DNA of 64,000 nucleotides, taken from contig JACZJN010000162.1 in assembly GCA_014860565.1 (NCBI GenBank), positions 14,739 through 78,738 of the forward strand, read 5' to 3'. Origin of the DNA: Bacteroidota bacterium. Its GTDB lineage: Bacteria > Bacteroidota > Ignavibacteria > SZUA-365. Numbering within the stretch: position 1 is the first letter of the stretch; each line of letters starts with the position of its first letter. The notes below the pieces were generated by a model, which was not told the DNA's origin, did no database searches, and saw only the letters and a list, made by a program, of their open reading frames with translations. This document shows positions 1-64,000 of this stretch, piece by piece. The position numbers were made by a program, and so were the translations under genes.

Positions 1-1177
1 GGGTCATGGCGATGTCTTTGCGTATCGTGTTGTTCTTCGAGTCGGCGGGCACTTCAAAGCGATCGGAATAAAAAAGGTAGCCCGGGGATTCCGCTGTAAT
101 TACATACGTTCTTCCCGGCTGCAGGACGACAATATAATCGCCGTTGACCGCGTCGCTCTGGAAGCTGCTGAGGATTTCATTGTTCTGAATATCTCGGACT
201 GTCAGCGTGGCGCCGATTGGAATTTTTGATTGCGAATCGGTCACCGTTCCCACAACCGTCGTGATCGAACCAGGGGGAAGAGGATTGGGAATGGCGAGAT
301 AAATATCCAGATCTCCGCTACCGCCAGTGCGATTCGACGAGAAATACAGATCCTCACTGTTGAGCTTCAGGCTGCAGAAATAGTCGTCGTACTCGCTGTT
401 TATCGGCGTACCCAGATGCTGCGGTGACGACCACCCACTGCCGGTGTTTTTCGACCGGTACACATCCTGTCCGCCGATTCCAGGGAGCATATCGCTGGAG
501 AAATAGAGCGTTTTATTGTCTGCCGCGATATAAGGAGCGAACTCGTCTCCGATGGTGTTGATCGTACGGCCTAGATTGACGGCGGGTTTCCACTCGCCGC
601 CGTAGCTGCGGGAGCTCATCCAGATATCCGTTCCGCCGGACCCTCCCGGACGCTCCGAGATGAAAAACAGCATTAGTCCATCGGGTGAAATGCTCGCTTG
701 TGAATCCCAGAAGGGGGAGTTCACGTTCGTACCGAGGTTCCTGACGTTGCGCCAGCTTCCTCCGATATATTCAGCGATGTAGAGGTCACAGTCGCCGAGT
801 CCGTCCTCACGGTCGCATGCGGTGAACACCATCCAGTGTCCGTCAGGGGTAATGGTGGGGGCGCCTTCGTCGCCGGAACTGTTCAGAGCGGGACCGACCT
901 CCTGCACCTGTTCCCAATTCCCGGCTCCCTGCACCGCCGAATAGATATTCTGATCGCCGTCGCGGTCGGAAGTGAAATACATGACGCGGCCGTTGCCGAG
1001 AAGCAGCGGCGCGAAATCATTGTCGGATGAGTTGACGGGACTGATCGAGCGGATGGATACATCGTAGCGCTCGGGAGTGATCGAGGGTCGAACGGGTTTT
1101 TCGTCCTGTGCCCAAGCCGGAAGACTCAGTAGAAGTACCGGCAGCAGCAACGTCGCAATGTGTGCAAGCTTTTTCAT
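1..1177 (-). CDS. PD40/WD40-like β-propeller repeat protein (TolB-like periplasmic repeats). Only the N-terminal part is in the window; the C-terminus lies beyond position 1 and is possibly OmpA-family.
   Basis: ATG at 1177 is preceded by a GGAGGA RBS. The N-terminus MKKLAHIATLLLPVLLLSLPAWAQ is a signal peptide. It is followed by repeated PD40-like motifs (FAPLLLGNGRVMYFTSDRDG, APTITPDGHWMVFTA, ISPDGLMLFFISERPGG, FAPYIAADNKTLYFSSD, DLYFSSNRTGGSGDLDIYLA). The ORF is open to the window edge. Confidence 0.7.
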   Translation of the reverse strand, partial: MKKLAHIATLLLPVLLLSLPAWAQDEKPVRPSITPERYDVSIRSISPVNSSDNDFAPLLLGNGRVMYFTSDRDGDQNIYSAVQGAGNWEQVQEVGPALNSSGDEGAPTITPDGHWMVFTACDREDGLGDCDLYIAEYIGGSWRNVRNLGTNVNSPFWDSQASISPDGLMLFFISERPGGSGGTDIWMSSRSYGGEWKPAVNLGRTINTIGDEFAPYIAADNKTLYFSSDMLPGIGGQDVYRSKNTGSGWSSPQHLGTPINSEYDDYFCSLKLNSEDLYFSSNRTGGSGDLDIYLAIPNPLPPGSITTVVGTVTDSQSKIPIGATLTVRDIQNNEILSSFQSDAVNGDYIVVLQPGRTYVITAESPGYLFYSDRFEVPADSKNNTIRKDIAMT

Positions 1178-1191
1178 GGTACTTTCCTCCT

Positions 1192-2151
1192 CTATGAGCC
1201 CATCCGCCAGCGAAGGCCGAGGGTGAAGAAAACGGTGATCATATTGAAGTCATTGTTGTTTTCCACGATAGGCAGGCCGGTTTCGCCACTGAGCCAATGG
1301 AACACGCCCGCGGATTCAAGTCCGGGTGTGAAATCCTTGTCGACGAAACTGCTCAGGGGATATGCCAGTGTCAACTCCGGCACAAGCTGCAGGCCTTCAT
1401 TCAGCTCGAAACGCCATCCGAATCCGGCCTTCAAGTCAACGCGCGTTCCGAGAAAACCGGCCACTTCTTCAGTGGATGAGGCGGTACGGTAGAAATTCAC
1501 GATGTCATCAATACCGTTGATGTCCTCCACGTAATAAAGGTCACTGGGCTGAATCAGTTCCTGGTCAAGGGTCGCTGAATTGCTGGATAAGGAACCAAAG
1601 GAAGGGCCGATCATGAAATAGGCCGACTCGTTGATATCGAAGCGAAGGAGCAGGTCGAACCCGAGATAGGTGAAGGTCCAGTCCGTCTGGTTACGGATCA
1701 CGGTAGTCAAGCCTGTCGTCGTTTGCGGATCCACTTCTCCGACATCGAGGGTCTCATCAAAGACGCCCATGCGAGTGTGGTAATTTGCCTTCAGCATGAT
1801 TCCCACCCAATCGGATACGGGGAAATCCGCGGTCGCGCCAAGGTAAAATCCAAGTCCGTTCCCCTCGTTCACATGTCCAGGACGGGGATACTTCGGATTG
1901 TAGGGATTGCTGGTGTAATAGGCGAGGGGGCCGTTCTGAAACATCGAGTATGTCAGCCCAGCATCCAGTCCAAGATACCAGTGATACGCGCCCGAAGAAC
2001 GTTCGGGACGAAGAACATCGCCGCCGTCGCTTGCCAGCCAGGAGGTCTTGACCTTCCCGGGGTCATGGGCAGCGGCGTGCAGAGGCAGTGCGAGTGCCAG
2101 CATGCCAAAAAGCATACAAAAGCACAACAGATTGCGTGTCGATTGTCGCAT
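1192..2151 (-). CDS. Outer-membrane β-barrel protein (OmpA-like or porin-like barrel family).
   Basis: 319 aa with a signal peptide (MLFGMLALALPLHAAA). It shows alternating amphipathic β-strand segments rich in aromatic residues and Gly (YLGLDAGLTYSMF, GFYLGATADF, AGFGWRFEL). It lies immediately upstream of, and co-oriented with, the PD40 repeat protein. Confidence 0.55.
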   Translation of the reverse strand: MRQSTRNLLCFCMLFGMLALALPLHAAAHDPGKVKTSWLASDGGDVLRPERSSGAYHWYLGLDAGLTYSMFQNGPLAYYTSNPYNPKYPRPGHVNEGNGLGFYLGATADFPVSDWVGIMLKANYHTRMGVFDETLDVGEVDPQTTTGLTTVIRNQTDWTFTYLGFDLLLRFDINESAYFMIGPSFGSLSSNSATLDQELIQPSDLYYVEDINGIDDIVNFYRTASSTEEVAGFLGTRVDLKAGFGWRFELNEGLQLVPELTLAYPLSSFVDKDFTPGLESAGVFHWLSGETGLPIVENNNDFNMITVFFTLGLRWRMGS

Positions 2152-2308
2152 TTCCTTGATTCCTCTGTGAGACAGAAATTGGCTCGTCGTTGAGTATGAG
2201 CTGTCACATGATTGGACGCGCTCGATACAACTATGATGGATATGCGGCTAGTATAGCGGAATCTTCACAGAGACGCAACCCTTTGGGTAAAATGGAAGCA
2301 GAATCCGA

Positions 2309-2743
2309 TTAATCGTTCGGGTGGGGATCCGTTGCGGGGGAATGCAGGAAATCTGAATTGAACGGTTCAGGAAGAAGATTGGTGAGTGTGAGCATGCGAT
2401 GCTCGTTGCCGCTGCCTGCGAGAATCACCGGAAGTGCTGGCGCGAATTCGGAGAGGACCTGCCTGCAGGCACCGCAGGGAGGAACAGACACCCCGTCGGC
2501 CGCGACGGCGATGGCAAGAAAAGACTGCACGCCGGCGGTCACCGCCGTATAGACGGCCGTGCGTTCCGCGCAGCATGTGAGACCATAGGAACTGTTTTCA
2601 ACATTGCAGCCGGTGAAGATCTCTCCGTCATCTGACAGGAGGGCTGCACCGACACGGAAGCCGGAATACGGGGCGTAGGCAGACTCTCGGGCTTCACGCG
2701 CAGTGGCGACTAGCTGTTCGATGATTTCTTCGTGAAGGGGCAT
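2309..2743 (-). CDS. cdd: Cytidine deaminase.
   Basis: 144 aa. Zinc-binding motifs CAER(TAV) and PCGACRQ are present, spaced as in Cdd. An RBS GAGGAG precedes the ATG. Confidence 0.9.
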   Translation of the reverse strand: MPLHEEIIEQLVATAREARESAYAPYSGFRVGAALLSDDGEIFTGCNVENSSYGLTCCAERTAVYTAVTAGVQSFLAIAVAADGVSVPPCGACRQVLSEFAPALPVILAGSGNEHRMLTLTNLLPEPFNSDFLHSPATDPHPND

Positions 2744-2754
2744 GGTTTCTCCTC

Positions 2755-2790
2755 GGTAAAAAAGAAAAGGTCTGAAAAATCAGACCTTTG
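2755..2790 (-). terminator. Rho-independent terminator directly 3' of tRNA-Ala on the minus strand.
   Basis: On the minus strand a 9-bp stem (AAAGGUCUG/CAGACCUUU) with a 6-nt loop is followed by UUUUCUUUUUUU. Confidence 0.6.
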
Positions 2791-2863
<73 letters not shown>

Positions 2864-2907
2864 GAAGGGTTTACAAATGTAAGGGGAAAACGAGATAAAT
2901 GCAACCA

Positions 2908-3546
2908 TCAAAGCATCGGTGTGAAGTAGTCCGTTTTCTCATGCGTGTGAATTGCGATGGCTCCGGCACGGATCAACCGCACAAGAAGCCGTGATGCGCG
3001 CCGGTCGGAAACGTTGATCAATTTGGCGTACTCCTTTACCGTGATGCGGTCGTTTTTCTCAAACCAGGCGAACAGTCGTTTCTCTGCTTCACCGAACACC
3101 AACCGTACCGGTTCGGAAGCGCCGAATTGATGACGCATCACGCGGATCATCTCCCGACTGGCCTGCACGCTGTGTTCGCCGACACGGACATAAGACCTCT
3201 TGTCATCTGTTTCTTCGCGCAGATAATGCGGCTTTCGCTCGCTCTCGGGAATTTCGATGCAGATGACATCGCGGTTGTTCACATTGAAAATGGTGACCGT
3301 GTGCGCGATGGGGGGATCGCAAAGATACTCGGCAGCATACGAGATATCGCCCAGCTCCGCTTTCTCACTGACGACGCCAACAATGGTTTTGTCATCGTCA
3401 ACGCCGAAAATGATGACTCCTCCGCGCGTGTTCGCGAAAGCGATCATTTCCTTCGCGATTTTTTCTCCCGTGGACACGCGCCGTTTGAACTCGGTCGTCA
3501 GACCTTCGCCCTCATCGATTTTATCCATCAGTTGGTGATAGCGCAT
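2908..3546 (-). CDS. Putative transcriptional regulator with an AlbA_2 / Schlafen-like divergent-ATPase N-terminal domain and a C-terminal HTH.
   Basis: Translation from ATG 3546 reads MRYHQLMDKIDEGEGLTTEFKRRVS...GGVIIFGVDD, matching the AlbA_2 pattern (ExxxxEFK...GG.IIxGV.D). The C-terminal segment ITVKEYAKLINVSDRRASRLLVRLIRAGAI resembles a helix-turn-helix. In-frame ATGs further upstream at 3615 and 3660 lack Shine-Dalgarno sequences. Confidence 0.55.
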   Translation of the reverse strand: MRYHQLMDKIDEGEGLTTEFKRRVSTGEKIAKEMIAFANTRGGVIIFGVDDDKTIVGVVSEKAELGDISYAAEYLCDPPIAHTVTIFNVNNRDVICIEIPESERKPHYLREETDDKRSYVRVGEHSVQASREMIRVMRHQFGASEPVRLVFGEAEKRLFAWFEKNDRITVKEYAKLINVSDRRASRLLVRLIRAGAIAIHTHEKTDYFTPML

Positions 3547-3710
3547 GGGTATCGTTTCTTCGTGTATTCTGGAAGTATGAAAAAAAACTTCATGCCGGGC
3601 AATGCCGTTCTTCATCCGGGTCGCAAGGATATGAAGCCGTGGTTTCGTATCATTCCGCATGTCCTCTCAGCCAGATTCGATTGCACCGTTGTTTTGAAAG
3701 GTCCCGACGC

Positions 3711-4679
3711 ATGCCTTTGCTCTGTAATTACTATCTGACCTATCGCTGCAATGCGTACTGTGCATTCTGCCATTTCGGAGATCACGGTGCGTTTCGCGAT
3801 GCGAGGCATGCCCGCACCGAGGATGTGCTCAGGAACATTGCGGACCTGCGTACTCTGGGTGTGCGCTTCGTCGATCTGACCGGAGGGGAACCGCTGCTTC
3901 ATCCGGATATCGCCCGCATCGCTGCGGAAACACGGCGGCTTGGCATGAAGGCGAGCATCACAACCAATGCGCTGCTGTACCCGAAACATGCAGAGGCTCT
4001 GGCAGGGAATGTTGATCTGCTGCACTTTTCTCTCGACAGCGCGGATCCATTGCAGCATAACGCAATGCGTGGCGTGGATTGCTTCGATCACGTGCTCGAA
4101 AGCATTGTCATCGCAAAGGACCTCGGCGAGCGGCCTGATCTGCTCTTTACTGTCACGAATGAGAACGTCGATCAGATGGAGGGGGTGTACGAAATTGCGC
4201 GGCGGTACGGACTGATGTTGCTGTTGAATCCCGTCTTTCGATATTTTCGCGAGGAAGGGCTCAGCGATGAGGCCATAGCACAGACCGAGCGATTCTCCCG
4301 CAAACCCATGGTCTACCTCAATCCATCATTTCTCACACTGCGACGTAAAGGAGGGAACAGCATCGACGATCCCCTCTGCAAGGCAGTTTCCCGCGTGGTC
4401 GTGATTTCACCGGATAACGAAATTCTCCTGCCGTGCTACCACCTGCACTATGAAAAACTGCCCATCGGAGAAAGCCTGAAGCATGCATGGCAATCGGAGC
4501 GTGTCCGCTGGCATCAGAAGCACGAGGGGAGGCACGAATTCTGTGAGGGATGCACCATCAACTGTTATTTCGAACCGTCATTCGCATATCCGACGAATCT
4601 CCTTTCGCTGGCGTCAGTGCCGTCCAAGATCAAATACGGGTATTCGAAATACCTCGTGCAATCTCTCCGGAAACGGTAA
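3711..4679 (+). CDS. Radical SAM enzyme with a C-terminal Cys-rich auxiliary-cluster-like region (SPASM/twitch-like).
   Basis: MPLLCNYYLTYRCNAYCAFCHF contains the CX3CX2C radical-SAM motif. A GGEPLL glycine-rich SAM-binding motif follows. The C-terminus has Cys residues spaced ...PCYHLH...(30)...FCEGCTINCYF. The gene is divergent from the AlbA_2 regulator gene. Confidence 0.8.
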   Translation: MPLLCNYYLTYRCNAYCAFCHFGDHGAFRDARHARTEDVLRNIADLRTLGVRFVDLTGGEPLLHPDIARIAAETRRLGMKASITTNALLYPKHAEALAGNVDLLHFSLDSADPLQHNAMRGVDCFDHVLESIVIAKDLGERPDLLFTVTNENVDQMEGVYEIARRYGLMLLLNPVFRYFREEGLSDEAIAQTERFSRKPMVYLNPSFLTLRRKGGNSIDDPLCKAVSRVVVISPDNEILLPCYHLHYEKLPIGESLKHAWQSERVRWHQKHEGRHEFCEGCTINCYFEPSFAYPTNLLSLASVPSKIKYGYSKYLVQSLRKR

Positions 4680-4712
4680 CTCTCGATGAGATGCGGCTGC
4701 CCGTGCCATGAA

Positions 4713-4778
4713 TGCAGCGGGAACAATCACGCCGCCGCATCGGTCAGCAGCGGGAACAATCACGCCGCCGCGTCCGTC
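4713..4778. repeat. Two tandem 33-bp direct repeats: a perfect 25-bp core GCAGCGGGAACAATCACGCCGCCGC plus an 8-bp tail (ATCGGTCA / GTCCGTCA).
   Basis: Read directly from the sequence: copies at 4713-4745 and 4746-4778, 31/33 identical. They sit in the intergenic region between the radical SAM gene and moxR. Confidence 0.9.
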
Positions 4779-4976
4779 AAATGAGATTGTGCCGCCCGGA
4801 CACCCACCCGTAGCCCGCGAAAAGGATAGGGCGCTTTATTTGGGTTTGCGTGAGATTCCATTCGATGATTATTTTTCCCTGATAGTATTTTTTGCTGGGA
4901 TCTCCGATACGCGCGTATGCGATCCGGAAGCCCGCCCACAGTTTCGATCATCATCATTCGGACCATTGGAGTGCCA

Positions 4977-5966
4977 ATGCAAGTGAATATCCAGGAAATC
5001 AACGAACGCATCCAACAGGAAAGCGCATTTGTCGACGCCCTGAAAATGGAAATCGGTAAAGTCATCATCGGCCAGAAGGGAATGGTCGAACGGCTGCTGA
5101 TCGGCCTGCTCGGCGACGGCCACATTCTGCTCGAAGGCGTGCCGGGTCTGGCGAAGACCACGGCCATCAAAACGCTCGCCGCGTCGATGAAAGCCAGTTT
5201 CCACCGAATCCAGTTTACCCCCGATCTGCTCCCGGCCGATCTTGTGGGAACCATGATCTACAATCAGAAGAACGGCGAGTTCCAGACCAAGCAGGGACCG
5301 GTCTTCGCAAATTTCATCCTTGCCGATGAAATCAACCGTTCCCCCGCGAAAGTACAGAGCGCCCTTCTAGAGGCCATGCAGGAGCGGCAGGTGACGATTG
5401 GAGAACATACGTACCCGCTCCCGAAGCCGTTTCTCGTCATGGCAACGCAGAATCCTATTGAACAGGAAGGAACCTATCCGTTGCCCGAAGCGCAGGTAGA
5501 TCGTTTCATGCTGAAAATCAAAATCGATTACCCTTCGCGGGAAGAGGAGTTGGCCATCATGCGCCAGCAGATCTCGCAGGAAATTCCCGTTCCCAACCCC
5601 GTTGTTTCTGTTGACGATGTTATCCGTGCACGAGACGCCATGCACGCTGTGTATATGGATGAGAAAATCGAACGCTACATTCTTGACATCGTGGAAGCGA
5701 CCCGGCGGCCGCGCGATTTCAAGCTCGACCGCATCAGCAGCTACATCGCATACGGCGGCTCCCCGCGCGCGACCATCAACCTTGCTATCGCGGGAAAGGC
5801 GCATGCTTTCGTCAACCGGCGCGGGTACGTGATTCCTGAAGACATCCGCGCGATCTGTTTCGATGTCCTCCGCCATCGCGTCGCCGTCACCTATGAAGCC
5901 GAGGCAGAGGAAATGAACTCCGAAATGATCGTGCAGGAAATTCTCGACACCATCGAGGTTCCCTGA
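4977..5966 (+). CDS. MoxR-family AAA+ ATPase, first gene of the Bat-type operon.
   Basis: Walker A GVPGLAKT, Walker B ILADEINR, and the MoxR-typical N-terminal segment ...IIGQKGMVERLLIGLLGDGHILLEGVPG. Confidence 0.9.
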   Translation: MQVNIQEINERIQQESAFVDALKMEIGKVIIGQKGMVERLLIGLLGDGHILLEGVPGLAKTTAIKTLAASMKASFHRIQFTPDLLPADLVGTMIYNQKNGEFQTKQGPVFANFILADEINRSPAKVQSALLEAMQERQVTIGEHTYPLPKPFLVMATQNPIEQEGTYPLPEAQVDRFMLKIKIDYPSREEELAIMRQQISQEIPVPNPVVSVDDVIRARDAMHAVYMDEKIERYILDIVEATRRPRDFKLDRISSYIAYGGSPRATINLAIAGKAHAFVNRRGYVIPEDIRAICFDVLRHRVAVTYEAEAEEMNSEMIVQEILDTIEVP

Positions 5967-5968
5967 TC

Positions 5969-6844
5969 TTGGATACGAAACAGATTTTAAAAAATGTCCG
6001 GCAGATCGAGATCCGCACGCGCGGTCTGGTCAACCAGCTCTTCTCGGGTGAATACCATTCCGTCTTCAAGGGACGCGGGATGGAGTTCTCCGAGGTGCGC
6101 GAATACCAGTTCGGTGATGACGTACGCACAATTGACTGGAACGTATCGGCGCGATTCAATCGTCCTTTTGTGAAGGTGTTCGAGGAAGAGCGCGAACTGA
6201 CGGTCATGCTGCTCGTGGACATGAGCGGATCGCAGGATTACGGCACTTCGATCAAGTTCAAACGCGATACCGCGGCTGAACTCTGTGCCGTGCTCGCATT
6301 CAGTGCGATCAAGAACAACGACAAGGTCGGCATGATCATTTTCACCGATCACATCGAGAAGTTCATTCCGCCCAAGAAAGGACGATCCCACATTCTGCGC
6401 ATCATCCGTGACATCATTGCCTTCGAACCCGAGGGCAGTGGTACGGATATACGTGCAGCCCTCGAGTACTTCAACCACGTGACCAAGAAGCGCTCCATCG
6501 CATTTCTCGTTTCTGACTTCATGGACGAGGGGTATGACCGTCCATTGAAGATCGTCGCACGCAAACACGACCTTATTGCTGTCGAATTGTCCGATCCGAG
6601 GGAGAAAAATCTTCCGGATATTGGGTTGGTGAAGTTGCGCGATGCGGAGTCCGGTGCGGAAAAGTGGGTTGATACCTCGCGCTCCGCGGTGCGCGAAGCG
6701 TACCGGCGAAAATGGGAAGAGCGCGGTGCGGATCGCCGACGCCAATTCCTCCTGTCGAACGTCGATAGCATTTCCATCGATGTGCAGCAGGGCTACATCC
6801 AACCACTGGTTGAATTTTTCCGCATGAGGGAGAAACGCTACTGA
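5969..6844 (+). CDS. DUF58 family protein (MoxR partner with a VWA-like fold).
   Basis: A TTG start lies 2 nt after the moxR stop. Motifs GEYHSVFKGRGMEFSEVREYQFGDDVRTIDWNVSAR and LLVDMSGS match DUF58 hallmarks. The TGATG stop/start overlaps the next gene. Confidence 0.85.
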   Translation: MDTKQILKNVRQIEIRTRGLVNQLFSGEYHSVFKGRGMEFSEVREYQFGDDVRTIDWNVSARFNRPFVKVFEEERELTVMLLVDMSGSQDYGTSIKFKRDTAAELCAVLAFSAIKNNDKVGMIIFTDHIEKFIPPKKGRSHILRIIRDIIAFEPEGSGTDIRAALEYFNHVTKKRSIAFLVSDFMDEGYDRPLKIVARKHDLIAVELSDPREKNLPDIGLVKLRDAESGAEKWVDTSRSAVREAYRRKWEERGADRRRQFLLSNVDSISIDVQQGYIQPLVEFFRMREKRY

Positions 6845-7890
6845 TGAAACGCATTTTCTGGGCCATTCTGTTTTTCACAACTCTCCATTATGGCGGACAG
6901 GCACAGGACGTCAAGGTGTCGGCGACCGTGGATTCTCTCCGATATCAGATTGGAGATTGGATCACACTTCATCTCACCGTGGATGCACCTTCGACCTACA
7001 CCGTGCGCCTTCCGGCGACTGACGATGATTTCGAGGGCGGCGATTTCATTTCTGCCGGGAAAGCGGAAATGGAGACACACGGCAAGCGCAAGGAATATCG
7101 ACAGGATGTCGTCACGACCATTTTCGATACCGGAAGCATCGCACTTCGTGTACGTGTGCAATACACCATGCCTGGTGATACGGCGTCGTTCATATCTTTC
7201 AGTCCCCGGATCAATTTCGAGATCAGTACCGTCGCATTGGACACGGCGCAGAGCTTCAAGGACATCAAAGAAGTCATGCATGTTCCCTTGACCCTGTGGG
7301 ATTATCTGCTTTACGCAGCCGTCGTGCTGATGCTTGTCCTCGTTGGCTGGTTTGGGTATCGCTGGTATCAGAAGCGTAAGAACAGGCCGGAAGAAATACT
7401 CGAGGAAGCGGAACCGGAGATCCCGGCGTACGTGGTCGCTTTGGATGCGCTTCAGACGCTGCGCGAGCGCAAGCTCTGGCAAAGCGGCCAGCATAAGGCC
7501 TACCAGTCGCAGGTAACCGATATCCTCCGCGCGTACATCGAACGACGCTTCCGTCTCCCGGCAATGGAACAGACCACGTCTGAAATCATTCCCAGACTCG
7601 CGATGCTCGGGCTCTCCCCGCACCTCGTCGAACAAGTGGAGCAGGTCTTGCACACCGCGGATTTCACGAAATTCGCCAAGTACATACCGTCATCGATGCA
7701 GCATGAAGACTCCATGACGGTTTCGGTCCAGTTTGTAGAAAGCACCAAACCCATCGCGGATGCTGCGAACGCTCCGGCTGCCGGCCCTGCTACTCTACAG
7801 GCGGCTTCCACGCACGTTGCCACTGTGGACGAAACGGGCTCCGATCTCACTGATGCTCATGGTAGTGAAGGAGGGACACGCGATGTTTGA
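6844..7890 (+). CDS. Membrane protein with a signal peptide and a single central TM helix; third gene of Bat operons (DUF4381-like).
   Basis: MKRIFWAILFFTTLHYGGQAQ is a signal peptide. The central TM LWDYLLYAAVVLMLVLVGWFGYRWYQKRK is followed by a charged stretch. The gene's end overlaps the batA start by 8 nt. Confidence 0.55.
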   Translation: MKRIFWAILFFTTLHYGGQAQDVKVSATVDSLRYQIGDWITLHLTVDAPSTYTVRLPATDDDFEGGDFISAGKAEMETHGKRKEYRQDVVTTIFDTGSIALRVRVQYTMPGDTASFISFSPRINFEISTVALDTAQSFKDIKEVMHVPLTLWDYLLYAAVVLMLVLVGWFGYRWYQKRKNRPEEILEEAEPEIPAYVVALDALQTLRERKLWQSGQHKAYQSQVTDILRAYIERRFRLPAMEQTTSEIIPRLAMLGLSPHLVEQVEQVLHTADFTKFAKYIPSSMQHEDSMTVSVQFVESTKPIADAANAPAAGPATLQAASTHVATVDETGSDLTDAHGSEGGTRDV

Positions 7891-8881
7891 GCATATCACC
7901 CAATTCGCAAATCCTGCGTTGCTCTGGCTGTTGCTTCTGATTCCGATACTCGTCGCCTGGCATATCTGGAAACAGGGTCGACTTACTTCCGCGTTGCGCC
8001 ATTCATCCCTCGCATTGTTTTCAGGCCTGCCGTCGAGCTGGCGCGTGCGGCTTCGCTTCATTCCCTTTGCTCTGCGTATGCTTGCCCTGGCGCTGCTAAT
8101 TGTCGCATTCGCCCGACCGCAGTCCTCCGCACGCGGAGAAAAGGTGTATCGCGAGGGTATCGATATCACTATCGTGCTTGATATCTCGGGTTCGATGCTC
8201 GCCGAGGATTTTCGACCCAACCGGCTCGAAGCGGCCAAGGATGTGGGGGAGGATTTCATCCGCGCACGAATAAACGATCGCATCGGACTTGTGATCTTCT
8301 CCGGTGAGAGTTTTACTCAGTGTCCCTTGACTACCGATTACAGTGTGCTTATCGATCTGCTGAAAAAGGTGGAAACCGGATATCTGCAAGACGGAACCGC
8401 GATCGGGGAAGGCATCGCAAACGCGGTCAACCGTATGAAGGACAGCAAATCGAAGAGCAAGGTGATGATCCTTCTCACCGACGGCGTGAATAACATGGGT
8501 TCGATCGATCCGGCGACGGCAGCAGAAATTGCGCGCACCTTCGGCATCCGCATCTACACCATCGGTGTGGGAACGCGTGGAATGGCGCCGTATCCCTTTA
8601 AAACGGCGTACGGCATTCAATATCAACCTGTACCTGTCGAGATCGACGAAGACATGCTCCGTCAGGTGGCGCAGATCACTGGTGGAGAGTATTTCCGTGC
8701 AACGGGCAACAAAAAGCTCCAACAGATTTACGAGGATATAGACAAGCTGGAGCGGACCAAAATAGAAGTCACGGAATTCCATCGCTATACGGAATTGTTC
8801 TATGATTACCTTCTGGCAGCGATGGCGGTGCTTCTGTTCGAACTCGCGCTTTCTTTGTTTGTCTTCCGAAAGATTCCCTGA
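7883..8881 (+). CDS. batA: BatA-type von Willebrand factor A domain membrane protein.
   Basis: An RBS GGAGGG precedes the ATG. There are two N-terminal TM helices. The VWA MIDAS-type motifs DITIVLDISGSM and ILLTDGVNN are present, with a C-terminal TM. Confidence 0.85.
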   Translation: MFEHITQFANPALLWLLLLIPILVAWHIWKQGRLTSALRHSSLALFSGLPSSWRVRLRFIPFALRMLALALLIVAFARPQSSARGEKVYREGIDITIVLDISGSMLAEDFRPNRLEAAKDVGEDFIRARINDRIGLVIFSGESFTQCPLTTDYSVLIDLLKKVETGYLQDGTAIGEGIANAVNRMKDSKSKSKVMILLTDGVNNMGSIDPATAAEIARTFGIRIYTIGVGTRGMAPYPFKTAYGIQYQPVPVEIDEDMLRQVAQITGGEYFRATGNKKLQQIYEDIDKLERTKIEVTEFHRYTELFYDYLLAAMAVLLFELALSLFVFRKIP

Positions 8882-8905
8882 TTCACGCAGAGGCATACGC
8901 CAGCA

Positions 8906-9958
8906 ATGATTAAATTCGCACATCCGGAATATTTCATCTACATGTTGATCCTGCCTGCCATTGCAGCGGCATTGTGGTTCACCTGGTATCTGAAAAATCG
9001 CAGCATTCGCAGCTATGGCGATCAGCGCAGCGTGCTTTCACTCGTGGACAGGCGCAGCCGTGTTAAGTTTTGGCTTCGCGGAGGGATCGTGCTCCTTGCC
9101 TTTGCCGCGCTCGTCACCGCATATGCCAATCCGCTGATCGGAACCAAGTTCGAGGAAGTCACTCGCAGCGGTATCGATCTCATTGTGGCTATCGACGTCT
9201 CTGCCAGTATGCGTGCAGAAGATATTCAACCGAACCGCATCAGCGCTGCCCGCAAGGAGCTTCAGAATCTGATCAACAACCTCAAGGGTGATCGCATCGG
9301 CATTATCGTTTTTTCGGGTGATGCCTATACGCAACTGCCCCTGACGTCTGATTACAGCGCGGCACTGATGCTGACCGACGTCATAGATGCGGGCATGGCC
9401 CCGACGCCCGGTACCGCAATCGGGTCCGCCATCGAATTGGCACGAGAATCCTTTCGCAAGGAGGAAGGGAAGTACAAGGCGATGGTCATCATCACCGATG
9501 GTGAAAATCATGAGGACGACCCCGTCGCAGCTGCGGCGGAGGCTGCCAATGAGGGCATCGTCATTCATACGATCGGGATGGGATCGCTCGAAGGTGCGCC
9601 GATTCCGCTTTCCGCAAGAGGGGGAGAGCAGGGGTATAAAAAGGATAATGACGGTTCGATGCTGCTTTCCCGTCTTGATGCAGAAACGTTGAAGAAAGTC
9701 GCTGCCACCACCGGAGGCACATTCACCCAGGCGCTCAGTGGGAGAGACAACCTCGCAACCGTCTTCGATCAGATCGAGCGCATGGAAAAAAAGGAATTTG
9801 GCACGAAGCAATTCACCGATTATGAAGACCGCTTTCAGTATCTGGTTCTTTTGGGTCTGATTCTCCTGATATCCGAACTTTTCCTATCGGAAACACGCAA
9901 TCGCTTCCTGGCGCGTTTTTCGATCTTTTCGCCCAACGACGAACGGAGGAGATCCTGA
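8906..9958 (+). CDS. batB: BatB-type von Willebrand factor A domain membrane protein.
   Basis: N-terminal TMs. VWA motifs DLIVAIDVSASM and VIITDGENH are present, with a C-terminal TM (YLVLLGLILLISELFL). Confidence 0.85.
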   Translation: MIKFAHPEYFIYMLILPAIAAALWFTWYLKNRSIRSYGDQRSVLSLVDRRSRVKFWLRGGIVLLAFAALVTAYANPLIGTKFEEVTRSGIDLIVAIDVSASMRAEDIQPNRISAARKELQNLINNLKGDRIGIIVFSGDAYTQLPLTSDYSAALMLTDVIDAGMAPTPGTAIGSAIELARESFRKEEGKYKAMVIITDGENHEDDPVAAAAEAANEGIVIHTIGMGSLEGAPIPLSARGGEQGYKKDNDGSMLLSRLDAETLKKVAATTGGTFTQALSGRDNLATVFDQIERMEKKEFGTKQFTDYEDRFQYLVLLGLILLISELFLSETRNRFLARFSIFSPNDERRRS

Positions 9959-9959
9959 C

Positions 9960-10811
9960 ATGAAGCTGCGCAAGATGGTAATCACCGTTGCGTTATCCAT
10001 TCTCGCCGCTGGCGCGCATGCACAGTCGTATCGCAGTACCGTCAACGACGGGAACGATTTGTACCACAATAAGCAGTACGATCGAGCGCGAGAGAAATAC
10101 GAACAGGCAGCCATCGAGGAGCCGGAGCGTCCTGAAAGCTTTTTCAATGCCGGCAATGCCGCGTATCGCAATAACGATATCAAGGCCGCGCTGGATAAAT
10201 ATGAGAAGGCGGGGCTCCGCGTCAAGGACAAACAGACACTTGCACGTACGTTATACAATGCCGGAAATACCTTTCTGAACGCCGCGGAAAAAGGCGAAGA
10301 GAATCCCGCCCTGAAACAGGCGGCCGGGGAAGAGGCGGGGAATCTGCAGATGGAGGGCTACAAACAGGCGATCGAGATGTACAAGAAAGCCCTGAAACTC
10401 GATCCCAACGATCAGGATGCGAGGTATAATCTGACCTACGCTCGGAAGAAACTCGAGGATCTGCAGAAGCAGCAGCAAAACCAGAACAAGGATCAGAACA
10501 AGGATAAGAAGGATCAGAAGCAGGATAAACAGAAGGATCAGAAGAATCAGGACAAGAACAAGCAGGAAGAGCAGCAGAAGAAGGACAAGCAGGATCAGGA
10601 AAAGCAAAAGCAACAGAACCAGAAGGACAACGAACAAAAGGATAAGGCAAAGCAGGATCAGCAGCAGCAGCCCCAGCCGCAGAAGGAACAAAACATGTCG
10701 AAGCAGCAGGCCGAACAAATCCTGCGTGCACTTCAGAGAGATGAAAAAGAATTGCAGAAGAAGAAAAGGCAGCAGCAGGGACGCCGTATCAATGTCGAAA
10801 AAGACTGGTGA
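9960..10811 (+). CDS. batC: BatC-type TPR-repeat protein with a K/D/Q-rich low-complexity C-terminal region.
   Basis: Signal peptide, then TPR-like repeats (YNAGNAAYRNNDIKAALDKYEKA; YNAGNTFLNAA). The gene sits between the batB- and batD-type genes. Confidence 0.75.
   Translation: MKLRKMVITVALSILAAGAHAQSYRSTVNDGNDLYHNKQYDRAREKYEQAAIEEPERPESFFNAGNAAYRNNDIKAALDKYEKAGLRVKDKQTLARTLYNAGNTFLNAAEKGEENPALKQAAGEEAGNLQMEGYKQAIEMYKKALKLDPNDQDARYNLTYARKKLEDLQKQQQNQNKDQNKDKKDQKQDKQKDQKNQDKNKQEEQQKKDKQDQEKQKQQNQKDNEQKDKAKQDQQQQPQPQKEQNMSKQQAEQILRALQRDEKELQKKKRQQQGRRINVEKDW
10468..10700. repeat. Low-complexity purine-rich coding repeat (imperfect AAGGATCAGAA-like units) encoding the KDQ-rich tail of BatC.
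   Basis: Direct reading shows repeated cagaacaaggatcagaacaaggataagaaggatcagaagcaggataaacagaaggatcagaag... Confidence 0.8.
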
Positions 10812-10817
10812 CACAAC

Positions 10818-12659
10818 ATGATCCGGCGCACACTTCTATCGATTGTTATCGTCGCATTGTCGCTGCAGGTCCTGCACGCGCAGGAAACTCAGTTTTTCTG
10901 TAGTGTTGACCGCACCGAGGTGCCCGTCGGTCAGCAGTTTCAGGTAACCTATACGCTTTCTGGCGGGAGTTTGAGGCAATACAGCAATTTTCGGGCTCCC
11001 GATCTCAACCGGAATTTCATGACGCTCGCCGGCCCGTCGTCCTCACAGCAGATGCAGATTATCAACGGACGGGTTTCCGCGAGTATCTCATGGATTTACG
11101 TACTTCAGCCCCGCAATACGGGAACCTTCACCGTCCCTGCCGCGACGATCACCTACGACGGAAAATCCATGACGTCCAATACGGTGAGTATCAAGGTGAC
11201 ACGCGCGGTCCCGAATGCAGGGGGCGCGAATCAGCAGAAGCAGCAGGACAATACACCAGATGTGGATCTTGGCGATAACCTCTTTATTCGCGCGATTCCG
11301 AATCGGACGTCTGTCTATCTGGGTGAACCACTCACCGTCACCTATAAGCTTTATTCAAGGGTCGCATTTCAGCTCGATAATCCGATTAAACTTCCACGCA
11401 TGGTGGGATTCTGGTCGGAAGACATAGAAGCTCCCACGCAGTTGCAGCCTCGTGTCGAAGTCTATAACGGCCGTCAATATGAAACGTACATGCTTCGGAA
11501 AGTCCTCTATTTCCCCACGCAGTCAGGAAAGCTTACGATCGAGCCCTTTGAAATCGGCACAACGGTACGGGTACGGAAGCAGCGAAAAACAGGAAACGAT
11601 GCATTTGATCGCTTCTTCAGCGATCCACTGTTTGACAGCTATGATCATGTGAAAAAAAATCTCCTCACCCAGAAGGTGAACGTCACCGTGCGACCGCTTC
11701 CTGAAGACGGTCAGCCAAAGGGATTCTCCGGGGTAGTCGGTTCGTATGAGATGCGAGCGACGCTGGATCGCAACGCGATGAAAGCCAATGAAACCGCCAC
11801 TCTCAAAGTTGTCTTAACGGGGAAGGGCAATATTCGCCTTCTGGATGAACCGGTGATCACATTCCCGTCGGGCGTCGACCATTACGATCCGACCATCGAT
11901 GAGGACGCCAAGCCCCTTGACGGAACGCTTTCCGGCAGCAAGACATTCGAATACCTCCTTGTCCCTCGATACGCGGGGAAGGTCACCATACCGCCGGTTG
12001 TTTTCTCGTTTTTCGATCTCGACCTGAAGAAATATGTGACGCTTGAATCCCAGGCCTTTACTCTCGATATCGCCGAGGGAGACGTGCGTAAGAACGCAGG
12101 CGATCTCACTCAGAAATATGTCGATTACCTGTCCATGGATGTACGGGGAATACGTGAAGGCACCCCTCGTTTCGATAAAAACGTCTCGCACGGCATTCGG
12201 CCATTAATCATGTTGCTCTGCTATCTCATACCGGTAGTGCTGTTATTTGCCGCGCTCATGTGGAAGCAGCGATTCGACCGTTTGCATACCGATGTCGCCG
12301 GCATGAAGCGGCGGAAGGCGACGCGTGTTGCCGAACGTCGTTTGAGCGAATCGAAGAAGCATCTCGAGGCGGGGAACATCGATGCCTATTACCTGGAAAT
12401 CGCACGCGCGCTCTGGGGATATGTGCAGGACAAGCTTGATATTCCGACGTCCGAGACCGCAATCGATACCGTAATAGTACGTCTTCGAAATAGGAATGTG
12501 GATGAACTCGTCGCGGACAGGATGCGCAACGCCCTCGAAGCGGTTGAGTATGCACGGTTTTCACCGTCGAGGGCCAGTACCGACGAAATGCGCGCGTTGT
12601 ATGACCAGGCAAAAGAAGCCATTATCCAAACGGAGCAGGCGATGAGGTCCGTCGTATGA
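10818..12659 (+). CDS. batD: BatD-type protein (large secreted protein with a C-terminal TM anchor).
   Basis: 613 aa with a signal peptide and a TM near the C-terminus (LIMLLCYLIPVVLLFAALMW). It occupies the batD position, and its ATGA stop/start overlaps batE. Confidence 0.8.
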   Translation: MIRRTLLSIVIVALSLQVLHAQETQFFCSVDRTEVPVGQQFQVTYTLSGGSLRQYSNFRAPDLNRNFMTLAGPSSSQQMQIINGRVSASISWIYVLQPRNTGTFTVPAATITYDGKSMTSNTVSIKVTRAVPNAGGANQQKQQDNTPDVDLGDNLFIRAIPNRTSVYLGEPLTVTYKLYSRVAFQLDNPIKLPRMVGFWSEDIEAPTQLQPRVEVYNGRQYETYMLRKVLYFPTQSGKLTIEPFEIGTTVRVRKQRKTGNDAFDRFFSDPLFDSYDHVKKNLLTQKVNVTVRPLPEDGQPKGFSGVVGSYEMRATLDRNAMKANETATLKVVLTGKGNIRLLDEPVITFPSGVDHYDPTIDEDAKPLDGTLSGSKTFEYLLVPRYAGKVTIPPVVFSFFDLDLKKYVTLESQAFTLDIAEGDVRKNAGDLTQKYVDYLSMDVRGIREGTPRFDKNVSHGIRPLIMLLCYLIPVVLLFAALMWKQRFDRLHTDVAGMKRRKATRVAERRLSESKKHLEAGNIDAYYLEIARALWGYVQDKLDIPTSETAIDTVIVRLRNRNVDELVADRMRNALEAVEYARFSPSRASTDEMRALYDQAKEAIIQTEQAMRSVV

Positions 12660-13420
12660 AGATCATGATTCGCGTGTTGCTTCTGCTGATTGCCGCCACG
12701 GCACTCTCCTATGCGCAGTCTGCGACGCCACTGGAACGATACCGGGAGGCCGTCGCACACTATAAGAAAGCCGAATACCGTGAAGCCGTTCAAATTTTCA
12801 AGGAATTGATCGACGAGGGATACGTCAATTACGATCTTTACTACAACCTCGGAAACGCGGCCTATAAAAACGGTGATCTGGGTACCAGTGTTTTATCTTA
12901 TGAACGCGCGTTGACTCTCGACCCGGGGAATGAAAATGTAACGCATAATCTCAATGTCGTGCGTGCACGCCTGCGCGACCGAGTCGAGCCAATGCCCCTG
13001 CTCTTTTTCGTGAAGTGGTGGAATGACATCAAGGACTCCCATTCTCCCAACATCTTCTTTTCCTGGTCGCTCGTCTTTTTATTCCTCCTCGCCGCAGCCG
13101 TTTTTGTGTTCTTCGGCTATCGACAGCTCATACTCCGTCGGATAGCACTGATTGCCGGGATTCTATTCTTCACCGTGTTTGCTTCGGCGCTGACGCTCAC
13201 GATTACCAGAACCGAAGAACTCGATGCCCATCGATCTGCGGTGATCATGACGACGGAAGTGACAGTGCGGAGCACCCCGGATGCCACTGGGGTCGAAAGT
13301 TTCATCGTTCATGAAGGATTGAAAGTCGTCATTCTGGAATCGAAAAACGAGTTCTATAGGATACGGCTGGCGGACGGGAAGAGCGGTTGGGTGGAGAGGA
13401 CGGCGCTTGCCCGAATCTGA
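12656..13420 (+). CDS. batE: BatE-type TPR / TM / SH3b-like protein.
   Basis: Signal peptide, then TPR repeats (YNLGNAAYKNGDLGTSVLSYERALTLDP), two TM helices, and a C-terminal SH3-like segment (YRIRLADGKSGWVERTAL). Confidence 0.75.
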   Translation: MKIMIRVLLLLIAATALSYAQSATPLERYREAVAHYKKAEYREAVQIFKELIDEGYVNYDLYYNLGNAAYKNGDLGTSVLSYERALTLDPGNENVTHNLNVVRARLRDRVEPMPLLFFVKWWNDIKDSHSPNIFFSWSLVFLFLLAAAVFVFFGYRQLILRRIALIAGILFFTVFASALTLTITRTEELDAHRSAVIMTTEVTVRSTPDATGVESFIVHEGLKVVILESKNEFYRIRLADGKSGWVERTALARI

Positions 13421-13474
13421 TCGGTTGTATCTTTCTCGAGACCGTTGTAATATGCCTTTTGTGCAATTCACCTG

Positions 13475-14257
13475 ATGGCCTTCATGCGAAAGAGTATCCT
13501 TATTCTCTGTTTTCTCGTCCTGCCGGCCTTGGCATTTGCCGGTCGGCCTCCAGGCGGCGAGGATGACATCTTGCGTCCGGTTCCCTGGAGTATGCATGTC
13601 GGTCCTTACGCTGGTGGCGCGTGGATACTCAGCCAGGGGAACTTCAACACGCTGTGCGATTGCGAATACGGGAGCGGGAGCGGCGTGGGGTTTCAACTCG
13701 GTGCCTTTGCCGACTATCCATTGACGAATGACGTTTCTCTCTTCGCCACCCTGGGATACCGCATGCTAAATGCCGTCTATGAAAAGTCTCAGCAGAGGTT
13801 GGAGTACGTCCCTGTTTCTGGTGGTGGCGATTTCATGTGGGTGGATTTCGACCTCGAAACCCGGCTTTCGATCTCATTGATGGATATCAGTCTCGCAGCA
13901 AAATGGGATCTTCCCGTGAAGGGACTCTACCTGGCGGCCGGACCTGAATTCGGCCTTTCTCTCCTCGATAATATCGAAGAGACCGAAACTATTACCACGC
14001 CCGGACTGACCTACGACTCAAACGGGCAGGGGAAACAGACATTCATGGACGATAACCTGGACAGGTACTATTCCGATGCCGCGTCGTTCCGACTCGGTTT
14101 TGCAGCTCGTCTGGGATATATCCTCCCGATACATGAACGACTGGCTATTGCACCCGAACTGAGTATGTCGCTGCCGCTGACTCCTGTTGCATCCGACTAC
14201 GGCAGTTGGAGGCTCATGGCCTGGCAATTCAACGTATACCTCCGCTTCGCAATTTAA
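13475..14257 (+). CDS. Small outer-membrane β-barrel protein, paralog A, with a CDCEY motif.
   Basis: 260 aa with a signal peptide and amphipathic β-strands. It shares blocks with the next ORF: GLYL..G..FG, E.ITTPG, and the C-terminal PEL....PLT.V. Confidence 0.6.
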   Translation: MAFMRKSILILCFLVLPALAFAGRPPGGEDDILRPVPWSMHVGPYAGGAWILSQGNFNTLCDCEYGSGSGVGFQLGAFADYPLTNDVSLFATLGYRMLNAVYEKSQQRLEYVPVSGGGDFMWVDFDLETRLSISLMDISLAAKWDLPVKGLYLAAGPEFGLSLLDNIEETETITTPGLTYDSNGQGKQTFMDDNLDRYYSDAASFRLGFAARLGYILPIHERLAIAPELSMSLPLTPVASDYGSWRLMAWQFNVYLRFAI

Positions 14258-14279
14258 CACTCCATAAACCGGGGATCTC

Positions 14280-15062
14280 ATGGTATCCACTTCCTCGATA
14301 GTAAAACGCTGTGCGTCGCTGCTTGTCCTTCTGACCGTGCTGTTCGCAACCGATGGCAGTGCGCAGCGTCTGCAGAACTATCACGGATTCCAGCAAACCT
14401 ATCCCGGCGCAATAGCGATCGGTGTTCAGACTGGCCCGAATTTCAATTTTGCCGCCAGTGGCCCTTACGCAGATTGCGACTGTACTTTTGATGGCGGAAG
14501 CGGTATCGGATACCATGCGGGACTACATTTGGATATCCTCGTAAACCATTGGTTTGGTATACGTTTGCAGGGTTTATATGAAGACCATTCCACCGTATAC
14601 GTCAAGGATTTCGCCGGTAGCACCTTTGGTGATGACGGTGCGCCCGCTGCCGTCAACATCCAGCGAAGGGCGGAGGTTGGAATCCGATACCTAAGCACGT
14701 CTTTCATGCTCACCTGGGTCACCGGCCCGCAAGGGCTCTACCTTCTCTCCGGAGCCTCCTTTGGCTTTTTTCTTGATGGAACCCTCAAGGACGAGGAGTA
14801 TATCACCACGCCGGGCTATGTGTATCCTGGAACAAGTACAAGCCGCACGGTCTTTGCAGACGAGGGACTTGACGCGGCGCAGGATCTTCCGATGCGGGGT
14901 GGAATTGTCATCGGCGTCGGGTACGATCTTCCTCTTGCAAGAGGAATTTCCCTGGGTCCTGAGTTGCAGTTCGATTATCCACTTACCGCAGTGGTTGACG
15001 GCAATGCCGATTGGAATATCCCTTCACTCCGGGCCTCGGTTGCTTTGCGATTCGGACTTTGA
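14280..15062 (+). CDS. Small outer-membrane β-barrel protein, paralog B, with a CDCTF motif.
   Basis: 260 aa with a signal peptide. It is collinear with paralog A (QGLYLLSGASFGFFLDGTLKDEEYITTPG versus KGLYLAAGPEFGLSLLDNIEETETITTPG). Confidence 0.6.
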   Translation: MVSTSSIVKRCASLLVLLTVLFATDGSAQRLQNYHGFQQTYPGAIAIGVQTGPNFNFAASGPYADCDCTFDGGSGIGYHAGLHLDILVNHWFGIRLQGLYEDHSTVYVKDFAGSTFGDDGAPAAVNIQRRAEVGIRYLSTSFMLTWVTGPQGLYLLSGASFGFFLDGTLKDEEYITTPGYVYPGTSTSRTVFADEGLDAAQDLPMRGGIVIGVGYDLPLARGISLGPELQFDYPLTAVVDGNADWNIPSLRASVALRFGL

Positions 15063-15090
15063 CGCATATTCCGTAGAGATTTACGCTTGA

Positions 15091-15765
15091 ATGAAAACAC
15101 AGCAGATTGATACCACACTAGCAGCGATGATTGACCATACGCTGCTGAAGCCGGACGCGGGAGAGAACGATATTCTGCGCCTTTGCGATGAATCGCGTGT
15201 CTATGGTTTTGCATCGGTCTGCGTCAATCCAAGCTGGGTACGTCTCTGCAGCAACGTGCTTCGGGAATCCACGAGCAGCGTTTGTACGGTGATCGGATTT
15301 CCCCTCGGCAGCAATCGTACCGAGGTGAAAGTACGTGAAGCGGAAATGGCTATCCAGGATGGTGCGGTGGAATTCGACATGGTGCTCCACGTAGGGCGTC
15401 TCAAACAGGGAGACGCGGCCTACGTTGAGCACGACATCGCGGCTGTCACCGAAGCCGTGAAGGCTGCCTCGGAGAAATATATCGTCAAGGTAATACTCGA
15501 GACCTGCCTTCTTTCAGCAGATGAGATTCGCAACGCCAGCGCGATTGTCCGGAATACCGGGGCCGATTTCGTTAAAACCTCAACCGGCTTCAGCAGCGGC
15601 GGCGCCACGGTCGATTCGGTGCGGCTGATGCGTGCTGTCGTTGGAGAAGGATTCGGAGTGAAAGCAAGCGGCGGCATCCGGAATCGCCAGACAGCGATTC
15701 AAATGATCGAAGCAGGAGCAAACCGCATCGGTGCAAGTTCGAGTATAGAAATTGTCAGTACGTGA
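15091..15765 (+). CDS. deoC: Deoxyribose-phosphate aldolase.
   Basis: IDHTLLKP, VCVNP, and the Schiff-base lysine region VKASGGIR followed by a C-terminal AGANRIGASS. Confidence 0.9.
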   Translation: MKTQQIDTTLAAMIDHTLLKPDAGENDILRLCDESRVYGFASVCVNPSWVRLCSNVLRESTSSVCTVIGFPLGSNRTEVKVREAEMAIQDGAVEFDMVLHVGRLKQGDAAYVEHDIAAVTEAVKAASEKYIVKVILETCLLSADEIRNASAIVRNTGADFVKTSTGFSSGGATVDSVRLMRAVVGEGFGVKASGGIRNRQTAIQMIEAGANRIGASSSIEIVST

Positions 15766-15782
15766 TGATAGACGGAGGAATT

Positions 15783-16370
15783 ATGTCCATTGGCACATTC
15801 ATGAAGAGATTTTCGCTGTTTCTTATTTCTGCCTTCCTCCTGGGATGCAGTTCCAGCGATGAACTTGGCAAAACGGATCAGCAAAAACCGGACGAAAACG
15901 GCGCGTTTCAACGCGTCGACAAGGAAGAGCCCATTATTCCTGAGACCGATGAGCCTGTGACGCTCGAGGCTGTCGAGGATGAAGATGTCCCCACGAGTGA
16001 GACTCCCGTCCCAATGAAGGCTGCTTCCACAAAAGAGACACCTCCAACCGAGGCCGCACCTCCTTCACGTCAGGAATCTGTTCCCGTGCAGGCTGCTCCC
16101 TCAGCTTCGCCAACATCGGTTCCGCGCTCGGGCAGTATGATGTGGAGCGTGCAGCTTGGTGCCTTTAAAAGCGAGGCGGGCGCCTTCCAACTGATCGAGG
16201 AAGTCAAACAGAAATTCAATCAGCCGGTTTACAAGCGCTACGATCCGGTGACCGGGTACTATAAGGTAACGTTGGGTTCTTATCAGACGCGGGAGCAGGC
16301 TGCTGAATTCAAACTGGAAGTCCAGTCTCGCGGTTATCCGGATGCATTTACCGTGGAGGTGGCGCGTTAA
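15783..16370 (+). CDS. SPOR-domain lipoprotein.
   Basis: An RBS GGAGGA is present and the lipobox is LLGCSSS. A Pro/Thr/Glu-rich linker precedes a C-terminal SPOR-like fold (WSVQLGAFKSEAGAFQLIEEVK...YKVTLGSYQTREQAAEF). An in-frame GTG at 15762 is an alternative start. Confidence 0.7.
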   Translation: MSIGTFMKRFSLFLISAFLLGCSSSDELGKTDQQKPDENGAFQRVDKEEPIIPETDEPVTLEAVEDEDVPTSETPVPMKAASTKETPPTEAAPPSRQESVPVQAAPSASPTSVPRSGSMMWSVQLGAFKSEAGAFQLIEEVKQKFNQPVYKRYDPVTGYYKVTLGSYQTREQAAEFKLEVQSRGYPDAFTVEVAR

Positions 16371-16397
16371 TTTCTGTGATGGCTGCCGTTTGATGTA

Positions 16398-16913
16398 ATG
16401 AACATTCCCAGGTGGACATATTGCTTTTTGGTCGTAGGCGGAGCCTTGATTTTCTCCGCCTGTTCATCCAGTGAAGAAACTGCGAAAGATGCTCCCGGGA
16501 AATCAATCCGGGAGCATGAAGGGAACTTTGATCCGACGGAGTACCGTCGGAAGCCAGCAGAGCCGAAAGAGAATGCAGGGGAAGGGGAGATAAAAGCAAA
16601 GCCGGTGGAGCCCGCCTGGGTGGAGCGGACGGAAAAGTCTATGGGCTTTCGTGTCCAGCTCTACTCCACAACCAATATTGACGACGCCAAAGCCGTGCTC
16701 GAGCAAATGCGCTCGCGAATAGATTCACTGCACATCGAGGCGGGGAGGCTGGATATGAGTTTCGATGCCCCTTACTATAAAATTCGCGCAGGAGATTTTC
16801 TGGTGAGGGCGAAGGCCGATACGCTTCGTGAGCAATTACGTTCCGCAGGGCTCTCCGAGGCCTGGGTTGTCAGGGATAACGTGTTCCGAGTGATTCGGGA
16901 ACGGAAGAAATGA
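16398..16913 (+). CDS. SPOR-domain lipoprotein, second copy.
   Basis: Lipobox IFSACSS. The C-terminal SPOR-like fold reads GFRVQLYSTTNIDDAKAVLEQMRS...YYKIRAGDFLVRAKADTLREQL. Confidence 0.7.
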   Translation: MNIPRWTYCFLVVGGALIFSACSSSEETAKDAPGKSIREHEGNFDPTEYRRKPAEPKENAGEGEIKAKPVEPAWVERTEKSMGFRVQLYSTTNIDDAKAVLEQMRSRIDSLHIEAGRLDMSFDAPYYKIRAGDFLVRAKADTLREQLRSAGLSEAWVVRDNVFRVIRERKK

Positions 16914-16914
16914 A

Positions 16915-16946
16915 GAACGCGCTCCGTTTGGGAGCGCGTTCTTTTT
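16915..16946. terminator. Strong intrinsic terminator that could act in both directions, ending the long plus-strand cluster and also serving the minus-strand gene at 16965.
   Basis: A perfect 11-bp stem GAACGCGCTCC/GGAGCGCGTTC with loop GTTTG, followed by TTTTT. Confidence 0.8.
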
Positions 16947-16964
16947 AGAACGGATGATTTCGAT

Positions 16965-17411
16965 TCAGTCTTTGCTGACGAGAAGCTTCTGTTCAAGCTG
17001 CTTGGCAACCATAGTGAAGAATCCGTTCATGTCGTTCGTTGCCGTTGCAAGTTTTGGATCTATTAATCGTGGGGAGGAAAAAACCGTGCTCGCCAGGGAT
17101 GCCTTGTAGCGAATGCAGTGCGTGCGGCCATCCTTCACAAGATCGTCGATGGCGGTCTCCAGTGCTGCGAACTCCTGTTCCGGATATGCGATACGAAGAT
17201 GGAGGGCGTAGTACAAGCTGGATTCGACCAGGCCGTTATTTTCCGAGCTGAGCCCTGCGGTATAATTGGCTTCCGCCTCGGCAAGTCTGTCGATACGGGT
17301 TATTCCGAGTCCCGGGACTCCCTCGATAGCATCATTGTTCGGCTGTGCCCTGAGTACGGACATTCCTGCGATGGTCAGCAGGACGATCAAGATAGTGTGG
17401 ATGGTTTTCAT
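16965..17411 (-). CDS. Hypothetical small secreted protein.
   Basis: 148 aa. Signal peptide MKTIHTILIVLLTIAGMSVLRAQ. No recognisable motif. Confidence 0.45.
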   Translation of the reverse strand: MKTIHTILIVLLTIAGMSVLRAQPNNDAIEGVPGLGITRIDRLAEAEANYTAGLSSENNGLVESSLYYALHLRIAYPEQEFAALETAIDDLVKDGRTHCIRYKASLASTVFSSPRLIDPKLATATNDMNGFFTMVAKQLEQKLLVSKD

Positions 17412-17597
17412 GACTTCCTCTCTTTATGCGTTGCGTTTCGGTTCATCTGAAATCACATGGATGAATCTACGCGTTTCCCGTATCCGGGTTGTTTCGCAAG
17501 GGTCAGAAGTTGTCAAGAAATGTCATCGCGCAGGCGCGCGGGAAGGGGCAATCAGGTCAGGATACTTGCTACGCGACGTATACTCCGCAGCCGTCCG

Positions 17598-19301
17598 CTA
17601 TTCTGAGGACGTCTTTACAGGGATGACGATACCGTTGGTCTCCCAGCGAGCGCGGACTCGCAGGGTGTCGCGTATAGCCCCATAGGGTTCGGGTTTTGTC
17701 CAGGGGAAAGCTTTCCCGAAATCATAGCGGTTGTTCGCATTACTGTCGATATAGGCGTCGAGCAGATACTGCCCCTCGCGCAATCCATCCAATCGGAACG
17801 CGCGAGAGGTGTCGGCGCGAGTTGTCTGAATTTTTGGTTGCCGGGAAAGTAGGCGTGCACGAACTGTCACTGCGCCTGAGGAGTCATCGGTTCGGATGCT
17901 GCCGGAGAGCGTCCCGCTCTGATCAGCTGCACCCGTAGTAAAACGGATGCATTCTACGCTGTCTCCGACGCTGCGTTCGTTAAGTGAATCGCGCAGTTCC
18001 CGCAGGTCTGCACAAATTGTGTACGCAGCTTCCGGCATGAGCGGTGGATGGAGCAGAACAATCTCCGTAGCCGAAACCCGCACCGTCGTCAGTGCGACAG
18101 GGACATCGGTTGAATCACGCAACTCGAAGGCGTTCCCGATAATCAGCGGTCGATTGAAGGAGTACTGGAAACTACTGTCAGGTTCGATATTCTTTGCGCG
18201 ATCCGTGGGAACCGTCCCAACGATGGCGGGACGGCCGGTGTCGGGCAGAACAGAGCCTGGGAAGACTTCCGCCACGTTATTCATGGAAATGAAATTCCCT
18301 GCGCCATCCTCCAGTGAATCGATGATAACCAGATATGGTTCTTCACGCAGCCTATCCCCGAGTTGGAAGTCCCATGCGAATCGCTCAGCGGCGGGTGAAA
18401 CCGCGGAAACGACCAGAAGAGAGTGACCAGTGGCGGAATCGGAAATCTGAATGTGACGCAGCGGAAGGGGTTGAGGGTATACTGTTTCGTTGAACTTGAT
18501 ACGAACGGTGCGCTCATTGATGGCTTCTATCCGTTGTATGGACGGACGCGTAGTGTCCTCCGCATGCATATAAAAACGAAGGGGTGGGGAAGGAGAAAGA
18601 GAGTCTTCCACGATGACATCATGCCCGGGAATCCCGATTTCTTCCACTTCGGCGTTGTACCGCATGTCATTGCTTTTATCCCTTACCGCGAATATCCGAT
18701 AGCTGCCTGGCGCAACGTTGTAGAAATGGAACGCACCGTCATCGGATGACTGCACGGCGTACTCCGGCCTGTCTTTCGCAGGGTTGAGCGTATCTGCACG
18801 ACCCGGAGGCAGGGCATAGGCGAACAGACTGACGCCCGACGGTGGATCACCGAAGACTGTTCCAGTGAAGCTCCCATTATCCAGACTGTCGCCTGTCGAA
18901 AAAGCGAGGTGCATCGTCTCCTTCATCATGTTTCCCCCTCGAAGGTCGCGGACCTTTGTGCCAACCGTTATCACATACGTCCGGTCTTCCAGCAGCGGTT
19001 CGGGAAAGACAATGGTGACCGTACGTCCAGACCATTCGTACGTGGGAGTCTTCTCAAGAAGGGGGGAAATGTGCACGGACTCCTGGAACGACTGGCGCTG
19101 CACATGTTCGCTGAATTCGAGCACGACCTCCTGTCCCGTAAACTTCACTGTGCCATTGGCGGGAATGGTTTCGACGATGAACGGCGCTTCAATATCGGGA
19201 GGACCGCCATCCGGGGGACGTTGCGAGGCGCAGGCCCCGAGGAAAATGAGCAGAGCCACCTGGAGTAGGAAGAGAGCATATTTTGTCGTGATGCTGCTCA
19301 T
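17598..19301 (-). CDS. Large lipoprotein with predicted Ig-like (Big/SbsA-like) β-sandwich domains.
   Basis: Start ATG 19301 lies 1 nt from the mltG stop. Lipobox LGACAS. There are repeated about 100-aa segments rich in V, T and G and lacking Cys. An upstream in-frame ATG at 19340 would overlap mltG. Confidence 0.5.
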   Translation of the reverse strand: MSSITTKYALFLLQVALLIFLGACASQRPPDGGPPDIEAPFIVETIPANGTVKFTGQEVVLEFSEHVQRQSFQESVHISPLLEKTPTYEWSGRTVTIVFPEPLLEDRTYVITVGTKVRDLRGGNMMKETMHLAFSTGDSLDNGSFTGTVFGDPPSGVSLFAYALPPGRADTLNPAKDRPEYAVQSSDDGAFHFYNVAPGSYRIFAVRDKSNDMRYNAEVEEIGIPGHDVIVEDSLSPSPPLRFYMHAEDTTRPSIQRIEAINERTVRIKFNETVYPQPLPLRHIQISDSATGHSLLVVSAVSPAAERFAWDFQLGDRLREEPYLVIIDSLEDGAGNFISMNNVAEVFPGSVLPDTGRPAIVGTVPTDRAKNIEPDSSFQYSFNRPLIIGNAFELRDSTDVPVALTTVRVSATEIVLLHPPLMPEAAYTICADLRELRDSLNERSVGDSVECIRFTTGAADQSGTLSGSIRTDDSSGAVTVRARLLSRQPKIQTTRADTSRAFRLDGLREGQYLLDAYIDSNANNRYDFGKAFPWTKPEPYGAIRDTLRVRARWETNGIVIPVKTSSE

Positions 19302-19302
19302 G

Positions 19303-20298
19303 TTATTTCCGCCTGGCTTTGCGATACGCAGCGACGGCACGGTTGTGTTCTTCTACGTTGCGGGAGAATGTATGGCCGCCATGCCCGTCCGCCACGAAAT
19401 ATAAGAAATCGTGAGTCTCGGGAGCGAGGGCGGCGAGAATGGATTCCTTTCCAGGATTGTTGACCGGCCCAGGCGGGAGACCTGGATACATGTATGTGTT
19501 GTAAGGACTGTTTATCGACAAATCCCTGTACATCAGACGGCGTGGACCATCCGGGATGATGTACTGGATCGTAGGATCGGCCTGTAGCAGCATGCCGCGG
19601 CGAAGGCGGTTGTAATACACACCTGCGACACGTGGGCGTTCATCCGCTTGGCGTGTTTCACCTTCCACAAGGGAAGCCATGATGAGGATTTCCTGCTTGG
19701 TTCTTCTCAGAGTGCGCATGCGTTGATATGCTTCTTCGGTGAAGAGACGCTCCTGATCATGGACCGCTCGTCGCAGGAGGGCGCGCGGAGTTTCGTCGTA
19801 GCGCACACGATAGGTCTCCGGCAGCAGATATCCTTCCAGCGAAGGGGCGGTCACTCCCAGTTCATGAAGGAAGGCAGGGTCACGGGAAAGCTTCAAAATG
19901 GTATCCGCCGCGAAACCGGTTTTCCTTTCGACCTCATGCGCGATCTGTCGGAGGGTTAATCCCTCACGAATCGTCACGTCATGAAATGCCTGATGGCTTC
20001 CTTCGGATAGAATGGTGAGGACATCCATCATCGAAAGATGGGGCGGGAAAAGATAGAGCCCGCTTTGGAGGTGTCGCCCTTTGTCCGATAATTTCGCCGC
20101 GACGATGAAAAGCAGATCGTTGGAAACGATATCTTGTTCCTCGAGTATCGCGGCGATGCTTCGCAGCGGTGTCCCTCGCGGTATCTCGACGGGTGTTGTT
20201 GTCCGATGTGCGCGTGGAACATGTACGGCATAGAATCCCGCTGCTATGGCGAGGGAGAAGACGGCCGCCATGGCGAGGAGTGTGTTACGAATGCGCAT
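19303..20298 (-). CDS. mltG: Endolytic murein transglycosylase MltG (YceG-like).
   Basis: N-terminal TM (LLAMAAVFSLAIAAGFYAV). The YceG-like catalytic region reads LASLVEGETR...RPRVAGVYYNRLRRGMLLQADPTIQY. The start overlaps the tsaD stop. Confidence 0.85.
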   Translation of the reverse strand: MRIRNTLLAMAAVFSLAIAAGFYAVHVPRAHRTTTPVEIPRGTPLRSIAAILEEQDIVSNDLLFIVAAKLSDKGRHLQSGLYLFPPHLSMMDVLTILSEGSHQAFHDVTIREGLTLRQIAHEVERKTGFAADTILKLSRDPAFLHELGVTAPSLEGYLLPETYRVRYDETPRALLRRAVHDQERLFTEEAYQRMRTLRRTKQEILIMASLVEGETRQADERPRVAGVYYNRLRRGMLLQADPTIQYIIPDGPRRLMYRDLSINSPYNTYMYPGLPPGPVNNPGKESILAALAPETHDFLYFVADGHGGHTFSRNVEEHNRAVAAYRKARRK

Positions 20299-21313
20299 CG
20301 AACAGTGTGTCTCCGATTCGAGCAAACGCCGGCGCGTGCAGCGTGCCCTTTCCCTCCAGGTCACATTGCAGCGATGCGAGACGTGCGACCATGGCGGCAT
20401 TATCAGTGGAGTAAATCATGTCGGGGATGAATACGCGGACGGAATGGTCCGATCCTGCCGCCCGCAGTCGACGTTGAAGCTCGCTATTGGCGGATACACC
20501 GCCGACAAGTGCGATATCCCGGATACCATTATCCGTTGCAGCGCGAATGGCCTTGCCGATGAGCACATCCACCACGGCGCGCTGGAAGCTCGCGCAGATG
20601 TCGTTTCGTTCGTTGTCGGTGAGGGAGAGTGCGCCAGCAGTCGCCAGGCGACGAAGGTGGTAGAGGACAGCGGTTTTCAGTCCGGAAAAACTGAAGCGAA
20701 AATCATTGCTGTCAAGCAGCGGACGAGGGAAGGAGTGGGCAGTTGCATTCCCGAGCGCCGCACAACGATCTATCGCTGGACCACCTGGGAAACCCAGGTC
20801 CATCATTTTTGCAACCTTGTCGAAGGCTTCTCCCGCCGCGTCGTCAATAGTGCTGCCGAGCAACGCATACTCACCTATGGCGTCGACACGTACGAGCAGC
20901 GTGTGTCCGCCAGAAACGACAAGTCCGAGAAAAGGAAATTCCGGATGCGGATCCTGGAGAAACGTCGAAAACAGATGCGCTTCAATATGATGCACCGGGA
21001 GAAAGGGAATGTCCAGACTGACGGACAAAGACTTGCCCACATTGAGTCCTACGAGAAGAGAGCCGATCAGACCAGGGCCCTGGGTGGCGGCAACGGCATC
21101 AAGCTCGGATACCCCGATCCGCGCTTCACGGAGAGCCTCGCGCACGATGGGCAGCACTGCGCGAAGATGAGCGCGGGATGCGAGTTCAGGAACGACGCCC
21201 CCATACTCACTATGGAAATATTGGGACGAGATAATGTTGGATAGAAGCACGCCATCTCTGACCACAGCGGCGGATGTTTCATCGCAGGAGGATTCAATGC
21301 CGAGAATGGTCAC
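20285..21313 (-). CDS. tsaD: tRNA N6-adenosine threonylcarbamoyltransferase (Kae1/TsaD).
   Basis: MTILGIESSCDETSAAVV, the metal-binding HHIEAH motif, and GGVSANSELQ. Confidence 0.9.
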   Translation of the reverse strand: MTILGIESSCDETSAAVVRDGVLLSNIISSQYFHSEYGGVVPELASRAHLRAVLPIVREALREARIGVSELDAVAATQGPGLIGSLLVGLNVGKSLSVSLDIPFLPVHHIEAHLFSTFLQDPHPEFPFLGLVVSGGHTLLVRVDAIGEYALLGSTIDDAAGEAFDKVAKMMDLGFPGGPAIDRCAALGNATAHSFPRPLLDSNDFRFSFSGLKTAVLYHLRRLATAGALSLTDNERNDICASFQRAVVDVLIGKAIRAATDNGIRDIALVGGVSANSELQRRLRAAGSDHSVRVFIPDMIYSTDNAAMVARLASLQCDLEGKGTLHAPAFARIGDTLFDAHS

Positions 21314-21316
21314 GCG

Positions 21317-22615
21317 TCAGGTTGTCTTGTAGTAGTGGAGAGGATTCGGCAGAAGATGACATTCCTCCGCGATGCGAATCGTGGAGGCGATGCGGCCCGC
21401 GCTGCGAAGAATATACATTTGTGGCACGATTTTGTCGCGAAGACCAACTGGGGTTATCGGATTAATGAAAATATTCGTCCCGCCTTCGAACCCTGCTGGA
21501 GTGTTGATGCGCAGTTTGATGAACACATGCCAGGGGATTTTGAAAATGCTGTCCATCGGTGTGTGATGCCATTCTTCGTTCACCGATGTATCTCCGCTGA
21601 CGGCTGCGTGCACGGCGCGGACAAGATCGCTCATCCCGCGAACTTCGAGATCGGTGTGATCGCCTGGCCTGGCATTGATGCTTTTGGAAAAAATCTCGAT
21701 GGTGGGATAGCGATGGCCGATGCCGACAAACGCAAGTGCGTAGTCGTTTTCAGCAAACACAAGATTGTTATGTCCTGCGAAATTCGGTCCGTACGCGTTG
21801 TAAACATTTTTATCCTGCACCACCATCTTGATCTGCCGTTCCATCGATTCGCCCCACTCGTCGATGGCGACAATCTGTGTGTGCAGGTGATCAAAGGTCG
21901 CGCCAGCAGGCCGCAGCCAGTTTTTGAAGACACTGATGGAGCGGACGTAGCGATTGTTGCTCGCAATATCCTCCATCGCATCGATGATGAAGGTGTAGTA
22001 CTGGAAATGCTCCTCATCCGACATGTCTGCCGTGGAAAACAGTGCGGTGGGGCGGCCTTCTCCCAGTTTGAAATGCGGTGCCACAGTGATCATCTCATGA
22101 CCTCCGCCGAAGAAGGCATCCGCGAACAGGAATTTCTCTTCTGCCGTTATAGCGGCGATTTCCTCATCCGATTTTCCTGTTCTCCGCAGCTTGTAGTCGA
22201 GCAGATCCATCACGTGCTTCAAGCCGACTTCTTGAGCCAGATAATCTTCCTTCCATCGAAGATTGCGTGCAGAAAGCTTGTAATTATAGTTTCTTCGCCA
22301 GTAATCGACGGAGAGAATCTCGAAGAGGTTGGAAATCCGACGGAAAACGGGAGTCGTGGAGTAGTAGTCGGCGGGAGAGACTCTGTGCAGGGTTTGATAC
22401 CGGCCGGAATCCAGAATCACCCTGGCTTTTTCAGGGGCAGTTTCGAAATAGCGCGCACGACAAAACGCGCAATACGACTCCGGATCCTGCCTCTCAACGG
22501 AGTAAGATTCAGGAGATCGAAGTGTATCGCTCAGCGGCTTGTTTCCACGTCCCGATACAGACCAGACCTCGACACCCGAAAACGGGTTGACCTGTTTGAC
22601 TGTGCCGTCGGCCAT
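21317..22615 (-). CDS. GalT-like HIT-superfamily nucleotidyltransferase (DUF4921-like; galactose-1-phosphate uridylyltransferase family).
   Basis: The N-terminus VNPFSGVEVWSVSGRGNKP resembles the GalT NPxSGxW..VSP.R..RP block. A Zn-site-like CAFC is present, and a His-x-His-x-Gln motif FDHLHTQIVAI. A TTG at 22654 is an alternative start. Confidence 0.6.
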   Translation of the reverse strand: MADGTVKQVNPFSGVEVWSVSGRGNKPLSDTLRSPESYSVERQDPESYCAFCRARYFETAPEKARVILDSGRYQTLHRVSPADYYSTTPVFRRISNLFEILSVDYWRRNYNYKLSARNLRWKEDYLAQEVGLKHVMDLLDYKLRRTGKSDEEIAAITAEEKFLFADAFFGGGHEMITVAPHFKLGEGRPTALFSTADMSDEEHFQYYTFIIDAMEDIASNNRYVRSISVFKNWLRPAGATFDHLHTQIVAIDEWGESMERQIKMVVQDKNVYNAYGPNFAGHNNLVFAENDYALAFVGIGHRYPTIEIFSKSINARPGDHTDLEVRGMSDLVRAVHAAVSGDTSVNEEWHHTPMDSIFKIPWHVFIKLRINTPAGFEGGTNIFINPITPVGLRDKIVPQMYILRSAGRIASTIRIAEECHLLPNPLHYYKTT

Positions 22616-22734
22616 GGTGTGGTAGTAGAAATGATAGTCCAAAACCGCATCCAATACCGGGTGTGAAAGGGACAGTGTTTTATGTTTCGGATGGGCGGAC
22701 TAGCCGCCACAATCCTCCCAGAACAGCGTCAGTT

Positions 22735-22926
22735 TCAGGATTCGTCGGAGGTGCGCTTGGCGCGGCGGACGGCCTTCTGCTTTTTCATTCGCTTCTTGAT
22801 GGAAGGCTTGGTATAATAAGTCCGCTTCTTGAATTCTTTCAGAATGCCCGAACGCTCGTACTTTTTCTTGAAGCGCTTGATAGCGCGGTCGATGGGTTCG
22901 TTTTCCTGGACGATGATGCCGATCAA
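22735..22926 (-). CDS. rpsU: 30S ribosomal protein S21.
   Basis: 63 aa from a TTG start with an AGGAG RBS. The basic S21 signature reads IDRAIKRFKKKYERSGILKEFKKRTYYTKPSIKKRMKKQKAVRRAKR. Confidence 0.85.
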   Translation of the reverse strand: MIGIIVQENEPIDRAIKRFKKKYERSGILKEFKKRTYYTKPSIKKRMKKQKAVRRAKRTSDES

Positions 22927-23092
22927 GTAGTGTCTCCTAGCTAACTGGTTATAAGTCAGTCAATTATCATTCAGAATTGAAAAATAACACGAGGAGATTT
23001 CATAGTCAAGTGAAACCGGCATCGGATATCCATCTGATCGAAAATTCTCCTCAGACCGAACTATGCTTCCGCATACCTGTGTTGTAGAATAA

Positions 23093-24307
23093 ATGATACA
23101 TTTCAAGAGAATCCAACGTATTACGGAAGAGTCCCGGCAGACAGCATTACTGGCGCTGCTCGGTTTCGCCAGCACCCTGTCCACCGCCGTGGTATTCCCG
23201 AACATCGGAACGTTTGTGCGAGACCGCTTTGTACTCTCAGATACCGCGGCATCGCTTTTTGCTGTCTCCTATCTGGTGCCGCACATTATTTTCGCGTTTG
23301 TATGGGGAGCCGTGGCCGATCGGTCTGGACGAAAGCGTGAAATGCTGGTGCTCGGATATGTTATCACCGCGATATTCCATTTTGCTCTCCCGTTCGTCAA
23401 TAATTATCCTTTCCTCCTGCTGCTTCGATTTGGTGAGGGAGCGATGAGCATCCTCGGTTTCTCCATTGTTATGGCGCTGGCAGTGGATATCGCGAAGAAG
23501 GGACACTATGGACGCGTCATGGGAACCCTGGGGGGAGCAATCGCGCTGGGGACGACGCTCGCCTTTCCACTCGGAGGAGCGCTTGGTGTAAGATCGATGG
23601 TGCTCCTCTGCAGTGTCGGTGCGCTGATACTTCTTCTCTGTGCCGTTCTCGGATATCGCTACCTCGATGTCAGTGCTTCGGGAAGGGCACGTTCTCTACG
23701 CGATGCGTTCCTTGTCTTGCGCGAGCGGCCGATACTCTCCATCCCGTATGCCTTCACATTCGTCGACCGCTTCACCGTCGGCTTTTTTGCCGTTACCTTC
23801 CCTTTGTACGCTTCGTCGGTGTTCGGAATGAATGCCGCGGAGAGTGGACGTCTGCTTGCAGGGTATCTGCTGCCATTCTCACTGCTGACGATGCCCGTCG
23901 GCCGCCTGGTTGATCGAATCGGGGGCGTTCGGCTTATGCTCGCTGGATCGGTTTTCTACGGTGGGGCTGTCATGCTCGTTGGATTTGTGCCAGGCTGGGC
24001 TTTGCTGCCTCTGATGGTTGTCTGTGGTATTCTCGCCTCGGTGATGTATGCACCGAGCTTATGGCTCGCTGCCGCGAATGCGCCCGAGAAGAAGAGAGCC
24101 TCGACGATGGGTGGCTTCAATGCAGCAGGCTCCATCGGATTTGCGCTTGGGCCGATAGCGGGGGCTTTGATCAGTGACGCATTCAGCTATTCTGCGGCGT
24201 TTCTTGCGGCAGGAATTACGGAGATTCTGTGTGTCGCCATTCTGTATCCGATCCTGCGAAAGGTACTGCGAACACCAATGCCATCGATCGTGGAGCAGAC
24301 AGCATAA
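23093..24307 (+). CDS. MFS transporter.
   Basis: 404 aa with about 12 predicted TM helices. The MFS loop-2/3 motif GAVADRSGRKREMLVLG is present. Confidence 0.8.
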   Translation: MIHFKRIQRITEESRQTALLALLGFASTLSTAVVFPNIGTFVRDRFVLSDTAASLFAVSYLVPHIIFAFVWGAVADRSGRKREMLVLGYVITAIFHFALPFVNNYPFLLLLRFGEGAMSILGFSIVMALAVDIAKKGHYGRVMGTLGGAIALGTTLAFPLGGALGVRSMVLLCSVGALILLLCAVLGYRYLDVSASGRARSLRDAFLVLRERPILSIPYAFTFVDRFTVGFFAVTFPLYASSVFGMNAAESGRLLAGYLLPFSLLTMPVGRLVDRIGGVRLMLAGSVFYGGAVMLVGFVPGWALLPLMVVCGILASVMYAPSLWLAAANAPEKKRASTMGGFNAAGSIGFALGPIAGALISDAFSYSAAFLAAGITEILCVAILYPILRKVLRTPMPSIVEQTA

Positions 24308-24334
24308 AAAAAGAGGCATGGAAGCCTCTTTTTA
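24305..24334. terminator. Intrinsic terminator that could act in both directions, between the convergent MFS gene and the mgl-like gene.
   Basis: AAAAAAGAGGC-ATGGAA-GCCTCTTTTTAT: a 7-bp GC stem flanked by A-runs and T-runs. Confidence 0.75.
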
Positions 24335-24356
24335 TCACAGAATGGAATAAACGAAA

Positions 24357-25541
24357 TCAGCAGAGCTGAAGCGCCGCATCCAGGTCAGCAATAATTTCAT
24401 CGACATCCTCAATCCCGACAGAAAGCCGCACCAGCCCATCGGTAATCGCTGCCTGCTCACGCTGCTCCTTTCCCATGCTCGCATGCGTCATGGAAGCCGG
24501 ATGCTGGATCAGGCTTTCGACCCCGCCCAGACTTACTGCCAACTGGCATAGATGCATGTTGTTCATGAGCGTTATTCCCGATTCGAGTCCACCCGCCAAT
24601 TCGAACGCGATCATTGCTCCGTGTCCGCTCATCTGTTTGAGACCGATTTCATACTGCGGATGGCTGGGGAGACCGGGATAGCGCACCCATTCCACCTTCG
24701 GATGCTGCTCGAGGAAACGTGCCACATGCATGGCGCTTTCGCTCGCACGCTGCACACGCAAGGCGAGCGTCTTCAGTCCACGGTGCACGAGGAAGGAATT
24801 GAACGGATCGATGACACCGCCGATCTGATTGAGTGTCTTCCGGAATTGGGGGTACATCTCTTCGTCCTTGACGACGACGACACCACCGACGACGTCGGCA
24901 TGTCCATTGAGAGATTTCGTCAAACTGTGGACAATCACATCAGTTCCGTGCTCAAACGGGCGCTGCATCGCCGGTCCCATAAATGTGTTATCCACCACGA
25001 GCAGAGCGCCATTCGCATGTGCAATCTTGGAGATGGCGTCCAGGTCACTGATAACAAGCGTCGGATTGCCTGGTGTTTCCACGTAAATCACTTTTGTGTT
25101 CGGGGTAACTGCCTTCTTGACCGCCTCGAGGTTAGAGGTATCGACAAAGGTTGAATCCACGCCGAAACCCTGCATGACGGTTTTCAGAAGGGTCGAGGTT
25201 GGACCGTAAACAGATTCACTGCAGACTACATGATCCCCGCATTTGAGAATGGCTGCAAAGGCAGTATGAACGGCAGCCATACCGCTACCGCATCCGAGTG
25301 CACGCGCTCCGCCTTCAAGGATTGCAATCGCGTCTTCCATTGCTTCGACAGTTGGATTACGCATTCGTGTGTAGATGTACCCTTCTTCGACACCCGAGAA
25401 GAGATTCGCACCATGCTGGACATCCCTGAATTTGAAAGTGGATGTCTGATAAATCGGTGTGACCACGGCGCCATGCTCGTTTTCTTTCGTGCCGGCATGG
25501 ACAGCCTGTGTTTCAAATTTCTTGTTCCGGATTTCTTTCAC
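24357..25541 (-). CDS. PLP-dependent Cys/Met-metabolism enzyme, most like methionine γ-lyase.
   Basis: The N-terminus FETQAVHAG matches the family. The PLP-lysine region reads DVIVHSLTKSLNGHADVVGGVVVV, and the C-terminus has VRLSVGIEDVDEIIADLDAAL. Confidence 0.8.
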   Translation of the reverse strand: MKEIRNKKFETQAVHAGTKENEHGAVVTPIYQTSTFKFRDVQHGANLFSGVEEGYIYTRMRNPTVEAMEDAIAILEGGARALGCGSGMAAVHTAFAAILKCGDHVVCSESVYGPTSTLLKTVMQGFGVDSTFVDTSNLEAVKKAVTPNTKVIYVETPGNPTLVISDLDAISKIAHANGALLVVDNTFMGPAMQRPFEHGTDVIVHSLTKSLNGHADVVGGVVVVKDEEMYPQFRKTLNQIGGVIDPFNSFLVHRGLKTLALRVQRASESAMHVARFLEQHPKVEWVRYPGLPSHPQYEIGLKQMSGHGAMIAFELAGGLESGITLMNNMHLCQLAVSLGGVESLIQHPASMTHASMGKEQREQAAITDGLVRLSVGIEDVDEIIADLDAALQLC

Positions 25542-25548
25542 TTGGTTC

Positions 25549-25578
25549 CTCCAGAAATAATGCGTCTGCGTCAGACGC
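25549..25578 (-). terminator. Candidate terminator or attenuator hairpin downstream of the β-barrel operon and just upstream of the mgl-like RBS.
   Basis: Minus strand GCGUCUG-ACG-CAGACGC followed by AUUAUUUCU and then GGAGG-ATG of the next gene. Confidence 0.4.
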
Positions 25579-25643
25579 TGAATGTGATTTGTTATGCGGG
25601 TGATGATACGGTCTGAACCCTGCGCGTTGCTGATGCATAGGGG

Positions 25644-27755
25644 TCAATCAAAAAATACCCAGTCTACGCCAAGCCTGAAAGCCCGGTCGAACATGGGATA
25701 AAACTCCGTTGTTATGTATTGATCGTCAAAAACATTGTACAGGACGAGATGAAGTGTCGCACGCTCTTTGATGGTCGCGAAAAGGAAAATATCGATCCGT
25801 TTCATGTCCGTATAAGTGCGTGGAGCCTGATCATTGGAAATGGTCCTTAGAAAGAGCCCCGTTTCGGGGTGATACAGAAGCGGTGTAAACTGATCCGCGT
25901 ATGCGAAACGGGCACCTGCGCGAAGATCCAGTGTCCCTTCGATGAGCACACCCCTGAAATAAAGCTCGGCGGAGTAGGAAAACGGTGGTGCAAGCAGTTC
26001 CGTGACGTTGCCGTCTGATGTCACGACAGAACCTTGCTGGTCGAGATGGAAGCGCCAGACAGTAAGACGCGCGTCCGCGCTCCCGCCGTACAGACCGCGC
26101 TGAAGCCCCCCCGGAAGCTCTGTCACTTCCAGACGGTAACGGCCAAGATATGAATCTGTAAATGCTGCGGCACGAATGTCGAGATAGCGTGTCTGGTGAC
26201 GGGCAAAGCCACGTAAATCAAGCGTGAGCCAATCGGTGTTTAGACGTATACCAGCTTCGCCGATGACAGATTTATCCAGGTTCGGTGTGCGGTCTCCATC
26301 GACCGAAACGCGCTGGCCCACATACAGACGCTCTACAAGAGAACGGGGGCGTGCAGAGAACGACGCACCGCCCCAGAGACTGACCTGCCCAATCGGCAGC
26401 TCGGCCCCGGCGCCAAAGGCAATGGTGCTGCTTCCGAATTGCTGGTCCAGTCTTCCGTATCCGGAAAGAGAGACCGGACCAAATAGAAGGCTGAGTTTCC
26501 CGCGGGCATGCGCCAGGATATCCGCATCATCAAGCGTTTCACCACCCATTTCTGCTCCGTAGCGCCCGACCATTCCCTGGAGTTCCATACGCGCCCAGGA
26601 CAAACTCGTCTGATGATCCAGCACGGCCTTGAACAGGGACCAGTGATCCGTCAGATTCAATATCCCGTCAGCATTCGTGTATTCAGGATACAATGCAAGA
26701 ATATTATCCCGAAAGCGCCGGACGTCGGAATCGAAACCAATGCGCAGCTGCGTCACTTGCGCCGAGTCCTCGCTCCACTGAACGCGGGCGCCGGCTTCAG
26801 CCAGATAATGCTGTCCTTCGGTCAGCATGGTCGTGTTCACAAGTTCAGCGCTTACCGGATCAAATGCGGTCGCGGCGAAAACTCCTTCAGCTTCATTCTC
26901 GAAAAAATAGGACTGGGGAGCCGTCGAAAGAAATGTGCCGCGTATTCCACCGTTCAGCAATGTGAGATGCTCGTCGTATTGGAGACGCGTCAACAGTGAA
27001 ACAGCATCGCCAAGCTTCTTGCGATAGCGCAGTCGCACATTCCAGCTTTCATAACGGTTGTTTGCATACCGTGCAGAGTTATTGCTGCTCGAGGAACCGA
27101 TGCTCGATCTTGTAAGTCCGAAATAGATGTTGTCTTTCTCACCCGTATTGAGCGTGAACATCGCATCCGTGTAGAGGTATTCATTGGCCGCTTCGGTATG
27201 ACGCATGCGCGTGATGGGGCGGGGGGCATCCCAATATTTCTCCTCTACGCTCATCACCATGACATCACCGGGCCCCCCATACCAGAACGCCTGGTATTGG
27301 GGATAGATCGTGAATGTGCTTGCATCCTCGGTTGAGTAGCGATAGAGGTCTGGCAGCGTATTCAGAAGATTATCGGCGCTAAGCCCGTTAATGGTCACGG
27401 ATGACTGGAGCGGGGTGGATCCGCCCATTCCCAGCCAGGCGGGTTGTCCGTAATTTCCCAGGGAGAACAACGTGGCTGCCGGGTGGTTTTGTGCGATTTC
27501 ACCGATGTGGTGGTAATCGATCAGCGCAATCGAATCTTTGTCCCATAACCACACAGCCGATGAGGTGTTTGTTTGGCTGCGCAGGGGAAGAAGGCGGTCA
27601 GAGACGCCGTCGAGACTGTCGTCCGGCGCTGTCGGGAGAGCCCTGCGAAGTGCTGCCGACGAGGAACCCGACACGGTCGCACTGCTGTCAATGCCTGTCA
27701 CCTGTGCCCTCACCAGCGCACTGCAAAAGAAGAGGAGAAGCAGCGTCGATCTCAT
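25644..27755 (-). CDS. Large (about 700 aa) outer-membrane β-barrel protein (TonB-dependent-receptor-like or large porin-like).
   Basis: ATG at 27755 with signal peptide MRSTLLLLFFCSALVRAQ. The protein is rich in alternating aromatic-Gly β-strand patterns throughout. The C-terminus reads FRLGVDWVFFD. Its start overlaps the FemAB-like gene's stop by 4 nt. Confidence 0.5.
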   Translation of the reverse strand: MRSTLLLLFFCSALVRAQVTGIDSSATVSGSSSAALRRALPTAPDDSLDGVSDRLLPLRSQTNTSSAVWLWDKDSIALIDYHHIGEIAQNHPAATLFSLGNYGQPAWLGMGGSTPLQSSVTINGLSADNLLNTLPDLYRYSTEDASTFTIYPQYQAFWYGGPGDVMVMSVEEKYWDAPRPITRMRHTEAANEYLYTDAMFTLNTGEKDNIYFGLTRSSIGSSSSNNSARYANNRYESWNVRLRYRKKLGDAVSLLTRLQYDEHLTLLNGGIRGTFLSTAPQSYFFENEAEGVFAATAFDPVSAELVNTTMLTEGQHYLAEAGARVQWSEDSAQVTQLRIGFDSDVRRFRDNILALYPEYTNADGILNLTDHWSLFKAVLDHQTSLSWARMELQGMVGRYGAEMGGETLDDADILAHARGKLSLLFGPVSLSGYGRLDQQFGSSTIAFGAGAELPIGQVSLWGGASFSARPRSLVERLYVGQRVSVDGDRTPNLDKSVIGEAGIRLNTDWLTLDLRGFARHQTRYLDIRAAAFTDSYLGRYRLEVTELPGGLQRGLYGGSADARLTVWRFHLDQQGSVVTSDGNVTELLAPPFSYSAELYFRGVLIEGTLDLRAGARFAYADQFTPLLYHPETGLFLRTISNDQAPRTYTDMKRIDIFLFATIKERATLHLVLYNVFDDQYITTEFYPMFDRAFRLGVDWVFFD

Positions 27756-28735
27756 CGGAATCCTCTCTTGAATCGCAGCCGCTTGATGCGCGCGGCATTC
27801 AGATGTCGCACAAAGGCGGGACGGTACCATTCCGCCTCATGATACTCGAAGATATCACCTCCGAAACTGCGTTTGAAATCCGTGACCCCGGGAGTATTCG
27901 CGCCCATGAAATCGAACAGCGTACAACCCGACTCGCTATAATGTTGCAGGAGGGCGTGTACCAGCCAATGCGAGGAGGAAGGGGAGACGGAAGGATCGGC
28001 GCCAGCCATCCAATCGTAGAGAACGCTTCGACTTCTGATAACGACGCGTACAGCAGCATACCGGCCGTCTGCGAGCCGGGCGGCGAAGCATTGCGCAATT
28101 CCTGCCTGGCGCAATGAACTTAGCCACCGACCCATGGTTGCACCGGGAATGGGCGGAAGCTTGCCATGCCTTCGATAGCTTTGTTCGAACATGCGAACGA
28201 CAAGACTGACCGGAGGATCGTTGTCAAGCAGGAAGCCTCCCTCTGATGCGCGCCGCAACTTCCGGCGCAGCGACTGGTTGTATCCATTCCAGACATTCTC
28301 CATATCAAGGAGCGAAATTCTGATCGTTTCCTGCTTACGTAGTTGCCATCCTCGAGATCGCATCAATAACGCGTCTTCAAGTCTCGTCACCGTACTCAAC
28401 GCGATGAAGTTGAATTTCCGCTCCACCGCATCGAACAGCATTTCAAGAGAAGGAATCCGAGAATCACCATGCAGCAACCCCGCGTATAGCGTGATGGGAA
28501 GAGGGGAGGAAACGCGAAGCGGGCCGCGACGGTGCAGCAGGAGAGGAATCCCGGCGACAGGTGCACCGTCACAGGTCAGCACAAATCCGAGAGGGGGGCG
28601 CTCGAACGCCCGCCCCATAAGCGTCAACCACTTGGTGCTGCTGAAGATGGAGGCATCGGCGGATGTGTCGTGGAGACTGTCCCAGAGCCCGGGCTGTTCA
28701 TCCAACGAAACGGTATGCACGGAGCAGTTCTGCAT
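27752..28735 (-). CDS. FemAB-like / BioF2-like GNAT acyltransferase (Acetyltransf_6 family).
   Basis: The C-terminal block CTLFDFMGANTPGVTDFKRSFGG is typical of FemAB-related acyl/aminoacyl transferases. Confidence 0.6.
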   Translation of the reverse strand: MQNCSVHTVSLDEQPGLWDSLHDTSADASIFSSTKWLTLMGRAFERPPLGFVLTCDGAPVAGIPLLLHRRGPLRVSSPLPITLYAGLLHGDSRIPSLEMLFDAVERKFNFIALSTVTRLEDALLMRSRGWQLRKQETIRISLLDMENVWNGYNQSLRRKLRRASEGGFLLDNDPPVSLVVRMFEQSYRRHGKLPPIPGATMGRWLSSLRQAGIAQCFAARLADGRYAAVRVVIRSRSVLYDWMAGADPSVSPSSSHWLVHALLQHYSESGCTLFDFMGANTPGVTDFKRSFGGDIFEYHEAEWYRPAFVRHLNAARIKRLRFKRGFR

Positions 28736-28745
28736 GTTCGCAGGC

Positions 28746-29657
28746 TCAGAGGGTGAGATTCACTGTATGCTGTGCGATCAGATACGAAATCAGAAAAAGA
28801 TATTTGACGGCAATGCCCATCTGTATCCCCACGTTCGTTGCCTCCGCGCTGTCGAGGGAAACTCCGTTATTGAGTTCGCCGATCTGGTCGCCGGCCTTGG
28901 GATCGATCGACAAAAGCCATAACTGCGAAACCTCGAATGTGCGAAACATACCATTGATAAAAAGATCTTCCTGCTTTTTAGCAACGCGCACACCTTGTCG
29001 ATATTGTCGGTCAATCTGTTCGAACGCCTTTTCATATCGCTTCTCGGTGTCGATATCCCTGATGATCATGGAGGAGAGGGCATAGCAGGCCTCCGCGATG
29101 GCAGCAGCTGCTTCCACTGCGGGCGCATCGGGCCGCAAGGCCTCTATTGTTTCATCGTGTATCTGTTGAATTTCTTTCTGCTTGTCTGCCTGGCCCACGA
29201 ATTTCATCTTCGCGAGCAACGCATACATGCTGTATGTGCCTGACATCCCGTTCATGATTTTGCCCGCTTCCTCCTTACGCTGATCGTCGCCAGTTCTGAG
29301 GCGGTGGAGCTCCGTGTCGATTTCGGATGCGAACAGTCCATCCCTGTCGAGGGCGTATGCTGTCACGCCGAGGATCTGGGTAAGGCTGTATAATTCCGTG
29401 ATCAGAGTCTGAATATCGGTTGAACGATTTCCCTCGAGGTTCGATTTCCTGATTGCCTCAATATCTCCCACGAGTTTCTTCTTCTTTTCCGGATTTCCCC
29501 GGAATCCTTGAGATTCCGGTAACGAAGGAGGCTGCGACTCGAGAAAGGGAGTTTGTGCCGGAGTTTCAGGCGCGGGGCCCGGCTCCTTTTTTCGATCCGT
29601 ACTACAAGCAGTCATTCCAAAAAACAGGAAGAAGAGAAGAAAAGCGCGGAGAGACAT
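28746..29657 (-). CDS. Hypothetical lipoprotein, α-helical.
   Basis: Lipobox FFGMTACS, then a Pro/Glu-rich linker and predicted helical repeats. Its ATGA start overlaps the upstream lipoprotein gene's stop. Confidence 0.5.
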   Translation of the reverse strand: MSLRAFLLFFLFFGMTACSTDRKKEPGPAPETPAQTPFLESQPPSLPESQGFRGNPEKKKKLVGDIEAIRKSNLEGNRSTDIQTLITELYSLTQILGVTAYALDRDGLFASEIDTELHRLRTGDDQRKEEAGKIMNGMSGTYSMYALLAKMKFVGQADKQKEIQQIHDETIEALRPDAPAVEAAAAIAEACYALSSMIIRDIDTEKRYEKAFEQIDRQYRQGVRVAKKQEDLFINGMFRTFEVSQLWLLSIDPKAGDQIGELNNGVSLDSAEATNVGIQMGIAVKYLFLISYLIAQHTVNLTL

Positions 29658-30673
29658 CAGGGCAGTACCTCATTGGTGGTAAGTATCGATTTACGGATTG
29701 CCAGGAATGTGTCGGAAAAATTCTCGTAGCTCACATGAGATGCATCGACCGCGGAATAGAAAAGCAGATAGCGATTGTGCGCCGCATCCGCAATCCATTG
29801 CAGCTCGCCTCGGACAGCAAGGCCATTGTCATTTGTCACACGCTCGGTACGAAGTAATCGCAGCGGAGTGCTCGCGAGGGAATCTGGATTCCCCTTCAAT
29901 GAATCCGGAAGAGGCATGGGGAGCGCGGCCACGCGCACAAATGCTACAGGCGTAAGACTGGTCGGATCGATGTATTGAAGAGCGACGCCAGGCAGCGATG
30001 ATGATTGTGTCGGCACCGTCGTACGATGGAGACTGACGACATCCCAAGCCAAGGGGTATTTCATGAACAGAGAGAGCGTATCCGAAGCGATGCGGGAGAG
30101 GCCTTCTTCGCTCATTCGCATGGCGAACTGCTTCTCTTTCTGCCACCAGCTCGATTCGTAGTTCCCGGATTCCGCAAAGGGAATTACCCACGCGCCTCGT
30201 TCTCTTCGTAAAATGAAAGTCCCCACGCTCTCGAACGTGCTCTGATGGAGATGAACAAGGAATGTCGCAGTCACGAGCACTCGCATGGTATCCTGAAGCT
30301 CGATGTCCAGGACGTCAAATCGAGTGAATGTATAGGAGAATGGCGTCTTTCCAGCATCGGCCTGTTGGTCGAACCACACGCCGAACGAACCGCCGTCAGT
30401 GACGCCGGACGCTCGCAGGGCGCGGCGGCTCGCAGCACTGAGCAGATTGTAGGCACCCGAAGCATCATGCTCCGGTGCGAATGCTTCCACCCAGCGAAGA
30501 AATGTGTCTCGTGCTTCCCTGAAAAGGAGCATATCCGGTGGAAGTGTATTCGGTTCGCCGGTCTCTTCCTTAGGGATCGCGTGCTGCTCATTGCCACAGG
30601 ATGATAAAGAAAGCAGGGCAATGAGGAGGGTGATCCCAAGCTGTGCGTATTGGTGTCGAGTGAAACTCATCAT
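29657..30673 (-). CDS. Hypothetical lipoprotein.
   Basis: Lipobox LLSLSSCGN. 338 aa. It is the first gene of the four-gene minus-strand operon. Confidence 0.5.
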   Translation of the reverse strand: MMSFTRHQYAQLGITLLIALLSLSSCGNEQHAIPKEETGEPNTLPPDMLLFREARDTFLRWVEAFAPEHDASGAYNLLSAASRRALRASGVTDGGSFGVWFDQQADAGKTPFSYTFTRFDVLDIELQDTMRVLVTATFLVHLHQSTFESVGTFILRRERGAWVIPFAESGNYESSWWQKEKQFAMRMSEEGLSRIASDTLSLFMKYPLAWDVVSLHRTTVPTQSSSLPGVALQYIDPTSLTPVAFVRVAALPMPLPDSLKGNPDSLASTPLRLLRTERVTNDNGLAVRGELQWIADAAHNRYLLFYSAVDASHVSYENFSDTFLAIRKSILTTNEVLP

Positions 30674-30907
30674 AGTCTTAAAAGATACGGAATTCCCTCG
30701 GGTCAGGAAACAGAAAGAGGTGCACCCTTGATGGAAAGGCAGCCTCGTTTGGAAGCAATACTTGAGGAACTGGTACTAACACGCAAAGAATCAACCATTT
30801 CGAACGGCAATACCGGCATGTCGCAGCTTGACTTTATTTTGCTTCCTGCCTAACTTGTGGTTTGTGTTTCATTTTACAATCACTCTAGACGTTACACAGC
30901 ATACCAT

Positions 30908-31468
30908 ATGGGTTCAACAACTGATTTTCGGAACGGATTGATCATTCGTTTTAACGGCGATCTTCATCTGATCGTCGAATGGCGTCATCACAAACCCGGG
31001 AAGGGCGGTGCGATGGTGCAGACCAAGCTGCGCAATATGCGCAGTGGTTCCACGTTTGAGCAGCGCTTCCGACCAGGCGAAAACGTTGATGTCGTGCGCG
31101 TCGAACGTCGCAAGTACCAGTACCTCTATCCCGAGGGAGACTATCTGTGCTTCATGGATCAGGAAACCTACGATCAGATACATGTTATGGGATCTGCATT
31201 CGGAGATTCTGTCAAATTCCTCAAGGAAGGTGAAGTCTGCGAGATCTTGATGGATGGCGACACGCCTATCAGCGGTGAACTCCCGATCAATGTGGAACTC
31301 ACGGTCACCGAAACAGAACCTGGCGTTCGAGGCGACACCGCCCAAGGCGGCAGTAAACGCGCGGTTGTGGAAACCGGTGCGACGGTAAACGTCCCACTCT
31401 TTATCGAAGAGGGCGAAGTACTCAGAATCGACACTCGCAGCGGCGCGTATCTCGAACGCGTCAAATAA
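30908..31468 (+). CDS. efp: Elongation factor P.
   Basis: MGSTTDFRNGLIIRFNGDLHLIVEWRHHKPGKGGAMVQTKLRNMRSG. The conserved KPGKG loop is present. Confidence 0.9.
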   Translation: MGSTTDFRNGLIIRFNGDLHLIVEWRHHKPGKGGAMVQTKLRNMRSGSTFEQRFRPGENVDVVRVERRKYQYLYPEGDYLCFMDQETYDQIHVMGSAFGDSVKFLKEGEVCEILMDGDTPISGELPINVELTVTETEPGVRGDTAQGGSKRAVVETGATVNVPLFIEEGEVLRIDTRSGAYLERVK

Positions 31469-31498
31469 TTGCTGCCACACTCATCAAGCGGAGCTGCA

Positions 31499-31969
31499 AT
31501 GGATTTACAGTTCGTAAGGAAATGTATCAAGATCGTCAACGATGCACAGATCGCTGAGCTGGAGATAGAAGAGGATGGGAAGCGGCTGCGGATCACACGT
31601 TCTTTCGCTAACGAGACGCATGTCATGAGCATGCCGTATCCCGCCGCTCAACAGCCGGTGGCAGCACAGGTGCCTGCTGCTCCTGCGGCGCCGACCGCAG
31701 CGATGGAAACGGCCCCTGCCGGAGAGAAGCATCACGAAGTGCATTCTCCCATCGTGGGTACATTTTACCGATCATCTTCCCCTGATGCCGATCCGTATAT
31801 TCAGGTTGGCGATACCGTCGGCAAGGGACAGGTACTGTGCATTATCGAAGCGATGAAGATCATGAACGAGATCGAGTCGGATGCTTCCGGCCGAATTGTC
31901 AAGGTCCTCGTTGAGAACGGACAACCTGTCGAGTACAATCAGCCCCTCTTTCTCATCGATCCTGCCTGA
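31499..31969 (+). CDS. accB: Biotin carboxyl carrier protein of acetyl-CoA carboxylase.
   Basis: The biotinyl-lysine motif EAMKIMNEI is present, preceded by a Pro/Ala-rich linker. A GGAG RBS precedes the ATG. Confidence 0.85.
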
Positions 31970-32010
31970 TCGTCCGCGATCAGGTAGGTGACCCTACCAG
32001 AGGAGTCCAT

Positions 32011-33345
32011 TTGTTTTCGAAAATACTGATTGCCAATAGAGGCGAGATCGCCTTGCGTGTCATTCGGACGTGCAGGGTGATGGGCATCAAAACCGTGGCG
32101 GTCTATTCGACTGCCGACGAGCACTCATTGCACGTGCGTTTTGCGGACGAGGCGGTGTGTATAGGTCCACCTGCTGGCCGGGAAAGCTACCTTAATATTC
32201 CTCGGATTCTGGCAGCAGCGGAAATAACCGGTGCAGATGCCATCCACCCGGGCTATGGTTTTCTTGCCGAGAATGCCTCGTTCTCAGAAATCTGTCATGA
32301 ATCCGGTATCAAGTTCATCGGCCCCTCTCCCGACATGATTCATCGCATGGGTAACAAGTCCCTTGCCAAGGAAACGGTGCGCGCATCCCACGTGCCTACC
32401 GTGCCAGGAAGCGACGGCCTCGTTGAAAATTTGGAAGTGGGCCTCGACATCATTCAGGATATCGAATTCCCCGTCATTCTTAAAGCGTCGGCCGGGGGTG
32501 GTGGCAAGGGCATGCGTATTGTGCGCAACCGAGAGGAATTCGAGAAGCAGTTCCGTATGGCGAAGGCCGAAGCGGAATCTTCATTCAATAACGGTGATCT
32601 GTATCTTGAGAAATATATCGAGAAGCCACGGCATGTGGAGATCCAGATCGTTGGAGATCAGCATGGGAACGTGTATCACCTCGGCGAGCGCGATTGCTCT
32701 GTTCAGCGTCGGCATCAGAAGCTGATCGAAGAGTCTCCCTCTCCGGCGGTCACTCCCGATCTGCGCTTGCGCATGGGTGACGCCGCGGTAGCCGCCGCGA
32801 AGAGTATCAACTATGAAGGGGCCGGGACAATCGAATTCCTTCTTGACAAAAACAAGAATTTCTATTTTATGGAGATGAACACGCGGATTCAAGTGGAGCA
32901 TCCCGTGACAGAAGAGGTGACGGGGGTTGATCTGATTCGCGAACAAATCCGAGCCGCCGCCGGTGAATTTCTTCCTGAAGGAGGATATCCGCTTCCATTC
33001 GGACACGCGATCGAGTGCCGGATCAACGCGGAAGACCCTTCAAAAGATTTCCGCCCCTCGCCCGGTGTCATCACCACGTGGCATCAGCCCAGCGGTTTCG
33101 GCGTCCGCGTTGATTCGCATGCCTACCAGGGCTACGCTATTCCGCCTTATTACGATTCTATGATTGCGAAGCTGATCGTGCATGGACACACGCGCGAGGA
33201 AGCTCTCGACCGCATGATGCAAGCGCTGGACGAATTCGTTATTGAAGGCATATCCACGACCCTGCCGTTCCATAAAAAGGTCATGCAGCATCCCGCATTT
33301 CGCGAAGGTGATTTCGACACTCATTTTCTCGAGACGTTTTCATAA
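32011..33345 (+). CDS. accC: Biotin carboxylase.
   Basis: [22 protein letters not shown], the ATP-grasp core, [14 protein letters not shown]. Confidence 0.95.
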
Positions 33346-33383
33346 TACGGATTAAATCCCAACAGAATTTCAGGAGTGTTCCC

Positions 33384-33761
33384 ATGAATTTCCCGGAAGA
33401 TCTCAAGTACACCGATACCCACGAATGGGTGAAATTGGATGGCGATGTTGTTACGATCGGTATCACAGAATTTGCCGCAGGCGAACTCGGTGATGTTGTT
33501 TTCGTCGATATTCCGGAAGCACGCGCGGTTGCAACGGGCGAGTCGTTTGGTTCCATAGAGGCGGTGAAAACGGTTTCCGATCTTATCGCCCCGGTCGCCG
33601 GGACCATTACCGAGATCAATCCCGACCTGGAAGGAAGCCCTGAGCTCGTCAATTCAGATCCTTACGGGCAGGGATGGATGGTGAAGATGGCCATTGACGG
33701 AGTCGGAGAGTTGGATAACTTGATGGACGCAGCTCAGTACAAGCAGCTCATCGGAAAATAG
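33384..33761 (+). CDS. gcvH: Glycine cleavage system H protein.
   Basis: YTDTHEWVK and the lipoyl-lysine motif ESVKTVSDL (here SIEAVKTVSDLIAPVAG). Confidence 0.9.
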   Translation: MNFPEDLKYTDTHEWVKLDGDVVTIGITEFAAGELGDVVFVDIPEARAVATGESFGSIEAVKTVSDLIAPVAGTITEINPDLEGSPELVNSDPYGQGWMVKMAIDGVGELDNLMDAAQYKQLIGK

Positions 33762-33842
33762 TAGTTCCATTGTTAATCGTAATGACCGGACGGCCGCGCG
33801 CAGGCCGCCCGGTCAGTGTATTTTTCATCCTCCGGAAAACCC

Positions 33843-35384
33843 ATGATTCATGCAGAATGGATATGTATCGTTGATTTTGGATCCCAGTACACGCAGTTGA
33901 TCGCGCGCCGCATCCGAGAACTTGGTGTGTATTGCGAGATCCACCCCTTTCATCTTGCTCTCGATGTCATGCGAGCGAATCTGCCCGTCGGAATAATTCT
34001 TTCCGGAGGGCCCAGCAGTGTGTATGAGACAGACGCTCCCCACATTGACGGTTCCGTATTCGAGCTTGGCGTACCGCTGCTCGGAATCTGTTACGGTTTG
34101 CAGCTCATTGCCTTGCACCATCATGGCGCAGTTGATCCGGCTGCACACCGTGAATATGGAAAAGCAGAGCTTCGACTCGATAACCAGGCTGACCTGTTCA
34201 ATGGTGTTTCTCAGGATACAACTGTCTGGATGAGCCACGGTGATTCACTTTCTCGCATTCCGGATAACTTCGAGGTGATCGCGCATACGCCAAATGCACC
34301 GATATGCGCAATTCGAAACGCAGGGAAGAAGCAATATGGTGTGCAATTCCACCCCGAAGTCGTCCATTCCGTCGAAGGGAAGACGATACTTTCAAATTTC
34401 ATCTACGGTATCTGCAGAGCGCAGGGAGGGTGGAACCCACGTTCTTTCATTGAGCAGGCCATTGAGGAGATACGAGAGACCGTCGGATCGGAGCGCGTTA
34501 TCTGCGCACTGAGCGGAGGTGTTGATTCCGCAGTCGCGGCGGTTCTGCTGCACGAAGCGATAGGTGCACAGCTTCAGTGTATCCATATCGACAACGGAGT
34601 GATGCGAAAAAACGAGAGTGCACAGGTTGTCGAGACGTTCAGGGATGAGTTCCATATCCCTCTGAAGTTCGTCGATGCCACGGATCTTTTCCTTGACAGG
34701 TTGGCCGGGATCTCCGATCCGGAGCAGAAAAGAAAAATCATCGGGGCGACCTTTATCGACGTCTTCGAAAAAGAGGCTTCGGAATTTCGCGATGCAGCAT
34801 TTCTCGCGCAGGGCACACTCTACCCGGATGTTATCGAATCCGTCAATTTCAAAGGCCCCTCCGCTACGATCAAGTCGCATCACAATGTCGGTGGTCTTCC
34901 TGAACGCATGAATTTCCGGCTTATCGAACCCTTCCGTGAACTTTTCAAAGACGAGGTTCGGAATGTGGGAAGGGAATTGGGTATGCCTGCACATATACTT
35001 GATCGCCATCCATTTCCGGGCCCGGGGCTTGCCATTCGTGTACTCGGAGATATTGATCGTCCGCGGCTCGACCTTCTTCGCGATGTCGATGAAGTCTATC
35101 TCGATGAAATCCGGAAAGCAGGAGAATATGACAATATCTGGCAGGCGTTTGCCGTTCTTCTGCCCGTGAAATCAGTGGGTGTGATGGGTGACGCCCGTAC
35201 ATATGAATTTACAGTCGCGCTCCGTGCGGTCACCAGTATCGACGGAATGACCGCAGACTGGGCACGTGTCCCGTACAATGTGCTCGAGCGCATTTCAAAC
35301 CGCATTATCAACGAGGTGCGCGGTGTAAACCGCGTAGTATACGATATCAGCTCGAAACCGCCTTCGACGATTGAGTGGGAATAG
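33843..35384 (+). CDS. guaA: GMP synthase (glutamine-hydrolysing).
   Basis: The GATase catalytic motif GICYGLQL is present, followed by SGGVDSAV (the PP-loop) and the C-terminal dimerisation domain. Confidence 0.95.
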
Positions 35385-35385
35385 G

Positions 35386-36270
35386 ATGGTGAACGAGCAT
35401 CGCATATCGCAGCTGCTCGAGGAGGCGGTCTATTTCGAAAATCATCGCATGTGGCTTCATGCGATTCAGATCTACCAGAGACTGATCCACGACGTCCCCG
35501 AGGAGTGGAATTACCGTGTAAGACTTGGGACAGTGTATCTCGAAATGGGGAATCTGCAGGCCGCTGAACAGGTACTTCTGCAGGCACTCCGGTACGACAA
35601 GGAAAACCCCGATGTGCTTTATGCGCTGGGGCTTGCCTGCTATCAAAGCGGAGATCTAGATCGGGCACTCTTTTATCTCCAGCAACTGGCGGGGAAAAGT
35701 CTTGCGAAGGTCCATTATTCCCTCGGTCTGGTCTACTGGCGACGCTCGGAATTCGGAAGCGCCGAACGGCATTTCCGTATCGCCCTTGATCTGCAGTCCG
35801 ATCATGTCGATTCTGCCGTCGCACTCGGAGAAACCTGCCTGCGCATCGGAAAAACGCGGGAGGCGGTCGAGGCGCTTCGACGCGCGGCCATGCTCTCTCC
35901 GGGCGACGATATGATTGAGCTTACTCTTGGACAATCCCTGGTTGCGGACGGACAGTGGGATTCAGCAGCCAGCGTTTTCGAAACAATGCTTTCCCGTTCA
36001 CCCGATAATGATGATTGCGCGCATGCGCTCGCTGGCGCATGGATATCCCTGAAGCGCTTAGACGAAGCGGAGCAGCTGCTGAAGAGCCTACTGCTCCGCT
36101 TGCCGCAGCAGGCTCGTACATTGGTTATGCTCGGTCGCCTTGCTCTTCTCAAATCCAACCGCGGCAGGGCAGAATCGTACTTCAGCAGTGCTCTCGCCAT
36201 TGACCCGGAAAACGAGGAAGCGCTTGAACAGATCAGGTATTTCACTCCTCATGGCAATACTTCGGCATAG
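35386..36270 (+). CDS. TPR-repeat protein, apparently cytoplasmic.
   Basis: Multiple 34-aa TPR units (YALGLACYQSGDLDRALFYLQQ; YSLGLVYWRRSEFGSAERHFRIALDL). No signal peptide is evident. Confidence 0.6.
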   Translation: MVNEHRISQLLEEAVYFENHRMWLHAIQIYQRLIHDVPEEWNYRVRLGTVYLEMGNLQAAEQVLLQALRYDKENPDVLYALGLACYQSGDLDRALFYLQQLAGKSLAKVHYSLGLVYWRRSEFGSAERHFRIALDLQSDHVDSAVALGETCLRIGKTREAVEALRRAAMLSPGDDMIELTLGQSLVADGQWDSAASVFETMLSRSPDNDDCAHALAGAWISLKRLDEAEQLLKSLLLRLPQQARTLVMLGRLALLKSNRGRAESYFSSALAIDPENEEALEQIRYFTPHGNTSA

Positions 36271-37906
36271 CGTATGGCTTCTGGCAGTACTTCTCCTGTA
36301 CGGCACCGCATTGGCGCAGCAGGATGCCCCTTTTCTGGAGCAGGCTCAGAAGAAGTTTGATTATGGACTTCTTCAATTCGACCTCGAGCATTGGCAATCA
36401 GCGGCACAGACCTTTGAGGACGTAGCGCGGAAATACCCGACCAATCATCGAACGACTGCTGCTTTCGTCATGGCTGCGCGCGCGTATCTTCTGTATGGCA
36501 AGCCATCATACAGTTTGCGGCTCATAGAGGATCTGCAGCGCCGTTTCCCCAACAGTACCTACCTCGCCGAAGCCTATCTGATCGCAGGCGATGCAGCAAT
36601 CGCCGCGGGAACGCCAAGTACCGCTCTTCGATGGTATGTGCAGTCCTGGTTTGCGGAAGGGGCAGATCGAGTAGCGATCTCCCGAAAGATTCAGGATGTG
36701 CATCCCGCCGAAATACCAGTGGGGGAAAGAAGATTCGTCAAGGATTTCCTTGCGACGATGCCGCTCGATAACGATCTACGGACGATTCTACGATGGGACA
36801 CACCGGGGCCGGGTGGGACGATGCCGCTGGCCAACACCAATAAAGAGGAAACGAGCGAACCGGTGCGCATCGCGGTTGCTCTGCCAATGCATGAGAAAGA
36901 TGCGAGACGCTCAGGCGCAGTCCGGGATCTGCGTGACGGGATGCTGGCGGCACTGGATATGCACAGGACGAAGAAGAAAACTCCTGTAATAATGGAGTTG
37001 CTGGATAGCGGGAATGAGGATTCTCTGCGCAATGCGATGAGAAGGCTCGACATGGACGAGCGCGCTATGGTACTTCTTGCGGGTGCCTTCAGTGACGATG
37101 CCGAACGGGTGTGCCGCATCGCAGGGGAGCTCGGCCCGCTCGTTCTCATTCCTACTGCAACTGCGGAGGAATTGACAACCTATGGATCCAATATATTTCA
37201 ACTCAATACACCGATTCTTCATCGCGCGCGACTCCTCGCCGATTTTTGCTACTTGGAACTTGATGCGCATGAAGCGATCGTTCTCGCTCCTGATCATTCC
37301 TACGCGCATGCAATGGCGGATGCATTCATGGATAGATGCCGAATCTTGAAGATTCCGGTTCAGCTCGCTGGATCATACGGGAAGAACGAGGAGGAGGTGA
37401 AGCAGATTTGCCATAAGATAGCGTCGATGAATGGGGTAAAAAATGGTATCCTCTTTGCTCCTGTCCAGAGCAGAGACGATATTGTTGCAGTTCTCAATGG
37501 GATTCACGAGGCTGGCCTTACGTTACCTGTAGTTGGAGGTGGAAACTGGAATCACCCCGATCTTCTTGCTCGATATGGGAAAGGTCTGACCCTGTATTTC
37601 GAATCGGACGTGGTCGAGGATACTTCATCTGTCGAATACAAAAATCTGCGCGAGACCTTTTCAAATCGCAGTTCACGGGCTCTGTCACGTGAAGCGCTTT
37701 TCGGCTTTGACGCAATGAACATTGCACTTTCCCTGATCGACAACGTCGGGAGCAGCAGGAAATCAGTACGTGAAGGAATAAAGGATGTATTCGAGGGTCT
37801 GCGGGCGCCTGTCAATTTTCAGCAGCAGCGCGTGAATGCAGCAATGAATATCCTCATGTCCCGCAATGGCAGCGTCCGACGTCTTGAGGCGTTCCATGCC
37901 AAATAG
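36251..37906 (+). CDS. Periplasmic protein with N-terminal TPR-like helices and a C-terminal type-I periplasmic-binding-protein-like domain (LpoA-like architecture).
   Basis: ATG 36251 gives signal peptide MAILRHSVWLLAVLLLYGTALAQQ. TPR-like helices follow (EQAQKKFDYGLLQFDLEHWQSAAQTFEDV). After that, an α/β region resembles Leu/Ile/Val-binding or ANF-receptor folds. The gene overlaps the end of the TPR gene by 20 nt. Confidence 0.45.
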   Translation: MAILRHSVWLLAVLLLYGTALAQQDAPFLEQAQKKFDYGLLQFDLEHWQSAAQTFEDVARKYPTNHRTTAAFVMAARAYLLYGKPSYSLRLIEDLQRRFPNSTYLAEAYLIAGDAAIAAGTPSTALRWYVQSWFAEGADRVAISRKIQDVHPAEIPVGERRFVKDFLATMPLDNDLRTILRWDTPGPGGTMPLANTNKEETSEPVRIAVALPMHEKDARRSGAVRDLRDGMLAALDMHRTKKKTPVIMELLDSGNEDSLRNAMRRLDMDERAMVLLAGAFSDDAERVCRIAGELGPLVLIPTATAEELTTYGSNIFQLNTPILHRARLLADFCYLELDAHEAIVLAPDHSYAHAMADAFMDRCRILKIPVQLAGSYGKNEEEVKQICHKIASMNGVKNGILFAPVQSRDDIVAVLNGIHEAGLTLPVVGGGNWNHPDLLARYGKGLTLYFESDVVEDTSSVEYKNLRETFSNRSSRALSREALFGFDAMNIALSLIDNVGSSRKSVREGIKDVFEGLRAPVNFQQQRVNAAMNILMSRNGSVRRLEAFHAK

Positions 37907-37950
37907 ATCCATTTAAGAAACAATTCTGCACACAAAAAGGGAGCATCAGT

Positions 37951-38670
37951 ATGCAGGAACAGAAGCATCCGAGCGGCGAACGCTTGCAGGGAATCAAGGA
38001 TTGGCCTGAAGGTGATCGACCACGCGAGAAACTTGTTTCACGCGGAGCAGAAGCACTGACGGACGCGGAACTACTTGCGATAATCATAAACGCCGGAACT
38101 GGGAAATTATCGGCGCTCGATATCGCCCGGAGCCTCCTTTCACGACATGGGGACCTACGAGCGCTCTCGCTGCGACCTGTCACAGAACTGTGTCGATTTA
38201 AGGGTGTCGGGACCGCCAGAGCAGTTGCCATGCTGGCCGCATTCGAACTTGGCCGTCGGCATGCCTCGATTGCTGACAAGGAGGATGTTGCAATCGTCTC
38301 ACCCGAGGATGTCGCTCATCGATATATTCCAAGGATGCGTGATTTACAGCACGAACGATTCATGGTGCTGCTGCTTAATAACGCGGGATGTATCATCAGG
38401 GAATGTGTGGTTTCAGAAGGGATTGTGAATGCGAGTCTTGTGCATCCCCGGGAGGTCTTCAGGGCGGCTGTCACGGAACTGGCCTCATCGGTGATCCTTC
38501 TGCACAATCATCCAAGCGGCGTGAGGGAGGCCAGTAGAGAAGACCACCTTATTACGAAACAACTCGTGCAAGCGGGACGAATGATGGATATTCCGGTCCA
38601 TGACCATATTATTATCTGCGGAAGCAATTACGTGAGTTTCGCTGAGAATGGCTGGCTGGACGCTCAGTAG
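37951..38670 (+). CDS. radC: RadC-like JAMM-family protein (UPF0758).
   Basis: An N-terminal helix-hairpin-helix and the JAMM motif HNHPSG with an upstream Glu; ends with GWLD. Confidence 0.85.
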   Translation: MQEQKHPSGERLQGIKDWPEGDRPREKLVSRGAEALTDAELLAIIINAGTGKLSALDIARSLLSRHGDLRALSLRPVTELCRFKGVGTARAVAMLAAFELGRRHASIADKEDVAIVSPEDVAHRYIPRMRDLQHERFMVLLLNNAGCIIRECVVSEGIVNASLVHPREVFRAAVTELASSVILLHNHPSGVREASREDHLITKQLVQAGRMMDIPVHDHIIICGSNYVSFAENGWLDAQ

Positions 38671-39962
38671 GAACGGCGTTTCCAGAGATGACGAAGCTGC
38701 TCGATGATGCGGAACTCCCGTCCTTGCGCCGTCGGACGGTAGTACTGCTTCTGCATCAGTTCTTTCGGAAGGTAGTCCTGTTCGGCGAAATGACCTGGAA
38801 AATCGTGCACATACTTGTATCCGGAGCCATAGCCCTGAGTTTTCATCAGCCCAGTAGCGGCATTACGCAGATGCAGCGGCACATCATATGGAGGAAGCGA
38901 AGCGCTATCAGCCATCGCGGAATTGATCGCCTTGTACGCGGCGTTGCTTTTCGGAGCAGCCGCCAGATAGGTGGCGGTCTGTGAGAGCACTATTCGGGCC
39001 TCGGGCATCCCGATCGCATGTACTGCCTGATAACACGCCGTAGCCAGCAGAAGCGCGTTAGGTTCCGCGTTACCAATGTCTTCCGAAGCGAGGATGATCA
39101 AACGACGGGCAATAAACAGAGGGTCCTCACCGCCCTGCAGCATACGAGCCATCCAATAGACGGCAGCGTCAGGATCGCTGCCTCGCACAGACTTGATGAA
39201 GGCGGAAATGATGTTGTAATGTTCCTCACCGCCCTTGTCATATTTCGCAAATGCGCGTTGAAATGCCTCCTCCAGAACGGTTTGCGAAATCAGGACTTTC
39301 CCGTCTTCCTCGGCGAGCAGGCAGCACATTTCAAGACCATTTAACAAGCTGCGGGCGTCGCCCCCGCTGTAGGCGATGAGCATGTCACGGTCATCAAACT
39401 GAATTTCTATCCTGCGCAAGTATTCGTCGGTTTCAATAGCGCGGACCAACAGCAGAGTGAGGTCCTCAATGGTCAGCGGATTGAGAATGTAGGTGCGTGC
39501 ACGGGAGCGGAGAGGGGGGATGATTTCGAACGACGGATTCTCTGTAGTAGCTCCGATAAGGATAATGTCACCCTGCTCAACCGCTTGCAGCAGCGCATCT
39601 TGCTGTGCTTTATTGAAGCGATGTATCTCATCGATAAAAAGCACGGTCTGAAGCTGCTCCAGTTCCATTCTTCGCTTGCGGGCAGATTCAATTATTTGAC
39701 GGACATCCTTCACGCCGGAGGAGACCGCCGAAATCTGTTCAAAGTGTGCGTGAACACGGGAACTGAGAAGGCGAGCAAGAGTGGTTTTACCGGAACCGGG
39801 TGGTCCCCAGAATACCATGCTGAAAAGCACCCCTTTTGCAAGCATCTGATAAATGGGTTTGCCTTCACCTATCAAGTGCCGCTGGCCCACGTAATCGTCA
39901 AGAATGCGTGGGCGCATCCGTTCCGCGAGCGGAATTTCCGGCAACCGAACATCCATGCTCAT
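38664..39962 (-). CDS. rarA: Replication-associated recombination protein A (MgsA/RarA AAA+ ATPase).
   Basis: Walker [10 protein letters not shown], Walker [12 protein letters not shown], and the C-terminal MgsA helical domain. Confidence 0.9.
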
Positions 39963-40738
39963 TAGCGGGAATCATTCAGCGGTTTGGCGGGAGTGTCCTT
40001 CTGCAGGCGCCGCAAGGAGTCAAGTCGTCTGAGCGAATCAGAAATTGTGCTGTCTTTGAAAGCAAGCCCACTTTCATCTTCGAAGAACCCCCGGGTGCGA
40101 AACTCCGTTTTTTGCTTTGATTCGGAAGGGATCACTTTTGCGGGGGCGGGGGTGACGGTACTGCGCCCTGTCTGACGCACGGTCTTCTCCAAATCCGTCG
40201 GGGTAGGAGATTGAGCAGGCGCTGAAGGGGGGATATTTTCATTCGCCTTGTCAAAATTACTTGTGCCTTGCTGCACGGCATCTACTTCGCGGGATTGCGG
40301 CGGGGTTGGCGGAGAAACGTGCCGTTGCTCCTCGGTAGGCTTGGAATCCTCAGGGAATCCACCGGGTGTTTCAATGCTCTGGCGCTGCGGTTGACCAGAA
40401 GGGCCCGGCTGATCAAGCTGCTGCTGTATTTCTCTCTGAAAATCCGTTACAGATATGACATACACTGATATCACCATGACAACCATCGCAGCCGCTGCCC
40501 CATAGGCATACGCCGGAATGCGGAAGCCTCCGTCAGCGGCGGGGAGGAAAAAACGCTTCCACCAGGGCAGCGCAGATTCCGCATCGAAAGCATCAATTGC
40601 GTCCGACAGATGGTACGAGAAGTCCATCGGCGCAGATACCTTGGGAAGTGACTTCAGGTCCTTAAGGAGACGCGCGGGTTCGAAAAGGGCGTCGCCTTCA
40701 TTCAATCTGGTATCATTCGGTTCAGACATGGCAGACAC
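39962..40738 (-). CDS. Putative anti-sigma factor (single TM, Pro-rich periplasmic tail).
   Basis: Directly downstream of the ECF sigma gene with an 8-nt gap. Central TM AAAAMVVMVISVYVISV. It has a low-complexity P/S/T/Q-rich C-terminus. The start is GTG at 40738 or ATG at 40729. Confidence 0.45.
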   Translation of the reverse strand: MSAMSEPNDTRLNEGDALFEPARLLKDLKSLPKVSAPMDFSYHLSDAIDAFDAESALPWWKRFFLPAADGGFRIPAYAYGAAAAMVVMVISVYVISVTDFQREIQQQLDQPGPSGQPQRQSIETPGGFPEDSKPTEEQRHVSPPTPPQSREVDAVQQGTSNFDKANENIPPSAPAQSPTPTDLEKTVRQTGRSTVTPAPAKVIPSESKQKTEFRTRGFFEDESGLAFKDSTISDSLRRLDSLRRLQKDTPAKPLNDSR

Positions 40739-40746
40739 TGGAGCAA

Positions 40747-41397
40747 TTATTCATAAATGTCTTTCAGTAATTCCTGAAGCTGGAGGCGTCCGCGGCTGAT
40801 GCGGGACTTCACCGTTCCGATGGGCATACCGACGATTTCGGCGATTTCTTCGTAACTCAATTCCTGCACATCGCGCAGAATAACCGCTTCACGGAACACA
40901 TCCGGCAACTCGAGCAGGGCCTCTTGTATGCGGTCATAGACAATACTGCTGTCAGCGCTGCGATCGGGTAACGGATCATTATCGATCAAGGGAATCGAAT
41001 ACTCTTCATCATCGTTTTTTTTACGATCGATCGGCGTCAGATACTTGCGATGGCCTCTTCGCAATTCACTTTTCGCGAGATTGCCGGCGATAGTATAGAT
41101 CCAAGTCGAAACGCGTGCGATTGTCCGGTACAGATGCTTTTTCCGGTACACTCGGATGAAGGTGTCCTGGAGAATATCCGCGGCGTCTTCGTTGTTGCCG
41201 GTGAAGCGGAATATATAGTTCATCAGGGGATTTTGATATCGCTCCACCAGGATGTCGAACGCAAGCCGTACATCGCGTTGAAACAGCAGCATGAGTTCTT
41301 CATCGGACAGCGAATCGAGGGTGACACGATCCAGCTTTTTCACCTCGATAAGCTTTTCTACCCTCTGTTCCAGGGAAAGTTCCTGGGTTTGATCCAT
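40747..41397 (-). CDS. RNA polymerase ECF-type sigma-70 factor.
   Basis: Region 2 (DILQDTFIRVYRK, TWIYTIAGNLA) and region 4 (LSYEEIAEIVGMPIGTVKSRISRGR) are both present. Confidence 0.85.
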   Translation of the reverse strand: MDQTQELSLEQRVEKLIEVKKLDRVTLDSLSDEELMLLFQRDVRLAFDILVERYQNPLMNYIFRFTGNNEDAADILQDTFIRVYRKKHLYRTIARVSTWIYTIAGNLAKSELRRGHRKYLTPIDRKKNDDEEYSIPLIDNDPLPDRSADSSIVYDRIQEALLELPDVFREAVILRDVQELSYEEIAEIVGMPIGTVKSRISRGRLQLQELLKDIYE

Positions 41398-41414
41398 GGA
41401 GTGACTGCGATGGT

Positions 41415-42464
41415 TTAGTGTGGCGAAACGGATGTCAATTGGACAACAAGCCGCGTAACGGCGACGGACGGATCAATGGGTTGGGATTTGATTGCGATGT
41501 CTGTGTCCAGAATATATTCAAAACAGCGGTCAAAATACGAGGAATCAGGAAAATATTTCACATACTTGCGGATGTTTTCAATTTGCCAGGCCCAGATCAA
41601 ACCGAGGTTTCTTGCGTCTTCGTCGGTAGTGCGCCCGCCGAATCGGTAGCCACGGACACGCCACATCAACAGAAGCTGTCGGAAAAGCATGTTGACGATC
41701 ATCAGCGGGTCTTCTGTTGAAAGCAGATGCTGAACGATTTCCTGTGCCCTGCGTCCGTTCCTCTCGAAGACGGCAGTACTGAGTTCAAAAACGTTGTACT
41801 GCCGTGACGCTCCGAGATTTTCATACACATCTTCAACTTCGATTGTCGCTTTTTCCGGTAACGCGAGCAGCATCTTTTCGATTTCAGATGAAAGCTCGCG
41901 TGTCGCGTTTCCTTTCAATGCATGGAATACCGTGCACGCTTCGGGGGTGATCGCCTTTCCTCCTTGTTCGAATTCGTGCACGATCCATTGTTGGGCAGCG
42001 GCATCTTTCAGTGACTTGAATTCCACGGCGCATCCGACCGGCGTCTTGATTTTTTCCTGTCCGAGAAGGAAAACAAGGATATCGACTGCGGACGCGGTCT
42101 TTTTCGCACGGGAACGGCCTGGTTTCAGCTCACCCCCGCAGAGGATCAGAACCGTATCGCGGGATGGATTTTGCACATACTGAGCGAGGGAAGGTTGCTT
42201 CAGCAGGCCATCACTTTCCCTCACAAAGACGACACGTTTGTCTCCCATGAAAGGGAAGGCATTCGCCGCGATTGTGATCTCCTCCGCTTTTTGTTCGCTT
42301 CCGCGGAACAGATCGAGATTGAAAGACGGATCGTTATCCCCGAGTGCCGCGGAAAGCAGCTTCTTTGCCGTACGCTCGATTAAAAACTCTTCCTCCCCGT
42401 AAAGCAAGTAAACGGGGAGGAAGGTCTTATTTTTGATGTGCTGCTGTAGATCTCTGTCCGTCAC
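41415..42464 (-). CDS. holA: DNA polymerase III δ subunit.
   Basis: GTG start. The N-terminus YLLYGEEEFLIERTAKKL matches the δ-subunit fold signature. The length is appropriate. Confidence 0.75.
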   Translation of the reverse strand: MTDRDLQQHIKNKTFLPVYLLYGEEEFLIERTAKKLLSAALGDNDPSFNLDLFRGSEQKAEEITIAANAFPFMGDKRVVFVRESDGLLKQPSLAQYVQNPSRDTVLILCGGELKPGRSRAKKTASAVDILVFLLGQEKIKTPVGCAVEFKSLKDAAAQQWIVHEFEQGGKAITPEACTVFHALKGNATRELSSEIEKMLLALPEKATIEVEDVYENLGASRQYNVFELSTAVFERNGRRAQEIVQHLLSTEDPLMIVNMLFRQLLLMWRVRGYRFGGRTTDEDARNLGLIWAWQIENIRKYVKYFPDSSYFDRCFEYILDTDIAIKSQPIDPSVAVTRLVVQLTSVSPH

Positions 42465-42494
42465 TCTATTGTCGTACCTGAAGAATGATGATTC

Positions 42495-43082
42495 TTACTT
42501 TACATGAACTTTTTTCATGATCATTTTTTCAACCGGGCGATCCCCGGAACCCGTTTTGGTCGTCGCAATTTTGTCGACAGTGTCCATGCCCTCTACGACC
42601 TTTCCAAAAATTGTGTAATTGGGCGGGAGGACGATGTCCTTGTGGCAGATGAAAAATTGACTGCCATTGGTATTCGGACCTGCATTGGCCATGGCCACGA
42701 CGCCTCTCTTGTATCCGGTTTTGTAGAGCGGGGAGTTTGCGTCGGTCTCATCCTCGAATTTTTTTCCATAGATGCTCTCGCCGCCGCTTCCGGTTCCCGT
42801 GGGATCTCCGCCCTGGATGACGAATCCATTGATGACGCGATGAAAGATGATTCCGTCATAATAGCCCTTCTTCGCGAGCTGGACAAAGTTTTCAACGGTC
42901 TTGGGGGCTTCAGCACGATACATCTCTATTTCGATGTTTCCCATGTTGGTCTCAATGACGACGATTTCCTTCTCCACCTTCTTCTCCTTTTTGTTGGATG
43001 TATTGGCATTCTGGGCGCTGGCAAGGGATGTGCCCAAAGTGAGCGCTACGATGAGCGCAGTCAACATACGGACAGTTCGCAT
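42495..43082 (-). CDS. Peptidyl-prolyl cis-trans isomerase, cyclophilin type, secreted.
   Basis: An RBS AGGAG precedes the ATG. A signal peptide is present. Cyclophilin motifs YDGIIFHRVINGFVIQGGDPTGTGSGGESIYG and GAVAMANAGPNTNGSQFFI. Confidence 0.9.
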   Translation of the reverse strand: MRTVRMLTALIVALTLGTSLASAQNANTSNKKEKKVEKEIVVIETNMGNIEIEMYRAEAPKTVENFVQLAKKGYYDGIIFHRVINGFVIQGGDPTGTGSGGESIYGKKFEDETDANSPLYKTGYKRGVVAMANAGPNTNGSQFFICHKDIVLPPNYTIFGKVVEGMDTVDKIATTKTGSGDRPVEKMIMKKVHVK

Positions 43083-43095
43083 ATCGGATCTCCTG

Positions 43096-43917
43096 TTATG
43101 GTTTGACAAAATCCATGGATATCATGAGTAGGATACCGGCACCAAGAATGATCCGGTATATGATAAAAAGCCATGTGCTATGGGAGCGAAGGTAGCGCAG
43201 AAGGAAACCAATCGAAAGGTATCCGACGACTCCGGATACCACAACTGCGACAAGCAAGGCAGCACCCAATTCCCCTGCGAGCAAGGAGCGGAGCTGGTAC
43301 AACTGATACAGTCCGCTGAGGGTGATCGCGGGAATACTCAGCAGAAAAGAAAAGCGGGCGGCATCCTCCCGGTTCAGATCGAGAAGCAATCCGGCGGTAA
43401 TCGTCGTGCCTGAACGGGATGCTCCCGGAATAAGTGCGACAGCTTGTGCGAGTCCGATCAGTTGTGTATCGAGCAGAGTCATTTGGGAGAGTGTGCGACG
43501 CCTCTTCCCAACCTTCTCAGCGAGAGTCAATAACAGGGCAAGGATGATGAGGGACAACGCTATCACCGTGAGCGAGCGAAATTCTGTTTCAATCAAATCC
43601 TTGAAGAGTAAGCCGAAAATGCCAATAGGGATAGTACCGAAGAGAATCCACCACGCCATGCTGGATTCCTTCGTTCCGAACGGCTTCAACGCCACAACGG
43701 ATCGCAGAAAGGCAGTGAAAAGGGAGACGATATCTTTCCAGAAATAGACAAAGACCGCGATAAGGGTCCCAATCTGCGTGACTGCAGTGAACGCTGCGCC
43801 AGGATCGTTCCAACCAAGAAATGCTGGTACAATCCGTAGGTGCGCTGTACTGCTCACAGGAAGAAATTCTGTCAGGCCCTGAACGATACCAAGGACTATG
43901 GCCTCCAACAGGTTCAT
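43096..43917 (-). CDS. uppP: Undecaprenyl-diphosphate phosphatase (BacA/UppP).
   Basis: LLEAIVLGIVQGLTEFLPVSSTAHL and SRSGTTITAGLL. Eight TM helices. Confidence 0.9.
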   Translation of the reverse strand: MNLLEAIVLGIVQGLTEFLPVSSTAHLRIVPAFLGWNDPGAAFTAVTQIGTLIAVFVYFWKDIVSLFTAFLRSVVALKPFGTKESSMAWWILFGTIPIGIFGLLFKDLIETEFRSLTVIALSLIILALLLTLAEKVGKRRRTLSQMTLLDTQLIGLAQAVALIPGASRSGTTITAGLLLDLNREDAARFSFLLSIPAITLSGLYQLYQLRSLLAGELGAALLVAVVVSGVVGYLSIGFLLRYLRSHSTWLFIIYRIILGAGILLMISMDFVKP

Positions 43918-43944
43918 GCGCACCTCATCGACTGATTCGATTCA

Positions 43945-46131
43945 TCAAAGCGCAACAACTTCCTTCCTGTTTAGTGCTTCAAGAATGCGGTACGTGGCGC
44001 GGGAAGTCGCCAGGATGCTCTCGAGTGGGATCACGGGATTGGATTTTTTTCGAATGGCATTCATGAATGCGACCACTTCGTTGTGGTGGCCTTTGTCTCC
44101 GTCGCCTTTCTTGCGGTTCTGTTTTCCATCACGGGCGAGGGTGAGGGTCTGGAAGTTGTCCATGACCGCCGTCGCGTTGCCGCAGCTCATGGTGATGCGC
44201 TCTTTCGGGATGGACGAATCACCGTTCGCGACATACGTGATGATGCCGATCGAGCCGTCGGTCATCCTCATCGTGATGTTTACGCTGTCGAAATTTGTCA
44301 CTGCATCATTCTCTGAAGCGATGGATTCGGCGCTGATCCGTTGCGGGAGGGCTCCGGTAAGGAACTGAATTGTATCGACGAAATGGCATACTTCACCAAT
44401 GATGCGACCGCCTCCGTCCGTAGGATGCTGTGTCCAATGATCCTTTGGGAGGAAACCCGCATTTACGTAGTAATGCACGACAGCGGGTTCACGATATTCA
44501 GCAAAAAAGGTCTGCATATCCATGACAAGGGGAGCAAAGCGGCGATTGTATCCGACCATAAGCTGTACTTTCCCGGTCAATTCCGGATGGGTCAACAGCA
44601 GAGATTCAATGGGTGCCAGCTCTTCTTCATTCAAGGCGAGTGGCTTTTCAACAAACACATGTTTTCCATGGCGCAGAGCTTCATACGCAAAGGGTGCGTG
44701 TTGGCCGTGCCGCGTTGCTATAAACACCGTCCCAATAACCTCGTCAGAAAGCACATCCGCGGGATTTGTACTTGAACGGCGGAAACCAAATTTCCCGCGC
44801 ATGTCCGCGCCGGTCAGCCCGCTGCGATTACACACGCATTCAAGTGTGACATCATCCATGGCCTTAAGGTGAGGAAGAAGGTAGCCGGAGGCGAAGCTGC
44901 CTGCGCCAACGAACCCGATCGAGAGAGAACTCCTCCTGGGAGAAATCACCGGCGCAGCCGGGATGGATGCATCCTGCGCAAGGGATTTCAAAGCTTCGGC
45001 ATCCATATCATCATAGGCCAGAACAATGCCGACGTAGGGCTCAGTCTTTTCCCCTTCGATCAGAGCGTACGCTTCGAGAGCCTCGTCGACACCGAAGCGA
45101 TGCGTTGTCAGCACATCGGTATTGATGCGTCCCTGCGCAAGCAGCTGCAGATAGGCCTGCATGTTGCGATTCTCTGTCCATCGCACGTATCCGATGGGGT
45201 AATCAAGGCCCTCTTCCTCATAATGCTTGTCGTAGCGACCGGGTCCGTAGGAACGGGAAATGCGTATGTCGATTTCCTTCATGTAGTATGGACCACGCGG
45301 AATGTTCATGGAGGCAGCGCCAACAATGACCACCCGGCCACGTTCGCGTGTAATTTTTCCCGCCAGATCAATCGGATCGTTGCTCGAAGTCCCGGCGGTG
45401 ATGATCACGGCGTCAGCTCCGTAACCCCCGCTCATGGACTGTACGACGCTCACAACAGGATCGTCATGCCGGTGCAGCGCGGCGTCGGCACCGGAACGGA
45501 TGGCCATTTGCACAGCAAGAGGATCGAGGTCCACGCCGATGACCTTGCAGCCGTTGGCCTTGAGAAACTGTACTGTAAATTGGCCCAGAAGTCCCAAACC
45601 GATGACGACGATGGTTTCCCCCAGCAGCGGTTCAGTCTGGCGAACGCCCTGCAGGGCAATGGATGCGATGGTCGTGTAGGCGGCGGACTCGGTGGATACG
45701 CCATCGGGAATGCGCGCCACGAGATTGCGTGGGACGGCAACCAGATCGCTATGGAACGCATACTCCGCTCCGGCGCAGGCAACACGGTCTCCGATCTCCA
45801 GGTCGTGAACACTTTCCTCAACTGCCACCACGACCCCAGCGGTACTGTACCCGAGCCCGGCGTACGAATCGAGTTTCCCCATGATGCGCTTGTAGGTGCG
45901 AGTCAGGCCGTTTTTCTTCACTTCATCGATCACTTTCCGAACTTCCTCGGGCTGACTTTTTGCACGCTGCAGCAGGGAAGATTTGCGGGAATCAACCGAC
46001 GTTTTCTCTGTCCCCGCGCTGATCACGGAGAAATAATTTTTCACGAGCACCATGCCGCTGCCGATGGCCGGAGTGGGGACATCGGATACTTTCATGGCGC
46101 CGGTTTTGATGTGTTGTGCGATCTGTTTCAT
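43945..46131 (-). CDS. Bi-domain oxidoreductase: an N-terminal zinc-type alcohol dehydrogenase (MDR) domain fused to a C-terminal Gfo/Idh/MocA NAD(P)-binding domain.
   Basis: An MDR Rossmann motif VIGLGLLGQ and, in the second half, a Gfo/Idh/MocA-type IGFVGAGSFASGY. Total length is about 730 aa. Confidence 0.75.
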   Translation of the reverse strand: MKQIAQHIKTGAMKVSDVPTPAIGSGMVLVKNYFSVISAGTEKTSVDSRKSSLLQRAKSQPEEVRKVIDEVKKNGLTRTYKRIMGKLDSYAGLGYSTAGVVVAVEESVHDLEIGDRVACAGAEYAFHSDLVAVPRNLVARIPDGVSTESAAYTTIASIALQGVRQTEPLLGETIVVIGLGLLGQFTVQFLKANGCKVIGVDLDPLAVQMAIRSGADAALHRHDDPVVSVVQSMSGGYGADAVIITAGTSSNDPIDLAGKITRERGRVVIVGAASMNIPRGPYYMKEIDIRISRSYGPGRYDKHYEEEGLDYPIGYVRWTENRNMQAYLQLLAQGRINTDVLTTHRFGVDEALEAYALIEGEKTEPYVGIVLAYDDMDAEALKSLAQDASIPAAPVISPRRSSLSIGFVGAGSFASGYLLPHLKAMDDVTLECVCNRSGLTGADMRGKFGFRRSSTNPADVLSDEVIGTVFIATRHGQHAPFAYEALRHGKHVFVEKPLALNEEELAPIESLLLTHPELTGKVQLMVGYNRRFAPLVMDMQTFFAEYREPAVVHYYVNAGFLPKDHWTQHPTDGGGRIIGEVCHFVDTIQFLTGALPQRISAESIASENDAVTNFDSVNITMRMTDGSIGIITYVANGDSSIPKERITMSCGNATAVMDNFQTLTLARDGKQNRKKGDGDKGHHNEVVAFMNAIRKKSNPVIPLESILATSRATYRILEALNRKEVVAL

Positions 46132-46172
46132 TCCCAAAAAGTAAGCTTTTACCCCGTTTTTTCCTATACAAT

Positions 46173-46194
46173 AACGGCTCCCGCAGGAGCCGTT
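46173..46194 (-). terminator. Hairpin terminator after the Spy-like gene.
   Basis: A perfect 9-bp stem AACGGCTCC/GGAGCCGTT with a 4-nt loop, followed on the minus strand by AUUGUAU. Confidence 0.45.
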
Positions 46195-46215
46195 GAATGC
46201 GATTTGGCCAGGATA

Positions 46216-46683
46216 TCAGCGACGCGGTGGCCGCCCGGCATTTTCGAGCAGGCGTCTGACTTCCTGACGGAAATGCTGTTCAAAAAGGACGATTTTTGCT
46301 ATTTGCTGCATGCTGAGAAAATCGTTCAGAGAAAGAAGAAACGTGTGTTTTTCATGGGCAATTTGTGCATCGATTTCGTCCAGATGCACAAGCTGATTTC
46401 GCAGAGCACTGTCGTCTGCCTTCTCCTCGATCAGTCCATGCAATCCCTTGATAATGCCTTTCCGCTTTTCAAGGAGCGCTCGCTCGCCCTCACGGAATTC
46501 CTTCTCGCGAACGGAGAGACGGAGCGCCTGCTCCTCATTGAGATCCAGCGCATCGATCATTTTAATGCGCCTCAACTGCTCGAGTCTCTCACGTCCTTTA
46601 CCCTCGGGCAGAGGATCGTCTTGCGCGTATGCGGCAGTAAATAGAAAAATGGTCATCGATAGCAGGAGCAGTGTGGTTTTCAT
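46216..46683 (-). CDS. Periplasmic Spy/CpxP-like LTxxQ-motif protein.
   Basis: Signal peptide. Helical, with LNEEQALRL and LSMQQIAKI motifs. It is the third gene of the ECF σ / anti-σ cluster. Confidence 0.5.
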   Translation of the reverse strand: MKTTLLLLSMTIFLFTAAYAQDDPLPEGKGRERLEQLRRIKMIDALDLNEEQALRLSVREKEFREGERALLEKRKGIIKGLHGLIEEKADDSALRNQLVHLDEIDAQIAHEKHTFLLSLNDFLSMQQIAKIVLFEQHFRQEVRRLLENAGRPPRR

Positions 46684-46690
46684 GGTCGCC

Positions 46691-47389
46691 TCACAGAATC
46701 CTTATCTTTTGTTGTTCAAGTTCCCGGACAATGCTTTCTGCTTCCGCATCGCTGAGTTTTTCAAGTACATCTTCTTGCGATAAGTAATTGAGGCTCGCGG
46801 AGACGACCGCAGAATAGGGAACATCGTCGAGTAATGTCAGATCAATTGCGGTATTCAGACTTGATGCATCGCTGGCGGAGGACGCTTCCTCGGAGATGAG
46901 TTCTCTATTGGCTGATTGCTCAAAAATCATGATATCGTCCAGCATGGGCGTAGTGGGGGATAGGTCAGCGATCCCAAGCAGATCGTTTTCATTGAACAAT
47001 CCAGAGAACAGTGCCTCCTGAGAATCCAACGTTTCCACCGATGGGAAAAGGACTATCGCGGCAATAATCAGAAGGACCGCTGTAGAAAACAAGGGGACAA
47101 AAAGAGCTGGACGGCCGATGTGGCGCAGTACAGGCCTGTAACCCCTTGCGTTTCGATCGATGCCAGCGTTTACGCCAACAAGAAAACGGCCGGGATCGGA
47201 AATACCTTCGCCAGGAATATCGCGAGTGAGAATACCGGAAAAGAACTCTCGTAGCTCACGTTCCTCAGCAGCACATGAAGAAGAGGTTGACAGATGCTCG
47301 CGCATCATACGGCTCTCCTCCGCATCGAGTTTCCCGTCGACGTAATCGGGCAGACGCCCGTCGCAGATTTTACATTCGCGTTTTGACAT
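46691..47389 (-). CDS. Anti-sigma factor with an N-terminal zinc finger (zf-HC2-like) and one TM.
   Basis: MSKRECKICDGRLPDYVDGKL...H...C matches the zf-HC2 pattern. TM ALFVPLFSTAVLLIIAAIVLF. The gene overlaps the end of the sigma gene by 20 nt. Confidence 0.65.
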   Translation of the reverse strand: MSKRECKICDGRLPDYVDGKLDAEESRMMREHLSTSSSCAAEERELREFFSGILTRDIPGEGISDPGRFLVGVNAGIDRNARGYRPVLRHIGRPALFVPLFSTAVLLIIAAIVLFPSVETLDSQEALFSGLFNENDLLGIADLSPTTPMLDDIMIFEQSANRELISEEASSASDASSLNTAIDLTLLDDVPYSAVVSASLNYLSQEDVLEKLSDAEAESIVRELEQQKIRIL

Positions 47390-47918
47390 ATTCTTCAATT
47401 TTCTTGGTGGCGTGATGATAATTTGCCTTGAGTCCACCAACCGAGGTCTTCAGTATTGTGGCAATCTCGTCGTACGAAAGTTCCTCATAATAACGGAGAA
47501 TGAACACCGCTTTCTGTTTTTCTGGTAGATGATCGACCCCGTCCCGCACGAGACGTCGCAGTTCTTCCTGTTCGAAGCTCACGGATGGAGAGGGAGAGGT
47601 GTCCTGAATCTGATGATGATCGTCGCTCATACTGAAAAACGTGCGCAAACGCCCTTTCCGTATATGGTTGAGACTGAGATTGACAGCGATGCGGTAAAGC
47701 CAGGTGAAAACCTGTGCGTCGCCGCGAAACTCGGCCACTTTCTCGTACGCCTTGATAAATACTTCCTGCGCGATATCGCGCGCGTCGTCCTGGTCGGCAA
47801 CCATTCGATGCACGACCTGGAACACGCGGTCCTGGTATTTTCGCACCAACAGGTTGAATGCGGCGCGATCTCCCTGTCGGCAGGCGTCGAGTATGTCCGT
47901 TTCGCGCGGTGGTTGCAT
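47370..47918 (-). CDS. RNA polymerase ECF-type sigma-70 factor.
   Basis: Region 2 (DIAQEVFIKAYEK, TWLYRIAVNLS) and region 4 (LSYDEIATILKTSVGGLKANYHHATKK). Confidence 0.85.
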   Translation of the reverse strand: MQPPRETDILDACRQGDRAAFNLLVRKYQDRVFQVVHRMVADQDDARDIAQEVFIKAYEKVAEFRGDAQVFTWLYRIAVNLSLNHIRKGRLRTFFSMSDDHHQIQDTSPSPSVSFEQEELRRLVRDGVDHLPEKQKAVFILRYYEELSYDEIATILKTSVGGLKANYHHATKKIEEYVKTRM

Positions 47919-47986
47919 GGATGTCGAAAAGTACGAACTGCATGATTCTGTTCCGATATGTGATTGATCACGGAACATCGGTGCTA

Positions 47987-48307
47987 TTAGAAACGTGCTC
48001 CACCGCGACGGTTTGGCATGTTGCCACCTTTTCCGCGAAACTCTTCTCTCGCCGAGAGGAATTCCTCCAACGTCACATAGCCGTCGCTGTCCTTGTCCAT
48101 ACGCTGGAAGCGGTCTTCCGGGGCGCCTCTGCGTGAGGGCATATCGCGGAATTCGTCCCAGGAAATCCGTCCGTCCCCATCCTTATCCATCCGTATGAAG
48201 AATGCTTGCGGGTCGCCTTCCGGTGGACGATCCGGCTCGGATGACGAGCACGATGCCGCAAGTACTGTAACGGGCAGTAAGAGCATGAAAAGGAAAGGAG
48301 GGCGCAT
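47987..48307 (-). CDS. EF-hand calcium-binding lipoprotein.
   Basis: Lipobox LAASCSS. Two canonical EF-hand loops, DKDGDGRISWDEF and DKDSDGYVTLEEF. Confidence 0.7.
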   Translation of the reverse strand: MRPPFLFMLLLPVTVLAASCSSSEPDRPPEGDPQAFFIRMDKDGDGRISWDEFRDMPSRRGAPEDRFQRMDKDSDGYVTLEEFLSAREEFRGKGGNMPNRRGGARF

Positions 48308-48380
48308 AGCGGTTGTTTCCTGAAATGAGCATGAACGAACACTCGGATTTGACACGAGGATCGCCTGCTGGTTTAATTCG

Positions 48381-48398
48381 AGGAAGGAAGGAAGGAAG
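48381..48398. repeat. (GGAA)4 microsatellite in the divergent intergenic region.
   Basis: Direct reading: aggaaggaaggaaggaag. Confidence 0.9.
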
Positions 48399-48531
48399 TT
48401 CCAACTGCCGGTACAGACGCCGTCGTTGTGCTCCAGTATTGCTCAAGCAGGCTGAATTGCATATTATACCTTCTTCCAAGCGCACAAATGTGAGCGCAGT
48501 GCATCAAATCTTGATCTGGTAAGCCGAGTTC

Positions 48532-50571
48532 ATGAACAACAATCGTATTCTCGTTACATCGGCGCTTCCGTATGCGAACGGCGCCATTCATTTTGGCCAT
48601 CTCGCGGGCGCGTACTTGCCTGCTGACATGTTTGTCCGCTATCAGCGGCTCATGAAAAGAGACGTGCTTTTCATTTGCGGATCGGACGAGCACGGGGTCA
48701 GCATTCTGATTTCGGCACGCAAGGAAGGTGTCGAACCACAGGTCATTATCGATCGCTACCACAATCTCAACCGGACAGCCTTCGAACGGATCGGCATGAG
48801 TTTCGACAATTATTCGCGAACCTCTCTGCCCGTGCATCATGAAACCGCGCGTGAATGGTTTGTGGAATTCCGCGACAAAGGTGTTCTGACGCAGAGCGTT
48901 GAGAAGCAGTTGTATGATCCCGAAGCGCGGATGTTTTTACCGGACCGCTTCGTCATCGGCACATGCCCGCACTGCGGATATGAGCGCGCATACGGGGATC
49001 AGTGTGAAAATTGCAGTAAATACTACGATCAGACCGAGCTGCTCAATCCGAAGAGCCTCCTCAGCGATGCCGTCCCTGAAATTCGCGAAGCACGACACTG
49101 GCATTTTCCGCTCGGGGACTATCAACAGCGGCTGGAGGAATACATTGAAAAGAATGCCGGTCGCTGGAAGGAGAACGTGCTTCAACAAGTGCGCTCCTGG
49201 TTGAAGAGCGGGTTGAGTGACCGTCCTATCTCACGCGATATGGACTGGGGTATCAAAGTACCTGGCGAGGAAGATGAGGGAAAAGTGATTTACGTATGGT
49301 TCGAAGCCGTGCTTGGATACATCTCTTCGAGCAAGGAATGGGCCGCTCGAATCGGCGAACCGGAGAAGTGGAAAGAGTACTGGTGCAGTGAGGACACGCG
49401 CTATGTGCCCTTCATCGGCAAGGATAATATCGTCTTCCATTGCCTGATGTTTCCCGCGATGCTCATGGAGAAGGGCGGTTACGTGCTCCCGGATAACGTT
49501 CCCGCAAACGAGTTTCTGAATCTTGAGGGAAAGAAATTCAGCAAGAGTATGAACTGGTCGATCGAGCTCAATGAGTTTCTCGACACATACCCCGCTGATC
49601 CGCTCCGCTACACCCTCGCGATGAACATGCCCGAAACGCGTGACAGCGACTTTTTCTGGAAGGATTTTCAGGCGAGGAACAACAATGAACTTGCGGACAT
49701 CCTCGGAAACTTCGTGAACCGAACGGTGCACTTCGCGCATAAGAATTTCGGCGGAAAGGTGCCGGCGGCTGCGGAGCTCGATGAGGAAGACCGCCTCTTT
49801 CTTGAACAATTTTCGACGATCGCGGATCAGGTCGGGGACTGCTATGAGCGCTACCGCTTCAGGGATGCCGTGACGGCCACCATGAATCTTGCCCGTGCCG
49901 CAAACAAATACTTCAACGACAGGGAACCGTGGAAGTCCATCAAAACAGACGCTCAAAAATGCGCAAATACAGTCAACTGTAGTCTGCAGGCGGTGTACGC
50001 TCTCTCCATTCTCATTGAACCGGTGCTTCCGTTTACCGCGCAGAAGCTGCGGCAACTGCTTAGCGTGAGCGATCCCAAGGCCTTGGCCTGGGACGCTGTC
50101 AAGAGCTGGCGTCTGCCGGATGGACATCCCATCGGAGAACGTGTCATCCTCTTTGATAAAATCGAGGACGCGACGATAGACGATGAAACGGCGAAGCTGG
50201 GAAAACTTACCGAGCTGCCGGAGCGTCACTTCCCGCCACTCAAGGAACAGATCACGATCGACGACTTCATGAAAATTGATCTGAGGGTCGGGAAAATACT
50301 TGAAGCGGAGAATGTGCCCAAGTCGAACAAGCTGCTCAAACTGAAAGTGGATATCGGTTCGGAGCATCGGCAGCTCGTTGCCGGGATTGCTGCGCAGTAT
50401 ACGCCAGAGGATCTGATTGGCAAGCACATTGTCATTGTTGCGAACCTGAAACCTGCCAAATTATTCGGCATAGAATCGCAGGGAATGATATTGGCGGCAT
50501 CAACTGAAGAGGATGGCCCTGTTGTGCTTACTCCCGCCGTGTTGATCCCCGAAGGAGCCATCGTCAAGTGA
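48532..50571 (+). CDS. metG: Methionine--tRNA ligase with a C-terminal EMAP-like tRNA-binding domain.
   Basis: The HIGH motif region reads ALPYANGAIHFGHL. Zn-knuckle CPHCGYERAYGDQCENC. KMSKS-type loop KFSKSMNW. Confidence 0.95.
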   Translation: MNNNRILVTSALPYANGAIHFGHLAGAYLPADMFVRYQRLMKRDVLFICGSDEHGVSILISARKEGVEPQVIIDRYHNLNRTAFERIGMSFDNYSRTSLPVHHETAREWFVEFRDKGVLTQSVEKQLYDPEARMFLPDRFVIGTCPHCGYERAYGDQCENCSKYYDQTELLNPKSLLSDAVPEIREARHWHFPLGDYQQRLEEYIEKNAGRWKENVLQQVRSWLKSGLSDRPISRDMDWGIKVPGEEDEGKVIYVWFEAVLGYISSSKEWAARIGEPEKWKEYWCSEDTRYVPFIGKDNIVFHCLMFPAMLMEKGGYVLPDNVPANEFLNLEGKKFSKSMNWSIELNEFLDTYPADPLRYTLAMNMPETRDSDFFWKDFQARNNNELADILGNFVNRTVHFAHKNFGGKVPAAAELDEEDRLFLEQFSTIADQVGDCYERYRFRDAVTATMNLARAANKYFNDREPWKSIKTDAQKCANTVNCSLQAVYALSILIEPVLPFTAQKLRQLLSVSDPKALAWDAVKSWRLPDGHPIGERVILFDKIEDATIDDETAKLGKLTELPERHFPPLKEQITIDDFMKIDLRVGKILEAENVPKSNKLLKLKVDIGSEHRQLVAGIAAQYTPEDLIGKHIVIVANLKPAKLFGIESQGMILAASTEEDGPVVLTPAVLIPEGAIVK

Positions 50572-51089
50572 CATTCCGTCGTCATATCGCTCACGCCATT
50601 CCGCTCTTGTTTCCAATGCTTGCTGCCTTCGCCGTAACCCTGTATCTCAGCGCCTGCGACGATCACGGGCTCTCCCCGGTAAGCGCGGTCGAGACCCCGG
50701 GGTTCAGCGGAACGATCACGGTGCGCAGCACGTGGCCGCCGCAAGACAGTGTTATGGATCTCCGCATCGCAGCCTTCCGGAACTATCCACCGAAGGATAT
50801 CCTCTCCGAAATAATAAATGGGTCAGCTGTCTTTAGTGATGAACTGCCCTACGGAGTGGATACCCTCAACTACCGCGTGCAAGGCGCTGAGCTGAACGGG
50901 CCATTCGCATACGTCGTAGTTGCACAGAATTATGGTCCGGATCCATTCATGCAATGGAGGGCCGTCGGCGTATACACGCTCCTGGGTGACGTCGCTTCGC
51001 CGAGCCCCATTGATCTCGGATCGGGCCGTTTCATCAGAGGCATTGACGTTGAGGTAGATTTTATCAATCTTCCTCCGCAGCCCTTTTAA
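50568..51089 (+). CDS. Hypothetical lipoprotein.
   Basis: GTG start overlaps the metG stop. Lipobox LYLSAC. 173 aa with no recognisable motif. Confidence 0.45.
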   Translation: MTFRRHIAHAIPLLFPMLAAFAVTLYLSACDDHGLSPVSAVETPGFSGTITVRSTWPPQDSVMDLRIAAFRNYPPKDILSEIINGSAVFSDELPYGVDTLNYRVQGAELNGPFAYVVVAQNYGPDPFMQWRAVGVYTLLGDVASPSPIDLGSGRFIRGIDVEVDFINLPPQPF

Positions 51090-51191
51090 TCCAAAACTCA
51101 CACATCTCGGGATGTGGCTCTCTTGCACGCAGGAGGGCATTTTCGTAGTTTCCGTAAACCTGCATTCCTTGTCCATCAAATCAAGAATACT

Positions 51192-53711
51192 ATGAAAGCT
51201 GTCATCATGGCAGGCGGATTCGGCACTCGGTTACGTCCGCTCACCTGCAACATTCCCAAACCCATGGTACCGATGGTAAACCGGCCCATGATGCTCCACA
51301 TTGTGGACCTGTTGAAGAAACACGGATTCTCCGACATCATCTCCCTGCTCTTCTACCATCCGAACGTGATCAGAAATTTCTTTGGTGAAGGGAAAGAGTT
51401 CGGCATCAACATGCATTACACCCATGCGGAAGCCGATTTCGGAACGGCTGGAAGTGTACGCAATGCCTCCGACAAGATAGGAAAGGACCGCGTCCTCATT
51501 ATAAGTGGTGACGTGCTTACTGATTTTGATCTGGGCGAAGCCATCCGTTTCCATGAAGAAAAGGGCGCGGACGCCACGATCGTACTTACGCGTGTGCCAA
51601 ACCCACTGCAATTTGGCGTGGTGATCGTTGATGACGAGGGAAACATCACTCGGTTTCTCGAGAAGCCCTCTTGGGGCGAGGTGTTCAGTGACACGATCAA
51701 CACAGGGATTTACATTTTAGAAAACAGCGTTCTCGAGATGATTCCCTACAAGGAGGATTACGACTTCAGCAAGAACCTCTTTCCGCTCATGATGCAGGAA
51801 GGGAAGAAGCTGTGCGGCTACATCTCGGAAGGGTACTGGAGAGACGTGGGGAACCTTGGGGAGTATCACGAAGCCAGCATGGATTGCCTGACCGGAGCTG
51901 TCGACGTTGTGATCGACGGGACAAAGGAGGGCGAAGTGTACGTCGGTGAGGGGAGCACCGTTCCTGTCGAACGGCCGCATTGGAGCGGACGCGTCGTGAT
52001 TGGACGCAATGCGCGCGTTGCAGACTCGGCAAAGCTAATAAACAGCGTCATCGGCGATAATGTGACGATTCATGACGGTGCCGTGATCTTGAATTCCGTG
52101 ATCTGGGATGGCTGCACGCTCGAGCAATCGGTGCAGATTTCAAATTCCGTCGTTGGTTTCGATTCGATCCTGCACGCTGGAGCAACAGTAGCGGATAATG
52201 TTTTCATCAGTGATCGATGCAGTATCGGCAAGGATGCCTCTCTGCTTTCCAATATCAAGCTGTGGCCCGAGAAGGTGGTGCAGGAGGGAGCGGTACTGAC
52301 CAAGTCTCTTGTCTGGGAGGACAAATGGCTTCGCGAGCTGTTCGCTGACGCCCGTATCACGGGGACTTCGAACATTGAGATCAATCCGGAATTCGGGGCC
52401 AAGCTGGGAGCCTGCCTGGGCGCAGTGCTTGGGGTAGGCAGCCAGGTGCTGGCCTCTCGTGATCCTGATAATGCCTCGCGCATGATCAAGCGTGCGATAG
52501 CCTGTGGACTGATGTCTTCAGGTGTTAACGTGCATGATATGCAGACGACAGCCATCCCCATGCTCCGGCAGGTCTTGCGTAGCGGCAAGTATATGGCCGG
52601 CTTTCATGTCCGTAAATCCCCATTTGACAAGCGGTCGATGGATATTATCTTCTTCGATGCTGACGGGCAGGATCTTTCGAGCAAGCGGACCAAGGCGATC
52701 GAACGCCAGTTTTTCTCCGAAGATTTCCAGCGCGCCGATTATGATACAATCGGGTCGTTGTACTTCCCGGAGCGTACGACGGAAGCTTACCGCGAACGCT
52801 TCCTTTCAACACTGAACCATGAGCTTGTTTCAAGCAAATCGTTCAACATCGTCATTGATTATTCCTACGGCATCGCTTCGTCGATTTTCCCGAATATTCT
52901 CGGGAAGCTCGGAGCAGAAGTAATTTCACTCAACGCATACATCGACCGGACGCGGCTGACCCGCTCTCGAGAAGAATTTTCTGCCGCGTGCCAACACGTA
53001 TCCGGCATCGTGCGTTCACTGAGCAACGTGCTCGGGATTCTTCTCGATGCAGGGGCGGAGAAAGTTTTTCTCGCAGATGAGACCGGAAACTTCCTCGATG
53101 AGGATCGAGTGGCAACTGTCATCACCAAGCTCTTCCTCGAAGCACGCCGGCTGCAAGAGCACCCCGTCAGGAAAATGGCCTGTCCTATCGTGGCCTCCGC
53201 CGAGATGGATGTACTGGCCGAGGAGTATGGCGTTACGCTGGTGCGAACACCGAACACTCACGGGGGCATGATGAATGCCGTCCTCGCTGATCCGGAGCTG
53301 GATTTCGTTGCAGGAACAAGAGGCGGTTTCATTTTCCCGGAATTCCTCTTTGCTACCGATGCCATGTACAGTGTGGCAAAGATTCTGGAAATGATGGCAA
53401 TCACAGGGTGGCGCATCGGCGAAGTCGACCGCAGCTTGCTGCGCCTCTGCCGCGCATCGCGCACGATCAACTGTCCATGGCAGGCCAAGGGGCGTGTCAT
53501 GCGCTTCGCGATGAATGCCTCCGAGCAACACGAGCGTCAGCTGATCGACGGGATCAAGATTCTGTTCGCCCGCCATACATGGGTTCTCCTCGTCCCCAGC
53601 AAAGAGCACGAGGTTTTCATGGTTTATACCGAGGCGACCACACAGGAAGAAGCCGATCGATTGGCATCCGAGTATGAGGAAAAAGTTGTTCAATGGCGCG
53701 ATAATGCGTAA
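51192..53711 (+). CDS. Bifunctional sugar-1-phosphate nucleotidyltransferase (mannose-1-P guanylyltransferase-like, with a left-handed β-helix) fused to a phosphomannomutase/phosphoglucomutase domain.
   Basis: The N-terminus MKAVIMAGGFGTRLRPLT is the NTP-transferase G-loop. The middle shows hexapeptide repeats. The C-terminal half has the α-D-phosphohexomutase fold, but the canonical phosphoserine loop is not clearly seen. Confidence 0.75.
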   Translation: MKAVIMAGGFGTRLRPLTCNIPKPMVPMVNRPMMLHIVDLLKKHGFSDIISLLFYHPNVIRNFFGEGKEFGINMHYTHAEADFGTAGSVRNASDKIGKDRVLIISGDVLTDFDLGEAIRFHEEKGADATIVLTRVPNPLQFGVVIVDDEGNITRFLEKPSWGEVFSDTINTGIYILENSVLEMIPYKEDYDFSKNLFPLMMQEGKKLCGYISEGYWRDVGNLGEYHEASMDCLTGAVDVVIDGTKEGEVYVGEGSTVPVERPHWSGRVVIGRNARVADSAKLINSVIGDNVTIHDGAVILNSVIWDGCTLEQSVQISNSVVGFDSILHAGATVADNVFISDRCSIGKDASLLSNIKLWPEKVVQEGAVLTKSLVWEDKWLRELFADARITGTSNIEINPEFGAKLGACLGAVLGVGSQVLASRDPDNASRMIKRAIACGLMSSGVNVHDMQTTAIPMLRQVLRSGKYMAGFHVRKSPFDKRSMDIIFFDADGQDLSSKRTKAIERQFFSEDFQRADYDTIGSLYFPERTTEAYRERFLSTLNHELVSSKSFNIVIDYSYGIASSIFPNILGKLGAEVISLNAYIDRTRLTRSREEFSAACQHVSGIVRSLSNVLGILLDAGAEKVFLADETGNFLDEDRVATVITKLFLEARRLQEHPVRKMACPIVASAEMDVLAEEYGVTLVRTPNTHGGMMNAVLADPELDFVAGTRGGFIFPEFLFATDAMYSVAKILEMMAITGWRIGEVDRSLLRLCRASRTINCPWQAKGRVMRFAMNASEQHERQLIDGIKILFARHTWVLLVPSKEHEVFMVYTEATTQEEADRLASEYEEKVVQWRDNA

Positions 53712-53756
53712 ATTTGAAGGACATATCTCGTCACCGAACAACAGACCCCCTTTTCT

Positions 53757-54227
53757 ATGAAAATTACCAGCATTCTGACGGAAGACCTGATTCAGGTCAA
53801 TATTCCCGGGGAGACCAAAGACGATGTCATTAATGCCATCATCGATCTCGCCATGAAATCTCAGAAGATCAAGGATATCGATAAAGTTCGTCAGGCAATT
53901 TTCGAGAGGGAAAAGATCATGTCGACGGGAGTGGGCAAGGGATTCGCCATTCCGCACGGAAAGACGGATGCCGTGTCTGACATCGTTGCCGCGTTCGGTG
54001 TCACCCAGAAACCGATCGATTATCAGTCCCTCGATCACGAACCTGTCCGCCTGTTGTTTCTTCTGATAGGGAAAGACAGCCTTGTCGGCGCGCATATCAA
54101 GCTCCTCAGCCGTATTTCAAGACTGATGAACAAGGAAGAGTTGCGCACTCGGCTCATGCATGCGGAGTCCTCAACTGAAATCCTTGAAATCCTCCGTGAG
54201 GAGGAATTGAATTATCTGGACGTGTAA
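53757..54227 (+). CDS. ptsN: PTS EIIA type-2 (EIIA-Ntr / PtsN-like) regulatory protein.
   Basis: 156 aa. The active-site region GKGFAIPHGK contains the phosphorylatable His. Confidence 0.7.
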   Translation: MKITSILTEDLIQVNIPGETKDDVINAIIDLAMKSQKIKDIDKVRQAIFEREKIMSTGVGKGFAIPHGKTDAVSDIVAAFGVTQKPIDYQSLDHEPVRLLFLLIGKDSLVGAHIKLLSRISRLMNKEELRTRLMHAESSTEILEILREEELNYLDV

Positions 54228-54266
54228 TCCCTGCACAGCAGTGTCGCGTTCAATGTTATCGAAATG

Positions 54267-54296
54267 AAGGCATGCCCCTGGCGTGCCTTTTTGTTA
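54267..54296 (+). terminator. Intrinsic terminator after ptsN.
   Basis: GGCATGCC-CCT-GGCGTGCC stem with one G·U pair, followed by TTTTTG. Confidence 0.55.
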
Positions 54297-54324
54297 CCTC
54301 CGAACATTGTATCTGGAATGAGAC

Positions 54325-55590
54325 ATGGCCTACAAGTCGGTTAAAGGAACAAAAGATTTACTCCCGCAGGATACTCTTGCCTGGCAGCACGTGGAACAGG
54401 TGATCCGGACGGTGATGGAGTCGTACCGATACGGAGAAATCCGAACTCCCATTTTCGAAGAAACTGCTGTCTTTGCCCGCGGCATCGGCGAGGAAACAGA
54501 TATCGTCGGAAAGGAAATGTACACGTTTGTCGACAAGGGCGGGAGCAGTCTCACACTACGGCCCGAAATGACGGCGCCGGTTATTCGGTCGTATATTCAG
54601 CACAGCATGGGTGAGCAATCATCCCTCAACAAGCTGTATTATATCGGACCGATGTTCCGGCAGGAACGCCCCCAGGCGGGACGCTTCCGTCAATTTCACC
54701 AGTTTGGCTTCGAGTGCATCGGGCAACAGGCTCCTGAATGCGATGCGGAAATAATTGCGATCGCCGCGAGTATCTACCAGCGTCTTGGCATATCCTATTC
54801 ACTGAAATTGAATTCTGTAGGGGATCCCTTCTGTCGCCCGAGATACAAAGAAGCGCTGCAGGACTTCCTGCGCGGCGTCTACGACCACCTTTCGCCGGAA
54901 AGTCAGCGCAGGACGGATACCAACCCCATGCGTGTGCTCGACTCGAAGGATGAGCGGGACCAGGTAGCGACGGCCAATGCACCGGTCATTCTCGATTACC
55001 TCTCGGATGAATCCCGCGCACATTTCGACAGGACGTGCGCGTTGCTCGACGAGCTCGGGATATCCTACACCCTCGATCCGAGACTGGTCCGAGGACTCGA
55101 TTATTATACCATGACTGCGTTTGAATTCGTCAGCACGGATCTCGGATCGCAGGACGCACTTGGGGGTGGAGGTCGTTACGACGGACTCGTGGAACAGCTT
55201 GGCGGGAAGCATACGCCTGCGGTTGGGTTCGCGGCGGGGATGGAGCGGTTGCTTATCGTGATGGAGAAAAATGGTTACGTCTTCCCGTCTTCAGCCCCGT
55301 CGGTCTACCTGGTGGGTATGGATGATGCCTCACGCGCTTGGGCGTTCCGTTCAGCGATTGATTTGCGTACGAAAGGTATCGCAACGGAACTTGACTACGC
55401 CGGTCGCAGTCTCAAGGCACAGATGCGCGAAGCGAATAAACTGGCGTGCACGTTCGTCGCCATCGTAGGAGAGAGCGAAATGGCTGCCGGGCAAGCGCAA
55501 GTGAAGGACATGCGAAAGGGCACTCAGGAGTCCGTTGAGTTTTCCCGTCTCGCTGACTACTTTACCAAAGATACTGAAAACGCATTCTGA
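54325..55590 (+). CDS. hisS: Histidine--tRNA ligase.
   Basis: Class II motifs are present (motif 2 FRQERPQAGRFRQFHQFGFE). Motif 3 reads GGGRYDGL. The C-terminal anticodon-binding domain is also present. Confidence 0.95.
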   Translation: MAYKSVKGTKDLLPQDTLAWQHVEQVIRTVMESYRYGEIRTPIFEETAVFARGIGEETDIVGKEMYTFVDKGGSSLTLRPEMTAPVIRSYIQHSMGEQSSLNKLYYIGPMFRQERPQAGRFRQFHQFGFECIGQQAPECDAEIIAIAASIYQRLGISYSLKLNSVGDPFCRPRYKEALQDFLRGVYDHLSPESQRRTDTNPMRVLDSKDERDQVATANAPVILDYLSDESRAHFDRTCALLDELGISYTLDPRLVRGLDYYTMTAFEFVSTDLGSQDALGGGGRYDGLVEQLGGKHTPAVGFAAGMERLLIVMEKNGYVFPSSAPSVYLVGMDDASRAWAFRSAIDLRTKGIATELDYAGRSLKAQMREANKLACTFVAIVGESEMAAGQAQVKDMRKGTQESVEFSRLADYFTKDTENAF

Positions 55591-55604
55591 AATACGGAGG
55601 AACG

Positions 55605-56006
55605 ATGTTTCCGCGCATAGACAAGGGACCGATAGAATATTCCGTGGAAGTGTTCCCTGCGTACAGTGTGGAGAAGCAACGTGATTGCATCAGGTTTCGA
55701 TTTCGTACAACGGAAGAGTTCAATCATTTCCAGTATCATATCGCCATCGAAAACAAGCACGAAAAAGGACGGCTCGTCTTTGCACTCAGGGGGCTTAAGG
55801 CGAAAGGGTTGCTCCCAAGTGTCGGAGTCGCTGAAACATCGGTGGACCTGTTCGATCTATCGGGAAGCTACGATGTTTCCGTCATCAAGCCGGGTGATAT
55901 CACCAACAGTTTCCGGATAAGCGTCGGAGAAAATGGCCCTCGCCTGTTGAAGGAACTAGGCGAAGGCGATCAATTTCTACAAGTCTTCATTAGTAACGAT
56001 AAATAA
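55605..56006 (+). CDS. Hypothetical protein.
   Basis: 133 aa with no signal peptide or motif. Its stop overlaps the start of the M16-like gene by 1 nt. Confidence 0.4.
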   Translation: MFPRIDKGPIEYSVEVFPAYSVEKQRDCIRFRFRTTEEFNHFQYHIAIENKHEKGRLVFALRGLKAKGLLPSVGVAETSVDLFDLSGSYDVSVIKPGDITNSFRISVGENGPRLLKELGEGDQFLQVFISNDK

Positions 56007-57475
56007 TGGCACGGATGACAACGCAGCGCTCGATTTTCCCCAATCACCTCCTTTTTCCGGCTCTCGTAATCTCTTTTGTGCTTCTCGGTGCCATGGACTG
56101 TCAGTATGCGCTTGCACAAACTGCATCAGCATCGATTCCACCTGCCTCTGGGTCTGTGCAGCGTTGGGTTCCGGAAGTGCTGCATGACAGCCTACCGAAC
56201 GGCCTCCAGATATATTTCACAAGAGTCAACGATCTGCCTCTTGCGGAAATCAATGTGATCGTCGATGCTGGCATAATGGTAGAAGAGAACGATGAACATG
56301 GTGTTGCCTACGGCGTGAATCAACTGCTTCTTGCTGGGAGCAGCAATCGTACCGGCGCCATGATCAGCAATTATCTCGCCCAGCTCGGGAGCATTGTCTT
56401 ACCATACACCCACTACGATTATTCCCAGCTCTATGCGAAAACGCTGTCAAAGAATTTCTCTGCTACACTTGGTGTCATTGCCGACGCGGTCTCCACGCCC
56501 AAATTTCCCGAACAGGAGCTTCTGAGGCTCCAGCGGGACGCAGCCCTGCGTTTATTCCGACATAGTTCAAGCGGCGAGAAGGCAACAATCGCGGCGGTTC
56601 AGAGTCTCTGCGGAGAGAGTTCTGCAATGTCCCGTACCCTGCTCCCTACGGAAGAGGAAGTGCAGGCGCTTACGCTTGACCAACTTCATGCATTTCATTC
56701 TGCATGGTATCAGCCGCAACGTACAACCGTGATTATCACGGGGAATCTCGACTACCGTTTTATCCGTACCGCGCTCATCGAAGCATTCGGAAAGTGGGAA
56801 CGCGGCACAGCAACATCGCAGGAGCAGAGTTTTCACGGAACCATGCCTCTCGGCACGAATAAACCTGTGTTATTGCTCGCTGATACTACGACCCCCCGCG
56901 GTTTGGCTTATTTTCGAATGGGATGCCGCATCGGCGCGAGGAATGGCAGGGACTTTGCAGCTCTCATGCTGCTCAACAGTATTCTCGGCGACGGCGCTGA
57001 ATCCATGCTGCGAAAAACGCTGTGGGGAAATCATCTCATATCCCCGAATTTCTCGACGACAGTGGCGTATTCCCGCGACTGCAGTTATTTCATGATTTCG
57101 GGTTCTTCTTCTCCAATGATGACGGACAGCGTCCTTCAATCGGTGGACGATATGCTCGTTGATATCGCGCGTCACGGAGTGGGAGAGGGAGCGCTTAGTG
57201 CGGCGCGCGAAGCGATGCTTGCTCAGGATGCGATTACATTCGCCTCCAACCGCAATCTGCAGAGTCTTCTCAAGGAAGCCGTCGTATATGGCATACCTGT
57301 CCAGGTGCAGTTTGCTGTCAATGAGACGATCAGAAAAGTCTCCGTGGACGATATTCAAAGGGTTGCGCGGGAGATACTTCAGCCGGATAAAATGGAGACC
57401 GTGATTCTCGGCGATGCGGAAAGAATAAAACCACTTATCGATGCAACGGGAAGGACGGCTTTGGTCAGGCACTAG
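56006..57475 (+). CDS. M16 (pitrilysin) family peptidase-like protein, secreted; apparently the non-catalytic type.
   Basis: Signal peptide. It has the M16 fold pattern (LPNGLQIYFTRVNDLPLAEINVIVDAGIMVEENDEHG...), but no HxxEH zinc motif: GVAYGVNQLLLAG replaces the usual GLAHFLEHMLF. Confidence 0.65.
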   Translation: MARMTTQRSIFPNHLLFPALVISFVLLGAMDCQYALAQTASASIPPASGSVQRWVPEVLHDSLPNGLQIYFTRVNDLPLAEINVIVDAGIMVEENDEHGVAYGVNQLLLAGSSNRTGAMISNYLAQLGSIVLPYTHYDYSQLYAKTLSKNFSATLGVIADAVSTPKFPEQELLRLQRDAALRLFRHSSSGEKATIAAVQSLCGESSAMSRTLLPTEEEVQALTLDQLHAFHSAWYQPQRTTVIITGNLDYRFIRTALIEAFGKWERGTATSQEQSFHGTMPLGTNKPVLLLADTTTPRGLAYFRMGCRIGARNGRDFAALMLLNSILGDGAESMLRKTLWGNHLISPNFSTTVAYSRDCSYFMISGSSSPMMTDSVLQSVDDMLVDIARHGVGEGALSAAREAMLAQDAITFASNRNLQSLLKEAVVYGIPVQVQFAVNETIRKVSVDDIQRVAREILQPDKMETVILGDAERIKPLIDATGRTALVRH

Positions 57476-57507
57476 TTGATTGCCCGGAGGATTCCCGGCC
57501 CCCGTCA

Positions 57508-57903
57508 CTATTGCTCTATGAAGACGCGCACTGAGTCACTGACGTCACCGTGATCCTTGACCACGAGTTTCGCACATATCAGATGTTCGCCGCTCTGCCC
57601 GGTGATATTCCAGTCGTAATAGTAAAACGGTTGATAGTGGGAGTAGAGATGAACGCCGTCGATATAGAACTCAACGTGGGCATTGCAGCCACATTGTGAC
57701 GATGTTTCCGTGAGGATGCGCAGCACCGTACCGCTTACGATCTGACTGTCCGCTGGTTGTGTGATTTCGATGCTAATTGGTTCTTCAGGAGTATTGGAAT
57801 CTTCGCAAGCGAACAAAACGAATCCTGCAAGGACAAGAACGACCATCGGGAGTACTGAAAGGCGGAGCGTGTGTGAGACGGTGGAAGAAGGGGGGGCACT
57901 CAT
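57508..57903 (-). CDS. Hypothetical small lipoprotein with a β-sandwich.
   Basis: Lipobox LFACED. 131 aa containing a CGC motif. The gene overlaps the GT9 gene's stop by 4 nt. Confidence 0.45.
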   Translation of the reverse strand: MSAPPSSTVSHTLRLSVLPMVVLVLAGFVLFACEDSNTPEEPISIEITQPADSQIVSGTVLRILTETSSQCGCNAHVEFYIDGVHLYSHYQPFYYYDWNITGQSGEHLICAKLVVKDHGDVSDSVRVFIEQ

Positions 57904-58958
57904 TTGACCGATCCGGATAATTTCAGAAAAGCGTTATATACGGTTTCGACTTCGAGGTCGCGCATGCAGATATTCCCGATTTCACATCGTGTGAGATTAC
58001 AGCCGAGACAGTCGAGGCCATCAAGGCGAACCCAGATACTCTCCTTTTGAAACGGGCCCTGCAAATCAGGATTTGTCGGACCAAAGATGCCAAGCGTGGG
58101 GGTATTGACAGCGGCGGAGATATGCATCGGCCCCGAGTCGTTGCTGATCGTAAAGTCACACTGAGCCAGCAGAGCCCCCAACTCTCCGATGCTTGTCAGC
58201 GGGGCAGGGAGGGCCGCATGTCGCATGCACGCCTGAATCGCTGCAACGTCCTCTTTTTCTTGCGGTCCCCAAAGTAAGAGCACATTTGCATCGAGGCGCT
58301 CGATCAGCATGTCCGCGAGACGGGCAAAATGTTCCAATCCCCAGCGTTTGGTTTCCCATGTCCCGCTTGAATTCATCGCGATAAGTGGGCCTTTCCGTGT
58401 ACGGAACTCCCTCGTGAGATTCACAAAACGCCGAACGCGGTCGTCTGGAAGCGGAAAGCACAGGCGTCGTTCAACAATAGGAATTTCCAGATGGGCAAGT
58501 GCATCGAGATTGAACTCTGTATTGTGGACGCGGTCGGCGCGTGTCTCTACGTGAATATTGTAGGCCCAGGCACGACCGCGAAAAGGATATCCGACGCGGA
58601 GCGGCGCGCCGGAGGCATATGTCATCTGAGCGGAGCGGGGGTTGCAAAATAAATCGAAGACAAGGTCGAAGCGAGAGCGGCGGAGCCGCAGGAGCAGTTT
58701 AAGGTAATTGTCAGAAGCGGCATCGAAGACGATGGCTTCATCTACGAATGAATTATCCCGTATGATATCGGCAGCGGGTTTCTCGGTCAGAAACGCAAGA
58801 GAAGCCTCAGGGAAGGCGGATCGAAGGTTTGGGAGGACAACAGTACTTAAAAGCACATCCCCGATCGCACGGGGTTTGATGACCAGAATTGAGCGAACGG
58901 GACGCACAAGAAGTGCCGGGTAGAGATACTGTTCCGGTGCCGACATTGTGCGTCCCAT
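57900..58958 (-). CDS. Glycosyltransferase family 9 (LPS heptosyltransferase-like).
   Basis: ILVIKPRAIGDVLLSTVVLPNLR is the GT9 N-terminal motif. ISNDSGPMHISAAVNTPTLGIFGPT is the GT9 C-terminal motif. Confidence 0.8.
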   Translation of the reverse strand: MGRTMSAPEQYLYPALLVRPVRSILVIKPRAIGDVLLSTVVLPNLRSAFPEASLAFLTEKPAADIIRDNSFVDEAIVFDAASDNYLKLLLRLRRSRFDLVFDLFCNPRSAQMTYASGAPLRVGYPFRGRAWAYNIHVETRADRVHNTEFNLDALAHLEIPIVERRLCFPLPDDRVRRFVNLTREFRTRKGPLIAMNSSGTWETKRWGLEHFARLADMLIERLDANVLLLWGPQEKEDVAAIQACMRHAALPAPLTSIGELGALLAQCDFTISNDSGPMHISAAVNTPTLGIFGPTNPDLQGPFQKESIWVRLDGLDCLGCNLTRCEIGNICMRDLEVETVYNAFLKLSGSVK

Positions 58959-58971
58959 ATTGCCGATGTGA

Positions 58972-60228
58972 TTATTCTACAGGATCGAGGACGTGGTTTT
59001 TCTTCATGTTACGCATCGACGGTGGCACCTGACCGTTGACTATCGCCATGGTATCGAGGGCGATAACGAGTTCTTCGTTTGTCGGAACGATACCGACGAC
59101 CGTTGGTGACCCTTCTGAAGTGATGAGCCGCTCCTTCGGACCGCTGTTGTTAAGCGCGGCATCAAAATTGACACCCATGAAGGCGAGCTGTCCGCATACC
59201 GCCTCACGCACTTTCGTGCTGTTTTCGCCGATACCACCGGTAAAGACGATCGCGTCGACGCCGCCCATTGCGGCGGTGTAGCCTCCGATATACTTGGTGA
59301 CCCTGTAGCAGAACATGTTGAAAGCTATCTTTGAGCGATCATGACCCTTATCCGCCTCCTCCTCGATCTCACGCATATCGCTGCTGACTCCGGAAATGCC
59401 CATCAGTCCACTATGCTTGTTGAGAAGTGTCGTCGCTTCAGCGAGAGAGAGACCCTCCTTGCCCATAATGTAGAGAATCAACTGAGGATCGAGATCCCCG
59501 CTGCGGGTTCCCATGAGTAAGCCTTCAAGGGGTGTGAAGCCCATACTGGTGTCGATGGACTGTCCGTACTTCACCGCTGCCATACTGCATCCGTTGCCGA
59601 GATGGCAGGTGATGATCCGCAGATCCTGAATCGATTTTCCGAGAATCTCGGCCATTCGATTCGAGACGAAAAAATGGGATGTCCCATGAAAACCGTATCG
59701 ACGTATCTTGTATTTCTTGTAGAACACGTAAGGGATGCCGTAGAGGAACGCGCCCGGTTCCATGGACTGATGGAAGGCCGTATCGAACACGCCCACCTGA
59801 GGTACCTCCGGAAGATGCTGTCGACAAGCAACGATACCGCGAATATTATGCGGATTATGAAGCGGAGCTAACTCGATATTGTCGCGCAGTGACTGCAGGA
59901 CCGCATCTGTAATCAAAACGGACCCTGCAAAATCTTCCGCTCCGTGGACGACGCGGTGCCCGACGGCGTGGATTTCCGACTTATCCTTAATGACACCATG
60001 GTTTTTGCTGAGGAGCACGGCGAGTACGTATTCGATGGCCATACCGTGATCCAGAATTTCACCTGTCAGTTTGATCGTATCGTCATCATGGCGTGTGTTT
60101 GTAAGGACAGCACCGCTCATCCCGATGCGTTCGACCAGGCCTTTCGCCAATCTTGTATTCGTTTCCGCTTCAATGAACTGATATTTAATGGAGGAACTGC
60201 CGCAATTAACGACCAGAATATTCATCAT
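58972..60228 (-). CDS. ackA: Acetate kinase.
   Basis: An RBS AGGAGC precedes the ATG. ILVVNCGSSSIKYQ, VGHRVVHGA, and RYGFHGTSH are all present. Confidence 0.95.
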   Translation of the reverse strand: MMNILVVNCGSSSIKYQFIEAETNTRLAKGLVERIGMSGAVLTNTRHDDDTIKLTGEILDHGMAIEYVLAVLLSKNHGVIKDKSEIHAVGHRVVHGAEDFAGSVLITDAVLQSLRDNIELAPLHNPHNIRGIVACRQHLPEVPQVGVFDTAFHQSMEPGAFLYGIPYVFYKKYKIRRYGFHGTSHFFVSNRMAEILGKSIQDLRIITCHLGNGCSMAAVKYGQSIDTSMGFTPLEGLLMGTRSGDLDPQLILYIMGKEGLSLAEATTLLNKHSGLMGISGVSSDMREIEEEADKGHDRSKIAFNMFCYRVTKYIGGYTAAMGGVDAIVFTGGIGENSTKVREAVCGQLAFMGVNFDAALNNSGPKERLITSEGSPTVVGIVPTNEELVIALDTMAIVNGQVPPSMRNMKKNHVLDPVE

Positions 60229-60246
60229 GATAAGGTGCTCCTGTTC

Positions 60247-61191
60247 TTAGTTCTCTGTGATTCGTTTCCCGGACTCATCATAGCGGAAGAAACCCTCTCC
60301 GCTCTTCTTCCCGTACTTCTGCTCGCGGACTTTTCGGCGCAGCAGGGGACAGGGACGGTATTTCGAATCACCGAGTTCCCGGAACATGGATTCCATCCAG
60401 GCGAGCAGCTCTTCGAGACCCATGGAATCCGCGAGTTCAAGTGGTCCCATCGGCATATTGTAGGCGAGACGCATTGCGGTGTCGATATCGTCGGTCGATG
60501 CAACCCCTTCCATCAGCACATTCATTGCTTCGTTGAGCATCGGGATGATCACACGCGTCGTGATAAAACCCGGATACTCATAGACCTCCACCGTGGTTTT
60601 TCCAATACTCTGAATAAACTCACGCGTACGTTTGAACGTTGCATCGCTGGTATGGAACGCGCGGACGATTTCGCAAAGCGGTGTTTTAGGCACCGGGTTG
60701 GCGAAGTGAAGCCCGATGATGCGATCGGGGGTCTGCACCGGCTTCGCGATTTTTGTGAGGCTGAGCGTCGATGTGTTCGATGCGATAATGGTGGTCTTGG
60801 GGCAGAGACGATCGAGTTTGACGAGCAGATCCTGTTTTAGTTCAAACTGCTCGTCGACGACTTCCATGACGAAATCCGTGCCGGCGATTTCATTGATGTC
60901 TGTTATGACTTTGATGCGGCTGAGAAGGGCACGTTTTTCACCCTCGGTCATCGCCCAGCGTTGAATCTCTCGGTCCATATTTTCCGCGAGACCCGCGAGG
61001 CATTCTTGTGCCCGATCTTCGTTTTTCTCCACGAGAAGGACGTTGAGGCCATTGGATGAGAGTGTTTGCGCAAGTCCGCGCCCCATGACTCCACCACCAA
61101 CCAGACCGACGAATTCGATGCGGAAGTCTGATTGTGGGGCCATGGGCATTTCGTCTTCGAGTTCCTTGAGAGAGATAGGTTGATCTTGCAT
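60247..61191 (-). CDS. hbd: 3-hydroxybutyryl-CoA / 3-hydroxyacyl-CoA dehydrogenase.
   Basis: A GGAG RBS precedes ATG 61191. The NAD-binding motif VGLVGGGVMGRGLA is present, with a C-terminal 3HCDH domain. An upstream TTG at 61215 is an alternative start. Confidence 0.85.
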   Translation of the reverse strand: MQDQPISLKELEDEMPMAPQSDFRIEFVGLVGGGVMGRGLAQTLSSNGLNVLLVEKNEDRAQECLAGLAENMDREIQRWAMTEGEKRALLSRIKVITDINEIAGTDFVMEVVDEQFELKQDLLVKLDRLCPKTTIIASNTSTLSLTKIAKPVQTPDRIIGLHFANPVPKTPLCEIVRAFHTSDATFKRTREFIQSIGKTTVEVYEYPGFITTRVIIPMLNEAMNVLMEGVASTDDIDTAMRLAYNMPMGPLELADSMGLEELLAWMESMFRELGDSKYRPCPLLRRKVREQKYGKKSGEGFFRYDESGKRITEN

Positions 61192-61449
61192 GATAATTGC
61201 TCCAGTGATCGCCAAATATCTGGCGATTCTGATGTCCTAAATGTGCTATGAAAGGTTGTCTGTCATCGTTTCCGGCACAGGATCCGCCGCAGCGGCGTAT
61301 GTCTTCAGGCAGCGAGAGGGTGGATATCCTGTATGAGAAAATCCCCTGATTGCCATATCATTACAAAATTACCACAGGAAAACAGGATACACAAGCCCGT
61401 AATGTATGCACATGACGCCTTTGCTTCCACATGTGCCTGATTCCCCACG

Positions 61450-62685
61450 TTATTCGAACATTTCACGAGTCATCCAGGCATGGAGAACGATGCCGATAGC
61501 GAGCATGCTCGTAAGGAAAAACGATCCTCCATAGCTCATGAACGGCAGTGGGATGCCAATTACAGGCAGCAGTCCCAGAGTCATCCCAATGTTGATGAAA
61601 ACATGGAACAGGAAAAGTGAGGTGATGCCGATGACCACGAGGCTGGAGAAGCGAAATTCCAGGATTCTGGCGATCCGCAGACTTCGGAAAAGCAGGAGAG
61701 TGAACATAAGAAGAATGCTCATGCCTCCAATAAACCCGAATTCCTCGGCGGGAACACAGAAGATGAAGTCTGTCCATTGTTCAGGCACGAAGCGCAGTTG
61801 TGTCTGCGATCCCTGCAGATAGCCGCGGCCGGTCATACCGCCAGACCCGATGGCGACTTTCGACTGAATTACGTTCCATCCCGCACTGAGAGGGGCTTCG
61901 GTTGGGTCGATAAAAACCGCGATCCGATTTTTTTGATATTCAGGGAGATGGGAGAAAGTGTACTGCACCCCGAATCCGATGGAAAGATTCAGCGCCAGAA
62001 ACATCAGAGCGATACCGAGATTTCGCTTCATGACATAAAAGAGGGTAGACACGACAAATGCAGCAATCAGGAAATACCAGATACCGATGACGGATAGTAC
62101 GGAGATAATTACAGGGGAGAGCAATGTGAGAAGAAGTACCATCTCCGCGCCCGCCCAGAATATCATGGCGAGAAAAATCACCCAGAAAATGAGTCCCGTC
62201 CCGAAGTCCGGCTGAAGGAAAATGAGAACCCATGGCAAACCGACAATTCCGATTGCTTTCGTGAGGTCACGGAATGAGTGCATGCTGGTGGTGCTGTCGG
62301 AGAGGAAACGCCCGAGGGCCAACACGGTTGTGACCTTGGCAAATTCTGATGGCTGAATGCCGTACCCTCCGATTCCGAACCATCCCGCGTTACCACCGAT
62401 GGTTTTCCCGAAGACCAGCACGAGCAGCAGAAGAACGATGGCGACGCCGTAGGAAAGGTATGCGATGTAATGGTAGAAGCGGGGCGGGGCGAAGAGCACG
62501 AGCACCATGAGCAGTACCCCGAGAATTGCCCAGAAAACCTGCTTCTGAAACTTGATAAAAATATCCGCGTTGTGTGTGGCGCTGAAAATGGAGAGCAGCC
62601 CCGCTACAACAAGCACGACGACAGGAAGAAGGATCAGGAGATCCACTTTCCTCAGACTGAACGTCGGCAAAATGCGCGCCATCAA
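61450..62685 (-). CDS. rodA: SEDS-family peptidoglycan glycosyltransferase RodA.
   Basis: Ten TM helices. SEDS motifs FQPSEFAK and GGSF are present. It lies immediately downstream of mrdA with a 4-nt overlap. Confidence 0.85.
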   Translation of the reverse strand: MMARILPTFSLRKVDLLILLPVVVLVVAGLLSIFSATHNADIFIKFQKQVFWAILGVLLMVLVLFAPPRFYHYIAYLSYGVAIVLLLLVLVFGKTIGGNAGWFGIGGYGIQPSEFAKVTTVLALGRFLSDSTTSMHSFRDLTKAIGIVGLPWVLIFLQPDFGTGLIFWVIFLAMIFWAGAEMVLLLTLLSPVIISVLSVIGIWYFLIAAFVVSTLFYVMKRNLGIALMFLALNLSIGFGVQYTFSHLPEYQKNRIAVFIDPTEAPLSAGWNVIQSKVAIGSGGMTGRGYLQGSQTQLRFVPEQWTDFIFCVPAEEFGFIGGMSILLMFTLLLFRSLRIARILEFRFSSLVVIGITSLFLFHVFINIGMTLGLLPVIGIPLPFMSYGGSFFLTSMLAIGIVLHAWMTREMFE

Positions 62686-64000
62686 TCCTCCACGGCTGCG
62701 TCACGCAGCGGAACAACAGGAATGACGGGGTCGGGGACTTCGGTCGGTTCATGCTCTCCCTGAGGTGCATACTCTCCGAACAAGTACCTGCGGATCATAG
62801 CACCGGCGATAGGAGCGGCAACGGTGCCGCCGAAACCGCTGTTTTCCACTATTACCGCGATAGCGATTCTTGGATCTTCGAAGGGAGCATAACCAACGAA
62901 CCATGCATGATCAGGATTGGGAGGATTCTGGGCTGTCCCGGTCTTCCCGGCGACTTTTGTTCCTGATACGCGTGCGGCATAACCCGTTCCTGAACCGTTC
63001 ACTACGCGAAACATGCCGCGTTGGATCACAGCGAGTGCTTCCCTGGATATCGGGAGACGCTCAGGCTTGTTGTCCACCATGGTGGTTTTGTTTGAGACGC
63101 GATCCTTGATCTCCTTCACGGCATGTGGCCGATAGTAGGTTCCGCCATTTGCGAGTGTGGCGGTGTATGCAGCCATTTGCAGCGGAGTCGTATTTATTTC
63201 TCCCTGGCCGATGCCGAGGTTGACGAGATACCCGATATTCCATTTCGAACCGTAGCGCTTATCGTAGTATTCCCTCGAGGGCAACAATCCGGTATTCTCG
63301 TTGCTGATATCCATCCCCGTGAGACGACCGATATGAAACAGGTGTCCGTATTTTTGAAGATTGTCGAAGCCCAGCTTGAAAATAAGTTTGTAGAAGAACA
63401 CGTTGCACGAATGTTCGATTGCACTGACGACATTGATGTCGCCATGTGCACCATGACATCCAAATTCCTGCCCTGCGAGGAGATATGACCCCGGACAGTT
63501 GATGCGTGTATTGATATCGATGATGCCTTCCTGAAGTGCCGCGACAGCGACAAGCATTTTGAATGTTGATCCCGGAGGATAGGCAGCCATCGAACAGCGA
63601 TTGAACATAGGCGACGCCGGATCATCGCGCAGAGCGCTCCACACATCCACCGGAATGCGTCCGCTGAAATCACTCAAGTTGTAATCTGGCGAGCTGACGA
63701 ACGCCAGCACCTCACCGTTGGTAGGATCAAGGGCAACGATAGCGCCTCGCCTGCCATGCAAGATTTTTTCACCATATAACTGGAGGTCCATGTCGATAGT
63801 CAGGACAAGATCGCTGCCCTCCTCGGCAACAATGTCAGCGCGCCCGTGATCAAAACTCTCAATGACCTTCCCTCTCGAGTCCACGGAATGATACCCATAT
63901 CCCTTTGTTCCCCGGAGGATATCCTCGTAGTATGCCTCGATACCGTTGAAGCCTACGATGTCTCCGGGCTGATAGTAGGCGCCGAGACTTTTCAGGAGAC
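62682..64000 (-). CDS. mrdA: Penicillin-binding protein 2 (class B transpeptidase). The N-terminus lies beyond the window edge.
   Basis: The ORF is open to position 64000. The M at 63884 in the track is an internal GTG (Val). The upstream in-frame translation ...GIEAYYEDILRG... matches the PBP dimerisation domain. The catalytic Ser-x-x-Lys motif GSTFKM is present, as are SCN and KTGTA motifs. Confidence 0.85.
   Translation of the reverse strand, partial: LLKSLGAYYQPGDIVGFNGIEAYYEDILRGTKGYGYHSVDSRGKVIESFDHGRADIVAEEGSDLVLTIDMDLQLYGEKILHGRRGAIVALDPTNGEVLAFVSSPDYNLSDFSGRIPVDVWSALRDDPASPMFNRCSMAAYPPGSTFKMLVAVAALQEGIIDINTRINCPGSYLLAGQEFGCHGAHGDINVVSAIEHSCNVFFYKLIFKLGFDNLQKYGHLFHIGRLTGMDISNENTGLLPSREYYDKRYGSKWNIGYLVNLGIGQGEINTTPLQMAAYTATLANGGTYYRPHAVKEIKDRVSNKTTMVDNKPERLPISREALAVIQRGMFRVVNGSGTGYAARVSGTKVAGKTGTAQNPPNPDHAWFVGYAPFEDPRIAIAVIVENSGFGGTVAAPIAGAMIRRYLFGEYAPQGEHEPTEVPDPVIPVVPLRDAAVED

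Follow-up and report, generated by a model that had tools for sequence, protein, structure and literature searches.

The window, a 64-kb stretch of DNA, contains two divergent genes, both of them real, that are separated by 164 bp and encode a radical SAM (rSAM) enzyme and an AlbA_2 (Schlafen-type) protein. Conservation of the rSAM protein was assessed in two alignments, one of the close family (A1) and one of 38 sequences representing relatives at 27–48% identity (A2). The following features were delineated at the locus.

2790–2863, minus strand: tRNA-Ala(GGC), directly downstream of the AlbA_2 gene and within the same syntenic block (ARAGORN; Rfam tRNA, 59.6 bits)
2908–3546, minus strand: AlbA_2 (Schlafen-type) protein with a C-terminal winged helix, 212 aa (Pfam SLFN_AlbA_2, E = 1.3e-24)
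3547–3710, no strand: divergent intergenic region, 164 bp (alignment of 14 orthologous intergenic regions)
3711–4679, plus strand: rSAM/Twitch-type enzyme, 322 aa, of an uncharacterised FCB-group family
3747–3770, plus strand: CX3CX2C motif (C13, C17, C20) of the SAM-cleaving [4Fe-4S] cluster, invariant in A1 and at least 90% conserved in A2
3882–3899, plus strand: GGEPLL SAM-binding motif, residues 58–63 (A1 and A2)
4377–4565, plus strand: Twitch-like auxiliary-cluster module, C223-X18-C242 and C278-X2-C281-X3-C285 (alignments, model strands and Pfam SPASM)

The rSAM ORF opens with MPLLCNYYLTYRCNAYCAFCHF...GGEPLL and ends with ...PCYHL...FCEGCTINCYF, as reported in the initial annotation, and its product belongs to the Radical SAM superfamily PF04055 (E = 3e-26; 92.9 bits, cutoff 29.5). 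The 25 homologues in the alignment all begin with MP[LI]LCNYY, and the DNA conservation at the 5' end of the gene sets in exactly at 3711, so that ATG 3711 is the true start. The hallmarks of the superfamily are retained, namely, C13, C17, C20 and GGEP, along with a partial TIM barrel in the structural model (pTM 0.85). In the SAM-binding motif, G58–L62 are invariant in A1; in A2, G58 is invariant and G59–L62 are conserved in at least 90% of the sequences.

The proposed SPASM/twitch-like C-terminus of the auxiliary-cluster type is upheld in its Twitch form, whereas the SPASM assignment is not: the seven-Cys motif CX9-15GX4C...CX2CX5CX3C...C is replaced by five cysteines spaced CX18C...CX2CX3C, and the Pfam SPASM profile reaches 19.4 bits, just short of its cutoff of 21.5. 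In A2, C223, C278 and C281 are invariant and at least 90% of the sequences have C242, whereas C285, invariant in A1, is missing from a minority of the A2 sequences. The model places two strands (229–232 and 237–240) between C223 and C242. The Twitch-type arrangement, a Cys pair around a beta-hairpin followed by CX2C, persists down to 27% identity. As judged from the alignments and the model, the C-terminus is a Twitch-type module with a predicted second iron-sulfur cluster. The C-X18-C...C-X2-C spacing around a hairpin is shared with the Twitch subclass, which carries one auxiliary [4Fe-4S] cluster and includes BtrN, MoaA, SkfB and SpeY, all four of which are among the structural matches. In BtrN, the auxiliary-cluster cysteines are C169, C188, C232 and C235; this enzyme and SpeY both act as dehydrogenases on a sugar or aminocyclitol.

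The rSAM family is large: clustering at 90% identity gives more than 3000 clusters, and members are present in at least 531 GTDB species of Ignavibacteria and other FCB-group bacteria. It is uniformly unannotated, with no characterised member, and is a core gene of Ignavibacteria, with very high conservation (55–82% identity across a class). No curated NCBIfam family is reached by the protein. The best match, TIGR03961 (PTO1314 family), aligns over the full length but at 92.6 bits against a cutoff of 306, and even the intermediate relatives score just 115–159 bits; a literature search found no paper on PTO1314. The MoaA profiles (TIGR02666 and TIGR02668) align with the N-terminal half only (72–77 bits against cutoffs of 284–325), and the BlsE profile TIGR04466 yields 60.4 bits against a cutoff of 400. 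Among solved structures, BlsE, the sugar-acting cytosylglucuronate decarboxylase of blasticidin S biosynthesis, is both the best sequence match (1.6e-21, followed by MoaA at 7e-13 and viperins at about 1e-11 or weaker) and the closest fold to the model (PDB 7VOB), at 21–24% identity. However, the sequence alignment with BlsE spans just the N-terminal 165 residues, and the setting of BlsE is an antibiotic cluster whereas that of the rSAM family is an envelope glycosyltransferase cluster. A literature search on BlsE/Twitch found nothing.

The glycosyltransferase context became apparent from the comparison of related loci. The locus search was seeded from a smaller alignment (A3), the 38-sequence A2 being too divergent as a seed; in a GC-rich clade, where a simple ORF caller produced spurious antisense ORFs, neighbours were assigned by tblastn. 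In Ignavibacteria, a family 2 glycosyltransferase (GT2) gene lies upstream of the rSAM gene on the same strand in 59 of 59 loci (median tblastn gap, 3 nt), a NodB-type deacetylase (Polysacc_deac_1) is encoded upstream in 54 of 54, and a DUF1207 protein with a signal peptide is encoded downstream in 53 of 56. When the rSAM proteins are clustered at 55% identity, a glycosyltransferase gene is directly upstream in 10 of the 13 evaluable clusters. Its product is an integral-membrane, HpnI/GT21-like family 2 enzyme, the frame of which often overlaps that of the rSAM gene. The glycosyltransferases beside the rSAM gene match Pfam Glyco_transf_21 and align with HpnI over the full length at 55–98 bits, under the cutoff of 310. 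A Fibrobacterota locus has the order LPG_synthase_TM–GT21–GT21–rSAM, and one related locus carries several GT21 genes along with two rSAM genes. Other subfamilies have unrelated neighbours, for example, AccD, or a gamma-carbonic-anhydrase-like protein together with endonuclease III. No homologue of the glycosyltransferase, deacetylase, DUF1207, LPG_synthase_TM or peptidoglycan transglycosylase (Transgly) was detected in the window, and the first three were not found within 6–8 kb of the rSAM gene in 26 loci of its own sublineage. A literature search combining Ignavibacteria, rSAM and glycosyltransferase found nothing.

In the window, the immediate neighbour of the rSAM gene is indeed an AlbA_2/HTH protein: in addition to the AlbA_2 domain, its last ~50 residues look like a winged helix, its C-terminus shows a weak PCI match, and HTH_24 is recorded in several orthologues. 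The conserved start is ATG 3546, which yields a protein of 212 aa and not the 250-aa ORF reaching 3660. Orthologues of 212–220 aa, down to ~50% identity, are present in Ignavibacteria, where the gene sits elsewhere than the rSAM gene, in a RelA–RuvX–Transgly–AlbA_2 cluster, translationally coupled to the Transgly gene, the stop of which its start overlaps; the peptidoglycan transglycosylase gene is the ancestral partner of AlbA_2. Adjacency to the rSAM gene was observed in 23 of 173 related rSAM loci, all from one sublineage (rSAM identity of at least 60%), as part of a block with both flanks syntenic, OMP–cdd–AlbA_2–rSAM–MoxR–DUF58. In deeper members, a transglycosylase or beta-lactamase gene is intercalated between the two. 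Because the adjacency is limited to one sublineage and belongs to a wider syntenic block, the pairing is mere local gene order, and the functional rSAM/AlbA_2 pair previously envisaged does not hold: AlbA_2 is a conserved lineage-wide orthologue, not a dedicated regulator or partner of the rSAM enzyme. The initial annotation had named two observations that would count against its reading, absence of the regulator from orthologous loci and a firm place of the enzyme in a characterised cofactor-biosynthesis rSAM family; the former was found, but the latter was not, given the distance from the nearest NCBIfam cutoff.

With the AlbA_2 start at 3546, the intergenic region extends from 3547 to 3710, essentially in agreement with the 165 bp estimated originally. 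The alignment of the 14 orthologous regions reveals conserved blocks AGTATGAAAAAAAA (3574–3587), GGCAATGCCGTTC (3598–3610) and GTTTCGTATCATT (3642–3654), and a ribosome-binding-like site, GAAAGG (3696–3701), is conserved across orthologous loci. The conserved block GTTTCGTATCAT upstream of the rSAM gene is a candidate promoter only; a scan of the divergent region for the sigma-70 consensus gave no match. Since the tRNA alone was found in the Rfam search, there is no riboswitch or leader. Repeats of the CTTCAT type, which had been suggested to form an operator, are present as CTTCATGCCGGG (3588–3599), CTTCATCCGGG (3610–3620) and the inverted ATGAAGCCG (3631–3639). We reject this candidate operator because the 13 orthologous intergenic regions preserve no copy of the three and the repeat is not in excess over chance: allowing one mismatch, there are 6 occurrences of the 11-mer in the window where 3.1 would be expected, and this number was reached in 7 of 100 shuffles. 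The repeats are also absent from the output of the repeat search.

Given that relatives of the rSAM gene are nearly always found directly behind a membrane glycosyltransferase gene, the enzyme most likely modifies the sugar of a glycolipid or glycan in the envelope. With confidence slightly better than even, we propose that the protein is a housekeeping Twitch-type rSAM enzyme that tailors the sugar added by the glycosyltransferase to an envelope lipid or glycan and to which AlbA_2 is not a dedicated regulator. The substrate class is inferred only from the gene order and the nearest solved fold, at 21–24% identity. Under this scheme, the enzyme would abstract a hydrogen atom from a GlcNAc- or GlcN-type sugar that the glycosyltransferase adds to a membrane lipid or envelope glycan, and the sugar radical would then be oxidised via the auxiliary cluster or rearranged, giving a modified head group. 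In the sublineage of the window, the rSAM gene has parted from the glycosyltransferase cluster and now lies, through chance rearrangement, between the AlbA_2/HTH gene and the MoxR–Bat operon. A more specific and distinctly improbable version is that the FCB bacteria, Ignavibacteria and many others, make an undescribed envelope glycolipid with a remodelled amino-sugar head group, for example, a carbocyclic cyclitol or an oxidised sugar. What is new here is an unannotated rSAM family, the genes of which are tightly linked to those of HpnI-like membrane glycosyltransferases and of NodB-type deacetylases. Should the role be right, the family would be a marker of a new way of modifying envelope glycolipids or glycans in an environmental phylum that is widespread, and the deacetylase–GT2–rSAM set is a concrete three-gene cassette open to expression and assay.

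Two alternatives that we consider unlikely, to a similar degree, retain the link to the glycosyltransferase. The rSAM enzyme could belong to the same glycosyltransferase-linked pathway but act on the hydrophobic part of the lipid, with formation or modification of a C–C bond, in the manner of HpnH, Tes/GDGT-MAS and other lipid rSAM enzymes. This would be compatible with the match to HpnH (47.6 bits), with a weak match to its C-terminal domain, DUF3463 (E = 7e-4), and with the longer relatives of 460–690 aa, which carry C-terminal extensions without domain assignment (no informative fused domain was found in relatives of 460–1100 aa). However, the likeness to HpnH and Tes is no stronger than that of any rSAM protein of the clade, the nearest match in both sequence and structure is a sugar-acting enzyme, and the deacetylase partner indicates chemistry that needs a free amino sugar. 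Alternatively, the substrate could be an exported GlcNAc-based oligo- or polysaccharide, similar to PNAG or chito-oligosaccharides, made by a processive PgaC/NodC-like synthase, with the NodB/PgdA-like deacetylase trimming the product and DUF1207 as an outer-membrane component. In Ignavibacterium album, the best NCBIfam match of the glycosyltransferase is PgaC/IcaA (104 bits, under the cutoff), so that a polymer could serve as the acceptor in place of a lipid; the deacetylase matches PdaB, PgdA and NodB at 95–110 bits, all under the cutoffs, and the DUF1207 signal peptide fits as well. In other subfamilies, however, the adjacent glycosyltransferase aligns best and over its full length with HpnI and the deacetylase is missing, and a cytoplasmic, O2-sensitive rSAM enzyme is better placed for a lipid-linked or cytoplasmic-face intermediate than for a polymer that is exported.

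Still less probable is a housekeeping rSAM enzyme of cofactor or metabolite biosynthesis that is unrelated to the glycosyltransferase, the gene order being inherited synteny. The level of conservation resembles that of core metabolism, the likeness to MoaA, NirJ and AhbD is generic, and the rSAM gene stands apart from any glycosyltransferase gene in the lineage of the window and several others. Nevertheless, no curated cofactor family is approached, with MoaA as the best at 77 bits against 325, and the glycosyltransferase adjacency extends over subfamilies that are only 40–55% identical to one another and represent different phyla, among them Ignavibacteria and Fibrobacterota. As the adjacency recurs across such distant subfamilies with frames that overlap or nearly abut, inherited order alone is unlikely.

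We assign a very low probability to a SPASM/Twitch RiPP maturase with a small precursor peptide as its substrate: in keeping with the earlier observation that no precursor is evident, neither the window nor the 173 related loci have a co-conserved small ORF next to the rSAM gene, RiPP recognition element domains, peptidases and transporters were not found as partners, the protein has five cysteines against the seven of SPASM, and its consistent partner is a glycosyltransferase. The profile and structure results in effect refute the reading of the protein as a prokaryotic viperin-like enzyme, which would convert CTP, UTP or GTP into chain-terminating ddhNTPs with AlbA_2 as a defence or stress regulator. 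That reading drew on the viperin-like N-terminal block NYYLTYRCNAYCAFCHF...GGEPLL, which was held to be closer to viperin than to MoaA, but MoaA scores 77 bits and viperin 65–67 bits, both on the shared core only, and the ScmF and PTO1314 profiles also outscore viperin. The viperin matches are confined to residues 2–119, within the first ~120 residues where the rSAM core motifs are common to viperins and this protein: NCBIfam viperin_w_prok (NF038283) gives 65 bits against a cutoff of 180, over profile positions 3–123 of 281, and the PADLOC pVip models give 60–67 bits over residues 5–119. The closest structural neighbours are not viperins, and the nucleotide-binding C-terminal half of viperins has no counterpart here, its place being taken by a Cys-rich Twitch module that viperins lack. 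Moreover, this is a vertically conserved core gene in a housekeeping neighbourhood, most orthologous loci have no AlbA_2, and the defence flavour suggested for the locus is belied by its chromosomal housekeeping content (MetRS, GMP synthase, MltG/YceG and the Bat operon). The initial framing, a defence enzyme of the viperin kind controlled by an AlbA_2 regulator of its own, does not hold, and would be ordinary.

The proposed tailoring of a glycosyltransferase-added sugar would follow the logic of HpnI–HpnK–HpnJ, which make the hopanoid cyclitol ether, and of the calditol synthase (Cds) of Sulfolobus, with a non-homologous rSAM enzyme and deacetylase and in bacteria without hopanoids. The gene-set logic of HpnI–HpnK–HpnJ(–HpnL) is common to the rSAM loci: an HpnI/GT21-like membrane glycosyltransferase, a sugar N-deacetylase and an rSAM enzyme, joined in some loci by an LPG_synthase_TM membrane protein, the kind to which HpnL belongs. 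The components differ, however. HpnJ is an rSAM enzyme with a B12-binding domain and HpnK is a YdjC-type deacetylase, whereas the rSAM protein described here is a small Twitch enzyme, in which Pfam detects no B12-binding domain, and the deacetylase is of the NodB type. The glycosyltransferases score far under the HpnI cutoff, and of the 64 NCBIfam families matched by the rSAM protein, the 25 listed do not include HpnJ; the protein does not belong to that family and is related to HpnJ by analogy. Unlike hopanoid producers, the host phylum is essentially devoid of squalene-hopene cyclase, so the lipid acceptor must differ from a hopanoid. The predicted, fully Cys-ligated auxiliary cluster suggests redox chemistry, as opposed to the ring contraction, a redox-neutral reaction, that the analogy with HpnJ and Cds would imply. 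To our knowledge, no rSAM enzyme that remodels lipid head groups has been mechanistically characterised so far. The chemistry of HpnI, HpnK, HpnJ and Cds has been summarised; Cds, a stand-alone rSAM enzyme, is proposed to act once glycosyl transfer has taken place, remodelling the hexose head group bound to the lipid (PMC13459092). This enzyme, Saci_1489 of Sulfolobus acidocaldarius, is archaeal, acts on GDGT, and is likened to the present enzyme by description; candidate archaeal-like relatives stay under the TIGR03961 cutoff. If the amino-sugar head group is indeed remodelled, this would be the third independent evolution of the HpnJ/calditol synthase chemistry and, among bacterial lipids, the first case outside the hopanoids. 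The rSAM enzymes that remodel lipid head groups are very few, and a small, tractable Twitch enzyme would then be added to them.

The ORF of the radical SAM (rSAM) protein (322 aa), with its GGEPLL motif, Cys-rich end and divergent Schlafen/AlbA_2 neighbor that also carries a predicted winged helix, proved largely as described in the initial annotation when the ORFs and Pfam matches were inspected. The features discussed here are:

2790-2863: tRNA-Ala(GGC), downstream of the AlbA_2 gene
2908-3660, minus strand: AlbA_2 ORF with a Schlafen/AlbA_2 domain (Pfam, 1.3e-24)
3711-4679, plus strand: rSAM ORF, starting MPLLCNYYLTYRCNAYCAFCHF, with GGEPLL at residues 58-63 and a Cys-rich end
4714-4779: 33-bp tandem duplication with a perfect core, GCAGCGGGAACAATCACGCCGCCGC plus 8 nt, in two copies 94% identical
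4917-12659, same strand as the rSAM gene and 3' of it: complete Bacteroides-aerotolerance-type operon
51114-53711: NDP-sugar pyrophosphorylase (NTP_transferase and LbH) fused to a phosphoglucomutase-phosphomannomutase, 865 aa

The rSAM gene starts at ATG 3711: the N-terminus MP[LI]LCNYY is found in 25 of 25 aligned homologues, and DNA conservation among orthologous loci sets in at this codon, just before which lies a conserved GAAAGG. On both grounds, GTG 3639 was rejected. Comparison with orthologous proteins of 212-220 aa and with orthologous DNA places the AlbA_2 start at 3546 (212 aa), so that the divergent intergenic region measures 164 bp, the length initially reported. Long antisense ORFs, such as one of 203 aa opposite the AlbA_2 gene (3127-3738, plus strand) and one of 159 aa opposite the rSAM start, are what one expects of this GC-rich genome. 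They lack conservation at the protein level and misled simple ORF-based neighbor calling.

The profile and structure comparisons do not support the viperin-like enzyme considered initially. Pfam identifies Radical_SAM (3e-26) and, below threshold, SPASM and DUF3463 at residues 223-292. The protein reaches no curated NCBIfam cutoff; the best match, aligned over the full length, is the uncharacterised archaeal PTO1314 family (92.6 bits vs a cutoff of 306), followed by MoaA and ScmF (77 bits each), viperin (65, N-terminal third only) and BlsE (60). The PADLOC viperin models, too, match only residues 2-119. When the family profile was compared with PDB sequences, BlsE came first (1.6e-21), ahead of MoaA (7e-13), viperins (about 1e-11 to 4e-8) and anSME (4e-8). 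BlsE is also closest to the AlphaFold model (pLDDT 81.8, pTM 0.85) in Foldseek (E = 1e-12, TM 0.68, 317 columns), with anSME, SkfB, MoaA, PqqE and SuiB next and viperins from rank 14. Thus, the likeness to viperin is one common to the whole superfamily branch.

The suggestion of an auxiliary Fe-S-type C-terminus holds up better. Across 38 aligned relatives, the most distant of which share 27% identity, the family is defined by CX3CX2C, GGEP, a GGN motif (215-216) and the cysteines C223, C242, C278 and C281. These four are spaced C-X18-C...C-X2-C, and two strands of the model separate the first pair. The pattern is that of a Twitch domain with one predicted, fully Cys-ligated auxiliary [4Fe-4S] cluster, and not the seven-Cys SPASM motif. 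In BtrN, the auxiliary-cluster cysteines are C169, C188, C232 and C235. C5 and C124 are invariant in the close family alone; C285, invariant there as well, is present in most, not all, wider relatives.

The large family to which the rSAM gene belongs is uncharacterised, and the gene is one of its ordinary chromosomal members. The search matched 3131 clusters in a 90%-identity database, the best 120 of which each share 54% identity or more with the window protein, and a scan of one genome per GTDB species found members in at least 531 species, almost all of them Ignavibacteria, Melioribacteraceae, Bacteroidota or 'Chlorobi' MAGs, Ignavibacterium album included. Among 1.84 billion representatives, only 87 clusters (50% identity) scored better than 1e-30; those with names include Catalimonadaceae, Fibrobacterota and Candidatus Mcinerneyibacterium, and in every case the annotation goes no further than 'radical SAM protein'. 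A literature search returned no family member with a described function.

The comparison of neighborhoods covered 173 loci with a relative of the rSAM gene. Synteny in the sublineage of the window (26 loci; rSAM 60-82% identical) extends over the entire block of outer-membrane beta-barrel, cytidine deaminase, (tRNA) and AlbA_2 genes, divergent from rSAM, MoxR and DUF58. AlbA_2 and rSAM directly diverge (gap 136-255 bp) only at rSAM identities of at least 68%; at 66-67%, a beta-lactamase gene intervenes and, at 60-65%, a monofunctional peptidoglycan transglycosylase (Transgly) gene on the AlbA_2 strand. In Ignavibacteria proper (59 loci, 54-60% rSAM identity), AlbA_2 is not at the rSAM locus; its orthologue (50-53% identity) belongs to a RelA/SpoT-RuvX-Transgly-AlbA_2 cluster in which the Transgly stop and the AlbA_2 start codon overlap. 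It follows that AlbA_2 has the transglycosylase gene as its conserved partner, not rSAM as in the defence-regulator pairing first envisaged, and the adjacency in the window is secondary, arising by rearrangement and then Transgly loss; no Transgly homologue was found across the 64 kb. The translational coupling is seen in Ignavibacteria (L174 5264-6711, L176 5327-6648) and, upstream of rSAM, in deep branches of the clade to which the window belongs (L019-L027); it suggests that the small AlbA_2 protein has a function connected with the cell wall.

On the other side of the rSAM gene, the MoxR-DUF58-BatA/B/C/D operon encodes a MoxR AAA+ ATPase, DUF58, a 348-aa protein, two BatA/VWA proteins, a TPR protein whose long low-complexity tail (9960-10811) is rich in K, Q and D, and BatD; its synteny with rSAM is likewise confined to the sublineage. 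The spacer between the rSAM stop and MoxR, about 300 bp here and as short as 78 bp among related loci, holds the 33-bp duplication, which yields a spurious 92-aa ORF (4708-4986), overlaps terminator-like minus-strand hairpins and has no other copy in the window or in any of the 173 related loci checked. Elsewhere, the window holds housekeeping genes of the chromosome (MetRS, GMP synthase, YceG/MltG and the 865-aa fusion). The fusion, a sugar-nucleotide supply enzyme, is the sole carbohydrate-activation gene noticed in the window.

The divergent intergenic region, for which 14 orthologous sequences were aligned, holds the following elements:

3574-3587: conserved block AGTATGAAAAAAAA
3588: repeat CTTCATGCCGGG
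3598-3610: conserved block GGCAATGCCGTTC
3610: repeat CTTCATCCGGG
3631: repeat, inverted copy ATGAAGCCG
3642-3654: conserved block GTTTCGTATCATT
3696-3701: conserved block GAAAGG

The three CTTCAT repeats are present but short, and an operator function is not borne out: none is conserved in the alignment, and the window has 6 copies of the 11-mer, one mismatch allowed, where 3.1 are expected, a count attained in 7 of 100 shuffles. The four conserved blocks are candidates for the two promoters and the ribosome-binding site; a sigma-70 consensus scan gave no match in this region. The best-conserved non-coding element upstream of rSAM across the sublineage is GTTTCGTATCAT (3642-3654). Together with GGAA(A/T)T about 12 nt upstream, it is loosely reminiscent of ECF-sigma promoters (GGAAC...CGT), although the spacer seems too short.

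The rSAM family shows a conserved link to HpnI-like glycosyltransferases. All 59 Ignavibacteria loci have a glycosyltransferase upstream of rSAM (median tblastn gap 3 nt; overlapping frames in I. album), in the same-strand cluster Polysacc_deac_1-GT2-rSAM-DUF1207-Peptidase_M50. Of the loci that could be evaluated, 54 of 54 have the deacetylase and 53 of 56 have DUF1207; in 13-15 loci, the cluster is extended upstream by another GT2 and by a 'flippase-like' LPG_synthase_TM protein. Among distant relatives (40-57% identity), a same-strand GT2/GT21 gene lies directly upstream in 10 of 13 evaluable 55%-identity clusters, as in a Fibrobacterota locus with the gene order LPG_synthase_TM-GT21-GT21-rSAM. 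These adjacent glycosyltransferases are multi-pass membrane proteins. In Pfam they match Glyco_transf_21, and their full-length alignments with HpnI score 55-98 bits, short of the 310-bit cutoff; besides HpnI, they mainly match PgaC. In a further example, the metagenomic locus L086 (162-9659; also L087 and L088), the order is Wzi-like-GT21-GT21-rSAM2-DUF3108-GT21-rSAM-547-aa protein, where rSAM2 is a second, distinct rSAM/SPASM protein (356 aa) and the 547-aa protein (k3), without a Pfam match, follows rSAM in 12 loci. The remaining subfamilies have unrelated neighbors, for example, AccD, or endonuclease III and a gamma-carbonic-anhydrase-like protein, and in the window's lineage no glycosyltransferase, deacetylase or DUF1207 gene is within reach of rSAM. 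In a Fibrobacterota MAG (L091 2876-8132), the GT21-rSAM array is directly followed by a DHQ-synthase-family gene (367 aa). This adjacency is worth noting because sugar-phosphate cyclases of that family form carbocycles; the gene may simply be aroB.

The nearest solved relative of this Twitch-type enzyme, BlsE, works on a pyranose, and the partner that recurs beside it across deep phylogenetic distances is an HpnI/GT21-like membrane glycosyltransferase, frequently accompanied by a GlcNAc-type deacetylase. The enzyme would abstract hydrogen from a sugar that the transferase attaches to a membrane lipid (an envelope glycan is a less likely acceptor) and then remodel that sugar. From gene order and a structural neighbor of 21-24% identity, on which the substrate assignment is based, sugar tailoring in a glycosyltransferase-linked envelope pathway appears on balance probable; carbocycle formation specifically is unlikely. 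The predicted full ligation of the auxiliary cluster suggests that an electron is taken from the substrate radical, so that oxidation (dehydrogenation or oxidative decarboxylation, as in BtrN or BlsE) would be at least as likely as redox-neutral ring contraction. We regard the link to HpnI-like glycosyltransferases as a moderately interesting, testable lead. In hopanoid side-chain synthesis, HpnI transfers GlcNAc, HpnK deacetylates it and the rSAM enzyme HpnJ contracts the ring to a cyclitol ether; archaeal calditol synthase is a second known parallel (PMC13459092). Bacteroidota are essentially without squalene-hopene cyclase, so the acceptor lipid must differ from a hopanoid. The parallel between HpnI-HpnK-HpnJ and the rSAM cassette is functional only; HpnJ is a B12-domain rSAM enzyme, and HpnK is a YdjC-type enzyme.

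Follow-up and report, generated by a model that had tools for sequence, protein, structure and literature searches.

A tandem duplication of a probable ECF-type promoter upstream of the Bat operon in an uncultured Bacteroidota lineage

Gene context and form of the repeat

The window, by which we mean the whole 64-kb stretch of DNA analysed here, encodes a Bat operon whose gene order, according to Pfam, is MoxR, DUF58, an unknown protein, BatA, BatB, a TPR (BatC) protein and BatD. A radical-SAM gene lies immediately upstream on the same strand, and the principal features of the locus are the following.

3711–4679, + strand: radical-SAM gene, with its stop codon at 4677–4679
4680–4713, + strand: spacer between the radical-SAM stop and the repeat, poorly conserved and with few invariant columns in a three-way alignment
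4840–4877, + strand: proximal promoter-like block, comprising TTGGGTTTGC (4840–4849), GATTCC (4854–4859) and TATTTTT (4870–4876)
4977–5966, + strand: moxR, the first gene of the Bat operon (Pfam AAA_3 and AAA_lid_2), with its ATG at 4977 and the RBS GGAG at 4968–4971

In an exact-protein look-up neither the 331-aa MoxR call (P0002) nor the 346-aa radical-SAM ORF was on record, the exact MoxR protein being recorded as a 329-aa call.

Between the two genes lie two 33-nt copies of one sequence, arranged head to tail, with copy 1 at 4714–4746 (GCAGCGGGAACAATCACGCCGCCGCATCGGTCA) and copy 2 at 4747–4779 (GCAGCGGGAACAATCACGCCGCCGCGTCCGTCA). A first-pass annotation of this DNA had reported a perfect repeat of two 33-bp copies at 4713–4778; both copies are indeed present, but the coordinates were off by one and the copies agree at only 31 of their 33 positions. 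The mismatches fall at unit positions 26 (A/G) and 29 (G/C), and identity between the copies is unbroken over the first 25 nt of the unit only. The same annotation had placed the repeat some 200 bp upstream of moxR and just past the radical-SAM stop, in agreement with the measured gaps: 35 nt separate the radical-SAM stop codon from the start of the repeat, and 198 nt its end from the MoxR ATG. Its description as part of a leader region is not supported, since the conserved proximal block at 4840–4877, which resembles a promoter, comes only downstream of the repeat, and the repeat is itself promoter-like.

TRF reported the repeat with a period of 33, 2.0 copies and a score of 118, as the sole strong non-coding tandem repeat in the window. 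Its 25-nt core, found twice in the window, never appeared in 100 dinucleotide-preserving shuffles, which places the repeat far beyond chance. No third copy of the core was found in the 64-kb window with up to three mismatches allowed, and a sensitive blastn search of the unit against the rest of the window gave chance-level matches of at most 14 nt. An independent Logan assembly (SRR12686321) matched the window without a difference over 6,990 nt, the two copies and their two mismatches included, and the repeat is therefore no assembly artefact. A likeness between 4686–4703 and 4781–4798 (14 of 18 nt) was treated as chance, as it could not be extended and was absent in relatives. Beyond the window, a scan for the 20-nt core in species-representative genomes, a set in which the source genome is not included, gave 15 single matches in unrelated GC-rich taxa, and a metagenome scan with the clade consensus pattern matched only the contig of one close relative (L007, see below).

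These searches bear directly on whether the unit might be a dispersed REP- or MITE-like element or a structured RNA, which we regard as extremely improbable. The first-pass annotation had named a REP-like element as what dispersed copies would point to, and there are none within the 64-kb window; the unit is also syntenic in three species. Folding of 4680–4845 gave z-scores of +0.53 and +0.47 for the two strands, no better than shuffles. A permissive Rfam scan of 4400–5200 (E up to 10) returned two sub-threshold chance matches with E of at least 2, and at gathering level the whole window yielded, as its only match, a tRNA gene (2791–2863, − strand) situated between a cytidine-deaminase-like and a Schlafen/AlbA_2 gene, with no riboswitch or leader family at the repeat. 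Nothing relevant emerged from a terminator and sigma-70 scan of the + strand around the repeat, and no terminator-like site was found on that strand in 4680–4713. We found nothing positive to set on the other side; the unit is GC-rich, and a hairpin at its junction is seen on the minus strand.

Relatives and history of the duplication

The radical-SAM/moxR locus was compared between the window and eight further lineages obtained from exact-protein look-ups, and the synteny of the two genes was kept in all nine. In the nearest relatives, L002 and L007, MoxR is 97% identical and a single repeat unit is present, and deletion of either copy from the window gives an intergenic length of 264 nt, compared to 263 and 259 nt in these two lineages. 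The ancestor thus had one copy, and the duplication belongs to the lineage of the window alone, so that, for the tandem arrangement at least, the alternative offered in the first-pass annotation, a duplication footprint, is borne out. The homologous unit is confined to these three lineages (the window, L002 and L007, hereafter the trio), and the whole repeat-bearing segment is absent from L003, L008 and L004.

Four-fold degenerate sites differ between the window and L002/L007 at 53–60% of positions, compared with two of 33 positions between the two copies in the window, which makes the duplication far more recent than the split, if not entirely new. We therefore picture a 33-nt segment that would have been duplicated head to tail after the lineage separated from its nearest known relatives.

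Two invariant boxes resemble an ECF-type promoter

Alignment of the trio revealed two invariant boxes, GGGAACAA (8 nt) and CGTCAAA (7 nt), which lie at a fixed distance of 15 nt and are separated by sequence that varies. The arrangement GGGAACAA-N15-CGTCAAA can equally be written GGAAC-N17-CGTC, on the + strand and pointing at the Bat operon. All three genomes agree at only 28% of four-fold sites, no invariant run exceeds 5 in the 394 sites of this kind, and about 0.005 invariant runs of 8 nt are expected in 126 nt; in shuffled spacers the run lengths of the invariant boxes were never reached. Whichever frame is read, third-codon positions inside the boxes do not vary, although synonymous divergence is saturated, and no ORF at the repeat spacer is shared between lineages (seven lineages, six frames), which together place the constraint on the nucleotide sequence and not on a protein.

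The same observations weigh on any coding interpretation. ORF 4708–4986, which the first-pass annotation had set aside as a mere translation of the repeat, is indeed not a gene, having no Pfam match and no conservation. Another ORF, 4686–4784 (+ strand; MRCGCPCHECSGNNHAAASVSSGNNHAAASVK), begins 7 nt past the radical-SAM stop codon and could encode a 32-aa Cys-rich peptide, for example a RiPP precursor, with the repeat as an in-frame duplication of 11 codons; the repeat, at a length divisible by three, leaves the reading frame open. We nevertheless consider a small protein gene very improbable: none of the frames of L002 or L007 contains a counterpart of this ORF, the invariant third-codon positions speak for constraint at the nucleotide level, and the radical-SAM protein carries no SPASM or peptide-maturase assignment above cutoff.

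Promoters recognised by ECF sigma factors carry AAC in the −35 and CGT or CGTC in the −10 element, with spacers of about 14–17 bp (PMC5758882), the −35 of Escherichia coli sigmaE being GGAACTT (PMC5758882; PMC3397946). In an ECF promoter that has been dissected experimentally CGTC occupies −13 to −10, and its mutation abolishes both binding and transcription (PMC3397946). At the Bat locus, GGAAC is found in both copies, in L002 and L007 and also in two more distant lineages, L026 and L027 (see below), and CGTC in all of these except copy 1, which has GGTC. L027 shares the 17-nt spacer of the trio and L026 has one of 16 nt, and across the orthologous sites the boxes are conserved around a freely varying spacer. 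Judged by its sequence, the putative element has every hallmark of RpoE/SigW-class promoters. We consider it likely that the 33-bp unit is an ECF-type promoter of the Bat operon that was recently duplicated in this lineage and whose upstream copy has been crippled. Under this interpretation the features of the repeat are the following.

4714–4746, + strand: copy 1, putative degenerate promoter copy, with GGAAC at 4720–4724, a 17-nt spacer and GGTC at 4742–4745
4747–4779, + strand: copy 2, intact putative ECF-type promoter, with GGAAC at 4753–4757, a 17-nt spacer and CGTC at 4775–4778 (CGTCAAA at 4775–4781)
4785–4790, + strand: GATYGT block, kept in the window, L002 and L007 at a fixed distance from the two boxes, around the start predicted for copy 2

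In copy 2, for which the pattern search gave a match at 4753–4778, the native downstream sequence AAA..GATTGT is retained. Copy 1 is followed by GCAG, the start of copy 2, instead of AAAT, and so is without the conserved AAA/GATYGT continuation. At the position where copy 1 has G in its GGTC, both L002 and L007 have C, from which it follows that C is ancestral and G derived. With GGTC in place of CGTC and the downstream continuation missing, copy 1 is probably weak or inactive as a promoter.

An ECF (extracytoplasmic-function, group 4) sigma–RNA polymerase holoenzyme would, on this reading, initiate at copy 2, with a start predicted near 4788 if CGTC occupies −13 to −10 (numbering of PMC3397946). 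A transcription factor reading the same two boxes may be an alternative to a sigma factor.

It is also conceivable that both copies work as tandem promoters, the duplication having been selected to raise or tune ECF-dependent expression of the Bat operon. Copy 1 has kept its −35 and spacer intact, the duplication has persisted long enough for two substitutions, and L026 has independently amplified a 20-nt unit beside its own ECF-like motif. Against this stand the GGTC of copy 1 in place of CGTC and its AGC in place of the conserved AAA, the critical nature of the CGTC bases in the ECF system in which they were tested (PMC3397946), and the fact that one of the two substitutions falls exactly in the −10, as expected for decay. 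Two firing promoters therefore appear to us distinctly improbable.

If the 33-bp unit is an ECF-type promoter, the duplicated segment begins 6 nt before the −35 and ends 1 nt beyond the −10 (CGTC). With known slippage or unequal-exchange duplications it shares the head-to-tail copies without a spacer, the single copy in sister lineages and the slight divergence between copies. It differs from them in that the segment nearly coincides with the putative promoter, −35 to −10, and in the lack of microhomology at the junction, where the flanks (t at 4713 versus a at 4746, and a at 4780 versus g at 4747) do not extend the repeat.

A conserved proximal promoter-like block

About 90 nt downstream of the putative repeat promoter, the proximal block reads as TTGCGT-N18-TATTTT or, alternatively, as TTTG-N21-TAnnTTT. 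Within it TGGGTTTGC is the same in each of the nine lineages, although synonymous divergence is saturated, and few lineages depart from GATTCC and the TAtTTT box (L026 has GACTTG and TATGTT, and L002 has TAATTT). TTTG/TAnnTTTG is the promoter form of the Bacteroidetes, which the Bat proximal block also fits, and the only match to TTTG-N19-21-TANNTTT in the window is the Bat block itself, compared with 0.86 expected by chance. The spelling TTGCGT-N18-TATTTT resembles TTGCTC-N17-TATTAT, a conserved sequence at 48439–48467 (+ strand), about 65 nt upstream of metG (methionyl-tRNA synthetase, 48532), and this canonical-looking promoter suggests that sigma-70-like −35/−10 boxes are used by the organism. 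A sigma-54 reading of the proximal block was rejected on inspection, as the spacing of GG and GC is wrong.

In L003, L008 and L004, whose spacers are 17–30 nt long, the proximal block is the only one of the two elements present. The proximal block is probably a housekeeping promoter, and the additional conserved GATTCC between its boxes could be an operator. We thus envisage for the Bat operon a constitutive proximal promoter together with, probably, a stress-inducible distal promoter of the ECF type, with moxR as the presumed target of both. The absence of the motif from the very short spacers of L003, L008 and L004 indicates that the distal element is dispensable for the Bat operon.

Recurrence of the motif in other lineages

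Two of the more distant lineages carry the same motif in the moxR-upstream spacer and on the same strand as the trio, GGAAC-N16-CGTC in L026 and GGAAC-N17-CGTC in L027, each known from a single sequence. Their spacers do not align with those of the trio, and the motif is non-homologous in position, its distance to the proximal block being −111 in L026, −49 in L027 and, for the trio, between −87 and −89. When the six spacers from outside the trio were shuffled 20,000 times, 0.28% of the trials gave at least one match and none gave two; matches on the reverse strand were absent. This recurrence in L026 and L027, although unplanned as a test, is the strongest one to which the ECF reading was put. 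That the motif lies at no constant distance from the proximal promoter speaks for an autonomous promoter and against a phased activator site.

Motif density points the same way, with five matches in 4.1 kb of spacer (1.2 per kb) versus two in 225 kb of other sequence (0.009 per kb). In the window as a whole GGAAC-N16-18-CGTC is not enriched, with five matches versus 2.3 expected, and a count of G[GA]AAC in the spacers (10 versus 2.5 expected) is too confounded by homology to be used. The spacer of L009 (L009:1906–1999) has GGAAG-N15-CGGTC where others have GGAAC-N16/17-CGTC, and this may be a decayed ECF-type promoter.

The element very probably acts in cis on the Bat operon, as the first-pass annotation had supposed. 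That the unit is instead functionless and the repeat a slippage scar in junk intergenic DNA would accord with the absence of the whole segment from L003, L008 and L004, with a tandem arrangement confined to one lineage and with the lack of an RNA structure signal (z-scores 0.5) or Rfam match. We judge this quite unlikely given that boxes of 8 and 7 nt have stayed invariant despite near-saturated neutral divergence and that the motif appears again, independently, in L026 and L027.

The specific form of regulation proposed in the first-pass annotation, an operator pair for a dimeric regulator with the 33-bp period putting both sites on the same helical face, is not supported. In this model each unit, as an operator or activator site, would bind one subunit or dimer and the two would act together on the Bat promoter. 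The unit does have conserved boxes and does lie upstream of a conserved promoter block; there is a weak, imperfect inverted repeat (ACAATC 4756–4761/GATTGT 4785–4790), and in Riemerella anatipestifer the Bat operon is directly controlled by PhoP, a response regulator (PMC9603813). The pair, however, is not conserved among the relatives, L002 and L007 having one unit each and L003, L004 and L009, as well as L008, having no intact GGAAC/CGTC motif in their spacers. The two conserved boxes form no dyad and do not repeat each other directly, and the inverted repeat, which reaches beyond the unit, is poorly preserved in L007. The distance from the motif to the proximal promoter varies (−31 inferred, −49, −88), unlike that of a phased activator site. 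Moreover, in sequence and spacing (GGAAC and CGTC, separated by 17 nt) the boxes match an ECF promoter, and a conserved base is lost in copy 1. An operator pair is therefore unlikely in our view. As the pair is not conserved, the 33-bp phasing is an accident of duplication, its spacing being simply the length of the segment that was copied, and the case is a caution that a tandem repeat of about three helical turns need not mean an operator pair.

The ECF-promoter reading leaves room for a further, more speculative idea concerning tandem amplification. L026, in which MoxR is 89% identical, has its own tandem array in the moxR-upstream spacer (L026:1633–1729), with a 20-nt unit (GTCGTTGCGATTGGCTTTAG) in about 4–5 copies, of which the first, diverged unit contains the CGTC of the motif and the last coincides with the TTGGGTTTGC block, an independent second case of amplification at the Bat promoter region. 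Two of the five motif-bearing lineages thus have tandem arrays touching the −10/start region, 33 nt × 2 here and 20 nt × 4–5 in L026. That such amplification of the ECF-promoter region is a recurrent and selected tuning of Bat-operon expression seems to us improbable. If amplification were selected, the arrays would serve as a copy-number 'rheostat' or as decoy sites that bind the sigma holoenzyme, and would not be products of neutral slippage.

Candidate sigma factors in the window

Two genes in the window encode ECF sigma factors that are candidates for the trans-acting factor.

47370–47918, − strand: RpoE/SigW-like ECF sigma gene (Pfam Sigma70_r2 and r4_2), candidate trans-acting factor
40747–41397, − strand: second ECF sigma gene, RpoE/SigW/SigM-like (Pfam and NCBIfam), candidate trans-acting factor

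The product of the first gene matches the NCBIfam sigma70-ECF model above cutoff, its best model being RpoE. The gene belongs to an operon (46691–48355, − strand) that comprises an EF-hand protein, the RpoE-like ECF sigma factor and a zf-HC2 anti-sigma factor, the composition being taken from L028. Upstream of this operon lies the conserved sequence TTAAACC-N15-TGTCAAA (48376–48348, minus strand), which shares AAC and GTCAAA with the Bat element, with a different −35 and a spacing 1 nt shorter. A nearby GGAAC-N17-CG (48379–48402, − strand) was considered as an autoregulatory site and rejected, as it is not conserved in L028 or L029; a (TCCT)n microsatellite at 48381–48398 is likewise specific to the window, with unrelated sequence in its place in L028 and L029. 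The second ECF gene starts 17 nt downstream of the preceding gene, and no ECF-like promoter motif was seen directly upstream of it. Bacteroidetes have on average about 22 ECFs per genome (PMC7826278).

Relation to known systems

Among the closest parallels to the putative Bat promoter are those of E. coli sigmaE (RpoE), with the consensus GGAACTT-N16-TCAAA (PMC3397946). The −35 GGAAC is the same, CGTCAAA contains TCAAA, and in both cases there are two boxes with a free spacer; the setting of a stress-response operon is also common to both, and genes for RpoE-like ECF sigma factors are present in the window. The two differ in that TCAAA lies one base further from the −35 here, and in that the host of the putative promoter is an uncultured Bacteroidota/Ignavibacteria-like MAG. 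Promoters of Bacillus subtilis sigmaW, sigmaM, sigmaX and sigmaV take the form xGAAAC-N16/17-CGTA or CGTC (PMC5758882) and thus have the same AAC in the −35, CGTC in the −10 and a spacer of 16–17 nt, whilst the Bat element has GGAAC instead of TGAAAC as its −35 and no T-tract after it.

Within the same phylum, SigH (ECF114) of Porphyromonas gingivalis is an oxygen-responsive ECF sigma factor that promotes aerotolerance (PMC7826278), and is comparable as an ECF sigma linked to aerotolerance, though no link between SigH and the Bat operon was found in the literature searched. In R. anatipestifer PhoP acts directly upstream of moxR/bat and the operon responds to H2O2 (PMC9603813); that regulator uses a TTTAACA-type motif, and no such motif is conserved here. 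The literature searched contained no report of an ECF promoter on any Bat operon.

The Bat operon (MoxR-DUF58-BatA-D) is widespread, and its function and regulation are poorly understood. An ECF-type promoter motif before this operon in five of nine related lineages offers a testable regulatory link, and, if true, an envelope- or redox-stress sigma factor would switch on the operon on top of its constitutive promoter. The locus would also show a promoter duplication caught with one copy already decaying. A specialist would find little surprise in either element, ECF promoters and slippage duplications both being ordinary, and the value of the case, as a regulatory lead and a promoter duplication with a decaying copy, is modest.

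Tandem repeats occur in coding sequence of these operons as well. In L026 (4699–4773) a near-perfect, in-frame repeat of 18 nt × 4.2 lies in the unknown gene between DUF58 and BatA, and in the window overlapping low-complexity tandem repeats at 10482–10606, with periods of 9–33, encode the K/D/Q-rich C-terminal tail of the TPR (BatC-like) protein.

Follow-up and report, generated by a model that had tools for sequence, protein, structure and literature searches.

The Bacteroides aerotolerance (Bat) operon has been published as a set of eight genes, which runs from moxR to batE and ends at batE (PMC7500135). All eight genes occur in the same canonical order (PMC7500135) in the window analyzed here, a 64,000-nt stretch of DNA from an uncultured bacterium, where moxR, a DUF58 gene, a hypothetical gene, and batA to batE are co-oriented (Table 1). 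Although the operon as described ends at batE, the window adds clade-specific genes for two outer-membrane barrels (OMP1 and OMP2), deoC, and two SPOR lipoproteins (SPOR1 and SPOR2) behind a promoter-like element of their own. Bat/MoxR-VWA genes are widespread. Their molecular role has been obscure since 1999, and genes with a stable link to them in one clade are candidate partners.

The closest known tethers between the outer membrane and the peptidoglycan are the Pal lipoprotein and OmpA. OmpA and OprF combine an N-terminal 8-stranded barrel with a C-terminal OmpA_C domain, whereas OMP1 and OMP2 lack OmpA_C, and the predicted wall binder is the SPOR domain on lipoproteins separate from the barrels. 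Moreover, OmpA has no C-x-C in its first loop, whereas OMP1 and OMP2 carry an invariant one. Outer-membrane barrels seldom contain cysteine, and C-x-C disulfides are strained and uncommon. PF13568, with which most OMP1/OMP2 homologues are annotated, is a generic family of small Bacteroidota-type barrels. To our knowledge, Bacteroidota-related bacteria lack Braun's lipoprotein. The C-terminal SPOR domain (PF05036) of SPOR1 and SPOR2 is common to RlpA, FtsN, DedD, and DamX, and characterized SPOR domains bind denuded glycan strands at the septum.

Table 1. Features of the Bat cluster and of the genes downstream of batE, with positions in the window.
Feature	Position	Strand	Characteristics and evidence
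Promoter-like site TTTG-N21-TATTTTT	4845..4876	+	Upstream of moxR; presumably where transcription of the Bat unit begins
Bat cluster	4977..13420	+	Canonical eight genes; ORFs; Pfam BatD and TPR/SH3 matches; Pfam labels on orthologous loci
moxR	4977-5966	+	
DUF58 gene	5969-6844	+	
Hypothetical gene	6844-7890	+	
batA	7883-8881	+	
batB	8906-9958	+	
batC	9960-10811	+	
batD	10818-12659	+	
batE	12656-13420	+	TPR + TM + SH3
Promoter-like element GGTTGTATCTTT-N12-GTTGTAATAT	13423..13453	+	Conserved; starts 3 nt past the batE stop codon
OMP1	13475..14257	+	Predicted secreted 8-stranded outer-membrane beta-barrel, 260 aa; conserved N-terminal periplasmic peptide EDDILRPVP; C-x-C at C61/C63
C61-D62-C63 codons, OMP1	13655..13663	+	Beta1-beta2 loop, between model strands 41-54 and 68-82; invariant in alignment A3
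OMP2	14280..15062	+	Predicted paralogous 8-stranded barrel, 260 aa; C-x-C at C66/C68; PF13568; AlphaFold; Foldseek
C66-D67-C68 codons, OMP2	14475..14483	+	Between model strands 45-59 and 73-87; invariant in alignments A2 and A3
deoC	15091..15765	+	Deoxyribose-phosphate aldolase, cytoplasmic enzyme; TIGR00126 equivalog
SPOR1	15783..16370 (probable start ATG 15783; ORF opens at GTG 15762)	+	Lipoprotein; lipobox LLGC; acidic/Pro-rich linker; C-terminal SPOR domain; alignment A9
SPOR2	16398..16913	+	Lipoprotein; lipobox FSAC; C-terminal SPOR domain; alignment A9
Intrinsic terminator	16913..16943		Bidirectional; GC-rich hairpin with T-runs on both strands; shared with convergent gene 16965-17411

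Gene order and transcription signals behind batE

The five ORFs behind batE, all on the + strand, are the two paralogous barrels, deoC, and the two SPOR lipoproteins that a first-pass annotation of this DNA had described. Of the gaps given there, those of 22 and 28 nt are correct, and 54 nt, rather than 55, separate the batE stop from OMP1. The −4 overlap between deoC and SPOR1 holds only for the upstream GTG. Because the SPOR orthologues have their MS[IV]R start about 22 residues ahead of the lipobox cysteine, SPOR1 probably starts at the ATG at 15783, leaving a probable gap of 17 nt behind deoC. The gap between SPOR1 and SPOR2 is 27 nt. A strong hairpin terminator indeed lies where an 11-bp hairpin had been placed at 16915, but it has a longer stem of 13 bp with eight GC pairs and a 5-nt loop (AAGAACGCGCTCC-GTTTG-GGAGCGCGTTCTT, then TTTT), typical of an intrinsic terminator. 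It was the strongest among the scanned terminator sites; weak terminator-like matches were also located inside OMP1 (13936) and OMP2 (14749). The terminator scan found no + strand terminator between batE and OMP1 in the window or in the related loci L003, L024, and L026, so that read-through from the Bat promoter is possible. Rfam models matched no RNA family in the block, and their single match was a tRNA at 2791-2863.

The junction between batE and OMP1 is the longest and most variable of the block (31-184 nt across loci) and contains the conserved promoter-like element, with a −35-like TTGTAT, a 17-nt spacer, and a −10-like TAATAT. Both blocks of the element are conserved in an alignment of 14 loci (A7) in which the spacer varies. 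The element also occurs in L027, L030-32, and L036, in at least 20 loci overall, and the outgroup locus L026 has the version TTGGAT-N17-CAATAT; there is no second copy in the window. The element emerged from the cross-locus alignment and was not flagged by a generic sigma-70 scan, because its −35 box matches the TTGACA consensus at only three of six positions. It could instead be a regulator-binding site, and it contains a GTTGTA direct repeat. Upstream of moxR, a scan for TTTG-N18-22-TAnnTTT gave the site at 4845 as its single match in the window, and a GGTTTGC...TA(t/a)TTT element occupies the same gap upstream of moxR in L007, L008, L012, L018, and L024. The first-pass annotation had proposed a single 12-kb plus-strand operon. 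The shared strand and the lack of a terminator between batE and OMP1 agree with this proposal, but one operon is not the best reading because the batE-OMP1 gap is the longest and carries the conserved element. Judged from sequence, the barrel/deoC/SPOR module probably has its own promoter.

Barrels, SPOR lipoproteins, and the C-x-C motif

OMP1 and OMP2 share 29% identity over 206 residues (E 2e-23), which identifies them as paralogues. In the Pfam search suggested at the outset, OMP2 matched PF13568 (OMP_b-brl_2) with 38.2 bits, above the gathering cut-off of 27, and OMP1, its clear paralogue, scored marginally under it with 26.4 bits. The AlphaFold models (pLDDT 88 for OMP1 and 82 for OMP2), together with the signal peptide, eight strands, periplasmic termini, and matches to solved barrels, predict an 8-stranded barrel of the OmpA-TM/OmpX/OmpW type. 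Foldseek matched OMP2 to Ail, OmpA, NspA, and OmpX, and the structural matches of the barrels also include OmpW. In the OMP1 model, the long strands beta3 to beta5, of about 25 residues, would project past the membrane. At the N-terminus, OMP1-type barrels share a conserved motif with a proline, E[ED]D[IV]LRP, which is absent from the L026 outgroup barrel. OMP1 and OMP2 form separate clades in a neighbor-joining tree of the barrels that is poorly resolved at depth; the alignments A1 (mixed OMP1 and OMP2) and A5 (divergent OMP1-like) were too variable for pattern scans. The OmpA domain (PF00691) matched neither OMP1 nor OMP2 and was found only in longer homologues, and an NCBIfam profile search placed neither protein in the OmpA families at the sequence level. 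Nor do they belong to the TDE1717 family barrels (NF049866), for which OMP1 reached 25.7 bits against a cut-off of 135 and OMP2 had no match.

The two barrels had been credited with a conserved Cys-Asp-Cys motif. Both cysteines are indeed kept in 26 of 26 family members, and mature OMP1 and OMP2 contain no others. The middle residue, however, varies (D/N/Q), so that the motif is C-x-C. The structure models, whose use for locating the motif had also been suggested, place it in the first loop, between beta1 and beta2, which on strand order only is presumably surface-exposed. Among the best 150 of 1624 representative homologues, 91 have C-x-C at the same alignment columns. By this alignment evidence, C-x-C is the mark of a much wider barrel family and is not special to the Bat-adjacent locus; the barrels belong to a wide, uncharacterized C-x-C-bearing branch of PF13568. 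Compared with PF13568 at large, the loop-1 signature C-x-C-[YF]-x-x-G-x-G defines a sub-branch, for which no description was found in the literature searched or in NCBIfam. The small outer-membrane barrels marked by the C-x-C loop make up a large sub-family, apparently undescribed, with hundreds of representative clusters.

In 26 of 27 long homologues, the barrel is followed on its C-terminal side by OmpA-family domains. The assignment of these fusions to the CHU_0125 'outer membrane integrity' family was rejected because the score of 18 bits is far short of its cut-off (620). At about 20-25% identity, distant C-x-C barrels occur in entirely different gene contexts, not near bat, where a PD40/OmpA-domain gene immediately precedes the barrel and Por_Secre_tail cargo genes follow it. 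The gene preceding them encodes the domain set of PorE-type proteins (PD40, CarboxypepD_reg, and OmpA_C). This PorE-type neighborhood has T9SS cargo and no Bat genes, whereas the locus in the window has no T9SS genes.

The assignment of deoC is clear, with a full-length match of 256.7 bits against the TIGR00126 cut-off of 117.3. SPOR1 and SPOR2 matched PF05036 with 45.1 and 39.7 bits (gathering cut-off 21) and are distant paralogues (25% identity, E 4e-4). Their lipobox cysteine is invariant in 13 of 13 SPOR orthologues and is followed by SSS[DE]E, as expected of lipoproteins. RlpA is likewise an outer-membrane lipoprotein, and its SPOR region was the best NCBIfam match; the score of 44.9 bits against a cut-off of 201 (NF007953) covers only the SPOR end of the model (positions 211-358). 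FtsN (NF050813) scored 16.4 bits against a cut-off of 300. Unlike these proteins, SPOR1 and SPOR2 are short lipoproteins with only an acidic/Pro-rich linker, without the lytic transglycosylase (DPBB) domain of RlpA or an FtsN-type membrane anchor.

Distribution of the gene set

In about 20 non-identical loci, all from one uncultured clade labelled Bacteroidota/Ignavibacteria, batE is adjacent to a barrel, and this adjacency persists where barrel identity falls to 29-36%. The barrel pair, deoC, and the SPOR genes were syntenic with batE, as the first-pass annotation had supposed, in every related locus reaching that far. The adjacency also holds where the downstream context differs (L007, L024, and L026), and the rearrangements in these loci and in L036 all fall after the SPOR genes, none between batE and the barrel. 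The numbers of barrel and SPOR genes change together: the core clade has two of each, and in the outgroup L026 a single barrel is accompanied by deoC and a single SPOR gene. deoC lies within the block in nearly all loci and is apparently missing from L025, where the barrel is directly followed by a gene with a CSGSEES lipoprotein N-terminus.

On present sequences, the association does not extend beyond one narrow clade, and of 185,579 species genomes only 11 carry the OMP2-type barrel. A flanking radical-SAM gene is also syntenic, and mostly Big_5/YceG/TsaD too, so that part of the synteny signal is plain shared ancestry; within the clade, broad synteny spans a region of about 25 kb that starts with the radical-SAM gene and ends with DUF4921. 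A metagenome scan with the intermediate-clade alignment A6 gave no confirmed relative. The scan with BatE returned only the same clade because its patterns are clade-specific, and Bat clusters of other phyla lie outside that sample. The association of the barrels and SPOR genes with Bat appears undescribed, as had been suspected, because the published Bat operon lists only moxR to batE (PMC7500135); the literature searched held nothing relevant on PF13568 with SPOR or on Kapabacteria with aerotolerance.

Relation between the gene set and the Bat cluster

The explanation we favor, with about an even chance of being right, is a separate envelope gene set, stably linked to the Bat cluster, that encodes a split OmpA/Pal-like tether from the outer membrane to the peptidoglycan. 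OMP1 and OMP2 would anchor in the outer membrane, and the SPOR lipoproteins, by analogy with characterized SPOR domains, would bind peptidoglycan in trans with a preference for denuded septal glycan, the two together forming the tether. The C-x-C would most likely form a local disulfide stiffening the first loop; the data would fit metal binding or disulfides between molecules just as well. The gene for a cytoplasmic enzyme, deoC, sits in the middle of the cluster, presumably as a passenger, so that the cluster is functionally mixed. The tether is supported by the co-varying copy numbers and by the three ways in which the barrel family pairs with peptidoglycan binders, namely OmpA fusions, a PD40/OmpA neighbor, and co-encoded SPOR proteins. 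We infer the barrel-SPOR interaction from gene context and from the domain fusions of distant relatives, which use OmpA_C, not SPOR. The repeated pairing suggests that tethers between outer membrane and wall are built in a modular way in Bacteroidota-related bacteria. The components are of known kinds and the organism is uncultured, and we regard the value of the finding as moderate.

The adjacency to bat might also be purely historical, which we consider possible but doubtful: an independent housekeeping envelope unit would have come to lie beside bat in the ancestor of the clade and would still be unseparated, yet functionally uncoupled. The broad synteny of the 25-kb region, the cluster's own promoter-like element, and the distant C-x-C barrels away from bat all fit such a history. 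The rearrangements that break the region only after the SPOR genes speak against it, weakly, because the independent events are few. It is unlikely that the module instead represents the true distal genes of a 12-kb Bat operon, whose barrels, deoC, and SPOR proteins would act with Bat as one trans-envelope machine; the periplasmic TPR/SH3 part of BatE could, for example, dock the N-terminal peptide of OMP1, which would connect the MoxR/VWA complex with both the outer membrane and the septal wall. The common strand, the short gaps with no terminator until 16913, the conserved E[ED]D[IV]LRP, and a batE-barrel adjacency that survives barrel divergence and varied downstream contexts in every locus examined would suit this arrangement. 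However, Bat clusters are widespread and the OMP2-type barrel is rare, the L026 barrel lacks the peptide motif, adjacency alone is weak evidence since the radical-SAM and Big_5/YceG/TsaD neighbors are syntenic as well, the junction behind batE, the longest and most variable of the block, contains the promoter-like element, and published Bat operons end at batE (PMC7500135).

A single trans-envelope assembly of Bat with the barrel/SPOR proteins, in which the periplasmic TPR or SH3 domain of BatE would grip the conserved OMP1 peptide PPGGEDDILRPVP, the SPOR lipoproteins would attach the complex to septal peptidoglycan, and the surface-exposed C-x-C loop would serve as a switch sensitive to oxygen or redox state, is highly improbable; if true, the 'aerotolerance' genes, long unexplained, would gain a definite role in the envelope. 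Any functional link of the module to Bat is hypothetical, and the proposed link between Bat and cell division is speculation. The structural matches to Ail, OmpX, NspA, and OmpW, the long beta3 to beta5 strands, and the position of C-x-C within the first loop would also suit stand-alone surface proteins, that is, adhesins or small channels of the Ail/OmpX/OmpW type with C-x-C as a redox or metal sensor and the SPOR genes as unrelated neighbors. This appears quite improbable, given that barrel and SPOR copy numbers co-vary and that peptidoglycan-binding domains recur as fusion partners or neighbors of the family. The clade that carries the gene set is known from metagenome assemblies only, and its distant relatives are labelled Kapabacteria.

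Gene layout and conservation of the block

Thirteen co-oriented ORFs occupy the plus strand of the window from ~4.9 to 16.9 kb (see table). The first eight form a complete, canonical Bat cluster, consisting of the same eight genes as the complete Bat operon described in the literature (PMC7500135). These assignments are based on family matches in the window together with Pfam labels on orthologous loci. Two outer-membrane barrels (OMP1 and OMP2), deoC and two SPOR-domain lipoproteins (SPOR1 and SPOR2) follow, and a hairpin common to the run and a convergent gene closes it.

Features of the window around the Bat cluster and the barrel/SPOR genes
Feature	Position	Strand	Remarks
radical-SAM gene	3639-4679		directly 5' of moxR
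GCAGCGGGAACAATCACGCCGCCGC repeats	4714-4771		25-mer, two perfect direct copies, 8 nt apart
moxR upstream element	4845-4876	+	GGTTTGC…TA(t/a)TTT
moxR	4977-5966	+	Bat gene
DUF58 gene	5969-6844	+	Bat gene
hypothetical gene	6844-7890	+	Bat gene
batA	7883-8881	+	Bat gene
batB	8906-9958	+	Bat gene
batC	9960-10811	+	Bat gene
BatC C-terminal tail	10440-10811		~90 residues, low complexity
batD	10818-12659	+	PF13584, E 1.6e-49
batE	12656-13420	+	TPR and bacterial SH3
promoter-like element	13423-13453	+	opens 3 nt past the batE stop
OMP1	13475-14257	+	barrel
OMP1 N-terminal peptide	13541-13579		residues 23-35
OMP2	14280-15062	+	barrel
deoC	15091-15765	+	TIGR00126, 256.7 bits (cut-off 117.3)
SPOR1 (ORF)	15762-16370	+	PF05036, 45.1 bits
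SPOR2	16398-16913	+	PF05036, 39.7 bits
terminator hairpin	16913-16943	both	13-bp GC-rich stem, T-runs on either side
148-aa protein gene	16965-17411	-	secreted; converges on the SPOR2 terminator

The first-pass annotation had read the Bat, barrel, deoC and SPOR genes as a single 12-kb block. Its observations are confirmed with small corrections, and its interpretation is partly supported. The junction gaps of 22 and 28 nt were reproduced, whereas the one given as 55 nt measures 54 nt. The 4-nt overlap of deoC and SPOR1 had relied on an upstream GTG. SPOR1 orthologues open with 'MS[IV]R…', ~22 residues ahead of the lipobox cysteine, which would place the start at ATG 15783 and leave a gap of +17 nt, in line with the 12-19 nt of relatives. 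The paralogy of OMP1 and OMP2 was borne out (29% identity, E 2e-23), and the name SPOR lipoproteins is correct because SPOR1 and SPOR2 both carry an invariant lipobox cysteine followed by SSS[DE]E.

The order batE-OMP1-OMP2-deoC-SPOR1-SPOR2 is kept in every core-clade locus that is long enough (~20 non-identical loci); the OMP2 type occurs in 11 of 185,579 species-representative genomes. In the related loci L007, L024 (a contig of 5.24 Mb) and L036, the block is intact and the genes after the SPOR pair differ. Around the barrel P0061 (36% identity with OMP1), the gene order is TPR gene-barrel-259-aa gene-DeoC. In L025, a C-terminus matching BatE at 49% identity (E 9e-23) comes first, then the barrel (35% identical) and then a gene opening with the lipoprotein N-terminus CSGSEES; deoC is apparently absent from this locus. 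In the outgroup L026, a full Bat cluster leads into one barrel (29% identical to OMP1, 28% to OMP2), deoC, one SPOR1-type lipoprotein and two polyamine genes. The ancestral unit therefore probably held one barrel and one SPOR lipoprotein, both of which were doubled in the clade of the window. The two polyamine genes of L026 (12293-14270), CN_hydrolase and PAD_porph, are of the N-carbamoylputrescine amidase and agmatine deiminase types of polyamine synthesis; they follow the single SPOR gene on the same strand with overlapping stop and start codons, and they show that metabolic passengers join the unit readily.

One unit or two, and the relation to Bat

Of all junctions in the block, that between batE and OMP1 is the longest and varies most (31-184 nt across loci); the remaining ones are mostly <35 nt or overlapping. 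Alignment of this gap from 14 loci revealed two conserved blocks, CGGTTGTATCTTT–N12–GTTGTAATATGCC, between which the spacer keeps its length but not its sequence. Such a pattern, in which the boxes are conserved and the spacer is free, is typical of a promoter. The element reads TTGTAT, 17 nt, TAATAT, lies 22-50 nt ahead of the start codon and is unique in the 64-kb window; a like architecture is present in further loci, with TTGGAT-N17-CAATAT in the outgroup, and the element upstream of moxR is comparable. In the window, L003, L024 and L026, no plus-strand terminator-like site was found to separate OMP1 from batE, which leaves the one-operon view partly open, although, by the criterion that the first-pass annotation itself set, an independent promoter counts against it. 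We read the barrel, deoC and SPOR genes as having their own predicted promoter, to which read-through from the bat genes may add.

The proposal that the barrel/SPOR genes are an envelope module attached to Bat is supported in part. Within the clade, batE and the barrel are robustly adjacent, and none of the rearrangements seen separates them, but independent events are few. The region around the block is largely syntenic as well, from the radical-SAM gene on the upstream side to the Big_5, YceG, TsaD and DUF4921 genes on the downstream side, which weakens inference from adjacency. Stable adjacency is compatible with a functional link, against which stand the module's own promoter-like element, the restriction of the association to one clade, the occurrence of related barrels in non-Bat contexts and the lack of such genes in published Bat operons. 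That the block newly connects Bat with cell division, as first suggested, is speculation.

The C-x-C barrels and a candidate split tether

The Cys-Asp-Cys motif ascribed to the two barrels holds for its cysteines, which are invariant in 26/26 aligned members of both paralogue families together; the position between them is taken by D, N or Q, which makes the motif C-x-C. The mature OMP1 and OMP2 have no other cysteines. AlphaFold models of both are confident (OMP1, pLDDT 88 and pTM 0.75; OMP2, pLDDT 82). The OMP1 model has eight long strands (41-54, 68-82, 87-112, 119-145, 151-173, 205-220, 223-234 and 246-259), with short turns on one side and longer loops on the other. Barrels of this type have both termini in the periplasm, so that, judged from strand order rather than from model coordinates, the C-x-C segment between β1 and β2 would be the first extracellular loop. 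As the only cysteine pair, invariant and in a short loop, C-x-C most likely forms a local disulfide stiffening loop 1; alternatively, it may bind metal or form disulfides between molecules.

Word-indexed searches returned only ~50 close relatives, all in MAGs titled Bacteroidetes or Bacteroidota. An exhaustive profile search reached much further: 1624 representative proteins had E values of ≤ 1e-3, 460 of ≤ 1e-10 and 39 of ≤ 1e-30. Among the best 150 of the 1624, 91 carry a cysteine in each of the two aligned columns, mostly as C-x-C and in some cases as C-x-x-C, besides 'CC-P' variants, and most of the cysteine-bearing proteins contain 2-3 cysteines in total. C-x-C thus marks a large, uncharacterised branch within PF13568 and is not peculiar to this locus. 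We found no description of the branch in the literature searched or in NCBIfam.

Three independent observations connect the barrel family with peptidoglycan-binding modules, by fusion, by a neighbouring gene and by co-encoding with SPOR. Of the same 150 homologues, 27 have lengths of 445-813 aa, and in 26 of the 27 the barrel is followed, on its C-terminal side, by OmpA-family domains; a distant barrel subgroup is encoded directly 3' of a gene for an OmpA-domain protein; and in the clade of the window SPOR lipoproteins are encoded together with the barrels. Barrel and SPOR copy numbers also co-vary, being 2+2 in the core clade versus 1+1 in L026. The known ligand of SPOR domains is denuded glycan at sites of division. 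The most economical model would be a split OmpA/Pal-like tether, which we infer throughout from the sequences, the predicted structures and the gene neighbourhood. The barrel would serve as the anchor in the outer membrane, its loop 1 stiffened by the C-x-C disulfide, and the partner lipoprotein would hold the cell wall, possibly preferentially at the septum. Here, beside the Bat cluster, a C-x-C barrel together with SPOR lipoproteins would make up a tether of the OmpA/Pal type. DeoC is a true aldolase of the cytoplasm, and its gene looks like a passenger. The putative tether variant next to Bat is conserved in one uncultured lineage; the large C-x-C barrel sub-family, repeatedly paired with peptidoglycan binders, may outweigh the Bat link in value.

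Variants and neighbouring features

In the long homologues (P0109, P0116, P0128, P0168 and 23 others, alignment A8), the OmpA-family match falls in two stretches in all three members examined closely, and in many a 'CC-P' or 'L-x-C-G' variant replaces C-x-C. Distant C-x-C barrels (~20-25% identity, in Kapabacteria-titled and other MAGs) are not near bat. In L021:6121-16644, L022:6154-16659 and L023:6747-12777, they always have on one side a gene with PD40, CarboxypepD_reg and OmpA domains, a PorE-like domain set, and on the other one or two genes for 1250-1300-aa Por_Secre_tail proteins (T9SS cargo). This arrangement suggests a PorP-like role for the barrel.

Ahead of β1, OMP1-type barrels carry a conserved N-terminal peptide, E[ED]D[IV]LRP, modelled with low confidence. 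As PPGG-E[ED]D[IV]LRP-VP, it also occurs in the divergent relatives P0059, P0065, P0074 and P0076 and is absent from OMP2, the L026 barrel and the T9SS-context group. The peptide is a possible docking motif in the periplasm.

The 148-aa gene, without a match in Pfam or NCBIfam, is kept at its position in most clade loci, including L024, where everything beyond differs. The BatC tail is rich in K/Q/D/E (…QKQQQNQNKDQNKDKKDQKQDK…) and produces the strong AT skew (0.24) of the 10-12 kb bin. The radical-SAM gene adjoins moxR in every related locus reaching that far, including L026 and loci with different genes further upstream, and may functionally be part of the Bat cluster in this clade. Between these two genes, 5' of the Bat promoter-like site, lie the GCAGCGGGAACAATCACGCCGCCGC repeats, which may form an array for a regulator to bind or be no more than a variable repeat; the same gap in L008 holds four copies of an unrelated ~18-mer.
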